64,000 nucleotides of DNA, taken from contig NW_005434662.1 of the NCBI RefSeq assembly GCF_000315625.1, positions 8,026 to 72,025 on the forward strand, in the 5' to 3' direction. A program made the position numbers and the translations under genes. The stretch comes from Guillardia theta CCMP2712. Its lineage: Eukaryota > Protista > Cryptophyta. The notes beneath the pieces are model-generated. The model worked only from the letters and a program-made list of their open reading frames with translations, was not told the origin of the DNA and ran no database searches. Below are positions 1 through 64,000 of the stretch, piece by piece. Within the stretch, counting starts at the first letter, position 1, and the number at the start of each line of letters is the position of its first letter.

Positions 1-454
1 TGTCTGCCATGGAAAACTGTCGCACTCTCTCCTCAATCAGGTACGCGAAATACCCCGACCCGTGCACCTCCTTTACCTTGAGCGCTATTGCAACAATCCA
101 AGCAAACCCCCCGGCACCGAGCAAGAAGCGAAACCCAGTGAGCGCCATCGCTGCTGAGATCGGATCTTGTGAGAAGAGAACAAGCTTTGGCCTCTTCTGG
201 TATATGACATTCTTGTTGAGGCTTCGCTGCATGTTGTCTCCTGGCAGCTGAGTGTACATTCGGACGAAGTCGGAAGTAAAATCTTGTCGTTGATCCCAGT
301 AATCTTTCAAATCTACCGGGGAGATGAGAACTGGAGTGGAGTCCGATTGGATTGCCACGGATACTTCCATGTCTTCATCGCGGATCGAGCCAGCAGAGCC
401 GCTGATGTCTTCAGCAATCATTCCTACTTCGGGAGAAACCTGATTGCTTTCCAT
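1..454 (-). CDS. 5' part of hypothetical membrane protein, runs off the window edge
   Basis: Manual translation from ATG at 454 gives an open frame to position 1 (MESNQVSPEVG...ISAAMALTGFRFLLGAGGFAWIVAIALKV...), with one hydrophobic stretch. Missing from the ORF track because there is no stop in the window. Confidence 0.6.
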   Translation of the reverse strand, partial: MESNQVSPEVGMIAEDISGSAGSIRDEDMEVSVAIQSDSTPVLISPVDLKDYWDQRQDFTSDFVRMYTQLPGDNMQRSLNKNVIYQKRPKLVLFSQDPISAAMALTGFRFLLGAGGFAWIVAIALKVKEVHGSGYFAYLIEERVRQFSMAD

Positions 455-1900
455 CGTATTTCGAAGTTGAGTGTGTCGATCTTTGTTACAAACTTGTATT
501 CGTCGCCTACTCGAGGTTCTTTCTTCCGGCCTTCTTCCTTTTCTTTCCTCTCCTTTTCTCTCTTCGCCACCTCCCCCCTATCTCACTCTTCTCTCTTTCC
601 CCCTCTTCTCCTATTCTCTCCCAATCTGTCTCTGCTCTGTTCTTTCCTCACTGCTACCCTCCGAGCATCTGGTCTCCTGCCCCTCCTCAGATCGTCTGTC
701 CAAATGGAGAGGAGGGTACATTCTTAGTAAAGGGGCTAAAACATTGTACACTTAATAATGCTTTACTAGTAGAATGATACTTGGCTGCGAGGAGTCCGCA
801 GTGGTAATCTGAAAAAAAACAATATCCGATCCATCGTATTGACAGTCGCGGAGGGAGAGAGTACCCCTACTTGTGTGGCGTCAAAGTAGTTTTTAAAAAG
901 GCACGAGTGACTAGCGCAGCGCCGAAGTGGCTAAAATCTTACTAATAAAACAATATATTTGTAGCACTTGTGTAATAAAAATATCCTGGCACGGCAGTTA
1001 TTATTATTAATAAAAGTAAAAGCATCACTCGAGGTCTTTCCAACTTTAGTTAACCTGGAGAAAGGGGTTTTAAGATCTAGGTTAAATGCAGGTGACCCTA
1101 GCTAAAGATTCCAGTTATCAATTTGTACCACAACGATTGCTTTTTTTAAACTGTCAACGATTTGTTCCATCGATGCATTCATGCGGTTGCCATGCTATCC
1201 AGAAAGAATGCAGATCTGATGCGTATGCGAAGGTTGCGTTGCTGTCATATGAGATTCCAGCTGTCAATGCAGGAAATCAACAACATGAAACGTACAGTAT
1301 GAAATCTTTTATTGCATGAACTTCCTAAATTCAAGCAAATGCTCACAATATTTGTGTACCCTTCAGGATTCATGTCTCCGATCCATGGTGACCGCAGATG
1401 AACTCACTGGAATCTGCTTGGCTTGACACATGCACAGGAAGCGGTGACGTTAGCCCGTTGGAATATCCTCTTCACCTCTGCCTGTTCTTGAACATATGCA
1501 TGATACTATGGAAAGATGCTGTATGTTAATCATATGTACCGTTGAACATTACATTTGGATTCGTTATCATTGTCCTCGTTGAACACACAACAGGAAAGCT
1601 TTCAGTAACACAATCTTGCTGTCTCAGGATGATAGTTGATGTTATGTTGTCAGTCAGATGGAGAGAAAGAGGTACACGAGAAGGAAGTCGGACGAGGCTG
1701 CGCACGCCATGCAGTGTACGCTATGTGGAACGCCCTGCCAGGGCGCCGCTCGTCGGCTTTTACCGAGATATCGAAACGTTGCGATTTAACCATTCAAAAA
1801 CGCTATTCAGGCCCTGAGAATAGTAGTGACATAGTGGACCAAGTTAAGTAAACCTTTAGTACCTACGGATTCAGAGCTTCCAGACTCGAGGCTCTCTCGA

Positions 1901-1966
1901 GTGTCCGACAGGGTCAAGCCGGGTTGATTATACTCGTACGAAATTTAACTTAACCTGACTAAAGAT
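1901..1966 (+). repeat. Degenerate copy of the ~160-bp intergenic element
   Basis: GTGTC..CAGGGTCAAGCC..TGATT..CTCGTAC..TTTAACTTAAC..TAAAGAT is collinear with the copy at 2774-2932. Confidence 0.6.
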
Positions 1967-2090
1967 ATCACCGTGATGACGGATGATTATTGAATTATCC
2001 TTTTTTAAAATGAGCACCTACCAACCAAGCCTGGCCTGGCACTCCAACACCCGTAGCAGCAAGACTGACCAACTTTGAAATAGGCTCCAG

Positions 2091-2221
2091 GATTGGGTTT
2101 GGTTCTCGCTGTCTTTTCTCTTCTCGCCGTTTGGCCTGTGCGACAGTGTCAGGGTCAAGCCTCCTCGCCGAGTCTCTCCTGATTGTCCTCGTACTGATTT
2201 TAACTTAACTTTGAGTAAAGA
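2091..2221 (+). repeat. Near-intact copy of the ~160-bp intergenic element
   Basis: GTTTGGTTCTCGCTGTCTTTTCTCTTCTCGCCGTTTGGCCTGTGCGACAGTGTCAGGGTCAAGCCTCCTCG...TGATTGTCCTCGTACTGATTTTAACTTAACTTTGAGTAAAGA is almost identical to 2811-2931. Confidence 0.92.
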
Positions 2222-2234
2222 GGGCTCCCCTTCA

Positions 2235-2760
2235 CACACGGTGGCACTCCGACGGGCCACCTCCTTGCGGAGGCTTCCCACACAGCCGCGCGGCACGAGT
2301 GGCCCGGGCCGGGGCTCAGTTGCGCAGTGCGGCGGCCCTGATCCGACTCTCAGCCAGGCCTGACTCCCCGAGTCCGGGAGTCCCGGTATCCCGGGGGCCC
2401 ATCATTGTCAAAAACACTGATGATGTGACATAGTACTCGTAGAAAATCCAGGATTAACTTCCCATCATGGCATGCCATCCGATCCGCCGGGAGTGGGCCA
2501 CCTCCAGTAGCCTTCCCGAGTCCGTCCGCGCATGATCGGCCAACCCGGCCGGGCGGCGATGGCCGCGAAGTACGGCCGGCGGCGCGGCGGCCCGCCTCAC
2601 TGCCGGCCCGGGCCCGGGCCGGGCCGATCGTAGTGATCGGCCCGCCACTCGTCAGCCGCCGGCCCGGGCCGGCCCGGGCCGATCGTAGTGCTCATTCCTT
2701 CGGCGGCGGCCACCGCGACATCGCTGGCATGGCCGCGCGGGGGACTTGTCCTGCGCGCCG
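2235..2760. promoter_or_regulatory. GC/CpG-rich intergenic island
   Basis: Dense GGCC/CCGG/CCCGGG words and short internal duplications, upstream of divergently oriented genes. The regulatory role is inferred from position only. Confidence 0.5.
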
Positions 2761-2773
2761 TTAAGTGAAGGTA

Positions 2774-2932
2774 TCAGTTAAGTTTGGGGGACAGCAGTCG
2801 GCAGGTTTAGGTTTGGTTCTCGCTGTCTTTTCTCTTCTCGCCGTTTGGCCTGTGCGACAGTGTCAGGGTCAAGCCTCCTCGACTCTCCTGATTGTCCTCG
2901 TACTGATTTTTCACTTAACTTTGAGTAAAGAT
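2774..2932 (+). repeat. Full-length copy of the ~160-bp intergenic element
   Basis: Matches the reverse-complement copy at 21005-21169 end to end (TCAGTTAAGTTTGGGGGACAGCAGT...TTAACTTTGAGTAAAGAT). Confidence 0.92.
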
Positions 2933-2949
2933 CTGCGTTCGCATTCAGA

Positions 2950-3370
2950 AGGACCCCCGAACACGTGCCATCGATTTTACCTACCCACCCCAACAACAAC
3001 CAGCATTACCACTCTAGGGTACGATTGAAGAAAAGCACCCCCACCCTCTTTTTCTATATACTCTTTCACTCCCTACCCCTCCCCTAGAAGCAGGGCCATT
3101 TAAAAAGCATGATGAGAGAGCAATTCACCTTTACTCACTTATGTCCTTCTTTGAAATCAGAGGTACCCCTGATTTTCTCTTTCGCACTACCCCTAGGGCA
3201 CCGCATCTACCACAGGATGCCATTGCTACCCTCCACCTCCAAGTTCACCACCCACTCACCCTTCTCCAAAGCTTCAATCACCCCCACCCTCTGTTGGTCA
3301 GTACTACCCCCAAGTATGAAGAAAACCCCGTCTTCCCTCCAAAATGTCCACCTGTCCATGCAGGGTTCGA
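2950..3370. other. TACCCC/CACCC-rich strand-skewed tract
   Basis: Repeated TACCC, CACCC and ACCCC words. Same texture as 30040-31340, 36120-36660, 41220-41970 and 51820-52060. Confidence 0.55.
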
Positions 3371-3869
3371 GATCCCATTGGGGCCGCTGCCGGTTCAGAC
3401 TTGCAGATGCTGCTCTTACGTTAGCCTATCTCCCTTGCCTGCGTACTGCAGGCTCCGCTCTCACGTGTTTGTGGAACCTCAACCCTGTATCCTTCTCTTG
3501 CTTACTTTCTCGAATTTAACCAGATTTCATGTGTTTTTGCTTTCGAATCGTGTACCATGATTTGCATGTTTGTCCAAGGAAATAAATTCAGTCGAAATGG
3601 AACGAATTGAACTGAAAGTCGGGGAGACTTTGTTTGACGTTGGCTCTGGTCTGACTATTTCGACCAGTTTTGATTGCTTTCGTGATGTCGGTTGTATCTA
3701 TCTCTGTGAAGGGAGCATTAAGAGTGTTCTGCTCTCGATTTGATTTCAATACGATTTACTGCACAAGTGACATGCTTAGATGGAGGCATAGAATCCAAAG
3801 AAATAATGAATATTTCATTTTCAGGAACCACAGTAAACTTCCTGGTTCAGCTTTCACATCGCATGCAGG

Positions 3870-6800
3870 ATGTTTCCTGGAGGTTCAACCTCCCATGATT
3901 GATGGTGCTGAACTGAATTGGCCTAAGCAGGAAGAGGATATCCGGGGAAGAAACCAGAGGCGAAGAAGACCGGTCCAGCTGCTGCATTTCCAAAACCTAT
4001 CAACCTACCTAGTCGTCGCAAGGAGAACAACGGATTCGATCCTAATGTTCAACTGGTTGGCACAGGCTCTTGGGCTGCTTCACAGAAATCAGCGAGTGGT
4101 ACATTGGTCTCCAACTCGAACAGCCCCCTGCGCTCGGCAACTGTATCTGCTGCACCCGAAGTGCCACGACCTTCGCAGCCCATGGGTTGGAACACATCAT
4201 CAGTGCAACCGAATCCTGTGTTGAATTCTGCGAATGCTAAACCAGATTCAGGGGCAGAATTTCCTAAACTTGGCGAAACTTCAAGTCGTCCAGCGATGAC
4301 ATTGACACAGGATTGGCAAATTGGCAGCCGTGAAGAAGCCAACTCATTTCCACGCCAGGAGCCTCCACAGTCTCGTGCCAATGCAAAGGAACAAGAAGCA
4401 TTTAAGAAAGATTTGTCACCTCCACCTCTTGTTCAATTTTCCAATCATGATTGGGCAGAAGATGATGACGATGAAATGGATTTCCAACAACCGATTGTCA
4501 TAGCTGGTTCAGGAAATGATTCGTCTAAATCTCAAGTGAAGGCAGCTCCCATCGATCCAAAGGAGGAAGCAATTATTCTGGCGAGGAAAAAACAGGTACA
4601 GTCAATTGTCTACGCTTTGAATTTTCTGAGAACGAATCAATCGACAGCAAGAGCTTGAACGAATGCAGGAAGAATTGATCATCCAACAACGAAGAGCAGA
4701 CATAGAAGCTTATGAGCGCGAAAAGAGATTGCAAGAAGAAGCAGAACAACGAAGACGGCAAGAAGAGATGGAACAGAAAAGACAGATAGTTGAAGAGCGC
4801 GAAAGACGATTTGATCGAGAGCGTGAAAGAGACAGATGGGTACTGAATATTACTTTGGTCAAAGGGTGTTCTAATTGTGTCACCTCAACAGAGAAATGAT
4901 GAGCCCAGGCGATCTGAGGAAGAGCGATGGTCTCGCACTTCTGATTTTCACAGAGTTGATGAAGAAAAACGATTGCAAGACCGTGAAGTCGCGAGCCAGA
5001 ATGAATTGATGAAGAAGTCAATTGAGGCAGCAAGGAAAAGAAGAGAGGAGGAGGAGCAGAAAATGGAAGCTGAGCGAAGAGCTGCTGCTCAGGCTAGACT
5101 TGCTGCAATTGAAGAGAAGTTAGCTGCTCGAGCGAAACCTGGACAAGATGAAGGGCATAAGCAGAGTGATAGCAGAGAGTCTGAGGTAATGAAGGAATCA
5201 TAATTTGAAAGATATTCATGGCATTTTCAGGAGAATGTGGATTCTTCAAATTCTTTGAAAGCCACGGAAGTGGAACAAGGAGAAAGAAATGAATCCATCC
5301 TGGAGAGGCCCAACCTACAGTCCAGACAGGGTAATGCGGCAAATTATTGGAGAATTGATCAACGAAACCAGAAAGTAGAATGGCCTGATGCAGACCAAGA
5401 AGCTTGGAGGAAACTTCGTGAAGAAGAACGACCAGAAGCTCGTGGCATTCTCGAACAGCATGCTCCATCTCACATGCAAAGAATGCAAGAAGGAAGAGGT
5501 TACCGTAGGGGATATGATGTCAAGCAGGAGAAATTTTTCAGCACAAACAGGTGAATTTGAAAATGAACACTTGTCTGAACCCTGTGCAACTGATTCCAAG
5601 TCTATTTGAATTTGCTAGATACGAGGTTGAAGATCAGACTGCTGCAAGCTTGAGGCGATTCATGGCAGAAAGGGAAGAACGAGAAATCAAGAACAAGGAC
5701 AAGCAACAGAGGGATGTGACTTACAGAGATCGACAAAATGAGAAAGAAGTTGAAATTGTTGATAGAGCAACTTTGAAAAAACAGGCGTTGGAAGAGAGGC
5801 GCAGGCGCGAGGAAGACCTTCGAGCAAGGCAGGCTGAAGAATTGGAACATGAAAATCCAAGTAGGGAAAGGTTTCCAGTTCGAACAAAATTACAGTTAGC
5901 GAAAAGGACTTTGCCTCTGGATTCTTCAAGACAGCCACCAGGTTCTGTAGCTATGTGTTTGAAACTGTAATCTGAGTATATGATAGACGGAGCGAACAGT
6001 ACAAATGGATCTCACGTGCAGAGAACAAAAGCAGATGTTCCTCCACCATCAGAAATGCCCATAAGCAGTGAATGGATGGATCACTCGCAAACAGCATGCA
6101 TACAAACGTTTGGAGCTCCTGAACTTGTCAACCAACTGGGTGCAAAAGCGTGGTCGTCTACCACAGTTACAGTGGCCCCAGGACGCAATGTTACTGGAAA
6201 AATGGCACCTCCTTTGGCACAGGGTTTACTATCAAATCCCGTAATCGGCATGCACACCAAACCTGATATTGCAAGACAAGAAATTATGAATGGAAGTGCT
6301 TCTATGCCTGTCCGGTCGAAAATTCAAGATGCTAGTGATGTAGCAACAGGAGCAGCTGACTTCATCCTCGGTGAGGATGACGTCCGTCGAACGAATAATA
6401 TGCAGAATGTTGAGGAGTCCTACACAGCAGTTCCAGAATCGGCCAATGTGATGGGAACTGATGCTGCATTCCAACATCTGCCCAGCTCAGAATGGACATC
6501 ATGGCAAGGATGGAAGTATGATCAAACATTCAGCTCTTTCACAACAGCGGGTGTAAATTTAAATCTTAGTGATCTCCCTCTTCAAATCCCAAGTGATCAA
6601 TCTCTTTGGGTCCCAAAGCAGGATCCAACTGATTCTTCCAAGGCGAACTCACTCTTCAAAGGTACTCCTTGGACCCCGATTTGGCAAACAGACACTTCAG
6701 TTGATCAAGCTGCGATTAGGCTGCCCGCAAATCAAGGACGGGGCTCTAATGAGAATGCGGGTGGGTCGGATTACTCTGTCTCTGGACAAGGCATGAGCAA

Positions 6801-7191
6801 TCTGAAGAATACGAGAGAAGTCAAGGCTCTCAGGAAGTTCTCTCCACAGGCTGGTGGGCCAGTAAAGAAAGATTTGGGTACATTTTCCCCTCAGGTGACG
6901 AATATTGCAAATAGTACCGATTCCCCAAGGAATTCTTTTAGCTCTCAAGGGCCGAGGCCGAGCGGGAGGAGTGTCGCCACCATGAGCTACGGGAGAGTGA
7001 AGAAGATAATGCCACGACCACAAGGTGATGACTCGTCCAGGGAGTCAACGTCGGGAAGCAATATCGATGGAATTGGAATGGAAAGCGGAGATATCGCCCG
7101 TGGTGGATCTAGGGGCAAACTTTATGTACCGCAAAGTGTTAGGGAGGCTGCACATGCTCTTTCCAAGCAGCGGGGAGTTGTGGACCAGTGA
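3870..7191 (+). CDS. PRRC2/BAT2 (plant MOS1)-like protein, multi-exon, N-terminal BAT2_N motif then charged coiled-coil/disordered regions
   Basis: ATG at 3870 and intron 3883-3930 give MFPGGRGYPGKK...FPKPINLPSRRKENNGFDPNVQLVGTGSW, matching the BAT2_N signature (PxNLPSxxxENxGxDPNVxLV). Further GT-AG introns (e.g. 4596-4647) join ORFs 4104, 4663, 4877, 5237, 5551 and 5980. Confidence 0.75.
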
Positions 7192-7456
7192 GGTTCGCAG
7201 CATCCAAGGGTAGGGTGCTTTGGAATGGCTACATGCCTTTTGTTGCTTTGAGATGGGATACGATCAACACAAAATATTTACAGGCTGTCCTACATGGAGA
7301 TCGTTTATTTTGAATACCTGCATGGTACTTGCAGTTTTAAACGAATGAGACGGCTAGTACAAAAAAAATCAATGAAGAGCGTGTGGAAGCCATAAAAGAT
7401 CGATGAAAATTAGATCTTGCAGTTTAGTGAAACCGTTTCAAAACATTCAGCACCAG

Positions 7457-8690
7457 CTATATCTAAAGCACTTGTGTCAATTCTTCAGTTGTGTCGATCG
7501 GTGAATTTACCTGCCCGTCATAACAATCCTTGAGGACCCCCATCTTGATAATGCTCTCAGGGATGTTGTCGCGACGAACAGGTTTGTTGCCGCAGGCTCC
7601 ATTCAAATACCTTGCATCAATGTGACAAGATGGTCGAGATCAGACAGATAGTACAATTCTTTGAGGGTGGTAAGCTGTGATAAGCCCTCGGGAATGTGTC
7701 TTAGACTACAGTTGCAGAGCGTGAGGTCCTCTCTGACAGCGACATCAGAACAATCGCTGTGTCTTTATCGCCAATTACATCTTCGGCATCTTGTAGAAAC
7801 CGCCTGGAAGCTCCTGTGATATAAAAATTATTTCACAGGACATGAAAATGAAATAGAAGTGAAAGACCGTAATGGGATTTCCGTCAAGGTAAAACCCACG
7901 CAAACAAGTGAGCTGTTCCAGTCCGTTGGGCAACGATGTTAATCTGTTGTTAGACAAGAATGCAAACTGAAGCTTCGGAATTCTACAGAACTCTTCTGGA
8001 AGCTCAGTGATAAAGTTGTTGTAGATCTGCAGAGAAGGGGATCAGAAGAATTTCCACAGAGCCAGCTGTTTCTCACACTAAGCTGAGTTAAATTGTTGAG
8101 CCGATGTATTGATTTTGGTAAACTTGTCATGATGTTGTCATAGATGCAGAGAGTTTGCAAGGCCGTCATCTCCTGAATTTCTTCAAAACTCGTAAGAACT
8201 TGAGTTCAGGATACGATCCGTCCGCTTACCTTCAGGCAGCATCTGAATTCGGTTCTGATTTATTGACAACTTGGTGAGTGAGGTTGCCAAATGTCCATCG
8301 CGCCACACACATTGTTCAGGCAGCTGATGCAATAGTCACAGACATAATCAAGTGTGTTGCACATGAAAAGCGCACTTGTGTGTACAGATTCATGCTCAAA
8401 TCCAGCTCGCGCAGATTTGTGAGAACGGACAAATCCCATGGCAGCGTCGTCAACCTGAATCTTATCAGTCAAATCGAAAAAAGTCATCAAAGAGTAAGAA
8501 GGATAATTTGGCAGAGATTCACAAACAACAAGCGCGTGTGACTTAAAGAACGTTGGGATAAGGTAAACCTTTTCAGGCGAAGATCAAGATGGGTCATATC
8601 GGCATCGATCTCAAGTTCCTCACTCCCTGGTGGGAGCGATCCTGTTCCTATCTGATTCGAGAAGTCGTTCTTGCTAGAAGAACCACCCAT
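7457..8690 (-). CDS. Leucine-rich repeat protein with likely N-myristoylation, multi-exon
   Basis: N-terminus MGGSSSK. LRR units include LQTLCIYDNIMTSLPKSIHRLNNLTQL and NNRLTSLPNGLEQLTCLRGFYLDGNPI. Short GT-AG introns; final exon I* inferred at 7457-7462. Confidence 0.75.
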
Positions 8691-8959
8691 CCTTGTCTTG
8701 TCGAATGTTATGCCCTGTTGCTTATGCCTCCTCTACCCAAGAGTCTCCCTGACCCCGTCGTGCCACTGAAGAACGGCAGCCCTTGCCAACTCGGAACACA
8801 GAGTTTTCTGCACTGTCCTTGAAGCAGCTGATCGAGCAAGAAAAGACGTGAGGCTTGTGACTTCTCCTCTCCTCCCTCTCCTCTCTCTCTCCTCTCTCTG
8901 CCTCAAAGCCTTGCTCCTCGTCGATCCCGTCCTTCCGCTGCTGACGACGACACCCCGCT

Positions 8960-9620
8960 GCCCCACCCGGACTCAGTCGCCAAGCAGTGCGGCCCGGACC
9001 CGCCTCCCGGGTCCCCGGCCCGGCCCGGCCCCCGCGGCCGCCGGGCCCGGCCGGGCCGCCCACGCAGCCTCCAAGGCAAGGCCCGGGGACTCAGCCGAAG
9101 GGCCCGGGAACATAAAAAGTAAACCCCGGGCCTGGCCGCCGCTTGACAGGCTCATCATGGCATCACTTCCAAAGTTCCGGGAACGGCCCGGGGCCCAGCC
9201 TCCGGGCGGCGCCGCGGCGGCCTGGCAGGCCGGGCTGGCTGGCGGCGGCCCAGCCGCTCAGGGGCCCGGGGCCCGGGCCCACCCCCGGTCACTGAGTCAC
9301 GGCGTGACCCGGAGGCTTCAGTTCCGATGACTCCTGGCAGCCTGAGCCCCGGCCGCCACCAGGCTCTCCTGATCATCGGATTGTCCTCGGGGGCCTCGTA
9401 CTGATTTTTATCTCATAGCGTATGTAACTTTGAGTATTTCGGAGGCTCTTGCCGGTCCGATCCGATCCGAAGCCTTGACTCTGTGAAGCCTCGGATGATG
9501 CATGTCCGCCGGCCGGCCCCCGGCCGGCGGGCCGCGGGCGGGTCACTGAGTCACCGGGCCGGGCAGTGGCCGAGTCGGACCCGGGCCCTCAGGCCAGTCG
9601 GGTTGGGCCCTGAGCGTCCG
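8960..9620. promoter_or_regulatory. GC/CpG-rich island between divergent LRR and PUF60 genes
   Basis: Extreme GC content, with GTCACTGAGTCAC twice (~9288, ~9543). Confidence 0.5.
9364..9436 (+). repeat. Insertion-interrupted fragment of the ~160-bp element
   Basis: CTCTCCTGAT[catcggat]TGTCCTCG[ggggcctcg]TACTGATTTT[...]TAACTTTGAGTA. Confidence 0.75.
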
Positions 9621-9794
9621 ATGACTCTTTAACTTGAAACCTTCACTCAAAGAATCCCCAAGAAAATGACGGAGGTTACGGAGGCGAGGGAACCAAATGG
9701 GAGGAAGAGGAGGAAGAGGAGGTAGAGGAGGTGTTGGAGGGGACGAGGAGGTGATGGAGGACGAGGAGTGCTGATGGTCGAGGACGAGGGAGAG

Positions 9795-9841
<47 letters not shown>

Positions 9842-10196
9842 AGAGTGGAAATGCTTACCTGAATGAGGAAAAGAGGTGATGAAGAGGAAATTTATACTGT
9901 GACATTAGCGGTATCCAAAAATGGTGGGAGTAGTGAAGATGAAGGATACGCTGGACAAGAATTATGTCAGTATTTAACAAAACATATATCTCAAGGAGTC
10001 GGCGGTAGATCTTGACTGATTGACGATTGGATAGCAGAACATGAGCAGTGAAATGACGATCATGATACCAGGATGCATGAATAATGTGATGGAGAGAATT
10101 TCAATTAGAAAGAATAGCTTCTTGCTGCTGTGATAATATGTTTGATTCATAACATGCATGCTTCAGGTCGCGGGAGGTTTACAAAATCGAGACAGC

Positions 10197-13100
10197 ATGC
10201 AAGGAGGTCAGTCTTGATAGTTTCTGTGAGAAATTGCTGGTTGTGACATTTGCAACAGGGTCAGAGCAAGCACGTAAGACGAACAGCCCAATTACGGTCA
10301 TTCTTTGATGCATTTGTACCAGCGCGGAAGAGGAAGCGGAAGAGTGGTTGGGATGTTTCCAGTGAAGGTGTTTTCATCAACCTTGATTGAGCACTGAAGT
10401 CAGATAGATGCGGCTTCTAACAAGACTGCAGGGAACCTCGAGGACGGTCTCACTCCCAAACAAATTGAGGCCATACGAGCGGCAAAGGCGGTGCATGCGG
10501 CGAAGACGGCAATGGCGATGGCGAAAGGTGACTGACTAGGACCCCACAATCTCATGCTGACTTGCGTTGACAGTCAGCGTCCCAGTGGTTAACCCGCTGC
10601 TAGGTTTGACAGTGATTGCGCAACTGGCGCTGGTAACGATAGCAGGCATGGTGAAGCCGCCGCAGCGAAATCGGCTGTATGTGGGGAGCTTGCACTTCGA
10701 CCTCAAGGAAGCCGATGTCCGCGCCATCTTCCAGCCGTTTGGGCCCATCAAGACGATGTGACCGAATCTGAGACTTCACCGTCTGTCCGTGATATGCTGC
10801 AGAGAAATGTCGTATGAGCCAACCACCGGGAAGTCCAAGGGATATGCTTTCATAGAGTACATGAATGATGCTCAAGCCGACGCGTGTGAGAAGGCGATGG
10901 ATGGCTTCATGATTGCTGGCAGGTATGTTCTGCGAGGCGATGCCTGCGATGTTTTTTCTTTCCGAATATCAAAGATGTATTTGTGCTCTTGAATTTCACT
11001 GTTCTCAAAATTAATCAAATTACGTTTTTTTTCTCTGTTTTTTCTTCTCTTTTTTACTCTCTCTTGTTCTTTTTCTTTATGTTCTTTCCCCCCACTCCTT
11101 CCCCCTTGTTCTTCTCTCCCTGCGTGACTTTCTTATTCTTTCTCCCTCTCCCCCCCCCCCCCCCTTCTCTCTCTCCTCTTCTTTTCTCCCTCCCTCTCCC
11201 TTCTCTCGCTTTCAATCAATCTTTTGCTCTCTCTCTCTCTCTATCTCATTCTCTATCTCTATCTCGATCTCTATCTCTCCTCCCTTCCTCTCCCTCTCCT
11301 CCCTTCCTCTCCCTCTCCTCCCTTCCTCTCCCTTTCCCTCCCTCCCTCTTCTCTCTATCTCTATCTCGTTCTCTCCCTCTCTCCCTCCCTCCCTGACTCG
11401 CTGACTCCATCCCTCCCTCCCTCCCTCTTTCTCTTTTTCTTTCTTTTTCTGTGTCCTGCAACCCCTCAAACGCTTACAACTTTTGTCGTAAGTCAAGCTG
11501 TTTTTCTGTTGTTTTATCATCAATCATCTCGGTTTCAGCTTGCGTAGCTCGAAGAACTTGTTTTGTTAACTCTTTGAGTATGAGTGTGAGAGCTTGGAAA
11601 TTCTCCATGGTTGGCGAATTTACTGGCATCTCTATTGAGGAGCTTTTTAGACCCATCAAAGTCGGCAGACCGCACAATACAGTCTCCGCCAACGCACCTG
11701 TGGTAAGATGGATACGCTCTCTGTACGGCTGATGTAGCATCGAAGACTATTCTTCCTCCTCAACTTCTCGTCAGTCGACCTCCAGCCATGGCCCCCCTCG
11801 CTGCCGCAGGTTCTTATTCTTTCCGACCTCAACCCTCGGCCCTGTCATCCACTTCCAAGAGCTCATTGCACTGCATTCGCCCAGGCCTAGGAGTTCCCGG
11901 GCTGCTTCCCGGCATGGCTGGTTGAACTCTCTTTTTCCTATCCTCAGCGCAAGACAAACATTTCACCCTGGCAGGCATTCCTGGGCTTGCTGGCCAGCAC
12001 TTGCTTCAGGTAGAAGCCCACTCAGTCGCTCCTTGAGTCTCACGTCTGTGCAGCAACGAGCTGCCTCCCTGCTTGCCGCACAGGCAAGATTGATTGAGAT
12101 GTCGAGAGAATGATTGAGATGTCAAGCTGAAGTAAGATCGTTCTTGCAGCAAGCGGCACTTGCAGCGCAGAAAGCGCAAGCCCAGCCGCTGAATGTCAGT
12201 TGCTTCCCTGTTACTCTCCTTCATCACTCCCATCCAGACACCAGTCGCGGGCCCTCCAGCTCGAATTTACATTGGCTCCGTCCTCTTCGACGTGAAGGAG
12301 TCAGAGGTCAAGCAGATCTTTCAAGTGCGTCGCAGCCTCTTCGCTTGTCCCTCGTCGTGCACGAGGTAGTGCACGAGTGACAAGCGCTCGCAGGTTTTCG
12401 GGAGCATCAAGCAGATCTCGATGATTCCGAACCCTGAGAACGGGAAGCACAAGGTGACCTCGAGCCCTCTGCTTGCTCCGGCTGCTTATGCTCTCGCCGA
12501 TCTCAGGGCTACGGATTCATCGAGTATGAGAAGCATGACGACGCCGTGCAGGCCATCCAGGTGACGGACTGACCTGGAGGCAGCCGTGTTAAAGCTGAGC
12601 AGGCTATGAACGGCTTCCAGCTGGCCGGCAGGCCACTAAAGGTTGGAAGAGAAGAGTGATCTGATTTCTGGTGAGGTGAGAGGGTAGGTGGGGTGGGCGA
12701 GCTCTGCCATGCCCGACTCGGCACAAACTTCATCGGTGCGGGGGATGGGAGAAAGTGATTGTGGCTGATGTTGCGGCAGGAGGATAAGACCAGCAACCCG
12801 ATCATTGTAGCAGCAGCGAATGCCATCGCAGATAAGGTGAGGCTGCGGGCTAGTGACGGTGAGCTGACAACCTGCTGCGCAGGTCACAACAAGCCTTGTG
12901 ACAAGCTCGTCAAACGACATCACAACAGTAGAGGACGAAGAGAACTTGAGTGTATCAAGCGTCCTGCAGGTACCTTGCGCTTTGAGAAATCTGTTGCGCA
13001 TCAAGATGTTGGCGATGCTGTGACAGCGTGGATGACAACTCTTTTCAGCGCAAAGAGATCATGTGCAAGCTAGCAAATCGACCTTCTCGGGTGAGCGATC

Positions 13101-13591
13101 TCTTCTTCAGGTCTGCCTGTGATGTGGCACAAGGTTGTCCTGCTGAAGAACATGGTGGAGCCCGAGGACGTCGACCCGCTGGTGACGCGTGACAACTTTC
13201 GCCTCCTGTGTGTGACCGTCAAACAGCTGGAGCAGGAGATTGCAGAAGAATGCTCCAAGTTCGGAAAAGTGAGCTCAAGCCACCCTCTTGCCTTTGTCCT
13301 CCCTCACTCCCACTCTGACACTTCCTACCTTTCCTTCCATGTTGACCGTTTGCAGGTCAACAAGGTTCTCATCGTCACCATGGTGGAGCAAGGATCTCGT
13401 CTGGTCAAAGTGTTTGTAGAGTTTGGGGATCAGGAAGCGGCCACCAAGGCTGTAGCGCGACTCGACAAGCGATGGTTCGGAGGAAAGGTCGGTGCTCTTG
13501 CAGAGAAAGCAAACAGTTGACTTTCTCGCAGATTGTAAATGCGAGTACATATGAGGAGGAAAGGTTCGTTCGACAAGACTTGTCGGGTTGA
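10197..13591 (+). CDS. PUF60: Poly(U)-binding splicing factor PUF60-like (RRM1-RRM2-UHM), many short introns
   Basis: RRM1 RLYVGSLHFDLKEADVRAIFQPFGPIK..KSKGYAFIEY..GRPIKVGRPHN. RRM2 RIYIGSV..KHKGYGFIEYE..MNGFQLAGRPLKVG. UHM VVLLKNMVEPEDVD..EECSKFGKV..VKVFVEF..LDKRWFGGKIV. Stop TGA at 13589-13591. Confidence 0.88.
11030..11450. repeat. CT-rich simple-sequence tract inside PUF60 intron 10923-11650
   Basis: Polypyrimidine (CTCC/CTCT/CTAT) low-complexity sequence between the GT at 10923 and the AG at 11650. Confidence 0.85.
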
Positions 13592-13779
13592 GATGATAGG
13601 AAAGTTTCTTCAAAGTTGATGAATGTAAAGACGTTAACGATTCACCTACACACAAGCTCGGCAACATCATGAATAATACTCTGTGCGTGGTTGGATCAGC
13701 ATTCATCATTCTGAATATGCATGGATGAGTTTCAACAAAAGCATCAGGAGGGCTGGAAGAGTAAAGTTAGCGCCCGAGG

Positions 13780-15001
13780 TCAACTTCAAGCACAAGAACC
13801 TGAGAGAAGCAACCCCGGCCTACTTCCCTCAGCTGAGTTCAAGACGATGGAGAACGTGCTGCAAGCAAAGATGAAAGTTTGGTAGGTGAGAGGTCCAGGC
13901 GCACCTGAAGGATTGTGTAGTCTGGTTGACTCCGCACGAGAAGGCATATGGCGCTCCTCCTACACGAAGGTTGTCAGGCTCACTAGCTCTAACGCTCCTT
14001 CGCCATGCCCTACCCAGTCGAAGCTTGCAATAGTCCAGCTGGACACCTGATGAGAGCTCAGATAAGGATCGCAGCTATTGCTCGGAACCTCGAGATCCAT
14101 AGCGGTTGGCAGCGATGCTGTAGGAGAAAAGCGAATTCAGCCTAGGAGCAAGGGGATCAAGTGAGCAGAGAGGTAGAAAGAACCTGATCCCTGCAGAGAA
14201 ATACGCTGCATCATCCCTAGTACGTTGGTGACTTCTTCTCCTCGCAACTTGCACGTGTCACCTTGCCAGCTCCACTGTTGGTCCGTAAAGAGTCTGGATG
14301 GCTAGATCCAGGCTGCACGGCATGTCGTCCATGTACGATCCCCAGCACGGTCGTGCTCGAATGTTTGCAATTTTTGCTCTGCACTCTCCTCAATCGTAAA
14401 CACGATTCAGAGCATCTAAGAACCTCGTCAACACGCCTGGGCATCGTGCTGTCGCTACTTCCACCGTAGCATTGACCGGCATGTAGCACTCCCACGATGT
14501 AATACTGCTGCGAAATGAGCGATCGAATGTTGCACTGCATGTGCTGCAGTTCCATCACCCGACTCCTTGTCCTGCTGTATCGTTTGTGCTTCCAACATTG
14601 GATATCAAGATCGGTCTGCAGAAGTCAATGTCGAAGCTGCAGCCGTCAGGAACCTGAATGTGTCGCAATCAAGATTAGCCAAGCCATCACAGCAAGAAGC
14701 TGTACATCCAAGAGATAGATGAAGAAATACTTGGAAGCTTTTTGAGAACAAGCGGCTTCCAGAGGCCATACTGTCCGAGTCGCGGCATAGCATGAATGCA
14801 GCAATAAAAAGGTTATACAAAGCATGATGTCGACAGCAACAGCCCTCTCCGCCGGTAGACGAAATGGAAGAAGCACCATGCTGTCGAATACAGTCGCCGC
14901 TCTTGGAGACTAAGAGATTCAGAGACCGTAAGAGATAGGGAGATATGCCAGCATCGCCTGTAAAACTGATGGTGAGGCTCGAAACTGATGAGCGACATCA
15001 A
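13780..15001 (-). CDS. Hypothetical multi-exon protein (boundaries approximate)
   Basis: Several exon-like segments flanked by AG/GT on the minus strand (e.g. AKIANIRARPCWGSYMDDMPCSLDLAIQTLYGPTVELAR|gt). No recognisable domain. Confidence 0.4.
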
Positions 15002-15049
15002 TGTTCATCATCATTGACAGTCAGGAATCAGTTAGAGTCAGTTCTCAAG

Positions 15050-15530
15050 TCACTGAGTGAATCCGAGCGGCCTGACTCGCTTGAGGACCCTTGAAGTTTG
15101 TCGGCCCTGCAACGGTCGCCACCCTTCACTAAGCTTCAGCGGGGGGCGCTCACAGGCTTGGCAGGCAGGCAGCACTAGCCGCTGAGCCGCTGAGGACCAC
15201 TCCCCGGACTTCCGAGCAAGGCTCAGCGGCGGCTTGAAACCGTTACTTTCCCTTCCTGGACTCACTCGAGCGTCAGGGCAAGTCACTCCAGACGTTCTGC
15301 CTGTCTGATCGCACTGTCTCAGTGAAGTACTGATTGTCCTCGTACTACAAACAAGCCTGACGGTCGCGGCTTGACAAGCTCTTCTCTCACAAGCAGTGAA
15401 GGCTGCGATTGAAATATCCTTTACTCAAACTGAGTTAAGTTAAAACTCAGTACGGAAATCTGTTGATCCGGATGAGATCGGCAGAACTTCAGTAGTCATC
15501 AGAGCCGGGTCGGGCGACCGGGCCCCGGCG
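15050..15530. promoter_or_regulatory. GC-rich island with two element fragments (15330-15346 forward, 15419-15454 reverse)
   Basis: Exact 17-mer CTGATTGTCCTCGTACT, plus reverse CTTTACTCAAA[ctga]GTTAAGTTAAAA[c]TCAGTACG. GTCACTGAGTGA at ~15049. Confidence 0.55.
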
Positions 15531-15586
15531 AGATTCTTTTTAGCAAAATTTATCAGAGTCGCCTGTACTACGTTACGTTGACCTCG

Positions 15587-15703
15587 CTACTACTACTGCT
15601 ACTACTACTGCTACTACTACTGCTACTGCTGCTACTGATGCTACTGCTGCTACTGATACTACTGATACTACTCCTGGTACATATATATATATATTACTAC
15701 TAC
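15587..15703. repeat. (TAC/TGC)n trinucleotide plus (TA)n microsatellite
   Basis: Direct observation. Confidence 0.9.
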
Positions 15704-16410
15704 ACCTTGTCCTGGAGACTACTACCTCTACTGCTTTGGTACTACCCTCCCCCCTCGAGCACAAATTGGGTTGGGTCAAAATGAACCCCCGACCCCGTCA
15801 TACAGATTGGGCAGTCCGCATCCCGTGTCGGAAACACGAGGGTGGAGGGGTGTAGACACCCTGGAGTCACAGCTCTCAGGTAGGGTGGGTGGATACGACA
15901 GCAGCAGAACTTCGAGAAGACTAGATTTAAAAAATGGTTTTATATCACAACAAAATTGATTCCACAAAACAGTGCAAGTTTCAAAATGAAGCGGAAATTT
16001 TACATATTTTGACTAAATTTCGGGAGATTTGGAGAAGCCTGTCTAAGCCGAGCCACGTGTGCCAATCAGCAATGGAATAAATAATCTAGACCTTCTCTCG
16101 AACTACCCCTACCCTCTAATTCAGACAAAATATTGACAATCAGATGGAACATTTTAATCACCGTCCACTCCTTCAAGAACAGAGTTGGCGTACCCAGATG
16201 AAAAGTTTTTTTTGGGAGGGTTTAGATGCCGGATTGGACGCTCTTCATACCACCGTCTTGCAGGGATCCATACTTTTTTTTAACGAAATGAAGGGCCCAT
16301 CCAATGGAGGGGGGTGGGGCATGTCAAAAGCGACCTAGATGCGGGGGTGGGGTGGGTTGGGGGGAAAGGCGGGAAAAGAAGTGTGAGGAGCTTCGGACAC
16401 AGCACGCGCC

Positions 16411-17253
16411 ATGTCCAACAAGGTACGCCACGCGTTGATAAGAGAAGGATGTAAACCCTACTGCTCCTTGTGTCTGCTTCTATGCAGGCACAGTTGTTTT
16501 GCTCGTCTGTTTTGTATTCCCTCTCTGTTTTAGCATACATTCGTAATGCTTTACTTTCCGAATATTGCCGTTGCTTGCTGTTGAGCCTTGCTGACTTGCT
16601 TGTAACAGAAAATTGATGGCCCAGCCATTGGCATTGACCTTGGAACCACCTACTCCTGCGTAGGAATTTGGCAAAATGAACGTGTGGAGATCATCGCCAA
16701 CGACCAGGGCAACAGGACTACTCCATCGTGGGTTGCCTTCACAGAGTCAGAACGCCTTATCGGAGACGCTGCCAAGAACCAGGCTGCGATGAATCCCCAC
16801 AACACCATTTTCGATGCCAAGCGTCTCATCGGTCGCAAGATGGATGATCCCTCCCTCCAGGCTGACTTGAAGCACTTTCCATTCAAGGTTGTCACCAAGG
16901 ATGGCAAGCCTCATATCCAGGCCGAATACAAGGGAGAGAATAAGACCTTCTCTCCTGAGGAAATCTCCTCTATGATTCTCACCAAGATGAAGGAGACCTC
17001 TGAGGCCTATTTGGGTAAGGAGGTCAAGCACGCTGTCATCACCGTTCCAGCCTACTTCAACGACTCCCAGCGTCAGGCCACCAAAGATGCTGGCTTGATT
17101 GCTGGTCTCAACGTTCTTCGTATCATCAACGAGCCTACTGCTGCTGCCATTGCCTACGGTCTCGAGAAGAAGGGTAGCGGAGAGCGTAACATCTTGATCT
17201 ATGATCTTGGAGGTGGTACTTTCGATGTTTCTCTTTTGACCATCGACGATGGA

Positions 17254-17288
<35 letters not shown>

Positions 17289-18552
17289 CTTGGGAGGAGA
17301 GGACTTCGACAATCGTTTGGTTCAGTTTGTTCTCCAAGAATTCAAGAGGAAGCACAAGAAGGATCCATCTGAGAACGCTCGTGCTCTTCGTCGTATCAGG
17401 ACGGCTTGTGAGCGAGCCAAGCGAACCCTGTCATCAGCGGCCAACACTACCATTGAGGTTGATTCCTGCTTCGAGGGAATTGATTTCTACACCAACATCA
17501 CTCGCGCCAAGTTTGAGGAACTTTGTTCTGACTTGTTCCGTGGAACCCTCGACCCTGTCGATCGCGTTTTGAGGGATTCCAAGATTTCTAAAGGCCAGGT
17601 CCACGAGATCGTTCTTGTCGGAGGTTCAACTCGTATTCCCAAGGTCCAGTCTCTCCTTCAGGACTTCTTCAATGGCAAGGAGTTGAACAAGAGCATCAAT
17701 CCAGATGAGGCCGTTGCCTACGGAGCTGCTGTTCAGGCTGCCATCTTGGCTGGAGTCGACTCTGAGAAGACGCAGGATCTTCTTCTTCTTGATGTTGCTC
17801 CCTTGTCCCTCGGTATCGAGACTGCCGGAGGTGTGATGACTAAGCTCATTGAGCGCAACACCACCATTCCCTGCAAGAAGTCCCAGGTCTTCTCCACGTA
17901 TGCGGACAATCAGCCTGGTGTGCTCATCCAGGTTTATGAAGGAGAGCGTCAGATGACTAAGGACAACAATCTTCTTGGCAAGTTCCAGTTGGATGGAATT
18001 CCCCCTGCCCCTCGTGGTGTTCCACAGATCGAGGTGTCGTTCGATCTCGATGCCAACGGTATCATGAACGTTTCGGCCCAAGACAAGTCCACCGGCAAGC
18101 AGAACAAGATCACCATCACTAATGACAAGGGTCGTCTCAGCCAGGATGACATTGAGCGCATGGTCAAGGAGGCTGAGCGCTTCAAGGAGGAGGACGAGAG
18201 GCAGCGCAAGAAGGTTGACGCTAAGAACTCTCTTGAGAACTACGCTTATTCTCTCAAGAACACGCTCAACGACGAGAAGGTTGCTGGCAAGCTCGACGAA
18301 TCAGACAAGTCTTCGCTCACCAGCAAAATTGACGAGACCATCTCTTGGTTGGAGAGCAATGCCAATGCTGAAGTTGAAGAGTTCGAGGCAAAGCAGAAGG
18401 CTCTGGAGGGTGTCGCCATGCCCATCATGACCAAGCTCTACCAGGGTGGAGGAATGCCTGATATGGGCGGCGGCATGCCTGACATGAGTGGTGGTGCTCC
18501 TCCTTCTGGTGCTGGTGGCGCTGGCGGACCTCACATCGAGGAGGTCGACTAA
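16411..18552 (+). CDS. HSP70: Cytosolic heat shock protein 70 (exon 1 16411-16422, intron 16423-16608, exon 2 16609-18552)
   Basis: MSNK|[19 protein letters not shown]...[48 protein letters not shown] and C-terminal GPHIEEVD. Canonical GT..GCTGAC..AG intron. Confidence 0.98.
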
Positions 18553-18578
18553 GTCGTACAACATCTTCAACTCCTGTA

Positions 18579-20335
18579 CTAGTAATAAATGATTTCGATA
18601 TCATTCATATGCAGTGGTTTGTCTTGATTGGTGCACACATTTCGGTTATTTCTTGATATCACTTCTTTCCCAAGAAAAGTGCCATGTTGGCAACCATGGC
18701 GGGTGGCCATCGGCGCACAGTGGACAGCCAATCAAGGTCTCTGCAGACTAGTCACAGAAAAGTCTACCTGGAGATAAGGGATTGCCTGTAGAGACTGCAT
18801 CCTGTCTGGATCTTGTTGCATGCGAATTCCCACTGGATTCAAATCAGAACCTCCCCTTCTAGGTTGCTTTCACCTCCGACTCAGCAGTCTCGCGATCCCC
18901 CGCACTCCATGCGATGGCGGCAAGAGCAACGTGCATGTCCGTGTAACCTGACAACTTATGACCATTTACAGCACATTCCATCAAACAGTGTTACCGGGAT
19001 TTCTCCGGATGATGTCCGACATCATCTGTTAGAGGCATCAGTACTAGTTGGTAGCGTAATCGCTTTTTTTTTACCTTGGTAGCTTCTTTCGTCTGTCCGA
19101 CCTGTAGGTGGTGCAATGGGTCAGCAGTGAACATGGTCAACCTCAAATCATCTGCCTGGTAGAGAGCGAGCGCATAATTCGCTCTCACGTCCAGTGCTCG
19201 AGCTTCATCTCTGAGCTGCGAATGCCAGGCGGTCAGTATGAGGAAGGAGGACGGCGAGAGATGTCATCGAACTACCGCGACAAACAATCGGTCGGAAGCT
19301 TCGTAGTCCACCAGTGCCTCATCTTGCAATGTTTAGACCCCACCGAGCTCAGGTTCAGCTCTCACTATATTTCCCCAGCTTGGCAAGAGCGTTCGCGCGA
19401 AAGGTGAGGACGTAAGGATTAACGCCTGTGAAGGATCATGCAGGAAAGAGGTCCTCCACTCGACCTTGCTCTCGACCTCCTCCCCACAGTTGGATGGCGC
19501 GAGAGTAATCTGAGGTGAGATGAGACAAGGAGATTCGCATCACACAACACGACCTTGGATTGCATCTTCCCAGTTGCCCAACCCTTCACTACACAATCCT
19601 CGCTGTCTCCTTGTCTCAATGCACATGCCTCATCTTGCATGCCTCACCTGAACGAAGGTGTCTGGGTACTCCATGTATATAGCCTTTCCATTCTTCTCCT
19701 GTAGCCACCATGAGCATATCTCTCTTTAGCTTCAGTTCAACATTCCTTTTGCCCTTCCTCCATGATCGCTAGGACTGTGTCGTAATCCTGCATCGGCGGC
19801 CTTGAGCAGGTACACAAGATTTTTCTAGTTCACCTGCTTGGCCTCTGAGAACCGTTTCAGATCCACCCGAGCATTTGCTCGAAACTGGAAACAGCATCAT
19901 GAACATTGAGCGGGAGTGAGTGTGAGACACCTTGAAGAGCTCTGCCAACTCATCACGAGGACGCTTCATGCGTTGCCAGCGCTCGATCGCTGAGGAGAAC
20001 AAACTCTCGGCTTCAGGCAGTCTCTTCCCATCGAACGCTCTGATGCCTCGCTGCACTATCTCTATGTCTTCATCTTGCGGCTTGTCCCACTTGACCTCCG
20101 CTGTCGCTGCACGGACGGGCAGCGACGCGGCTACGCAGATACCGACAAAAGCACGACGAGACCATTGAAGGGTCGCTTTGTCCCGAGCAGTGCAGGAGAG
20201 GGCCTGCAAGGGTCGGGAGGGAAGGCTCTTGAGCAGCCACAGAGGAGAGAGAGGAGACAGGAGGGGGGCTCGCAGAACGAAGGAGTCAACCGAGGACAGA
20301 AGCAGCACGATCCCCAAGACGCTTCTTTCCGCCAT
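18579..20335 (-). CDS. Plastid thylakoid-lumen TPR protein, multi-exon
   Basis: Signal peptide MAERSVLGIVLLLSSVDS|F, then a transit peptide, then a twin-Arg domain SRRAFVG..PVRA. TPR helices, with MRANYALALYQA and C-terminal DLDWLSTVRRWPPAMV typical of a cyanobacterial/plastid TPR family. The 3' end is approximate. Confidence 0.72.
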
Positions 20336-20379
20336 GATAAGCCCTTTAAAACTCCCAGATGTATCGCTCATACTTCCAT

Positions 20380-20744
20380 AGTACGGCGGCCCGGCCCGCC
20401 GAACGGTCCGGTCACGGGAGTCCGGCAGACCCGGCCGCCGGCCGCCGGGGCCCGCGTCACCGTGGCACGCCCGGCTGACGGCGTGCGGGAGTCGGCCGTC
20501 ACGGCCCGGCGTGACCCGGCCCAACTAAAAGTTGAGCGACGGGTGACCCCGTACCCGGAACAGTCACGGCGGATCATGGCGAGTCAGGGCTGCGGCCACC
20601 GGGTGCCCGGCGGCCAGCCTGGCAGGCCGCGCCGGGGCCCTCCGACTGCGGCAGCACTGGCCGGGGCCGCCGAGTGCCACGGTGTCTGGAGTCCCGGCCC
20701 GGGAGAAGCCAGGGCGGGCCGCCCGGCGCGGCAGCAGGCCCGCC

Positions 20745-20799
<55 letters not shown>

Positions 20800-21300
20800 A
20801 TGAGCCTATGATGCCCGGCGGGCCGGGGTCGGACGGTCCGGAGCCGTCACGGCGACGGTCCGTCGGGACTGGGAGTTCCGAGTCCGATGCCATGATGATG
20901 ACCCTCACTGAAATCAGACTCAGTCTGACTCAGTGGCGCGGGGGCCGGGTCACTCCGATGATGATCATAGCCTAGTAGCGGGCGGCGTCACGGTGTGACA
21001 GTCATCTTTACTCAAAGTTAAGTTAAAGATCAGTACGAGGACAATCAGGAGAGTCGAGGAGGCTTGACCCTGACACTGTCGCACAGGCCAAACGGCGATC
21101 AGAAGAGAAAAGACAGCGAGAACCAAACGGGCCCAATCCGGCCAACTGCTGTCCCCCAAACTTAACTGACAGTCACTGACTCGGTGCCGGCGGCGCACTC
21201 CGCAGTGCCCGGCCACCGTTCGGTACGGTGCCCGGTGGTCAAACGGCGGGCCGGGGCCGTGACCGTGACTGCAGTAGTGCTCCCGGGCCAGCCTCAGCGA
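20380..21300. promoter_or_regulatory. GC/CpG-rich island between divergent TPR and DENN genes, includes (GCC)n at ~20746-20797
   Basis: Extreme GC content, TGACTCAGT words, and one full copy of the element. Confidence 0.5.
21005..21166 (-). mobile_element. Full-length ~160-bp element, reverse orientation, flanked by a 9-bp direct repeat
   Basis: Reverse complement of 2777-2931. TGACAGTCA lies at both 20996-21004 and 21167-21175. Mobility is inferred. Confidence 0.6.
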
Positions 21301-21494
21301 GTTTGTGCGGAGTCAGCAAACTTGACTCGTACCCGTTACAGTCTGTTTGTGTGCGATCGGAACCTCAAATAAATTTTGAAATCACCTCTGGTTATTTCAT
21401 GTTTTAAAGCAAAAAATCAAAGCCTGCTCTCAAATTTCAATTTGAGTTTGCATGGCCGGGATGCCTGTGCGTGGAGAAGGTTGAAGGAGGAAGG

Positions 21495-21760
21495 GAGGGA
21501 GGGAGAGACAGAGACAGAGACAGAGACAGAGACAGAGACAGAGACAGAGACAGAGACAGAGACTGGCAGGCAGGCAGGCACAGAGACAGAGACAGAGACT
21601 GGCAGGCAGGCAGGCAGGGGTGGGGGGGGGGGAGAGGGAGGGAGGGAGGGAGGGAGGGAGGGAGGGGAGGAGGGAAGAGAGAGAGACAGAGGCAGCCAGG
21701 CAGCCAGGCAGGGGGGGGGAGGGAGCGAGGGAGCGAGGGAGCGAGGGAGAGAGAGAGACA
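21495..21760. repeat. (GAGACA)n/(GGCA)n/(GGGA)n compound microsatellite
   Basis: Direct observation. Confidence 0.9.
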
Positions 21761-22386
21761 GGTTGGTAGATGCTGGTGAATTTGACGACATTGTGAGAGG
21801 AAGAAAAAGGCAGCATCCTTAAGATCACAGTGTTGATGTATATAGAATCATTGGCTTCTCAAGACTTTTAGTGGGAGCAAGGAAGGCAGGAGGATGTGCG
21901 AAGGCAAGGTGAACAAATCGACGATGATGTTGAGGACAGAAGCGAAAGCGATGCTGATTTGGGAAGGATGATTAAGATTAAAACAGAAGATGCTTCAGAC
22001 GATTAGAGTAATAGGGCATAAGATATAATTAGAAGACAAGCATGGCTTTGCCATGTCAGATGGGCTTGAGAAAAGCGATTGGAAGCCGGCAGAGTAGACG
22101 ATGAAGATGTGTGCACGTCTGACATGGAGGAGAGGTCATTTAGAAAGGAACAAGGCAATCAGAGCATTGGTTTTATATGGCGTTGAATGCCAACAAGACT
22201 CAGTCTGTTGAGCCTATTTGCCCTCAATTAGAGGCTCACTTTGACATCAAACAAGCAGGTCATTTCATGAACATCAAGAAAAACTCTCCAAACATCGGGC
22301 AGATCTGACATCCGTTTCATCACACTGTTCCCATGTTTTCTTAGAAGTGAGTTCTCCAAGGTTTCTCAGCAGTTTGAGCAGTCGAC

Positions 22387-25300
22387 ATGAAGAAGCTCTT
22401 GAAAGTAGCAAGTTTTGGGATGTCAAGATCCAAGAACAAGGGTTCTAAAGACAAGGCGGCTTCAAGTGATGTTGCACCGCAGAACAATCAGGAGGTGCAA
22501 AAAGCTTCTTCTCAACCTCCTCAGCAGATTGCAAGTGTGCAGAAGCAAACAGTCCCTGCGCTAGATCTTGCTCGGGCTGAACGACAGCGAGATATGGAAG
22601 AGAAATCGAGTACGAACCAGTCCTACACCTCTGACAAGATGCATAAGGCTCAGAACAGCAGTCAGACAACGCATGAAACTGCTGTACTTGCAGAGGAGAA
22701 GCTGAAGAAAGATGCAGCGAGGAAGGAGGAGGCGAACAATCAAAGAGACGAGAATCTTGAGAGAGCAATCAACGATTCGATGGATTTCCTCGCCAATGAG
22801 GGTCTCAACTCTCCTGGTCTTTTCAAGGAGAAATGTAGCGAGCAACTCAAGGTTTCTGTGATGCAGGCAATCCTGGCAGGAAAACAAGTCGATTTCATCT
22901 CAATGAACAATGCAGCTTTGGCGACGACCATACTCGAAGAGTGCTTCATGCACAGTAGCTCTCCGATCTTTCCTGTCAAGTTGTTGGATCCCTTATACGA
23001 AGCCATGTGTATCCAGGGGGTGAAGAAATCGCATGCTCGAGTTCAGAGCATCCTCCTAGAAGCGATCCAGACGAACACGCTCTCGCCCGTCTTCCTCAAT
23101 CTCCTTGGATTGCTCAACCTTGTCGTGCAACACTCGGATCATAATCACTTCACCTTACATGACGCTTCCGAGCACTTCGCACGCTTCATGGCGCAAGACA
23201 AGCAACAAGTGCTGTCGAACGGCGATCGCAACGAGCGGGCAACTCAAGCAGCTGTCGTCCTCAAGGAGCTCATTGAGCATGTCTACACCATGTTCCCTTC
23301 TCCCAACGCCCAAGAAGAGCCCTCAGCTGGCGCAGCATCTGCCGATCACCAGCAGGCAACCGAGACATCTACTGCTGACGATGAGGATGCCGAGAGCAAG
23401 ACCGAGGCGCTGGAGACGCATGCCAACGATAACCAATGGGTTCACTTCCCTGAACCTGAACGCCCCTCACAAGAAGAGGATGCCACAGCACCCGTGGAAA
23501 GTTTTGACGAGCATAGAGATGATTCTCTTGTCAGCTCCAGCGATGCTGGGCAAGACGTCGAGCAGTCGCTCAAGCAGCCAGCAGCGACGGGGGAAGAGGA
23601 TGCGCAAGAAGAGTTTGTGCCTGTTGACTTCACAGCCATCGCCAAGTTCAACTATGACGCCACTGAGAGCGACGAGCTGACGCTTCGGAAGGGAGACAAG
23701 ATCAAGCTGACGCATCGAGTCTCGTGGGATCATGACACTGACCAGGGCTGGTACATCGGGCGGATCGGGGACAGGAGCGGGCATCTCCCCTCAACGCACA
23801 TTCAGATCGTTTACGAGGACGTGTTCGAGGACGAGGGGGCTGAGCCTATGACTGAAGCGATGGATGCTGAGGCGGGGCCAGCATCCGAGCCTCCCAATCA
23901 AGGAGAAGCCTCGGGATCTGACGAGCAAGACGCCATGGGCGAGAGCGAAGCGCCCAGCAGTCAACGTCCTCAGCTCGCGGATATGCATGACGAAGAAGAC
24001 AAGGAGACAAGCGTCGACATGGAGTGGAATGATGATGGCAAGCACAAGGAGCTGGAAGGCAACAGCAAGACGGAGGATGAAGAGTCGTTAGTTGCCTCGC
24101 TGTCAAAGAGGGAGAGCGATAAGGAGTCGTTCGAACTCGACGCGAATCATCCGTCGCCCATGGAACATGAAGATGCCGAGTCGCTCGATCTTTCAAGAAA
24201 TCTACATCTGGATCAGTATGACGTGCTTCTCGCTAGTGCCACAAGGTGTTGTTGGATACTTCCACGCTGCTGTTCTGATTTTCTTGCAGTGACGTCGAGG
24301 AGAGCCAGCACAGCAAGGAGTACGTCACGGCAACCCTTGAGCTTGTCGACGGAGCACATCCTGAGATCAGAGGGACGGAGGTGGGAGGGAAGGTGCCCCA
24401 GGAGATCGCCTACTTCGACGACCTCCAACGTGATCTCATAGGAAGCCTCTTTGACGCGAGCTGCAGCCTCGAACAGAAGAGCTCGACCAACTCTGTGATC
24501 GACGACAAGCTCAAGAGGGCCTGGAAAGACGCCTTGACCCAGTACGTGAACAAGAACAAGTCAAACGACAGGCTGCCCAAGCAGGAAGCAGCCCCGAACC
24601 CTCGGAGGCTCGTCAAAGCTGACTCCTTCTCTTCGAGCGTGATGCGCATGACCAAGAGTGCTCGGATAAAAGACGAAGAGAAGCGAACGAGGATCGAGCA
24701 GCTGAAGCAGCAAAGCGTGCAGGCTGCGAGCGCGAAGCAGGCAGCTTCTCTCAAGTCGCAGGACACGAAGAAACTCTCTCTTCAGACGGAGGTGTACTCC
24801 AAGACCACTCAGCGACCTCAGCCACGTCCCTGGAGGAACCCTCCCAGCGGGTTCAAGGCGTCCTCCTCCCAGAAGGTGCCCAGGTATGTTGACCCCGACG
24901 TTGTCATGGAGAGATGGAGGAAAGAGTGGGAGGAGAAGGTCATGAACGACCCGGACGTCAAGTTCCCCTCAGCGGCTGACAGCAGCAGCTACGCAGAACG
25001 TCTGCGGAGCTTCTCGCACTCGTTGGATGGCTCTGATGACAAGCCGGTGGAGCAGGAGGCGTCTACCTCGCTCTCGCTCTCGCTCTCTCAAGTCCATCAG
25101 ATCCGTGAGAGTCAACGCGAGCGCATCAAGGAGTACAACAGAGCCCTGGTGAGCACCCCGAGGCCCAAGTCTCGTCCTGCTACTTCCAGGCACAGCGATG
25201 GAGGCTCTTCGGTCACGGTGGAGCAGCAGGCCGACAGACGGTCTGAGCGAGCTCGCTCGTTGAGCGCCGGGAGGGCTCGGTTAGAAGACGCTGAGGTCAG

Positions 25301-28300
25301 CGACGGGGATCGAAAGCCCCGGAAACGAGAGCTTATGAGCGAGAACGCTGCCGTCAGACACATCGCTCGCCAACGAGCTGCCTGGGAGCGGCAACATGAG
25401 GGCCGGTCGTCCTCGGTAGAGCCTCCCAGCAAGAACAGAGCTCCGGCTCCCGCTGAAGCTGCAGACAAGCCCAACCAGGCGACAGTGGCGGCGAGCAAGG
25501 CGTTGCGACTAGCAGGGACAGCAGCGAACGCGAAGCGGGGGATCAAGCGAACCCCTGGCAAGTCACCCAAGGCTGCAGACGCTCCTGCGCTTGCCGAGAA
25601 GTTCCACATGCTCGAGGCTCACCTTCAGCGAGTCTCTCCCATCCAGTCTGCCTCGCTCAACTCCGCTGAGCCCTCCAAGGAGAAGCTGCCGATGTCCCAT
25701 CCTCCCGCTGACCTCCCGGTCGACTACCTCTTCAAGGAGGACGCACCTGTCAGCGGCTTGCCACATGTCGACCCCAGCAGCTCAGCCTCCATCGCCAACC
25801 GAGCGAGTGGATCTCAGAGGTTCTCCTCCAGCGCTGATCTCTCCGTCACCGCAGTCCGTAGAGCAGACAAGCACGACCTGCTGAGACGAGACGACCGCAG
25901 GGGTCCAGCTCAGTCCCAGGAGAAGCTCACCTGGAGCGTGCTTGACGCCAGCTCCTCCTCCAAGGATGACCCTGCCAGGTTTGCGCAGGAGGTGCAAAAC
26001 CTCATCGACGCTGTGGGGGTCGTCAGCCTCCACAAGCGCCCTCTAGAGCCTCTCCTCTCCCCTCCCGTCGCTGCTGGGCTCGAGCACGCCCTCCGCAAGG
26101 ACTCGCAGTTTCTTGATGGCCCCTTCCGGCCCCAGCTGAGGTGCCTGGAGACGGTAGGAGCGTTTTCGCTTCCCAAGGAGCCGCTTCCTACCCTCGTGCT
26201 GCCGTGCGGTGCTCTCATCTGGCGCTCAGATCGGGGCTGCGAGACGTACACGACCTTCCTGCCGGAGGGGACGGACAACGGGGTCTACCTGCACTGTTAC
26301 TCGCGGTACCGGGAGGAGATGAAGGAGGGGATGTGGATTCCCGAGGCTATCTTCGTCGCCTCTCGCACTCAATTTCATGCCTCCATCCTCTTCGCTCTCA
26401 CTGCTTACGCCTCGAACTTGCCTGCCTCGGTGCCCTGGGACACGTCGCACGTCAAGGAGCTGATCTCCATCCTCGCCATGCCTGTGCCCCTCCCCGGACA
26501 GCCGCTGCATGTTCAGATGTACAGTCAGATCGTCCACGTCCAGCGCCCCTCCGCCAAGGAGCTCCCGCTGGCAGACATCGACTTTGCCGTCCTCTTCCGC
26601 TGCCTGGACCTCGTCACCATTCGCCGGGTCCTCCTCCTCCTCCTCCTCGGCGAGCCACAATTGCTGGTTGTGGCAGACGATGCCAGCGTGCTGTTCCCGA
26701 TCCTCGAGGCCTTGAAGCTGCTGCTCTTCCCGTTTGAGTGGCCCTTCACTATGATTCCTATCCTCCCTATCAACTTCTTGACCGAGCTTGACTCCCCCTT
26801 CCCCTTCCTCCTCGGGGTCACCAGACCTGCCCTTCCGCGAGGAAGAGTCCCTTCCAACGTGTCGGTGCTGGACACAACGCACAAGACTCTCTCCATCCCC
26901 CCGGCCCTCAGTGCTCTCGAGCGCAGCAGCGCAGGAGTCGCTCTCGCCCGGGCCATGGACGAGCGTCTCCTCGCCTTCGAAGAGCGAGTCCTCCACGTGC
27001 TCCAAGGACACGCCGCGTGTGATCCAGCCAAGACGACCAACGACGAGATCTGGGCTGAGGCAATCACGGTGAGGGAACAGGTGACGTCAGCATGACTGGG
27101 TTGACCTGGTTGACAGGCACCTGGGACGTGGAAGTCTTTGAATGAGAACCACGTCTCTCCGCTGCAAACTTGTGTAGATGTTCTGAGAAACAACCTCCTG
27201 TTTGACCTCGGTGAGGCGAACAATGCATGCACCTGACCTCTCTTCCCTTGCGCTCTTGTGACTTGTGATTCCAGTCAGTTTGGTCTTCCGCTTTCCTCTC
27301 TTCGTTCAGAACGCTGTTGACGACGATGCGGTGATGGAGATCAGACAGAAGAAGCTTCTCCCTCCCAGCGGTACGAATGTCGTCCATGTCGACACAGCAG
27401 GCCTTGTCGGCGCGTCGGAGGAGCCGGAGATCCTAGAGGTTCTCTGCCGGACTCGCATGTTCAACCTGCTTGTCGCCAAGAGGATGCCGTACTGGGAGGC
27501 CGCGTTTGGCCTCCGGACGAGGTACAGTTGTGTGCCATGCATGCGAGCGAGTGAGGTCACCTGAGCAGAGGCAAGGGCGCGAGGAAGGCGAGAGCGGGCG
27601 ACCTCGTGGAGACGTACATGAGGGCGAGGCTGGAGGCGGAGGCACACGAGGTGGAGGGTCGCTGACGGGGTGAAGTCAAGTCACGTGCCTGGCAGATCGC
27701 GAACTTGGAGACGATCCAGATGTGTGGGTTCTTGTTTGTGCAGGAGGACAGGCGGCAGCAGGCAGGCACGAGTGTGCAGGGAGAGCGGAGCCTCACGCGA
27801 TCGGAGAGGAGCCATGAGAGCGGCTGGCAGTTGAAGTGGTGCGAGCTGGACGGGTGAGTAGCAAGAGCTTGCGAGGAGGAGGGGGAGGGAGCCTGAGACT
27901 TTCTTGCAGCCTCTCCTTGAAGATGCTGGTCTTTCAGAGCCCCGCAGGTGCCCCAGTCCTCCTTGACCTGCCCCTCCCTCACTTGCTGCACAGGTCCAGC
28001 TCCTTCAGTGGTCGGTGGGGAGGCGTCGGAGGACGATGTGGTCTTCCTTCTGGAGGAGCGAGAGACTTTCATCAACGCCTTCGAGTCGAGTCGCAGGCAC
28101 TGAACTTCTCCTCCTCCTCCCTCACTGACAACCTTTTCAGGGACCCGACCTCCTTCAACTTCGAGATCTCTGTGAGAGGACAGGGCTCGGTGACAGATCT
28201 TCTCCTCCCCGCTCCCGTTCATCCCTCCCCCTCTCCCTCCCCTCTTCCTTGTGCTCCATCTCTACTCTCAACTCCATCTGGTGATTGATCCCAAAGGTGC

Positions 28301-28578
28301 AGGGGAGTGGGCAGGACGTGATACGGTCACTTCGCATCTGCGCCAAGGTAGCCTTCAGCTGCAGCTCCTGCTGGCTGACCTGTTGCCAGGATGCCGCGTC
28401 TCGAACAAGCTGGATAAAGCACATCCGAGCTCGATGCATGGGACCCGAGGTGAGAAAACGCTCTGCTGGACTCGACCCGGGGCTGATCGAGACGCAGCCG
28501 CTACACAAGTTGGCAGAGATGGTAGGAACTCATGGAGGAGGAACAGACGCGAGCTCACCCCAGGGCCCGCGGCGATGA
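22387..28578 (+). CDS. Multidomain protein: RhoGAP-like, SH3, long disordered linker, DENN (u/c/d), PH
   Basis: RhoGAP-like MDFLANEGLNSPGLFKE...SPIFP. SH3 AIAKFNYDATESDELTLRKGDKI..GWYIG..GHLPSTHI. cDENN LPLADIDFAVLFRCL..LLFPFEWPFTMIPILP..SPFPFLLGV. PH CGFLFVQ..WQLKWCEL..RTSWIKHI. Intron 24246-24289 joins the 684-aa and 904-aa ORFs in frame. Confidence 0.78.
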
Positions 28579-28663
28579 AGAGGCGATTGTACACATAGGA
28601 TTGAAGTGAAACATCTCAAACGTTCATGTCTGTTAAGTTCGCAATTAAATGTTGAAGCTCTGG

Positions 28664-29344
28664 TTATGTTTGCCTCTTGCTGTGCGTCAAGATGCCGTTG
28701 TAAGGATCTACCAGGTCCAGGAACTCAGCGAAGGAGAATTCTTTCTCTGTCTCCTGTACGCTCTTACCAAACAACTGATCTGTCAGCTTCCCCATCACCT
28801 GCTCGCTCAGGTCAGCCCTACCCTCCAGCTCCTCGGTCGCACCTCCTTGCCATAGCGATGGTAAAGGATTTCCATGCACTCGTCTTCGCTCATCGTCCCT
28901 CCGCCATCCTTGTCGCACACCATGAACTCTATCAGGTTGTAAAGTCGTGTCGGCTCTTGGCCCGTCCTGTCCTTTCGGCATCGCACGTAGAGCTGGACGA
29001 AGTTGTCCCAGTCGATCCACCCGTTAGCGTCCTCGTCCACTTCCCAGATGATGTCTTCCACCTCTGACAGCCCGTACTCCGTCCTCTTCCGCGGCTGGTA
29101 CCCGAGATTCTGCCGTCGAAGAGGTGAGTTGAAGCAGCAACAGGACGAGGAGAGCACTAGGGAGGTTTACCTTGTACGCCTGAGTCAGCTCTTGGACGTC
29201 GATCTTGCCGTCTTTCTGCGACATGCTCAGAAGCCAGGTGAAGCCCAACAGAGATCTCACCTTGAGATCCATCCTCTCGAAGACGCGCCCTAGGTTGTCA
29301 TAATCCACTCGCTTGTCCAGCCCATACTTTTCCCACTCTTCCAT
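28664..29344 (-). CDS. Calmodulin/centrin-like EF-hand protein, multi-exon
   Basis: EF loops DLK|KDGKIDVQE, DEDANGWIDWDN and DKDGGGTMSEDE, assembled across short introns. Confidence 0.8.
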
Positions 29345-29699
29345 CTCAGACGCCTCTCACAGGAAGCAGAACGTAAGGACGTCAGGCCACTGGAAACAAG
29401 TCTGAGAGTCAGAGCGTCGCCGTGGCTTGTAAGTTGGGCAAGTCTACTCCTGTCTCAACACATCTCCTTTGCTCTCCCTCGCATTGCTACCTCTTCCTGC
29501 TCTCTTTCCTCCATCGAGGACTGCACTAGTTCCTGAATCAGCGCTCTTTCCTTTCTCAACACCCTCCGGCAGTGAAGCCGCCCAGCTGATTCTTTAGCAG
29601 AAAGATCATCAGGCTTCAGGCTCAGGTTCTCTCATCTATTCTTCAACTTCATCTTCAAGCAAGACAATCGGCTGAGCGGCCCTCGTCTAGTCTTCTCCC

Positions 29700-30010
29700 G
29701 GATCTCACTCGGTCACTAGCTGAGTCTGCCAGTAGCTGAGCTGAGCCTCAGCGGCGTCTCTCCTCATCATGGCGCTGAGTCGCCCGAAATTCGTCTGGTG
29801 CCAGCCTAGTAGGATCACTCGATTTCCGTTGGTCGGTCCAGTACCAGTACCTCAAAATTACTCAACAGCCCGGCCTTGGAACCAAGGCGGCGGTTCACGG
29901 TCACTGACCGTGCAAGAGCCGGGCCCGGCCCACGGCCCGGCGATCGGCGATGATCATGCCTATCGGATCGGGCCTCCGGTCCGGCTGTTGAGCGGCAGGT
30001 CGGGCCAACC
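29700..30010. promoter_or_regulatory. GC-rich island between divergent EF-hand and RGG-protein genes
   Basis: GGCCC/CCGG words, CTGAGTC and GTCACTGA motifs. Confidence 0.45.
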
Positions 30011-30039
30011 CCTCTGCACTTTGTTGCAGGCCTGCTTTC

Positions 30040-31340
30040 GACCACCTCTCATTTGGTGGGAAATGAAGGGGGTACTTTATGTGGGCCTTCAGGCAGGCAT
30101 CATGGCTGGGGTACAGTATAGTATCAAGTTGATCTAAGTGAGGAACTAGTAAAAATTGCATATCCTCTTACCCTGCATTCAACGCTCCAAATGACCTCGC
30201 AGGCTTCCCACCCTACCCTGCTTCTAATGTGCCATCCCATGGACCCCCTCTAGTGCTTCGGTTTCCGTTGCCCCTACATCACCGTCGCGTCATCATCCAC
30301 CCTCCATTGTTCCTATGACAAGCACCGGTACTCAATGAGAAGCACCACCCCACCCCTCTCCTTGAATAGCTTATTTCACCCCACCCCATCTCTGAACTGT
30401 ATGTGACCCTCGGCACAAAGCGTCGCAATTCAACAGTGAGTCATTGGCTGTACCCCTCCCCTCCCACCCCACCCTAGATACTTGATCACCCCTATGTTCC
30501 AGACATAGCCCATGGTGACCCCATGGTGAAAGAGTCACGTGCAAACAAAAAGCACATTGGTCCGGGAGGAGAGAACCAGATGGTATGGGGTAGCCTCTCA
30601 GAACTTAGGAGGCTACTTAGAAAACTACAGTGGGTAAGGTACAAAGTGCATGACCTGTTCATGAGCGCCTGTACATAAAGGCTCACATGCAATTGAACCC
30701 AAGGCAATGGGTGGGGGTGATCTTTGAGTTGGTACCTAGTTTCATCACCGGTCATTGTGTGTCCAGGGGTGTTTTCCAAAGCAAAGGGGTGGGGGAGGTG
30801 TGCCTGCTTCTAGAAGGATACATGTGGGTGGATGAATGACTGGGGGTGATGCGTCCGAGAGGGATAAATTTGATGGGTGGGGTCCAGTGATCATCCAAAT
30901 ATGGGGGTGCTTTACTGAGCCAAAATAGTATTATGAGAGGGTAGGTCATGAGGGTCCAGCCGACATGCAAATCGGATATTGTGGATTGGGGGTAGGGGTA
31001 GCTATGTGAGGGGTCCACAAAAGAAGTGATGGGGGTGGGATATGAAGGGGTCATGAAGGACACGGGTGGTAAGTTTGTGGATCTCAGAGAGGAGCCAGTG
31101 GTAGGGGTAGGGGTAGGGTCATTGTTTGACAGCAAGGGTCCTCATCAAGCGGACCATTAAATGTTAGGGGTTAAATGAGGAAAAGGAATAAAGGATGGTC
31201 TGGGGGTGGGTGAAAATATATAACGAAAGGGGGTGATGCCAATTTAAGCTTGTAAAGTGAGGTGGGTGAAAATTTGAATGTGGGTAGGGTCTATTGAGGA
31301 CCGGTACTTTGATTTTTGTGCAGGGATGGGGTAGGGTGGT
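30040..31340. other. TACCCC-to-GGGGTA bipolar tract
   Basis: The left part is C-run rich (to ~30520) and the right part G-run rich on the + strand. Confidence 0.55.
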
Positions 31341-31886
31341 TTGCCAAACTTCCTCCCGCGCAGTCCTCTCTCTCCCGCCCTTCTTTCCATATCCATGTCG
31401 TGCTCGCTCTGTTTCTGATTGCTTGCCCTGCTCTTGCCTCCTGCGTCAAGTGCTAAAGAACAGTTGTATTCAAGTCAGCATGCTGTAACACGATATCCTC
31501 AAATCTCTCTCTTTCTCCTCTCTTCGCTCTCGAAAGTTTCAAACTGACGGAAACGTGGGTCTAACAACAACCTTGTCATTTCGTTCTCTTTCATGCTTTC
31601 AGTCGAATGTTGCCATGAAGTACTCAAGCTTGATCAAAGCGAATCCCTCAACTTGGTTTCCCTCTACAAACTGTTCTTTGTAAAAGCTCTATGTCAGTGC
31701 GAAAGTGTAGTTGTGCTCTGCGAGTGTTTGTTGGTTTCTCTAATTTGCATACTGATTGTTGAAGCCCCTCAAATCTCATTCATGTAATTGGTTCCATGAC
31801 ACGTGTTGAAGAGAAACCTTCACGGCGCAATGAAAACTCGACTGACATCCTAGTTTTGCTTGAGCAGGCAGCGGCTTTCTCGGCAA

Positions 31887-34800
31887 TGCTTGCCTTTGGT
31901 TTGAAATTACCAAACCAGGTCAAGAAGGGAGCAGCAGAGATTCAGCATGAGGAAAAGAAGGCAAGAGGAGAGCTAGTAGACTATGTCGACCCTACAGCCC
32001 ACCTTCCCTGGAAGAAAAACAAAGGTGGTACATGGGGTGTACAATCAAACGCTCCTCAACAAAGTAACCCTCCCCATTCATCTCCACATGCACCCCCCAA
32101 GGATAAGAGTAAACCTGCCTGGAATGTAGAGAATATCCAACAACCACCTCAATTATCTCTCGAGGATGAGCTTGCCAAGGTTTGTTCCCTTTTGTTTTTG
32201 TTTTTGTGAAAGGTTCCTCCTTACAACATGATCAGGAGAATCCTACTTCCCCCAAAGCAGCACCTACATCTCCAAAGGTTGCAAAGCCTGCATGGGGTGG
32301 TGCGGGGCTTCCAAAAGCGCCTGTTGAGATTAAGAAAGAAATTCCTTCGTTCTCAGGGTCCGCCTGGGCTGATGAATGCGACGACGATGATGACGATGTT
32401 GAAGTCAAGAAACCTGTCCAGACTTCCTCAAGTCAACCCGTGTCTGATTTTTCGTCGAATGGGTCTCGATTCTCAGGTGCAAGGGTACCTTTTGCAGTCC
32501 ATCCTGATGGCGATAGAACTAGAGAACGTGAAATGGACCCTACAGACAGCATGTTTAGGGGCGAAAGGAATGGTGTAAACGATCGTGGATTCGGTAACCG
32601 TAGAGAACATTACGAAAGATTCACTGATCGGCGAGAACAATTTGAAAGAGACTTCGAAAGACATGGTTATCAGAAAGGTTTTGAGCGAAGGGGATTAGAT
32701 GATCGTTCAGCAGCTTTTGATAGATTCCGTGGATCTCAGGAGCGGGAACGAGGTTATTATGATCGAGACAGGGTCATGCACGAACGAGAGAGAATTATGT
32801 ACGATCGCGAAAGAGGACCTGCTTGGAATTCATCACATGATCAATGGAAACAAGGAAGGCAAGGTTTTCGTTCTGATCCTTTCGATGGAGGTAGATCCTT
32901 TGATGGAGGCAGGCACGCAGGGGAAGCTTTCGAGAGGAACTTCCGTGACGATGGTGCCTACAAACGTGATCAAGTGGACACAGAGAGAAGTTCCATGGAT
33001 GTTTCCCGAGATAGGATGGGAACTGAAGGATCCTCATCAAGATCTGGTTTTGTCGGGAGAACGCCTGACAATAGATCACTGTACCAACCAGGGCAAGGTG
33101 CCCGGGGGCCGATTGAAACGACCAAACGATTGGATGGAGAAATGCCTCGAAATCCAGAACAAGATACGCTCCGAAGGGACAGAGCAGGAAGTACTGAAGC
33201 ATTGGAAAGACAAATTTTGACTCAGGATGGAACTTCAAATGTGTTGATTGACCAAGGTCGAATTAACACCACTGAAGGAAGAGTTGAAGATGCGAATCCG
33301 AGATCTTCAGGGGAGCTGACAGACTCCAGGAATACTCCAGCATCACGCCACGACAAAAATGTTCAGGATCGGATCACAAAGTCACAGCATGATCCCGAGG
33401 ATCCAACCTGGGCGAAATTAGGCAGGGAACGACAAAATGAACCCCTAGAGAAATCTCCAACTTTGAGTCCTTCAAAGCCTCCAATCGCCATTATGAGAAG
33501 GCCGAATAAGGATCTTGCTAATCCAGAGATTGAAAGCGAACGGCATGCTGTGCTGCATAGTGATCAAAAAGCAAGTTGCACAAATAATTTATCTGCGTCC
33601 AAGCATCTGATCAAAGAGGTCAATACTACAACACGTGTGGAGCACACAGGTCTTTGAAAATCTTCTTCATTACTTTTTAACTTTCAATGTAGAAGAGAGT
33701 TCGACCTCGATCGGACCTCCTGTCTCAACGAATCCGACAAACTCAATCAAGGTATGTCATATTTTGATATTTTGACCTGTGCCGCGTCAATCAAACAGTT
33801 GTGACGGTTCACTTGCAGGTGGATTCTGATCGAGAGGCGAAACAAATTTCAAGACCGAATTCAGATCCTATCAACCAATCCTTGAACACAATTTCTGTAC
33901 TGACTCGGGATCAAGATATCTCGAAACAAGGTACACCGTCAACTCGTTGTCGTCGAGTACATGCAATTGATAAAGTTTCAGATGTGCATGGCAACAATCC
34001 TGGAGAGAAGAAAATTGAAATTCTACCGAGATCTGTGGATGAAACGAAAGATGAAATTCTGACCGTCTCAGGAAGTAGGAAACATGATGATAATATGAAG
34101 CGGAGTCAAAACCATCACAATGAAGCGATTCAGCGTTATCAACCAAAGCAGATGCGCCAACGCAATACGGTATTAATTTCTGCGTCAGAGACGGCAGTGG
34201 AGACCCTTCCAAAGCTACCCGAGCAGTCGCATGGTGAAGTCACATCAGGTGTAAATCCACCGAAAGATCTCAATTCACACGAAAAAGATGGAAGTCAAAC
34301 GGTGAAATACAGCAAGAGTGGCAAAGTGTTAAAGACGGAGGCAAAAAGGAATATTGTCATACAGTCGGTTGAAAGCGTCATCGACTCGAACAATGACTCT
34401 CAACTCAATCATTCAAATTCTTTACAACTCAACAAGAGCAAGCAGGACAAGGGTCATAGGAGTGGAGTGATCCATGAGATCGTGCCAGGCACAGACCTGC
34501 AGTGCGAGCCTGCGAAGGAAGTACAATCTAAGGGACAGGCACAGAAAATCCAATCCCAGCAGCATTTTCCAAAAGCAAATAATCCAAAACAGCAAAAGCA
34601 GAGGCCGAACAGTGCAATCCAACGACAACAGCAGCCTGTTGTAAAAGAGTCGCAATTTCAAACACAGCCAGCACAGCAATCAGTGGATAAGGGCAATGGG
34701 GCCAGAGACAACAAGAAGTCAGATGCTGACGACGAAAATATGAAACAACAAACAATGAAGATAAAACAGCACGCAACAGCTGTAAAAAGCCCAAACTCAG

Positions 34801-35741
34801 CTGAAGGCCAGCCTCAAGGAGATCAGGTCAAGAAGCAACACAACTCTGGTCAACCTGCACAAGTAAATCGAGAAAAGCAAGTTGCTCCTTCCAAAGGAAA
34901 CGCAGTAGTGCAATCTGAACAGGAGGGTGCAAATGTTCCTCCAGGGCGTGCAAGGGCATCTACACCAAGGAACAAATACGGTAAAGGCGTGAATGTGGAG
35001 CAAGATCGTTCAGAAAAAGTTTTGGTAGCTGATGAGTCCTTGGCAAAGGATGTTGCAGGACAACCTGAAGAAACCAAAGCTGTCCATGGAGGTGACAACA
35101 GGAAGAAATTTGGTCGTGACAAGATCAAGACACCGCATTCTGAACAGGACCAAAGCTCAACCAAGAGCAAACATGCTTTGCAGTCAGCAGAGTCGAACAA
35201 CTCGAACTCAAGTGCAATGGGCAAAGAAAATTCAGAATTGGAGGAAGCGGCAAAGCATCCCAGGAATAAGGAAAGATCGATCGAACACTATGTTCCTCCC
35301 AAACTTCGACAGCAAAGGTCACAACCTAAAGAGCAGGCCCAGGAGGATTTACAACAGGATGGGCAGAATGCCCAATCCAATCCATCAGTAGATGGTTCGC
35401 AAAAGCCTCTTAAAGGAGTCGACAACAAGAAGAACCGCAAGATCAACAGAGACTCTGCACCTTTTTCTGATGTTCCTGCGGATGGAAAGCTTCAGAATCA
35501 GGAGCCAAAATATTTGCCTGGTGAGAGCAACGGGAATGTTGTCAGCTGTAGTGCGCAAGAAGCTGGCGATTCAAAGGGCGAGGAAGGTCCTCAGACAAGC
35601 TCGTCGACGACGCGGGTGACTTTTGTGTGCGCATACGAAGTTAGAATACTCATGTTGAGTGTGCAGGGCTTTCGTCCGAGGGGGAGAGGAGGCAGCCGCT
35701 TTCGTGGGCGCGGAGGTCACAAACCAGCTATCGCAACATGA
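31887..35741 (+). CDS. Large intrinsically disordered protein with R/D/E/G-rich region and C-terminal RGG box, multi-exon
   Basis: Consecutive long ORFs (137, 491 and 646 aa) joined by short GT-AG introns. SAWADECDDDDD motif, RD/RE repeats, and a terminal GFRPRGRGGSRFRGRGG. Confidence 0.65.
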
Positions 35742-35914
35742 TGAAGTTTCAGTGCATTGTAGTTGCGACGCCTCCCCGGCGGCGATGCCCACCGTCACGT
35801 GATCAGTGATACGTGAGTGGAAGCCTTGAACAGTTTCAAGTCTCAGTGTTGTCACAGTGTAGCAGTATATTATCACAGAGTCAGTTCAAATGAAGCATCT
35901 CAGTCCGAATCACT

Positions 35915-36660
35915 CCCTGGCCGCGGGCGACGGTCACCGGGGCAGTCCGTACGGTCACGGTGACTCAGTCACAGCAGCGGCGGGGCCTCAGCCTCTAACG
36001 GTGGCAATCCCGGCGCCGGGCGGCCCGGACAACTGCACGCCGCCGTTACATTGGCCGTTACATTATCAGTTGACCTCTTTAGCCATGAACCAAAAAGGTA
36101 CCAAGAATAGCAGGAGGTTGAAACCCTTGTGATCCCCTACCCCCTAATATACAGGTAAATATAGGGGTACTTCAATACCCCATTCAACTCTTCTGCCCGT
36201 GTTAAATGAGGGTGGTGCTCTAACGCCACCACCCCTTTATTCCCCAACTTGACTTGTGAGAAAGTACCTGGTAATTTAGCTGAAAATTGTGGGTAAATTA
36301 TGGGTAGTGGTCACTACCCCACCACCCTCATAGAATTCCTCTTCGCGACGAAGGGCCGAACCACCCTAACGGCTCCTAAGGCACGAACCCCTGTAAAGAT
36401 TCCCAACAAACTATTCATTCACCCCTTCTAATCACTACAATAGTACCCGTATCAAATATAGTTTCTACCACCCCCACCTGGTCTAATTCTCTCAAACAGC
36501 TCCGACCCCCTAGGCTGTCACCTAATTGTTGGAAGTTCACCCGGCCCCCACCCCACCCTCCTCTTCTAGTCAGGAAGGATCGTATTGGGCCCATCACCAC
36601 CCACCCTAAGGTCCGGACCCCATGTGCCTGAAAATTGATGATTCGACTCCCCCAATTAAA
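35915..36660. promoter_or_regulatory. Short GC island followed by a TACCCC tract upstream of the plastid-targeted gene
   Basis: GGTGACTCAGTCAC at ~35959 and C-run words at 36120-36660. Confidence 0.45.
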
Positions 36661-37273
36661 TTCAAATACCTTGAAATTTCGCCTTTCATTTTGAACATTT
36701 GTACAACATTTGACGTCAACTCTGATTTTCAAAGTCAACTTGAGGACGACCCAGCCAATTTTCTGAAAACAGAGTATCATTCATGAATGAATGAGTTTTC
36801 GTCTTGAAATCAAAACGTCGATGCGGCCATTCAGATATTGTGGTCAAATGTATGTAGTAAATAAGATAATTTGACCGTTTCAGTCTCTAATTTTGGCTCT
36901 GATAATGCGACTACTAAATATTACTACACATGAGACCTCTTGGTATGTAGTAATTTGTGTCAGCTTTCCAGTCTCACGCCAACTTTCTTTAGCATTTGAG
37001 TACCCCACCACACATACCCCACCCCTAGATACCTTCAGCGCCAACTCCCCATCGCAGAATCTCCATATCCACACTTGCTCATCCTCCTGCTCCCGTTCCC
37101 GCTGCTTCTGGTCTACAGCTTGCCTCTGCTTCCTCTACCTCTTACTTCTCATCTTGTCCCTTTTGAAACTCGATTCGTGCTATCTAGCACTGTTTCAAGT
37201 TCTAGTCCCTCACAGCCCCACCTTTCGTGCTAGCTCGAGTACATCTGTCGCCATCGTTTTTCCTTCCTGCACC

Positions 37274-37945
37274 ATGGCTTCCCTTTCAGTTCTCGTGCTC
37301 CTCTTGTCCTTCTCTCTCTCAGATGCCTTCGGTCCTTCCCCGACCTCCCTTCACTTCGGTCGAAACCTCCCGACAATGCGCAGAGGGATCAACGAGGACC
37401 TCAAGATGTCCATGGGTGGTTCCCCCATCCTCCACTTGCTCCTTCCCTGCATGCACAAACTCTCGGGCTTCACCAAGAAGATCGCGCCATCCTTGTCGCT
37501 GAATCTCCACCGGTGAGACTTGGACCTTTGATGATTAGCTTCCTGCTAACGATCCTCGCAGTGATTCCTACGTGGATCGATGGTGGATCGCTGGGAGCTC
37601 TGAGAAGCGCAAGGAGAGGAGGCAGCCTGTAGAGCAGGAGCAGAAGGCGCAAGTTTGTCAGCTCCTGTCAGTCCAGCAGCTCATGACGAAGAAGAGGCTC
37701 GCTGAGGTTTACCTGGGGATGAGCATGGTGAGCCAGGTACAAGCTTATCCTGCCTCTCCTCTCCCGTGCTGATGTCCTTGCGCCAGGAGTTCATCAAACC
37801 CGAATCTTTGATTGTAGATGGGAGGAGGAACGAGCAGGGAGAAGTAGTTGCACATAAGTACCTTGACAAGCTCCTGCAAGGCGTGCCGGACGTTCAGCAG
37901 CAGAAGCAGAGAATCAACGACAGCGTGGAGTCAAGCCAGCTATGA
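37274..37945 (+). CDS. Small putative plastid-targeted hypothetical protein, multi-exon
   Basis: Signal peptide MASLSVLVLLLSFSLSDA|F followed by an S/T/R-rich transit-like region. The last exon EFIKPESL...VESSQL* ends at 37945. Confidence 0.6.
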
Positions 37946-38229
37946 TTCGATTCCGTGCAGCACTTTTTCTTGATTCAAAGATGTCAAGATTTTCCTTTCA
38001 ACTGTTCATAGCCTGCTAACCATGTTTCATGTGCATTTTTCCATTAAATTCAGAGTTAATTTTATCATGTTTCAGTTAATTTCATTCAGATACATCTTTC
38101 AACCAAAAATTTACAGCACTGGAAGGGAGGGACAATCTTGGATGCCCTGTATGCAGCAGGAGCAAAAGGAGGAGGAGGAGGAGGAGGAGAAGGAAAAGAC
38201 AGTAGTGAGGAGGAAGAGAGCTATACAGA

Positions 38230-40675
38230 TCATGATAGCGTGCTTCCATCCTTGCCCACCCACGACACATGGGCGCCAGGAACGAGCTCGAATGCTCCCA
38301 GCCATGCTTTAGTCTGTAAGCTTGTCAGCATGAGGCACGGGGAGCACGAGGGGGGAGGAGAATAACAATAGTGAGAGGAGAGGAACACAAGAGAATGAAG
38401 GAGCTTCGACGACCTCATCAACGGAGTTAGCGGATAGGAAGTGGGTTGTTCCCTTCTTGTTCAGCTCTCCAGTGGTCTTCACCGTGAAGACAGTCCCTGT
38501 CCACATATCAGAAGCGGCAAGCCTTGAGCGGGGACAGAAGGTGTAATAACAAGCAGAGGTAGAGAAAGAGGGAGCAGCAGAGGCGGTAGAAATGTTTGTG
38601 CCGAAGCCTCACCTTGCACAAACTGGATGGTCGCGTTGGTCACATGAACTTTTTCCACCTTCTCGTCCCTCTCTGTGAAACACAAGGTTGAGCAAACCCA
38701 ACACAGCACACGCCGAGCTGGATACCAGCTGCATGCCGATCATGATACAACTCAAGGAGATAAGCGAAGTCGATGTCATGCTGTTTGCAGATGAGGACGC
38801 AGAAGCTGCGGCACCCAGGTAAGGCAACATTCCCTCCCACCCTCCCTCCCCAAACTCACTGGTCATGCCACTCCTTCTGCTTCTTCTGCAACCTCGCCAG
38901 GTGTCCCGCCATCAAGGAGCCAGGGAAGGCCGCGCGATCTTCCAGGCTGCTCACCGACATGGACGGCGACTTGGGGGCTGAGGACATGTAGTGAGCTTCT
39001 TGCCCGTGAGGCGCCAGCTGGTGCCCCTGCTGAGACGCGAGATGACTGGGCGAAAACTGAGGCTCGGGGTGACTTGGAGGGACGGCAGGAGGGACGGCTG
39101 GGTTCGAGGGGGCGGGGGCGTAGCTCGTATGCTCCTGCCACAGAGTCAACGAGGTCCAGGGCACCGCAAGGTCACCGGCTCCTGCAGACCCTCCAGCTGG
39201 TAAGGCTGGTATAGCTGATCTACACGCGCTGAAGATGCCACCGGAATGTCCGTCGGGATCTCATCAAATTGATCTGCTGGACCAGGTCAGGCATCTTCCA
39301 GCTGCACCTGAGCTAACAGATTCGGTTCTCACCTGCTTCCCTGTGGGGGACCTGGTGGCCCATGGTGAAGGAGTGGGAGTGTGCTCCGACAGCAGTCATC
39401 CCCTCGTTCAGTACTGGCATGCTCGATGAGAACGCTCCCCTACTCAGGTCGATCGCATGCCCGCTAGACAGTACAGGTCCACCATCTGCTCTCAGTCCGT
39501 TTGCAGGAACGGGCATGGCGGAAGGTTGCAGAGCATGAGAGTCTTGGACTGGATAAGAAGGTGCAGGAGTAGATTTCCATTGTGTTTGCAAGGGAACATC
39601 TTCGTTGAGAATGCTTATCCTCCTTGGAGGCTCGGCAGGAATGACGCTGTTGCTGCTGCTCCCAGGTTTCCAAGCTGCTCCGACACTGACGTGGTTGTTC
39701 GTCTCGCTGCTCCAAGCAGGTTCTACAGGGTTTACCACCTCGAATTCTGAATCAGCTTCGTCTGCTTGCAAGTCTGGAATGACAAACGCTGTTTTCTCGT
39801 CATCAGTAGTCAAAACAGGCTCAGAAAGAAATACCTGAGGTTTTGGTCTGCTTCAAGGGAGGAGAAGCGGTGGGCTTCAGCAGGGTGTACACATTCTTCA
39901 CTTCTAGATCAAGTTTGGGCAGCGATGTTGCTTCTTCCTTGTTCACATAAGTCTGATTGCTTGAGTTGTTCAATCTGACCATGGGCGAGAGGGGAACAGT
40001 CCTGTTGCCATTCCAGGAATTCTCAATCACAGGGCCATTCGATCCAATCGGACGGCTGAGAATGTCAACATTCTGGATACCCTGAGGAGGTGTATATCTA
40101 TTGAATATGTCATTTCCATTCCCATTCTCAATGTTATTTTCGTTCTTCTTCTCATATCTCCCCTTGAACACGCGCTGTTGCTTGATTCGTACTTCCTCCT
40201 TGCGGATCTTAACCTGATAGTCGTGGATCAGAGGTGACTGTGCTTCTAGTTCTCCCAGGTTACAAACTACAGTGGAGTGAATCTCTTGTGTTGGTGGATT
40301 GTACAGTGCAAACGGCTCTCTCCCGTTCGCCTTTGGGGGAAGTCCATTAGCATGAGTTGCCTTGGAAATTGCTTTTTGCGGGTTCACAGGGTACATACTT
40401 GCAACCTCATTCAGCTTCTGCGTGTTGATCTGGGGCTGCGGGATGTCATAGCCGTAGGGGATGTCGTAACTGATGGATTCATGATACTCAGCGCTGTCGT
40501 CTGCGGCACGCGATCCATTCCCGGATGACGCTGACCTAAGGCTGGTAGCTTGCGGGAGCGAACTCCTGCCCTGTGGAAGTGACGGAGGCGCATCATGTGA
40601 TGTATGACCGTCTAGAAGTCGATCCGGGTGAGAATCGGACTTCCTGCCCTTGAACAGACGCTTGAGAAACCCCAT
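38230..40675 (-). CDS. Disordered Pro/Ser-rich protein with probable C-terminal PH domain, multi-exon
   Basis: ORFs of 284 and 166 aa joined by a GT-AG intron (..TSA FVIPDLQ). The C-terminal exons FTVKTTG..THFLSANSVDE|TKAWLGAF resemble a PH C-terminal helix. Confidence 0.6.
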
Positions 40676-41219
40676 CTTCAGACTTGCCTCGAATCCTTTC
40701 TCATACCTCTCCCCCGAGCTTCTCCCTTGCTAAAACGCAGAGATACTCTATCCAAACAAGAGAGAGAAGGATTCAACTCCAAGAGCTTCGATCCCTGCAC
40801 AGCAATGTACAAGCTTCTTTTCTGATATGCTGGAACTGGGCAGGTGCCGTTATGGTGTCGCAAACTAGAGGCTTTAGTTCTTCACCAATCGTAGAGGTCT
40901 CGAGGTCACTGGCAGGACGGTATGTTGTGGAGGGCAAATAGATAGATGGGTGCAAGCAGTGAGAAGGGTTCAGAAAGCTCAACTGTGAGGTAAAGAGGGA
41001 TGTGCTTGTTAAATAGCTGTAGGAGCTTGAAACGAAGAAGTGCAGCCAGGTTGACCGATTGTGGAGAAGAGAGAGTGGGAGGACGATGAGGACGGAGGAT
41101 ACAGACTGCAAGGACAAGGAAGTCGGAGAGGGAGAAAGAGAAGCTTCGAAAGAGAAGGGAGAGCAGCACTGCTAGATGCGCTTGTTGCCTAGCCGATGCT
41201 GCATGAAGGATGAAGACGG

Positions 41220-41970
41220 CAAGGGGTAGTAGCAAGGCATCAGGGGGGTACTAGGTATATCCATAGGGTCCCATCGGCCACTTTACCCATGACTTTAGGG
41301 GTGGTAGATCGTGTCTCGTTTATACAAAGTGCAAGGGGTGGGTACTTAGGTCTATTGGGAAGGGGTACCAGAAATTATCACCGGTTATCGTTTGAAAGAT
41401 TGGGGTCCAAATATACTTTGTTGGAGAGTGCAGGGGTAGGTCAACAAATCTTGAAGGGGTGGGTTTCAGAATGAGGGTGGTGTGCATTCCGATGGGGTAG
41501 TCTCCTGTCAAATTAGGGTACCACAAGAAGGAAACAGGGGGTGTATACCATGAGGGGTAGTGTCAATTACTGGAAAATGAGGGGTAGTGAGAAATGAAGG
41601 GTCATTGGGTGGGGTAGATTTTACAGGGGGGTAGGGGTGAAACTTTCGGAGAGACTCTGGGACGATGATTGACCGAGGGTGGTCTAGGGGGTAGTAGCCT
41701 GGTCTAACGGCAGATCTTGAAGGTGGGGTAGATCATTGTGGCTGGGTGTGCAAAGGTAGGTAGTTTTCACCTAGAAAGAAGGGGTCGGGGAAACCTCGAC
41801 CAGACAGGGGGTAGTTGGTGATGAGGGTGGTACAGCTGGGGGTGGAGTAGGAGGAATGGGGACTGGTGTGTAACCTAACGATGGGAGGAGGGTGGGTGGT
41901 TATGAGGGGTAAATGGAGCTCGAGAGATGGGTAGGGGTACTGGGGAGGTCGAGGATTGCAGGGGTAGTGA
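41220..41970. other. GGGGTA/GGGTGG-rich strand-skewed tract
   Basis: Many GGGGTAG, GAGGGT and GGGTGG words. Confidence 0.6.
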
Positions 41971-42079
41971 TTTCACAAACTATTCAATTGTTATTTGAAA
42001 AACTTTACCAGAAATACTTACAGTTTGAACACAAAACCGGAAGGTTTGAGACTTTGGCTGAAACCATTTGACAGTGATG

Positions 42080-42760
42080 TCACCACACGTTGCCGGGTCA
42101 CGGGGGTGCTCAATCGCAGACTGGCAGGCTTTGAGGGGTACTGACCGCGGCGGCTTCAGGCCGGTACCGGGGACCGTGACCCGGCCTACTAGGCCGCACG
42201 GTCCGGCGGGGCCCGGGCCGAGCCGCCTTACTACTACCGGCGGCGAGTTAGTTCCCTGCCAGTGCCAGCCTGGCACTGGGCCGCCTGGGCCCCAGTCGAG
42301 TGGCACTGCGGCCCGGGCCCGGAGCGGCGGCGCCGATGATGGCGCCGGCGGAACTTCCCGGAATCCGGCGGCACCGGGGTGACCATCGGACATTACAGTG
42401 ATGAGTCGTGGCACGGCGAGTCAACTTGGCTTAGGCTTCAAGGCTTGACAGTGACGGGCCCGGCCGCCCGGCCGCCGTTACGGCCCGGCAATCGCAGCCT
42501 GATTCAGTCACTGAGTGAAGTTCGGAGCTTCAAGTCAAGTTTTGCAACCGTTTAGTACTAACGGTTAGCAGGACACGGTGACCCATCCCAGTCACTGAGT
42601 GACCGGGTGCCGCCACTGCGATGATAAAGCCCCGGCGGACCGTGCTCCGTGACTCCGAGGCCGCCGGGCCGAGTTTCAGTCGGCTGAGCGCTCGGCCCGG
42701 GCCGGACCGCCGCGCCGGGGCCGCCGGGGCCGGCGGCCACGGCGCCGCCGACTCGATGCC
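42080..42760. promoter_or_regulatory. GC/CpG-rich island between divergent PH and coiled-coil genes
   Basis: Extreme GC content, with CAGTCACTGAGTGA twice (~42505, ~42589). Confidence 0.5.
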
Positions 42761-43273
42761 ATCAAAGTTTGGCGTCAGTTTGTAACTGTCTAGTCAGAAA
42801 GTTGTAACGGCGCCTCCGGAACATGTTTGGGCAGCGATCAGGCAGTGGGGATGGAGACGAACGGGAGAGGACGGGAGGGAGTTGGGACTTGTTGGACAGA
42901 CTCAGAGGATACTGGCCTGGTAGACAGGAGCCTTGAAATAAGGACAGGGCCACGCATGTAAGGCGAAGAGGGAAGAAGGAGGCAGATATCAGGATGGCGC
43001 CAGTTCATCCTAGGAACAAGGGAGCCTGAGAGTTGAACGCAGGGAAGAACTTGGAAGATGATAAGAGGAGGAAGATGAGAAGAGGAGAGGGCAAGGAGAA
43101 AGGAATGAGAAAGGAACCATGAACAAGGGAGGAAGCTATAGCATGTAGGAGTTGCTTTTTGAATCTGTCATCTCGCTCTAACTTGTTTTGAAACAGCAAC
43201 GACAAAGAAATGTCTCTCTGCCTGTGCATGACCTTCACGCCCGTGCTATCCCAACAGGCTTGAACGAGTCTGC

Positions 43274-49579
<6,306 letters not shown>

Positions 49580-49837
49580 TCCCAGCAAAAGGCTTCTCTT
49601 CGATAGTCTAGGAGATGGTATCACTCTCCTCTCCTTTCCTTTCCTCTCCTCTCCTCTCCTTTCCTTTCCTCTCCTCTCCTCTCCTCTCCTCTCCTCTCCT
49701 CTCCTCTCCTCCCCAGTCCTGTCCTGTCCTCTGCTCTGCTCTCCTGTCCTCTTCTGTCCTCTCCTGTCCTGCTCCTTCTCCACCTACCTCCCTCTCCTCC
49801 TTGCTCTGTCTGCAGCCTTTCCCCCTGCTTCTCCTGC

Positions 49838-50398
49838 NNNNNNNNNNNNNNNNNNNNNNNNNNNNNNNNNNNNNNNNNNNNNNNNNNNNNNNNNNNNNNN
49901 NNNNNNNNNNNNNNNNNNNNNNNNNNNNNNNNNNNNNNNNNNNNNNNNNNNNNNNNNNNNNNNNNNNNNNNNNNNNNNNNNNNNNNNNNNNNNNNNNNNN
50001 NNNNNNNNNNNNNNNNNNNNNNNNNNNNNNNNNNNNNNNNNNNNNNNNNNNNNNNNNNNNNNNNNNNNNNNNNNNNNNNNNNNNNNNNNNNNNNNNNNNN
50101 NNNNNNNNNNNNNNNNNNNNNNNNNNNNNNNNNNNNNNNNNNNNNNNNNNNNNNNNNNNNNNNNNNNNNNNNNNNNNNNNNNNNNNNNNNNNNNNNNNNN
50201 NNNNNNNNNNNNNNNNNNNNNNNNNNNNNNNNNNNNNNNNNNNNNNNNNNNNNNNNNNNNNNNNNNNNNNNNNNNNNNNNNNNNNNNNNNNNNNNNNNNN
50301 NNNNNNNNNNNNNNNNNNNNNNNNNNNNNNNNNNNNNNNNNNNNNNNNNNNNNNNNNNNNNNNNNNNNNNNNNNNNNNNNNNNNNNNNNNNNNNNNNN
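49838..50398. other. Assembly gap (N run)
   Basis: Run of N. Confidence 0.99.
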
Positions 50399-50547
50399 CC
50401 TCCTCCCTCCTTCCTCCCCCTCCCTCCCTCCCTCCCTCCCTCCCTCCCTCCCTCCCTCCCTCCCTCCCTCCCTCCCTCCCTCCCTCCCTTACCCACCCTC
50501 CTCTTCTTCTTCCATCTTCCTCCCTTTTCCTGCTCCCGGCCTCTTAC

Positions 50548-51116
50548 CTTGCGATATCTTCATAGAACTCTTTGAAGTAGAGCCCGATCCCTGGCCCGCA
50601 CTCGATGGGGTCCGAGATGTCCATAATGATCACGTCGAACTTGGGCCCGTCCCACTCCTGCAGGAAGGCCATGGCGTCCTTGTAGTGGATCTCAAACCTC
50701 TTGTCCTCGTACACGCCCTTGTTCCACTCGGGAAGATGCTCCCTACACATCTTACAGGCGATCTCGTCCAAGTCGCACATCACGACCCGCTCGACCGACT
50801 TGAAGCGCAGAACCTCCCGGGCCGTCGCTCCCTCTCCTCCTCCCCCGATGAACACCGTCTTCGGGCTGCCATGCGCGAGGATCGCAGGGTGCACGAGCGA
50901 CTCATGGTAGATGTGCTCGTCCGTCTGCGAGCTCTGCGTGTGGTCGTCGAGGACAAGGGTCTTACCAAAGGGCACGGTGGAGACGATCTGAACCCTCTGG
51001 AAGGGAGAGACAGCGTCGAAGTTGATCTTTGTCAAGGACATCTTGAGCAGAAGCTCCTCTGTCACTTGCTCCTCGTACCAGAACCCATTGCATCGAACGT
51101 TTGATTGGAGAGCCAT
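50548..51116 (-). CDS. Polyamine aminopropyltransferase, thermospermine synthase (ACL5)-like; 5' exon only, remainder presumably in the gap
   Basis: QSSQTDEHIYHESLVHPA..KTVFIGGGGEGATAREVL..VVMCDLD..FDVIIMDISDPIECGP..LYFKEFY. The GGGEG and DP-x-E-x-GP motifs are ACL5-type. Donor AAG|GTAAGAG at 50547. Confidence 0.85.
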
Positions 51117-51819
51117 TATCCCACCGGCACCTGTTCAGCAGTGTGAGATATCAGAGAAAGCGCAGGAGCAGCAGAGGAAGCGATTCAAGTCTTTGACCGC
51201 AGAAAACAACGAGACGGCTCTAAGAGCCTCAGTGAACGGGACGACAAGAAAGACTTCATGCGGAGACAAGAGAAAATGATTGCAAAGAGCGCACAAAGGA
51301 AAAATCCCTGGAAATCAGTTGACCGTGATGAGCAGTGGAGATAAATCACGATCGAGAGATGATGTAGAGAGGAAGAAATGAGTAAGATAGCTTTGATAAG
51401 GAGGACGTGGAGGGTAGGAGTGCCGGTATAAGGAGGCCGAGGCTACTTCGAAGTTTTCAAAGTAGCACAAACATGGCAGAGAAGACAAGACGGCGGGTGT
51501 AGCAGGGGGAGAGGACTCTGGTGTGAGTTCGCTAAGAGGATGAGAGACGAGAAGAGGTGGCGAGCAGGAAGCAAGAGGCTGCGATGACGTAGTGCAGGAA
51601 ACAAACAGCAACCACGCGCACGGCCCCAAAAGTGGAGGAGGGGAAGGTGTCGGCGAGGGAGCAGGAGCACAACGACAAGGAAGGAAGCGAGAGGAGAAGA
51701 GGGAGGGAGTAGAAAGAGCTGTGCTGCATCACAAAGTTGCGCTGCTGCTGCAGGCACGGCAGAGCCAGGGAGAGCGGAGGATGGAGGATGCCGGCATACA
51801 CAACAGGATCTTGAGCAAG

Positions 51820-52495
51820 TCAGGGGGTAGGGGTACTTCTAATCCACCCTAGTACCCTATATTTTGACTCTAATTTTAGGGTAGTTAAAAAGGAGTAAGG
51901 GTACTTGTTGGGACCACTAATGCACGTGAGGTTTAGCTCATACCAAAAACCTCAAACAAACACGATGACCACCCACCTCAGTCATAGTACTGAGTCTATG
52001 AGGACCGGTTCTATCAAGGGACAAAGTACCCGTACATCGGTGGAATAGATCACCCCGACGGCCATACCGTCACTGCCGCATCGGCTCAGTAGCAACTGGG
52101 GGAGTCCCCGACTCGAGCCCGATCAGCCTTCACGGTCACGTCAACGGTTGAGTAAAGTTATTCCCCCACTGAGGCTGCCAAGCTCGGCGGCGTGACGGCA
52201 TGACCGTGACTCACCGTGCCGGTCAGCCTTTCAAGCCGGGCCGGGCCGGGCGGACTGAGTCCGGGAGCCTGAGGCCTCAGTGAGTCCCCGGATCGGAGTC
52301 CGGCCCAATGACGGTCCCGGACCGTCACCCCGGCGGCGGCCGGGTGCCCGGGCCGCGGCCCGCGAACGGGGGCCAGCCGCAGGCCGCGGCGCGGCGGCTG
52401 CGCCCCGCACTGCACTCAGTGACTGCGGCAGCCTGCCGGCTGACCGTGAGTGAGGACCCCGGCCCCAGTGCCCGCCGCCGCCGTACTAGGCTACT
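51820..52495. promoter_or_regulatory. GGGGTA tract plus GC island between divergent ACL5-like and LRR genes
   Basis: G/C-run tract at 51820-52060 and GC island at 52060-52495. Element 3'-end word TTGAGTAAAG at 52148-52157. Confidence 0.5.
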
Positions 52496-53765
52496 AGTGA
52501 TCGAGGTTGATGGTGGCGTGTTTGCTGGGCTCAAAAGCTTGCGCACAATCAATCTTCGAAGGAACCACATCACCAATCTATCTGCGAGTGTGTTTCAAGG
52601 GCTGCCGAATCTAAGTGAGATATACATAGATGCCATTGCGCTGGTGAGCGTGTTTCAGAATGACATCTCAGTACTCAACAACATTCACAACCTGAATGTA
52701 TACAACAACCCTTATCAATCTGTGAGGCAGCTTCCATCAGGAATCTTCAGCAACATGACGAGAGTGACGGGATTGAGGATGGAAGTAGTTGACGATGAAT
52801 TCTTGTATGAGGACATGTTCATTGGGCTTTCGAGCTTGCGGAATCTCATGCTTTCCTACAATCAAATTTCCACTCTACCGAACGGGGTTTTCAACGGGCT
52901 GTCAGGTTTGCAGACTCTCGACCTTCAAAGAAATCGGATATCAAGCTTGTCTGCTAGTGTATTTGACGTGCTTTCAAACCTGGACCACCTCACTATCGAT
53001 GCTAGTGCTCTGGCGATTGTTTACCAGGAACAGGATTTCATGTCGTTGTTGGAACGCCTGACACGCTTTGATGTTTACAACGATCTGCCAAAAGACTTTT
53101 TGCCAATCTTTCAAGACAGCGTGAGGAATATGTCGCGACTGAAAACCTTGACGTTGAGAGGTATTGATGATACCTGCTTGCAGACGGACATCTTTGCAAG
53201 GCTGTCGGCCTTGACTACTCTTGATTTAGCCTGGAATAGTCTGTCGAGTCTTACAGAAGGTGTCTTCAACGGTCTGTCGAGGTTAGACTCCCTTTATCTC
53301 GAGTCGAACCGACTCATTGACATCTCGACGGGCGTTTTCTCTCCGCTGTCAAGCTTGCACTCTCTCTACCTCTACAGAAATCAGCTGACCAAGATTTCAG
53401 CGGGCGATTTACGCGGGTTGTCCACCTTGACTCGGCTTGACCTCAGCAACAACCTGCTCACCTGTGTCTCCTCGAACGCCTTCACTCAGCTCACGAACCT
53501 TGCAGATCTCAGACTCAATGCAAACGATCTCAACTGCTCTGACCCTTACTGGCCTTCCTTCACTGTGCTAGACTCAGGCCTCGACCGCTGCACCGTAGAG
53601 ACATTTTGCCCAGATCCTTACAGCTCTACTTTCAGCTCTACTTCCAGCTCTACTTCCACATCCGAGCCATCTTGCTCCCTCCAAGTCTCCTGGCAATTCA
53701 TCGTTGATAATGAGCTTGACGACTCTCACCTCGCCAGCTTATTTCCCCAGCTACATCACAGGTGA
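52308..53765 (+). CDS. Extracellular-type leucine-rich repeat protein, apparently 5'-truncated
   Basis: Many LxxLxLxxNxIxxLxxGVFxGL repeats from ~52500, a Cys cap and an S/T-rich stalk. The first ~63 codons are GC-island sequence. There is no signal peptide, and downstream exons (to ~54123) are ambiguous. Confidence 0.7.
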   Translation: MTVPDRHPGGGRVPGPRPANGGQPQAAARRLRPALHSVTAAACRLTVSEDPGPSARRRRTRLLVIEVDGGVFAGLKSLRTINLRRNHITNLSASVFQGLPNLSEIYIDAIALVSVFQNDISVLNNIHNLNVYNNPYQSVRQLPSGIFSNMTRVTGLRMEVVDDEFLYEDMFIGLSSLRNLMLSYNQISTLPNGVFNGLSGLQTLDLQRNRISSLSASVFDVLSNLDHLTIDASALAIVYQEQDFMSLLERLTRFDVYNDLPKDFLPIFQDSVRNMSRLKTLTLRGIDDTCLQTDIFARLSALTTLDLAWNSLSSLTEGVFNGLSRLDSLYLESNRLIDISTGVFSPLSSLHSLYLYRNQLTKISAGDLRGLSTLTRLDLSNNLLTCVSSNAFTQLTNLADLRLNANDLNCSDPYWPSFTVLDSGLDRCTVETFCPDPYSSTFSSTSSSTSTSEPSCSLQVSWQFIVDNELDDSHLASLFPQLHHR

Positions 53766-54557
53766 GTTGCCCCAGAGTCGCTCCAAGCAATGACCAGGTG
53801 CTGGCGCCTGCAGGGGGCCTGGGCAAGCGAATGACGGACGAAGAGGAGGTGTGGGTGTGCGAGTACGGGCATGTCTGCGCCATGGTAGACGCCGAGAGCC
53901 TTGAGAGGAGGAGACGTTTGACACGTACTTAGCCGCAGGGCAGCAACGCATCGGTAATAGACGCTTACTGCTTCATCTACAACGAGCAACGGTCAGGAGG
54001 GAGGCGGAATGGTAGGAGGTGAGGGAGACTGACCAGATTCGTCGCACACGCAGGGGAGCGTTTCGGGCGTGGGGGCTGGCTTCAGAGCTGGGACTTGCAC
54101 AGCACAACACGTGGGCAAGGTGATGAGAGCAATGCGGTCGGAGTTTGTATTTTAAGGATGAAATGGTAGAATGGTATCTGATAAAGTGTTGAGAATTGAA
54201 ACGAGCCGAGGCTCTCGACCTGGTGGTCTTATCTTCCTTGTTGAACTTTTCTTTGAGGGTGCGAGGAGGAGAACGTTCAGAAGGATGGGAAAGAGGATTG
54301 GGAGAAGGATTGAGGTGTCGGACTCAACAATGGCACTTGAAAATGAGGATGAACGCTGTGCTGGATTCCTAGTTGCCGCGTGTAAGTTGTCGAATGTCCA
54401 GGATTTTTGAAGAATCAAGAGGAGAACGGGCATTGAATGCAAGTTTCATTAGCTGACCACAATAGGTAATCAAAAAGAAAAACAGAACGTGTGCCAACCT
54501 AACGCGTTACTTGAGTCAGGGGGGCATGAGCATACCTGGTCGCACATCAACCTTGGC

Positions 54558-55259
54558 TTATCTCGAACCCTTTCCCTCCTGCCGCAAGAAGTGCTTCTGC
54601 GCGTGCGACCGAACTTGCTCTTCTGATCTCGTCCCAATGTACTCTGAAATCTTCCCCGCTACTCCCATTCCAAGTCCCACCGACCTCCTCCCGTCCGGTC
54701 GCACCCGCCGGTCGGTATCTGCGAACATGGCGAGGGCCTCTAGGAACTTCGCCTCCTCCTCTGGTGACCACTGGCTGGAGTTGAAGATCGCCTTCTCCAG
54801 CTGCCGGCAGTAGTTCTTCAGCTCGTCCTGCGACTTCCTTGGCTGGCTGTACACGTCCGAAGGAGGAGGGCAGGGCTGGTGCTGGGAGAAAGACCCGCAG
54901 GAGGAGTTGGACTGAGGAGCGCTGAGGTGCGTGGATGGAGACGACACTGTTGAGTCTAGCAGCGAACGTGCATATGAACAAGGGCCTTCGACGTCCTCAT
55001 CCATGTGGATCGGCTCCGTTGATGACTGTGAGTCGCTATATGAGAGACCCGCTGGAAGGAGCAAGAGGTGTGAATGAGGGGTGGTCTGAGAAGAGTCGGC
55101 TTGATGCATACTGTCAGCGCTGTCGATGGACAGCTCCAATGTCTCCTCGTTCCTCAGATATGCTACAAACGAGTCGAGGAGACCGGTGCTGGACATGGCA
55201 AGGTCGGCAACCGCATCGTCCACAGAGTGGGCGGGGGAAAGGGGAATGTGATGGCACAT
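54558..55259 (-). CDS. MYB-related transcription factor, SHAQKYF class
   Basis: WSPEEEAKFLEAL...ISEYIGTRSEEQVRSHAQKHF. First in-frame ATG at 55259. Confidence 0.85.
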   Translation of the reverse strand: MCHHIPLSPAHSVDDAVADLAMSSTGLLDSFVAYLRNEETLELSIDSADSMHQADSSQTTPHSHLLLLPAGLSYSDSQSSTEPIHMDEDVEGPCSYARSLLDSTVSSPSTHLSAPQSNSSCGSFSQHQPCPPPSDVYSQPRKSQDELKNYCRQLEKAIFNSSQWSPEEEAKFLEALAMFADTDRRVRPDGRRSVGLGMGVAGKISEYIGTRSEEQVRSHAQKHFLRQEGKGSR

Positions 55260-55539
55260 GCTCGAAGAAGATGTGGAAGGAAGAGGAAGAGACAAGGTCT
55301 TGATGGGGGGCAAAAGAGTGAATGCGAGAGGAGGATAGAAGTAGCAGGAGGGGAGGGGCCGACGGGGGGAGGGAGGGGGAGGCGATTGAGAGCATGTCGA
55401 GGTCGGCAGGTTTCTTGATTGACGGCAAGAGGGGAGACAATGTCAGCAACTTGTCAGCAATGAGAACTCCGAGTGCGAAACGATGCGTTTGAGTGTTCTT
55501 TACCATCTAGTCAGATTTATTTTTAGCTACGTTTTTGCG

Positions 55540-56435
55540 GTTAACTCCGCTTCCGCGTTCTCGGGCCTTCTCCGACCCGACTGGTTGGAACTCCGGGCCG
55601 GGGAAGACTGAAGGGCCGGGCTCGGAGAGACAAGACCCGGTCAGGGTGATGAAGTAAAGGCCCCTCATCAGCCACGGTCGCTGACTCAGTGACTGCTTTA
55701 CTCCAAGTTAAGTTTACGAGCATTTATCACTGAGGAGAGTCGAGGAGCACGGAGCCTCGGAGGCTCAGCTTGATCGGACCCTGGCAGTCACGTTACTGCC
55801 AAAGTGACCGGGGCCCTGACACTGTCGCACTACTGGCCAAACGGCGCCGGCGAGAACTTCAAGGCTTCGGAAGACTCGGAAAAAACCGTGACGGGCCGAT
55901 CCGGCGGGCCCCGGGTGGCCGCCGGTACGGTAGGCCACTCGGAACGGTAGTCAGTACCGTACCGTACCGCTGGTGATCGGACTACTGGCCGCCGACCCGG
56001 GCCGGCGTACGCCGGGCCGGCGTGCCCGGCCGCCCGGCGGCCGGCGCCAGTGCAGTCACAGTGCCGCAGCCTCAGTGCCAGTGGGCCCGGCGGGGGGCGG
56101 CTCCGCCGGGGCCGCCGGCGCGGCGCGGCCCGGCCGCGGCCGTTCAACTTGGCAAGTTGAAGCCTCCGTCAGTTTGCCCGCCGGCACCGTCACGGCGCCG
56201 TCACGGCGCCGTCCCGGCGATCGGTGAGCCTGGAGGACGGCCGGCGTCCGCCGGGTCCGGGGACGTGACTCTGGCTCACGGCGCGGCGGCCGCGCCCCGG
56301 CCCCGGTCCACCTTTCAAAGTTCTCAGAACGGTCCAGCCGCCGGGCCGCCGCCCGCCGCCGGGGCCCGGTTTGATCAGTTCCGAAGCCTGTTTCAACGTC
56401 AACCTGAGTGACTGAGACGGTGCGGGCCTGAGCGG
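55540..56435. promoter_or_regulatory. GC/CpG-rich island between divergent MYB and Nop15 genes
   Basis: Extreme GC content, TGACTCAGTGAC at ~55682, and the hairpin TTCAACTTG-G-CAAGTTGAA at ~56142-56160. Confidence 0.5.
55696..55856 (-). repeat. Insertion-inflated reverse copy of the ~160-bp element
   Basis: CTTTACTCcAAGTTAAGTT..TACGAG..AGGAGAGTCGAGGA..CTTGA..CCCTGACACTGTCGCAC..GGCCAAACGGCG..GGCGAGAA, collinear with 21006-21100. Confidence 0.8.
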
Positions 56436-56955
56436 GTGTGAGGGTATCACTACCAAAGCTTCACGTGCGATGTAGAATGGAAATGGACGATGGGAAGCGG
56501 AGTACGAGGAGCAGGAGCAGAGGCAGGAGGAGTGATATAGGTGTAGGAAGAACAGGATGAGGCAGACGAAGAAGGATATTAGGAGAATGGTATGAAGAGA
56601 AAGAGGAAGGGGGTGGGGCAGGAGAGAAGGGGATGGTATGGTGTAGAGGAGTCTGGTTGTGGTAGAGGACGACGTGAAGGCGAGGACAATGACTATAAGC
56701 ACGAGAGGAGGCTGAGACTAGGTAAATGGTGATGAAAATAGAAGTCATGTCAATGGCAGGGGAGAAAAATCACAATGAGGTTGAGAAAGGCTAAGGTTTT
56801 CTCTGAACATGCCTGGGGAGTGCCGGCAGAAACTGAGGAGAAGGCGTAATTAAGGAAAGTGGAGGAAAGGAAGGAAAGGAGAGGGAAGTGGAACTAGATC
56901 AGCACAAGCTACAGGGGACATGTGATGGGATGAATCTTTGACATATGTGCAGATC

Positions 56956-58341
56956 ATGGTGGAGACCAAAGCTGCCAAGAGGAAGTCAGCGAAGAAGTGA
57001 GAGACATTGTATGTTCCAACTTGCCATGGTGTGATGTTTCGTGTAGAGTGGCTCGGAGGGCCTCAAACGAGATTGCGATCGAGAACAAGAAGAAGCTGAG
57101 CGCGAAGAAGTTGGCAAAGAATCCCAAGAAGGAGGAAAAGGAGGTTTTGAACGCTGAAGAAGTACTGAGACCTCTTACTCATACGCCTAGGAAAACTCAG
57201 GGGACGATGCCCTGGACAAGATTGATCTGGAAGAGCTCATGGGCTCAGCAGGAGAAGACGCTGAAGAGAGCGAAGAGAGCGAAGGGGAGGGAGATGGCTT
57301 CAAATCTCAACGACTTGTCGTGAAGTTGGACAAAGTTCAGGAGAAGAAGCTCAAATCAAAGTTGCAAGGAATCGACAAGCTCAACGGTCTTGCACGCTCC
57401 TTGTTACTCCTTGTCAGCTGAAGTTGGGCATGCAGTCACTGCAGATCCCACCAAGAGCAGCGTCGTCTACGTCGGACGCATCCCTTACGGGTTCTTTGAG
57501 GATGAGATGAGGGGGTATTTCTCGCAGTTCGGCGAGATCAGCAGGATAAGAGTGTCACGCAACAAGAAGGTGAAGCAGACGATGCTCTCAGTCTTCTTTC
57601 TCACCTTGTCTCCCACTCCTCCCCTAGCGTGCTTTTGTTCTCCTCAATCTTTCTGTCCTCCCCTCTCTCGCCTTGTACTCAGCCGCTCGCAAGTGATCCT
57701 GTTGCAACAGACGGGAAAGTCGAAGCATTATGCCTTCATTGAGTTCGAGCATCCAGAGGCAACTAACTTACTTACACCCTCATGTTACCGACGTGACATT
57801 CCCCACAGGTCGCCGAGATCGTGGCCACGACTCATGACAAGATGCTGCTCATGGACAGAGCGATTCGTTGTGCTGTTGTCCCCCCGAACAAGGTGATTGT
57901 AATGAAGTAGAGATGCCGTCTGTGGTGACGTCATCTTCTCAGCTCCATCCCGCCCTGTGGAGAGGCGCAAACAAGGTTTTCAAGCCGGCAAACTTCAAGG
58001 TGCCGCCCGTGGATATCCTTTGATCTTCCCTCCACTGAGCTCGCAAGTAGGCAAAGGCGATCGAGCAGACGCATCAGAAGAGGACAAGAGAGCAGGTAAG
58101 CGAAGCTCCTGGGCCCTTCCAGCCTGCTCAACTCCTGTCTCCCTTGCAGGAAGTGAAAAGAGTGAAGAAGCTTAAGAAGAAAGAGAGTCTGAAAAGGAAG
58201 CAGCTGGAGAAGGTGGTGCCTCACCTTGTGGGTCAGCTTATGACGTTGATACAGGCGGGGATTGACTACGAGTTCGAAGGATACTCGGCACAGGCTGACA
58301 GCAAACGAGCCAAGAGGATGAAGTTTAAGGACGATGAGTAG
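56956..58341 (+). CDS. NOP15: Nucleolar RRM protein Nop15/NIFK (60S biogenesis), multi-exon
   Basis: VVYVGRIPYGFFEDEMRGYFSQFGEISRIRVSRNKK|TGKSKHYAFIEFEHPE|VAEIVA, with C-terminal AGIDYEF. Confidence 0.88.
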
Positions 58342-58764
58342 GATAGGTGCGGGAACTTGTGTAAAGTGAAGGATCATAAGAGGGTTGAGACCGGATCGCT
58401 GCTTCGTCCGTCATGATTGCCCCATCACCGAGCCACATCAAAGATTTTCATTCAACACTGCCAAGTGCCGTTGAAGGAGGAGAGAAAGGGGGGAGAGAGG
58501 GTTGGGGATGCTCGAGAGGCTTCAGAGAGCGATACCATCTCGATGACTGTCTCTGTCGTCAGCGAAGTTGATCCGGGATGCTGACGCTAGCTGCGCCTGC
58601 CACTCGTGCTTGTTCCTCGAATGATTCCACCTGCTCACCCGATCAGCCCCCTTGCTACCCTCAATCTTACGGAGAGCAAGGGAGGGAAGAACACTCCGGG
58701 GAGGTAGGAGGTGACGGTGAACAAGAGGCAAAGAGGAGGGTAGAAGGAAGAAAGGGGAGGAAAT

Positions 58765-58895
58765 GACAGGAAAGGAATAGAGGCAGAAGAGGACAGGAGA
58801 GGAATAGAGGCAGAGGAGGACAGGAAAGGAATAGATGCAGCGGAGGACAGGAAAGGAATAGAGGCAGAGGAGGACAGGAAAGGAATAGAGGTAGA
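58765..58895. repeat. 27-bp tandem minisatellite, ~5 copies
   Basis: GACAGGAAAGGAATAGAGGCAGAGGAG with single substitutions. Confidence 0.88.
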
Positions 58896-58915
58896 GCACT
58901 TTCTCCGCTACTCAC

Positions 58916-58999
58916 CAGCTTGGAGAGGAGAGCGATGTAGTTCCTGCAGGCCCGCCAGCACTGCCAACGGTCCACCACTGCCCGTTTGTGATGCCAATC
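58916..58999 (-). CDS. Isolated exon of an unidentified minus-strand gene or pseudogene
   Basis: CTGCAG|84 nt open (DWHHKRAVVDRWQCWRACRNYIALLSKL)|GTGAGT. Confidence 0.35.
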
Positions 59000-59219
59000 C
59001 TGCAGATCAGCCCGAGATTAGCCCAATGTCATGCTGTAAGGAGGGACGAGGAGAGGACTGGGGATACAGCGGAGAGGACATCCGACCCTGATCGGAATCC
59101 GACTCAAGCAGACCAGCCTTGGAGTGGGACAGGAGCAGAAGAGGGGCAGGAGCAGGGACAGGGGCGAAAGGGCGAGGGCGAGGGCGAGGGCGAGGGCAGG
59201 GGCAGCGAAACTTGAAGGA

Positions 59220-59420
59220 GGAGCAGGACCAGGAACAGCAGGATCAGGAGCAAGAATAGGAGCAGGGGCAGGGGCAGGGGCAGGGGCAGGTGCAGGATCA
59301 GGAGCAGGATCAGGATCAGGATCAGGAGCAGGAGCAGGATCAGGAGCGGGAGCGGGAGCGGGAGCGGGATCAGGAGCAGGAGCAGGAGCAGGAGCAGGAA
59401 GAGGAGCAGGAGCAGGAGCG

Positions 59421-59485
<65 letters not shown>

Positions 59486-59526
59486 GGGAGCGGGAGCGGG
59501 AGCGGGAGCGGGATCAGGAGCAGGAT

Positions 59527-59557
<31 letters not shown>

Positions 59558-59648
59558 GGGAGCGGGAGCGGGATCAGGAGCAGGAGCAGGAGCAGGAGCG
59601 GGAGCAGGAGCAGGAGCAGGAGCGGGAGCGGGAGCGGGAGCAGGAGCG

Positions 59649-59683
<35 letters not shown>

Positions 59684-59695
59684 GGGAGCGGGAGG
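59220..59695. repeat. (GGAGCA/GGAGCG/GGATCA)n hexanucleotide repeat
   Basis: Direct observation. Confidence 0.92.
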
Positions 59696-60028
59696 CCACT
59701 GGACAAGGCCGCACCCACTCCCCTCGGCCAAGTTGGGAGGCCCTCCCCCCTTTACGATATTCCTCGGGGTTTACCACCCGTCAGAAGTACCCCATCCCTG
59801 GGAGATTGAGGGGGGGGCGGGGGGGGGGCGAGGAGGAGGAAGGGGAGGAAGGGAGGAGAAGAGAAGGAGGGAAGGAGGCAGTGGAGGTAGAGATAGAGGT
59901 TAAGTGACGGAACAAGAGATAAGGGAGATGGGAAGCTGCAGGTCATTGTGAGAGATAAGTCAGTGGGGAAAACTTCGCTGGTGTCCCCTTGAAGATTATC
60001 GACGATGAATGGGGGGGGTTTGAAGTAG

Positions 60029-63000
60029 ATGTCTTATTGTGATTCAATACGCAAAGAGCTCATGTGTATGACTTGCTGCAAGCATGACTCTTTTGCAGTG
60101 ATGGTGGTGTTGGCCGAAGCAGGAGCACCCTGGCTCCACAGAAGATGTCGCGACAGAGACTTGGGAGCAGATCATTGCGGTCTCTTCACGATTGAGGAGG
60201 AGGGCCCTCTAGACGTGTGCGGGCTGATGGACGATGGCCCAACATCAGCAGCACCCTGCAGCGAGGCTGACTTGAAGAACGCTCTGCATCTTACCAAGGG
60301 GATTCGAGTTAGCTGGCAAGAGCTCCCTGCTGGTCTGAGGATGGCGCTGTTTCCTGCCATGAGGGTGGCGATGGCGCTTTTCTTACAGAGAACCCATCAG
60401 TCGGGTGATAGCAGCTTCTTGAACAGAGATTCTCTGCACAAATGCGAAGAATGCATTCGACTTGCTCTGCAAGGGTTCGACAAAGTTCGACTTGGAGGCG
60501 GAGTGAGTGTGCTGAATGTCGTCGATGCCATTCATGCGATCTTGATGCTGCTGCCAACATCCTGTGTTGACATCGGCAAACGTTGGGAGTGGATCAGAAT
60601 GCTGACAGATGTTTCTTGTGTGCAGCATGTTGCGGTCGAACAGGTCTGACGAAGACAGCGGTCATGTTGCTACGCTGACGAGACGTGCAGAGTGAGTTGT
60701 CAATCAACGAGATCTGCCTGAATGACAAGCTGGGAGCCTCGAGCCCTTTGAGAAGATCGATCTCGGTAAGGATTGAGATGATTGCTTCGGGGATGATGAT
60801 GGAGATGAAGATGATGGTGATTAAGAATCTCGATCGGTTTAATCATCATGATAATGATTGTGACAGAGAGTTTGTGTTAGAAGAGATGTGGTGTAGCGAG
60901 GGATGTGATATACTTGTACATGTTTCAATCGTATCTCACCATCATCCGCCGATATTTTAACTTGAAATGTCAGATTTCCTTGCTTGCAAACCTCAGCTGC
61001 AAACTCGAATCAGGTGAAGGGCAAGTGGTAAGAGGAAGTTTGCGCTCAGTTGATAGTGCAGGGAGCGAGCAAGTGACGAAACAGATGTTCATCATCATCA
61101 AGAACATGTCAAACGCCCTCTTCTTGTCTATCGACAACTCCAACAGACCTGATGCACCTAGCTGTCGAAACATGATGCACGTTCCGAGCTCTTCGGCCAT
61201 GAAATTGGTGATGTCAGAGAGCAAGAAGGATTTGGGGAAAGACATCTCGACAAGAAACTGTCACGATCATCGCACTTCGCAATCTCTGGAGAGAGCAGAA
61301 GAAGTCGAGACAAGCTCTCATCACGATGTTTGCACCATGGCATGCATTGGATCCCTTGTGAGTTATGCCTGTCCCAACTCGTTCCATTCTCATCATCTCG
61401 TTCTCTTTGATATGCTTCTCTGCTTCTTCTTGTGTTTGCTCGTCTTGTCTTTCCTTTGAGATAGTTCCATTCTTGATGTCTTGACTCAGGTGAGAGTCAT
61501 CTTGTACTGGACGGATCAGATTTTTGTTGTCACTCATGGAGGAGCGAGGGATGGAAACGTCGAGAAAGCTCCTTGTCGACAGAGCCATCAGCAGAAGCTT
61601 CGTTTCAAGAGCAACAGCTGTGATGCTCAGAATTGTTTCGTGTTCGGAGGAATCAGAACGTTGTTTGAGGTAGAAAGAATAGAACAAACCTTTCCAGCTC
61701 ACGTTACTCTGTCAGGCGATGCGAAGACATTCAAGTTCGATGAACAAATGGCACAAGTTGTCATCATGATAGATTGAAGTGAATCTGAGATGTTGTGAAC
61801 AGATGGAGCCTGTGTCATGGGCTGTCGAAAATTCTCGAGAGTGAAGCACTCTGGCATCTTGTTTCAAGGTTGTTGTGATTTCAATGTCCTGAATGTTTGA
61901 GATAATATGACTATATCGACGTTTTTTCATCATGATGAAGAACAAGGAATTGATGATGATGATGATTAGGAGGAGGAGGANNNNNNNNNNNNNNNNNNNN
62001 NNNNNNNNNNNNNNNNNNNNNNNNNNNNNNNNNNNNNNNNNNNNNNNNNNNNNNNNNNNNNNNNNNNNNNNNNNNNNNNNNNNNNNNNNNNNNNNNNNNN
62101 NNNNNNNNNNNNNNNNNNNNNNNNNNNNNNNNNNNNNNNNNNNNNNNNNNNNNNNNNNNNNNNNNNNNNNNNNNNNNNNNNNNNNNNNNNNNNNNNNNNN
62201 NNNNNNNNNNNNNNNNNNNNNNNNNNNNNNNNNNNNNNNNNNNNNNNNNNNNNNNNNNNNNNNNNNNNNNNNNNNNNNNNNNNNNNNNNNNNNNNNNNNN
62301 NNNNNNNNNNNNNNNNNNNNNNNNNNNNNNNNNNNNNNNNNNNNNNNNNNNNNNNNNNNNNNNNNNNNNNNNNNNNNNNNNNNNNNNNNNNNNNNNNNNN
62401 NNNNNNNNNNNNNNNNNNNNNNNNNNNNNNNNNNNNNNNNNNNNNNNNNNNNNNNNNNNNNNNNNNNNNNNNNNNNNNNNNNNNNNNNNNNNNNNNNNNN
62501 NNNNNNNNNNNNNNNNNNNNNNNNNNNNNNNNNNNNNNNNNNNNNNNNNNNNNNNNNNNNNNNNNNNNNNNNNNNNNNNNNNNNNNNNNNNNNNNNNNNN
62601 AATCATCTCGCCCTCCCTCCGCGCCTCCCTCCCTCCCGCCCGCCCTCCCGCCCTCCCTCCCTCCCTCCCTCCCTCCCTCCCTCCCTCCCTCCCTCCCTCC
62701 CTCCCTCCCTCCCTCCCTCTGTTCCTCTTCCTCTCTCTCCTGCTCGTTCTTTCCTCTCCTCCTCCTCGTCACCTTGCACGTATCTCCCCTCACACATTCT
62801 TCTTTCTGTTTGTCTTGCTCCCTCGCCGTGTTCTTCCGCATCCGACTCACTCCGCCTTCTCACACTCCCAGGAGCTCAAGTGGACCATCGTCGAGGTTCT
62901 GAATCGCTTCATCCTCCACGTCAGGAGCCTCGAGAAGAGGAGGACAGACAAGGAGGAGGCAGGAGGAGAGGGAGGGGAGGAGAGAAAACGTCTCCTCCTG

Positions 63001-63263
63001 CTCGTTGAGGAGTGGAAGGGAATCGGACAGGACGTGGAGCCGCTGGAGCGGATGAAGGAAGAGGTGAGGACGATGCGGTTCAGACCTTGAGTGAGAAAGG
63101 CGCAGCTGCAGGACGCGTTCTCCTCCTACTGCAGATCCAGAATGTTGAAGGACGGCGATATACGGTCTCCACCACCTCCTCCTCCCCCTTCCAACTCCTA
63201 CTCTTCCTATCTTCGCTTTTGTCGCCTCCTCTCGCTCTGCAGGCTGATACTCTTGCAGGTTGA
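60029..63263 (+). CDS. Hypothetical multi-exon protein(s), possibly one gene spanning the gap
   Basis: Complex-composition ORFs at 60029, 60685, 60905 and 61481, plus an exon at 62872-63063, with GT-AG boundaries. No recognisable domain. Confidence 0.4.
61981..62600. other. Assembly gap (N run)
   Basis: Run of N. Confidence 0.99.
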
Positions 63264-63299
63264 AGTTTGAGCGAGCAGACAACAGGAAGGAGGATGTGT

Positions 63300-64000
63300 G
63301 TACTAGTTGAGCGGCGGGAAGAGGAGGAGGAGGAGCAGGAGGGAAGGAGGGGAGAGGAAGGAAAGATGAAAGAAGCAGGAGGGAGGAAGTGTTAGGAGCG
63401 GGAAGGGGAGTGAGACAGAGAAGGAAGAAGCAAAACTTATGATTATATCATTCACTCAGCCTCTCCTCCCTCCTCCCCTTGCCTTCTGTACATCTTCCCA
63501 CTTCATCTTAACCTCTTCACTGCTCTCTCCTCCTTCTCCTCCTGCCGTCGCATGCTCAGTGTTCCTTTCAACTTCGATCCGCACCTGCCGCAGATTTACG
63601 AGCAGCGTCTTCCTCCCCCTCCTCTCCTTCCCCCATTCTCCTCATCAACTCCCTCCAGTCCCTGCTCTCTTCCTTGTCGTACTATTCCAAACTCTGCCTC
63701 CCTTCCTCCTCCTCGTCCTCCTCCTCCCTCCTCCTTTTCCTCCTCCTCCTCTCTCCTCCTCCTCCCTCCTCCTCCTCCTTCTCCTCCTCCTCCTCCTCTC
63801 TCCTCCTCCTCCTCCCTCCTCCTCCTCGCTTCTCTCACCTCCAGCAGAAGTTCGCGTTAACACGGTGCTCTCCCTCTTCACATCGAAACAAATTGTCTAC
63901 AGCTAGAGTCAGCACCTCCAAATATCTCCTCCCTCCCTCCCTCCCTCCCTCCCTCCCTCCCTCCCTCCCTCCCTCCCTCCCTCCCTCCTCCCTCCCTCCC
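63300..64000. repeat. Purine then pyrimidine low-complexity/SSR region
   Basis: (GGA)n, (CCT)n and (CCCT)n tracts. Confidence 0.8.

Follow-up and report, generated by a model that had tools for sequence, protein, structure and literature searches.

Short interspersed elements (SINEs) that depend on stringent LINEs, such as eel UnaSINE1 with its partner UnaL2 and those dependent on CR1, L2 or RTE, have a non-poly(A) 3' tail in common with the partner LINE. Headless SINE-like elements are found in protists, namely the EhSINEs of Entamoeba and the RIME, NARTc and SIDER elements of trypanosomatids, and these are deletion derivatives of known LINEs or share a tail with them.

The DNA analyzed here, hereafter called the window, is a stretch of 64,000 nucleotides of the Guillardia theta nuclear scaffold JH992976.1 (1.09 Mb; assembly GCA_000315625.1, Guith1), and its coordinates are obtained by subtracting 7,794 from those of the scaffold record. 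It carries nuclear genes for HSP70, a RhoGAP-SH3 protein, a DENN protein and LRR proteins, and introns of 45-68 bp are seen in its transcript contigs. The first exon of HSP70 consists of four codons (ATGTCCAACAAG) and is followed by an intron of ~200 nt and a main exon of 1.9 kb (window 16410-16630).

An earlier note on the window had described a non-coding element of ~160 bp at 2774-2932 and had proposed that it is either a non-autonomous mobile element or a dispersed cis-element. Our analysis favors the former, and we assign a probability of about 0.6 to the element being a short non-autonomous non-LTR retroposon (SINE-like), with a length of ~162 nt in its short form and 180 nt in its long form. 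Similar to the stringent-LINE SINEs, the element is short, non-coding and present in high copy number, it ends in a conserved 3' tail that can form a small hairpin and lacks poly(A), and it shows variable-length duplications, 5' truncation and lineage-specific subfamilies. It differs from them in that it has no detectable Pol III head of the tRNA, 7SL or 5S type, in that T-runs lie inside it, and in that its partner LINE is a presumed one. With the EhSINEs and RIME, NARTc and SIDER it has in common that it is a short non-autonomous retroposon with no recognizable small-RNA head, presumed to borrow a LINE enzyme via a common end. However, this likeness is by description and not by sequence, and the LINE of the element was not found. 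The literature searched contained nothing specific on SINEs or LINEs of G. theta and no description of the element.

Copies of the Element in the Window

A BLASTN search of the window with 2774-2932 as query returned 21169-21004 (92.2% over 166 nt, E 8e-66) and 2088-2221 (92.6% over 135 nt, E 9e-53), and the three near-identical copies noticed earlier are thus real, at ~92% identity. Decayed copies were sought with a profile HMM built from five copies. The features are the following:

21005..21166, minus strand: copy 3, the short-form reference of 162 nt; it starts GTTAAGTTTGGGGG and ends GAGTAAAGA
21167..21175, minus strand: target-site duplication of copy 3, 5' side, TGACTGTCA in element orientation
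20996..21004, minus strand: target-site duplication of copy 3, 3' side, TGACTGTCA in element orientation
2760..2931, plus strand: copy 2, the long form, i.e., the short-form unit plus a 5' extension of ~14-18 nt, GTTAAGTGAAGGTATCA
2089..2221, plus strand: copy 1, 5'-truncated (~26 nt missing), with a 6-bp direct repeat GGCTCC at 2083-2088 and 2223-2228
55696..55847, minus strand: old copy covering profile positions 64-156 (HMM E 2.6e-8)
9364..9436, plus strand: old 5'-truncated copy within a GC island (HMM E 7.6e-5), with a 7-bp direct repeat AGGCTCT
1907..1964, plus strand: old 5'-truncated copy away from GC islands (HMM E 1.3e-4)
15419..15455, minus strand: tail-only fragment, the last ~35 nt (HMM E 4.7e-4)
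15328..15346, plus strand: marginal 19-nt fragment, inverted relative to 15419-15455 (BLAST 17/17 nt; HMM E 0.2)
2229..2759, no strand assigned: GC-rich island between copies 1 and 2, 69-79% GC, single-copy and untranscribed

The coordinates first proposed for the near-identical copies needed small corrections: copy 2 begins at ~2760, the position at which DNA contigs of other element copies also begin, and copy 3 occupies 21005-21166. Regarding the decayed copies, four of those previously listed were recovered by the HMM at significant E, while the fragment at 15328-15346 is marginal and the 10-mer TTGAGTAAAG at 52148 is not significant alone (about 0.1 chance matches expected).

All-against-all BLAST of the window revealed no second repeat family. 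A separate, unclassified mid-copy repeat lies at window 1000-1800, at ~10-17x single-copy depth in both DNA runs; RNA reads map to both of its strands, and it carries no notable ORF or terminal repeats. We also observed a GC-rich tandem array at window 59100-59850, with self-similarity of up to 89% over 275 nt, located upstream of a plus-strand gene, and a long simple-repeat run of (GAGACA)n, (GGCA)n and (GGGA)n at window 21480-21760, between copy 3 and the RhoGAP gene. A GGGAGCGA-type short repeat in the latter region also matches locus L003.

Copies in Other Genomes

Additional copies were sought in protein collections by means of the translated sense frame and a small profile, and the contigs encoding the hits were then fetched. 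Such an ORF-based search favors long copies with GC-rich, and hence stop-poor, flanks. Ten contigs, representing eight distinct loci and originating from one unrelated ENA metagenome project, yielded ~15 further complete or partial copies. A sister subfamily with diagnostic bases was recognized on the metagenome contigs, carrying TTTCAGTAAA in place of TTTGAGTAAAGA and GTGTGGCAGTTTCAGGG in place of GTGCGACAGTGTCAGGG, so that the family is present in at least one further, related genome. In a k-mer index, the element was found only in runs under two names of G. theta and in a few aquatic metagenomes.

No copies were obtained from the protein search with the antisense frame. Three profile matches (P0058, P0060, and P0062) were rejected as unrelated tandem-repeat proteins. 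A metagenome scan with the 22-nt tail gave one match (L001) in which only 24-25 nt are shared within AT-rich DNA, and we attribute it to chance, given that ~0.4 chance matches are expected. Viral contigs searched with three patterns gave either no match or, within coding sequence of L013, a match of 18 nt that is attributed to chance. Furthermore, 28-46% of the sampled G. theta words are present in freshwater, lake and estuary metagenome runs (X15, X25, X26, and X27). G. theta is a marine species, and the words in these runs may come from relatives, contamination or spike-in.

The sense frame of the element is open and hydrophobic (LVLAVFSLLAVW...LLIVLVLIF), as can be seen at window 2765-3028 (+) and at L005:265-918, and gene callers applied to the metagenome contigs made this frame into "proteins" of 58-217 aa. 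False gene starts that resemble signal peptides are likely to arise from this frame. Partial tandem and inverted copies were also detected (L009:1770-1891, L006:581-750, L004:49-342, and window 15328-15455). The L009 pair is arranged head-to-head, with private variants common to both arms, and the L006 pair tail-to-tail; these arrangements suggest either that inserted copies were later duplicated locally, in inverted or tandem form, or that insertion occurred repeatedly beside an existing tail.

Ends, Duplications and Coding Capacity

Copy 3 is bounded by a perfect 9-bp target-site duplication, TGACTGTCA, located directly at both ends (p about 0.001-0.003), and a perfect duplication of 10 bp, GTTTGCAGAC, bounds the L005 copy in the same manner. 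Direct repeats of 6-8 bp were identified at L006, L003, 9364-9436, and 2089-2221, and the duplication of copy 2 is weak (CTGCG). The duplication lengths are thus 6, 7, 7, 8, 9 and 10 bp, and the combined evidence for target-site duplications over all copies amounts to p 2e-4 (Fisher). The two perfectly bounded copies, although they belong to different genomes, begin at the identical first base, (C)AGTTAAGTTTGGGGG. The 5' start of the element is GTTAAGTGAAGG, with (C)AGTTAAG or GTTAAGTG as candidate transcript starts. The three longest copies (2760-2931, L007, and L006) carry 13-18 extra 5' nt (GTTAAGTGAAGGTATCA) and end within ~5 nt of each other, and in this small sample no homology was found upstream of the extension.

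In general, the 5' ends are staggered between profile positions 2 and 129, with many copies being 5'-truncated (starts at 10-129), and the truncated copies at 2089-2221 and 9364-9436 possess flanking repeats of their own. The 3' end is conserved and sharp (...AACTTAACTTTSAGTAAA), followed by 0-6 variable nt before the duplication. The last ~40-42 nt are the best-conserved part among the copies, even among old ones, and the tail (...CTCGTACTGATTTTTAACTTAACTTTSAGTAAA) can form a small terminal hairpin, in which a single G/C difference is not compensated. The global RNA fold was not significant (z -0.29 sense, -1.25 antisense).

As the earlier note had observed, the element has no poly(A) and contains a 9-bp inverted repeat, AGTTAAGTT/AACTTAACT. 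This repeat is sub-terminal, its 3' arm lying 12 nt inside, and about 0.04 such repeats are expected by chance. No terminal inverted repeats were found at the ends defined by the duplications, which read GTTAAG... and ...GTAAAGA. The view that the element holds no credible ORF was borne out in a qualified form: one frame is open throughout, yet the indels between copies are not multiples of three and break it, so that there is no coding constraint.

Searches for a recognizable origin of the sequence were negative. Rfam gave no relevant match, either at the gathering threshold over the whole window or at E<=10 over 1800-3100; its sole match, GP_knot2, was well below its threshold and was rejected. 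ARAGORN found no tRNA, and neither of the two scans revealed a Pol III-type head (tRNA, 7SL or 5S). There was no vector match in a plasmid search used as a proxy and no Pfam match on the neighboring ORFs.

Taken together, the fixed 3' end, the truncated 5' ends, the variable duplications and the extra 3' nucleotides form the signature of target-primed reverse transcription, and the maximal length of 162-180 nt without coding sequence points to a SINE-like non-autonomous retroposon. Like canonical SINEs, the element is short (<700 bp), non-coding, interspersed and high-copy, with variable-length duplications. It is nevertheless not a canonical SINE, since it lacks a small-RNA-derived head and its sense strand contains internal T4 and T5 runs. 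Runs of this kind would terminate Pol III.

Copy Number and Transcription

Two independent DNA contig sets (X1 and X2) were compared with window 1-6000 in terms of k-mer depth, at an identity cut-off of 90%. Single-copy depth was about 59-67 in X1 and about 4.9 in X2. By comparison, depth reached 541,110 (X1) and 27,795 (X2) at position 2912 in the element tail, 41,781 and 1,982 at 2806, and 17,901 and 1,147 at 2759. In both DNA runs, the depth of the element is therefore hundreds to ~9,000 times that of single-copy DNA, as expected of a high-copy interspersed repeat, and it falls steadily from the 3' toward the 5' end (about 9,000x, 700x, and 300x). At >=90% identity, these depths correspond to thousands of tails and to hundreds of copies that are nearly full-length. 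The four tails in the 64-kb window fit a total of several thousand copies in a genome of ~87 Mb. At 2219/2220 and at 2929-2931, dozens of DNA contigs pass from the element into unrelated flanks, which shows that the 3' boundary is sharp and that the flanks are specific to each copy. Together with the target-site duplications and the truncated 5' ends, these findings uphold the earlier suggestion of a non-autonomous mobile element.

Concerning transcription, at least 35 RNA contigs cross the element tail, and reads cover the tail in both orientations, indicating that the element also lies inside transcribed regions elsewhere. Transcript contigs carrying the element show no discrete start or end at its borders.

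Proposed Mechanism and Alternative Explanations

For the SINE-like retroposon, we propose that the reverse transcriptase of an autonomous LINE would recognize the RNA copy of a master element by the conserved 3' tail of ~40 nt and, by target-primed reverse transcription, would then copy this RNA into a nick in the chromosome. Such a process would account for the duplications, for the frequency of 5'-truncated copies and for the 0-6 additional nucleotides at the 3' junction. The step that involves a shared tail is inferred, given that the partner LINE was not found. Transcription by Pol II is at least as likely as by Pol III, and the short form may start within an initiator-like motif, CAGT, judging from its sequence.

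The main rival, which we consider possible but doubtful, is that the copies are 5'-truncated 3' ends (3' UTR) of an autonomous LINE and not a separate short element. It agrees with the staggered 5' ends mentioned above and with a depth that decays roughly exponentially from the tail toward the 5' end. However, the 90% identity cut-off probably under-counts the more variable 5' half, so that the gradient, which may partly reflect this effect, was not taken as pure truncation. Furthermore, the two duplication-bounded copies share an identical 5' end, and the three longest copies, small sample though they are, stop within ~5 nt of one another with no homology upstream. Three of the eight window copies, which form an unbiased sample, measure at least 133 nt, far above what simple truncation decay would predict, and no reverse-transcriptase motif was found in the window or in the fetched loci. 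Each of the two readings can hold in part, provided that a SINE and a LINE have a common tail.

A very improbable explanation, also raised in the earlier note, is that selection maintains a dispersed functional cis-element, such as a core promoter, an insulator or an origin seed, in the 5' regions of genes. The enrichment of copies at GC islands upstream of genes and the good conservation of the last ~40 nt would agree with it. On the other hand, the duplications, the truncation and the thousands of copies are marks of mobile DNA, old copies are full of insertions and not conserved in place, and the orientation relative to the neighboring gene is mixed. A transcript starts ~400 bp past copy 2 (contig start 3337), with no pile-up of read starts at the element, and conservation of the tail is explained by recognition of the master copy at each round of copying. 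Only the anatomy of a mobile element was seen, and old copies decay freely; we thus set the cis-element proposal aside.

A miniature inverted-repeat transposable element (MITE), i.e., a promoter-targeting non-autonomous cut-and-paste DNA transposon, is highly unlikely. Size, copy number, proximity to genes and lack of coding capacity resemble those of MITEs, and the sub-terminal inverted repeat of 9 bp and the 9-bp duplication at one copy could be cited in favor of this reading. Nonetheless, the ends defined by the duplications, which are the true ends, are not inverted repeats, the duplications vary in length from 6 to 10 bp, and there are 5'-truncated copies with their own flanking repeats as well as 0-6 variable nt at the 3' junction.

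There is hardly any probability left for a family of small-RNA genes, such as those of a spliced-leader RNA or an snRNA, whose size and copy number would be in the range of the element, and a donor-like GTAAAG (exon TTTGA followed by GTAAAG) and a U-rich stretch are indeed present at its 3' end. The spliced leader of G. theta is CTCGGCGGCTGGTCAAG, which is 17 nt long and encoded by about 20 gene copies (Roy, 2017, PMC5619915). This leader is absent from both the window and the element, which refutes a gene for the known spliced-leader RNA; in addition, homology ends right after GTAAAGA, where a spliced-leader intron would continue, and no Rfam family matched.

The remaining candidates were rejected. 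A solo LTR, whose identity with the element had been named as a possible refutation, disagrees with ends that are not TG/CA and with the absence of one shared duplication: copies 1 and 2 lie on either side of a 538-bp island, each with its own duplication and with outer flanks that are unrelated, and their different flanks also dismiss a reading of the pair as LTR-internal-LTR. Helitrons were rejected on account of the duplications and of ends that differ from 5'-TC...CTRR-3', and Penelope-like elements and retrozymes because no hammerhead family was found (Rfam, E<=10 over 1800-3100). Finally, the GC islands are not the 5' body of a longer element, as they have only low-complexity words in common and are single-copy by depth.

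GC Islands and Gene Context

Islands were defined as 200-bp windows of >=65% GC, and with 50-bp margins they make up 18% of the window. Five of the seven window loci touch a GC island (permutation p 0.007, or 0.01 with the 2-kb cluster counted once). The element had been described as confined to such islands, and this holds for those five loci, whereas 1907-1964 and 15328-15455 lie off islands and the L003 copy has AT-rich flanks. The association is thus real but modest, and it is not exclusive. The metagenome copies were found via ORFs, with a bias for GC-rich flanks, and are therefore not counted as independent support. The islands themselves share only low-complexity words such as GGCCCGGGCC and are single-copy and essentially untranscribed according to depth and RNA reads over window 1-6000; for example, depth in the 2401-2600 bin of the island at 2229-2759 is approximately single-copy, with almost no RNA reads.

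The two copies with intact duplications, copy 3 and the L005 copy, are found inside islands, at locally AT-richer patches, and they were thus inserted into pre-existing islands. Regarding genes, copies 1 and 2 precede, by 400-1,250 bp, a plus-strand transcript whose start is at ~3337, and 55696-55847 lies between two divergent genes, 206-357 bp upstream of the minus-strand one. The HSP70 start codon (ATG ~16410) follows the fragment at 15419-15455 by about 950 bp and the pair at 15328-15455 by ~1 kb, and copy 3 is situated between the 3' end of HSP70 and the start of RhoGAP. The 5' context of genes reported previously was therefore found at the loci where it was checked (copies 1-3, 55696-55847, and 15328-15455). 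Since about three-quarters of the intergenic spacers in a compact genome hold a 5' end, however, five of five loci at a 5' junction is not significant alone. As for the idea that promoters are targeted, the enrichment at islands upstream of genes agrees with it, while the small sample, the AT-rich copy and the occurrence of the element in many transcript contigs speak against it.

In the SINE-like retroposon scheme, copies would reside mainly in or beside GC-rich, palindrome-rich islands upstream of genes for one of two reasons. Such islands may offer preferred sites, in the form of open chromatin or nick-prone palindromes, or selection may remove insertions elsewhere in a gene-dense genome with short introns. 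Selection of this kind could explain much of the island pattern.

Decay of Copies and Possible Island Growth

Comparison of the copies with the profile revealed 18 insertions of at least 3 nt, totaling 159 nt with a GC content of 64%, in contrast to 50% GC for the element. Deletions amounted to about 56 nt, giving a ratio of inserted to deleted bases of about 3:1. Several insertions recur beside GGGTCAAGCC. The copy at 55696-55847 has been enlarged by ~60 nt of GC-rich insertions, which create odd palindromes such as GAGCCTC[C]GAGGCTC, and a 5-nt GC-rich insertion in copy 1 (2089-2221) produces CTCG[C]CGAG. Insertions of this type were seen in the GC-island copies at 55696-55847, 9364-9436, and 2089-2221 as well as at L004, L007, and L011, and the palindrome arms exceed those of shuffled insertions in length (p 0.002). 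Island copies are thus eroded by short GC-rich palindromic insertions, and as a result old copies look like part of the islands.

We tentatively suggest, as an idea less likely to be right than wrong, that the family homes to GC palindrome islands and that the islands grow by template-switch ("copy-in-reverse") insertion, which overwrites the copies. The data behind this suggestion are the island enrichment, the insertion bias and the palindromes; neither the targeting nor the mechanism is established by them.

Implications for the G. theta Genome

Judging by depth, the element probably ranks with the more abundant interspersed repeats in the genome of this reference cryptophyte, where it would account for roughly 1% of the DNA. 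As a retroposon, it would be ordinary mobile DNA, and its candidacy as a regulatory motif is set aside. Annotators should be aware that the open frame of the element can be mistaken for a signal-peptide-like exon. The many copies of differing age also offer a means to measure how GC-rich palindrome islands originate and change. If the proposed homing and island growth are true, the retroposon copies would be dated markers for a process, mutational or defensive and so far undescribed, by which the islands are built.

Follow-up and report, generated by a model that had tools for sequence, protein, structure and literature searches.

Insertion-driven lengthening of a dispersed element beside GC-rich islands of Guillardia theta, with a three-base scar design suggestive of hairpin-type excision footprints

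Introduction

Cut-and-paste excision through DNA hairpins leaves recognizable footprints, as known for hAT elements, for CACTA/En-Spm elements with their 3-bp target duplications, and for the P nucleotides of V(D)J joining. In decaying DNA generally, small deletions usually outnumber insertions. Break repair offers another route to short insertions: SD-MMEJ uses loops and hairpins within 30 nt of a break and iterates (PMC5728401, PMC4912351). Template switching during replication creates hairpins (PMC5453318, PMC8794818).

Here we analyse a 64,000-nt stretch of nuclear DNA from the cryptophyte Guillardia theta CCMP2712, called the window below, in which a dispersed element borders GC-rich islands. 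A preliminary description, made from the sequence alone, had proposed that element copies decay there by inflation, through locally templated micro-insertions. A literature search found no paper describing these islands, or the scar reported below, in G. theta.

Results

The window was assigned to scaffold JH992976.1 of assembly GCA_000315625.1, and its Hsp70 product is 100% identical to 'heat shock protein 70 [Guillardia theta CCMP2712]'. The DNA is eukaryotic, rich in genes and interspersed with numerous low-complexity tracts. Two Hsp70 paralogues led to 24.5 kb of a second scaffold (L003), and the sample comprises ten element copies from these 88 kb; the whole genome, described by Curtis et al. 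in 2012, reportedly measures ~87 Mb. Assembly gaps (N runs) at 49838-50398 and 61981-62600 are bordered by CCTC/CCCT-type simple repeats, and an imperfect (AGGAGC)n array of ~79 units, with several frames open on both strands, occupies 59219-59694. Another dispersed repeat family lies at 1500-1834, a stretch that reads and contigs cover ~5-10 times as deeply as unique DNA and for which several variant contigs are found.

The consensus of the element, ~170 nt long, was derived from three near-identical copies (Table 1) and starts with CTTTACTCAAAGTTAAG. When public 38-nt DNA reads were placed on 1500-3500, depth was ~2100 on the element core versus ~3-9 in the unique flanks, and one element position was covered by >120 contigs; read depth and contig number thus indicate a family of several hundred copies. 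The element has a sharp common end at 2929-2932 (CTTTACTC...), where many contigs begin their loose ends; towards its other end, read depth declines. At the few positions listed in the variant-letter table of the pile-up, the majority letters agree with the consensus. No terminal inverted repeats were recognised, the one inverted match seen being internal and 8-9 nt long (AGTTAAGT), and of the copies only that at 21002 has a flanking repeat, of 9 nt. Some traits recall a Helitron, namely the TC start and an A before some copies, without a CTRR end or a consistent site between A and T. An Rfam scan of the window gave no match, and the element is therefore not a known RNA gene; a metagenome scan with the element core gave no match either.

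Of the ten copies, eight are no more than a few bases away from an island, and a copy accompanies five of the seven large islands. The habitual place of the element is the border of an island that is rich in GC, dense in palindromes, undepleted in CpG and situated in 5' intergenic DNA. At two loci (2076-2932 and L003:16457-17429) two copies in the same orientation enclose an island; these paired copies look like independent insertions, since they have no private variants in common. A third, decayed copy follows the first of these pairs.

Table 1. Element copies, GC islands, scars and neighbouring genes; positions are those of the window unless prefixed L003
Feature	Position	Strand	Details
Inflated copy	55695-55853	+	nhmmer E 3.3e-9; HMM positions 6-104 (~99) over 159 nt
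Inflated copy	9362-9436	-	nhmmer E 5.8e-5; HMM positions 10-56 (~47) over 75 nt
Inflated copy on other scaffold (L003B)	L003:17215-17429	same orientation as its partner	consensus 13-126 in 183 nt
Near-consensus copy abutting island 20170-21000	21002-21183	+	used for consensus; two small insertions (ATC, CGGG)
Near-consensus copy, one side of island 2226-2760	2762-2932	-	used for consensus and HMM; read pile-up
Near-consensus copy, other side of island 2226-2760	2076-2223	-	used for consensus; one 5-nt insertion
Old copy outside an island	1905-1966	-	~15% substitutions, deletions, shortened, no inflation
Diverged, shortened copy	15293-15346	-	12-nt deletion; E 0.09, weak
Short copy	15419-15455	+	4-nt insertion completing an 8-bp inverted repeat
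GC island	55857-56446		GC 0.73, CpG o/e 1.13; hairpins 53 vs 14.5 expected, z 8.2
GC island enclosing the 9362-9436 copy	8871-9641		hairpin z 5.6
GC island on L003	between two same-orientation copies		~690 nt
Perfect scar GAG-C-CTC-G-GAG	55752-55762		inside 55695 copy; removal moves copy towards consensus
Perfect scar GAT-C-ATC-G-GAT	9371-9381		8-nt removal restores consensus exactly
Two overlapping perfect scars	55682-55694		directly before the element's sharp end
Called gene, faint Myb domain annotated	~54342-55043	-	flanks 55695 copy and its island
ORF in different register, Myb-like motif	54558-55313	-	same region as 55695 copy
RRM gene (called)	~57246-57807	+	other flank of 55857-56446 island

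A profile HMM of the three near-identical copies identified, by nhmmer, five further copies in the window, and all matches were used, none being selected. The preliminary description had held that consensus sequence is stretched at 55696-55856 and at 9364-9436, and the profile confirmed this, with ~99 and ~47 consensus positions now extending over 159 and 75 nt. The first of these copies is intergenic, lying between two divergent called genes with a 590-nt GC island directly after it. The consensus blocks remain in order, with one mismatch in ~69 aligned block positions in the 55695 copy and one in ~45 in the 9436 copy, and alignment scores exceed those of dinucleotide shuffles by z 14-20 and 11-18, respectively; the inflated half of L003B reaches z 7.6-11.9. 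The 55695 copy has six or seven insertions and one deletion, and the 9436 copy has three insertions, of 11, 9 and 8 nt. Four inserts quoted earlier as examples, among them CCTCG[gggg]CCTCG and GAT[catcg]GAT, are all present in the sequence in that form. In L003B, eight of the nine insertions fall in the half nearer the island (Fisher p 0.0017), and the half away from it is nearly intact. Beyond consensus position ~100 in the 55695 copy, or ~56 in the 9436 copy, the element could not be traced into the island above chance.

Read data argue that the lengthened sequence is real. The 31-mers of 55640-55900 are present at 0.96 in contigs from two studies (2011 and 2021), and because the read sets of both studies contain it, the stretched sequence is not an assembly artefact, a possibility that the preliminary description had itself raised. 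For a neighbouring island, the assembly and a 2021 contig are identical over 382 nt, with no change. At 2237-2571 an island is uncovered in the contigs of the 2011 runs and covered by 2021 contigs and 2026 raw reads; the missing coverage probably reflects GC-related loss, and it explains why the word share of the 2011 runs is 0.85.

Each insert is missing at the same position in all other copies, old diverged ones included, and the inserts are therefore derived rather than ancestral. This is also a difficulty for the view that the long copies were never consensus-like, representing instead a longer subfamily or extra sequence gained at transposition, or that they result from permissive alignment or selection. 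That view could appeal to a consensus that rests on three copies and on majority letters at a few pile-up positions, and to event counts that shift with gap scoring. Yet the inserts also differ between copies, the insertions form an island-ward gradient within one copy, every nhmmer match entered the analysis, and aligner effects are controlled by re-alignment bootstraps, which makes it hardly credible. At almost identical consensus positions (~21-26, 35-37 and 42-49), the 9436, 55695 and L003B copies contain insertions that differ from one another, and this recurrence in independent copies suggests preferred sites.

Event counts vary with alignment scoring, and strict gap penalties merely drop the inflated parts. 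Under insertion-favouring scoring, eight island-adjacent copies (825 positions) have 19 substitutions, 30 insertions (241 nt) and 3 deletions (12 nt). Under symmetric scoring, for which the short 15419 copy was moved to the class of other copies, the seven island-adjacent copies (791 positions) have 22 substitutions, 20 insertions and 5 deletions (binomial p 0.004), and the other three (162 positions) have 21 substitutions, 5 insertions and 7 deletions. The proposed decay by inflation is thus seen in the island-adjacent copies, where insertion events (20-30 over the scorings) are as frequent as substitutions (17-22) and far above deletions (2-5); in the three copies away from large islands, indels are balanced and substitutions many. 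All scorings that retain the inflated parts agree in this direction, in what is a small sample. The inserts are GC-rich, with a GC content of 0.6-0.7 versus 0.47 in the consensus. Near-consensus copies touch islands undamaged, so the process is patchy or slow.

The islands have a GC content of 0.66-0.73 and a CpG observed/expected ratio of 0.84-1.13, compared with 0.70 for the whole window, a contrast that loss of CpG through cytosine methylation outside the islands would be expected to produce. Short hairpins in the six larger islands are 3-4 times as frequent as in dinucleotide shuffles (z 4-8), those in a seventh, small patch of 208 nt (21123-21330) 2.5 times (z 2.0), and GC-rich coding DNA shows no hairpin enrichment. 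Odd palindromes in the islands have G or C at the centre 165 times versus A or T 13 times. K-mer repeats, direct as well as inverted, are enriched whatever their distance, which reflects a common vocabulary (e.g. CCGGGCC and GTCACGG), and spacers of <10 nt show an extra excess. The islands also have words of 15-44 nt in common, in no fixed order; since no collinear homology was found between them, they are not the internal part of one transposon.

Promoters of the Hsp70 paralogues, examined as an independent clock, contain no island. The window Hsp70 (16400-18552), in which an intron follows the first few codons, has no island, and the two Hsp70 paralogues at L003:7493-11956, arranged head to head, enclose an AT-rich promoter region that contains GAAnnTTC words resembling heat-shock elements and lacks a GC island. 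G-tracts of the GGGGTA or GGGTGGGG type occur just outside islands or promoters, at 41900-41970, 16300-16365 and L003:16290-16325.

Templating was assessed against the reconstructed pre-insertion sequence, and each simulated copy was re-aligned, which controls for aligner artefacts. The earlier proposal of templates within ~30 bp is upheld within 15 nt, for direct copies as well as for snap-back copies at junctions. Direct copies of ancestral bases within 15 nt number 63 in the inserts, against 45.2 +/- 4.3, a value exceeded in none of 300 re-aligned simulations; with the symmetric aligner the signal has p 0.003. Insert ends forming the reverse complement of the adjoining flank, with at most one base between the two, number 34-39 against 18-22 +/- 3.8 (p <=0.003 with both aligners). 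When inserts were permuted among sites, the direct and junction snap-back signals both had p 0.002. For longer inverted copies within 15 nt the signal is marginal (p 0.02-0.05), and palindromes with stems of at least 4 bp across junctions show only a trend (4 vs 1.45, p 0.087). A first version of the test, with the template arm wholly outside the gap and a spacing of up to 30 nt, was not significant, nor was the count of strict direct repeats immediately flanking each alignment gap (16 vs 13.7).

Among the inserts and throughout the islands, one design stands out: a triplet X, a C, the reverse complement of X, a G, and X again (X3-C-revcomp(X3)-G-X3). Counted in 4.9 kb of islands and for X containing A or T, it occurs 22 times, where dinucleotide shuffles predict 0.09 instances and an order-3 Markov model of the islands predicts 0.29. 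With the centres swapped to G and C there are 2 instances, with C/C and G/G centres together 6, and with arms of 4 or 5 bases and C/G centres none; centre lengths peak sharply at (1,1), with 32. Outside the islands, 82 kb contain four C/G scars. The scars are built on 14 different triplets, and those that recur are ACT/AGT, CAT/ATG, CAC/GTG and TCA/TGA; the recurrence may reflect a target preference. One of the quoted inserts, GAT[catcg]GAT, is a perfect scar (Table 1), and removal of perfect scars shifts all three inflated copies (9436, 55695 and L003B) towards the consensus. Clean scars are 3-5 of the ~25-30 inserts, most inserted bases being unparsed; perfect scars occupy ~5% of the bases in the islands and explain ~10-15% of the divergence, in edit distance, that separates the inflated copies from the consensus. 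The remaining divergence looks like partial, nested or different events, and irregular forms include GCT-C-AGC lacking its second half, GGC-GCC-GGC with no centres, and a pair of 7-bp arms that flank a G.

The word AGTCACTGAGTCA, in either orientation, is found repeatedly in islands, at 9287-9299, 9541-9553, 15048-15058, 42506-42516, 42590-42600 and 55682-55694. It was considered as a bZIP or AP-1-type site on account of its AP-1-like TGAGTCA core, and was set aside: it equals two overlapping X-C-rc-G-X instances, and as it is an instance of the scar design, no binding site is claimed for it.

The 6-mer vocabulary of the inserts is that of independent islands (p 0.001). This likeness, together with the 8/9 gradient of L003B, supports in part the earlier interpretation, in which repeated insertion builds up the GC texture of the islands as putative break hotspots, with the element as a possible clock; the gradient comes from one copy. 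Shared vocabulary would also be expected if small GC-rich palindromic mobile units inserted side by side with short target duplications and peppered the adjacent copies; direct repeats of 3-7 nt do border some inserts, and the islands do share their 15-44 nt words. However, matches of the inserts elsewhere in the 88 kb are no longer than those of random island segments, recurring units with defined ends were not found, the islands lack collinear homology, and the inverted part of the clean design copies the local site rather than imported sequence. We regard such units as very improbable.

Two mechanisms had been named for the inserts, polymerase-theta end joining and hairpin-type excision footprints, and the design bears on both. 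In the polymerase-theta pathway, synthesis primed on loops or hairpins within ~30 nt of a break would give direct and snap-back insertions, and templating of both kinds from flanks within 15-30 nt is indeed significant here. The pathway nevertheless predicts no fixed 3-base duplication, no fixed centre letters and no C-then-G handedness, and deletions expected at its junctions are rare beside the insertions in island-adjacent copies (2-5 vs 20-30). Hairpin-type footprints are therefore favoured, given the fixed 3-base design with C then G and the scarcity of deletions, and the polymerase-theta pathway appears unlikely.

Replication template switching in hairpin-prone DNA would make or extend inverted repeats, and it would be self-reinforcing in palindrome-rich islands. 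An event of this kind can be seen in the 15419-15455 copy, where the 4-nt insertion and a nearby substitution together yield a perfect 8-bp inverted repeat, and inverted and direct k-mers, which are locally in excess where the spacer is <10 nt, point the same way. Template switching mostly replaces sequence, however, adding little net length, and it gives no reason for the C/G centres (22 vs 2 swapped) or for the sharp peak at 3-base arms; as a general account of the inserts it seems quite improbable.

Discussion

Hairpin-type excision offers an attractive explanation for the lengthened copies, and we consider the chances about even that they grew in place by repeated small insertions through a cut-hairpin-rejoin reaction with a 3-base stagger. 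An element copy would land by an island and then grow through such insertions. In each event the DNA would be cut with a 3-base stagger, and each flank would be closed to a hairpin whose tip retains a single terminal base from the excised segment. The hairpins would then be opened, the two ends would anneal through the inverted triplet, and fill-in synthesis would convert a 3-base site X into X-C-rc(X)-G-X. The longer and messier inserts would come from imprecise and nested events. The logic is that of the hairpin excision footprints of hAT, CACTA and V(D)J chemistry.

From the inserts we infer hairpin chemistry, a transposon or nuclease as the agent, and islands built by scars. A candidate agent would be a cut-and-paste transposon that duplicates 3 bp of its target and has C...G termini, or a related nuclease. 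No transposon with these features was noticed in a general inspection of the 88 kb, and no filled/empty site pair was found there; the abundant element itself starts with C. Because each event would add a C, a G, and local direct and inverted copies, repetition would push a region towards a GC-rich, palindromic texture, and the island texture and the GC content of the inserts match the expected gain. More tentatively, the promoter-side islands may be largely nested scars of one 3-base-stagger enzyme, a transposase or derived nuclease, such that a single process would write promoter-type DNA de novo and destroy the repeats that land there, with X-C-revcomp(X)-G-X as its signature; this extension we regard as possible rather than probable.

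In these copies, a localised process reverses the usual deletion bias, at a pace rivalling that of substitutions, and its signature, having a fixed geometry and handedness, can be counted. If the pattern proves genome-wide, it would explain mechanistically how a whole class of regulatory-region DNA arose in a cryptophyte. It would also allow the enzyme behind the scars to be dated and mapped in its activity, and would illustrate in nature how footprints of repair or transposition can shape base composition and secondary-structure potential.

Among regulatory DNA, vertebrate-type CpG islands resemble the islands described here in base composition and CpG content (GC 0.66-0.73, CpG o/e 0.84-1.13) and in their 5' and divergent intergenic location. 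They differ from them in that hairpin palindromes are 3-4-fold in excess in the G. theta islands, which also have a vocabulary of words in common; not all promoters here have an island, those of Hsp70 being without one. Some organelle genomes contain mobile GC clusters and palindromic repeats (e.g. PMC4524435), which also represent GC-rich palindromic DNA that accumulates in non-coding regions. Here, in contrast, the DNA is nuclear, sequence families are lacking, and it is the local site that the inverted parts copy.

Short template-switch mutations (PMC5453318, PMC8794818) share with the present inserts the perfect short inverted repeats taken from neighbouring sequence, sometimes with several changes per event. 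The G. theta events differ in their net insertion instead of replacement and in their constant centre letters. SD-MMEJ and polymerase-theta repair (PMC5728401, PMC4912351) likewise copy from ~15-30 nt away, in direct and snap-back fashion and in iterated events, whereas here a fixed 3-1-3-1-3 design with handedness is found and deletions are almost lacking.

The comparison with hairpin-type excision footprints, made by their generally known features, is the closest. Such footprints, like the scars described here, keep the duplication on both sides, carry short inverted copies of the flank at the joint, and gain a few bases per event with a stagger of fixed length. Both a duplication of constant length (22 instances with 3-base arms, none with 4 or 5) and an inverted flank copy at the joint are present in the islands. 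Unlike known footprints, the scars are concentrated and nested in promoter islands, they have an apparently constant C and G at the two centres, and they occur among inserts most of which are longer or irregular.
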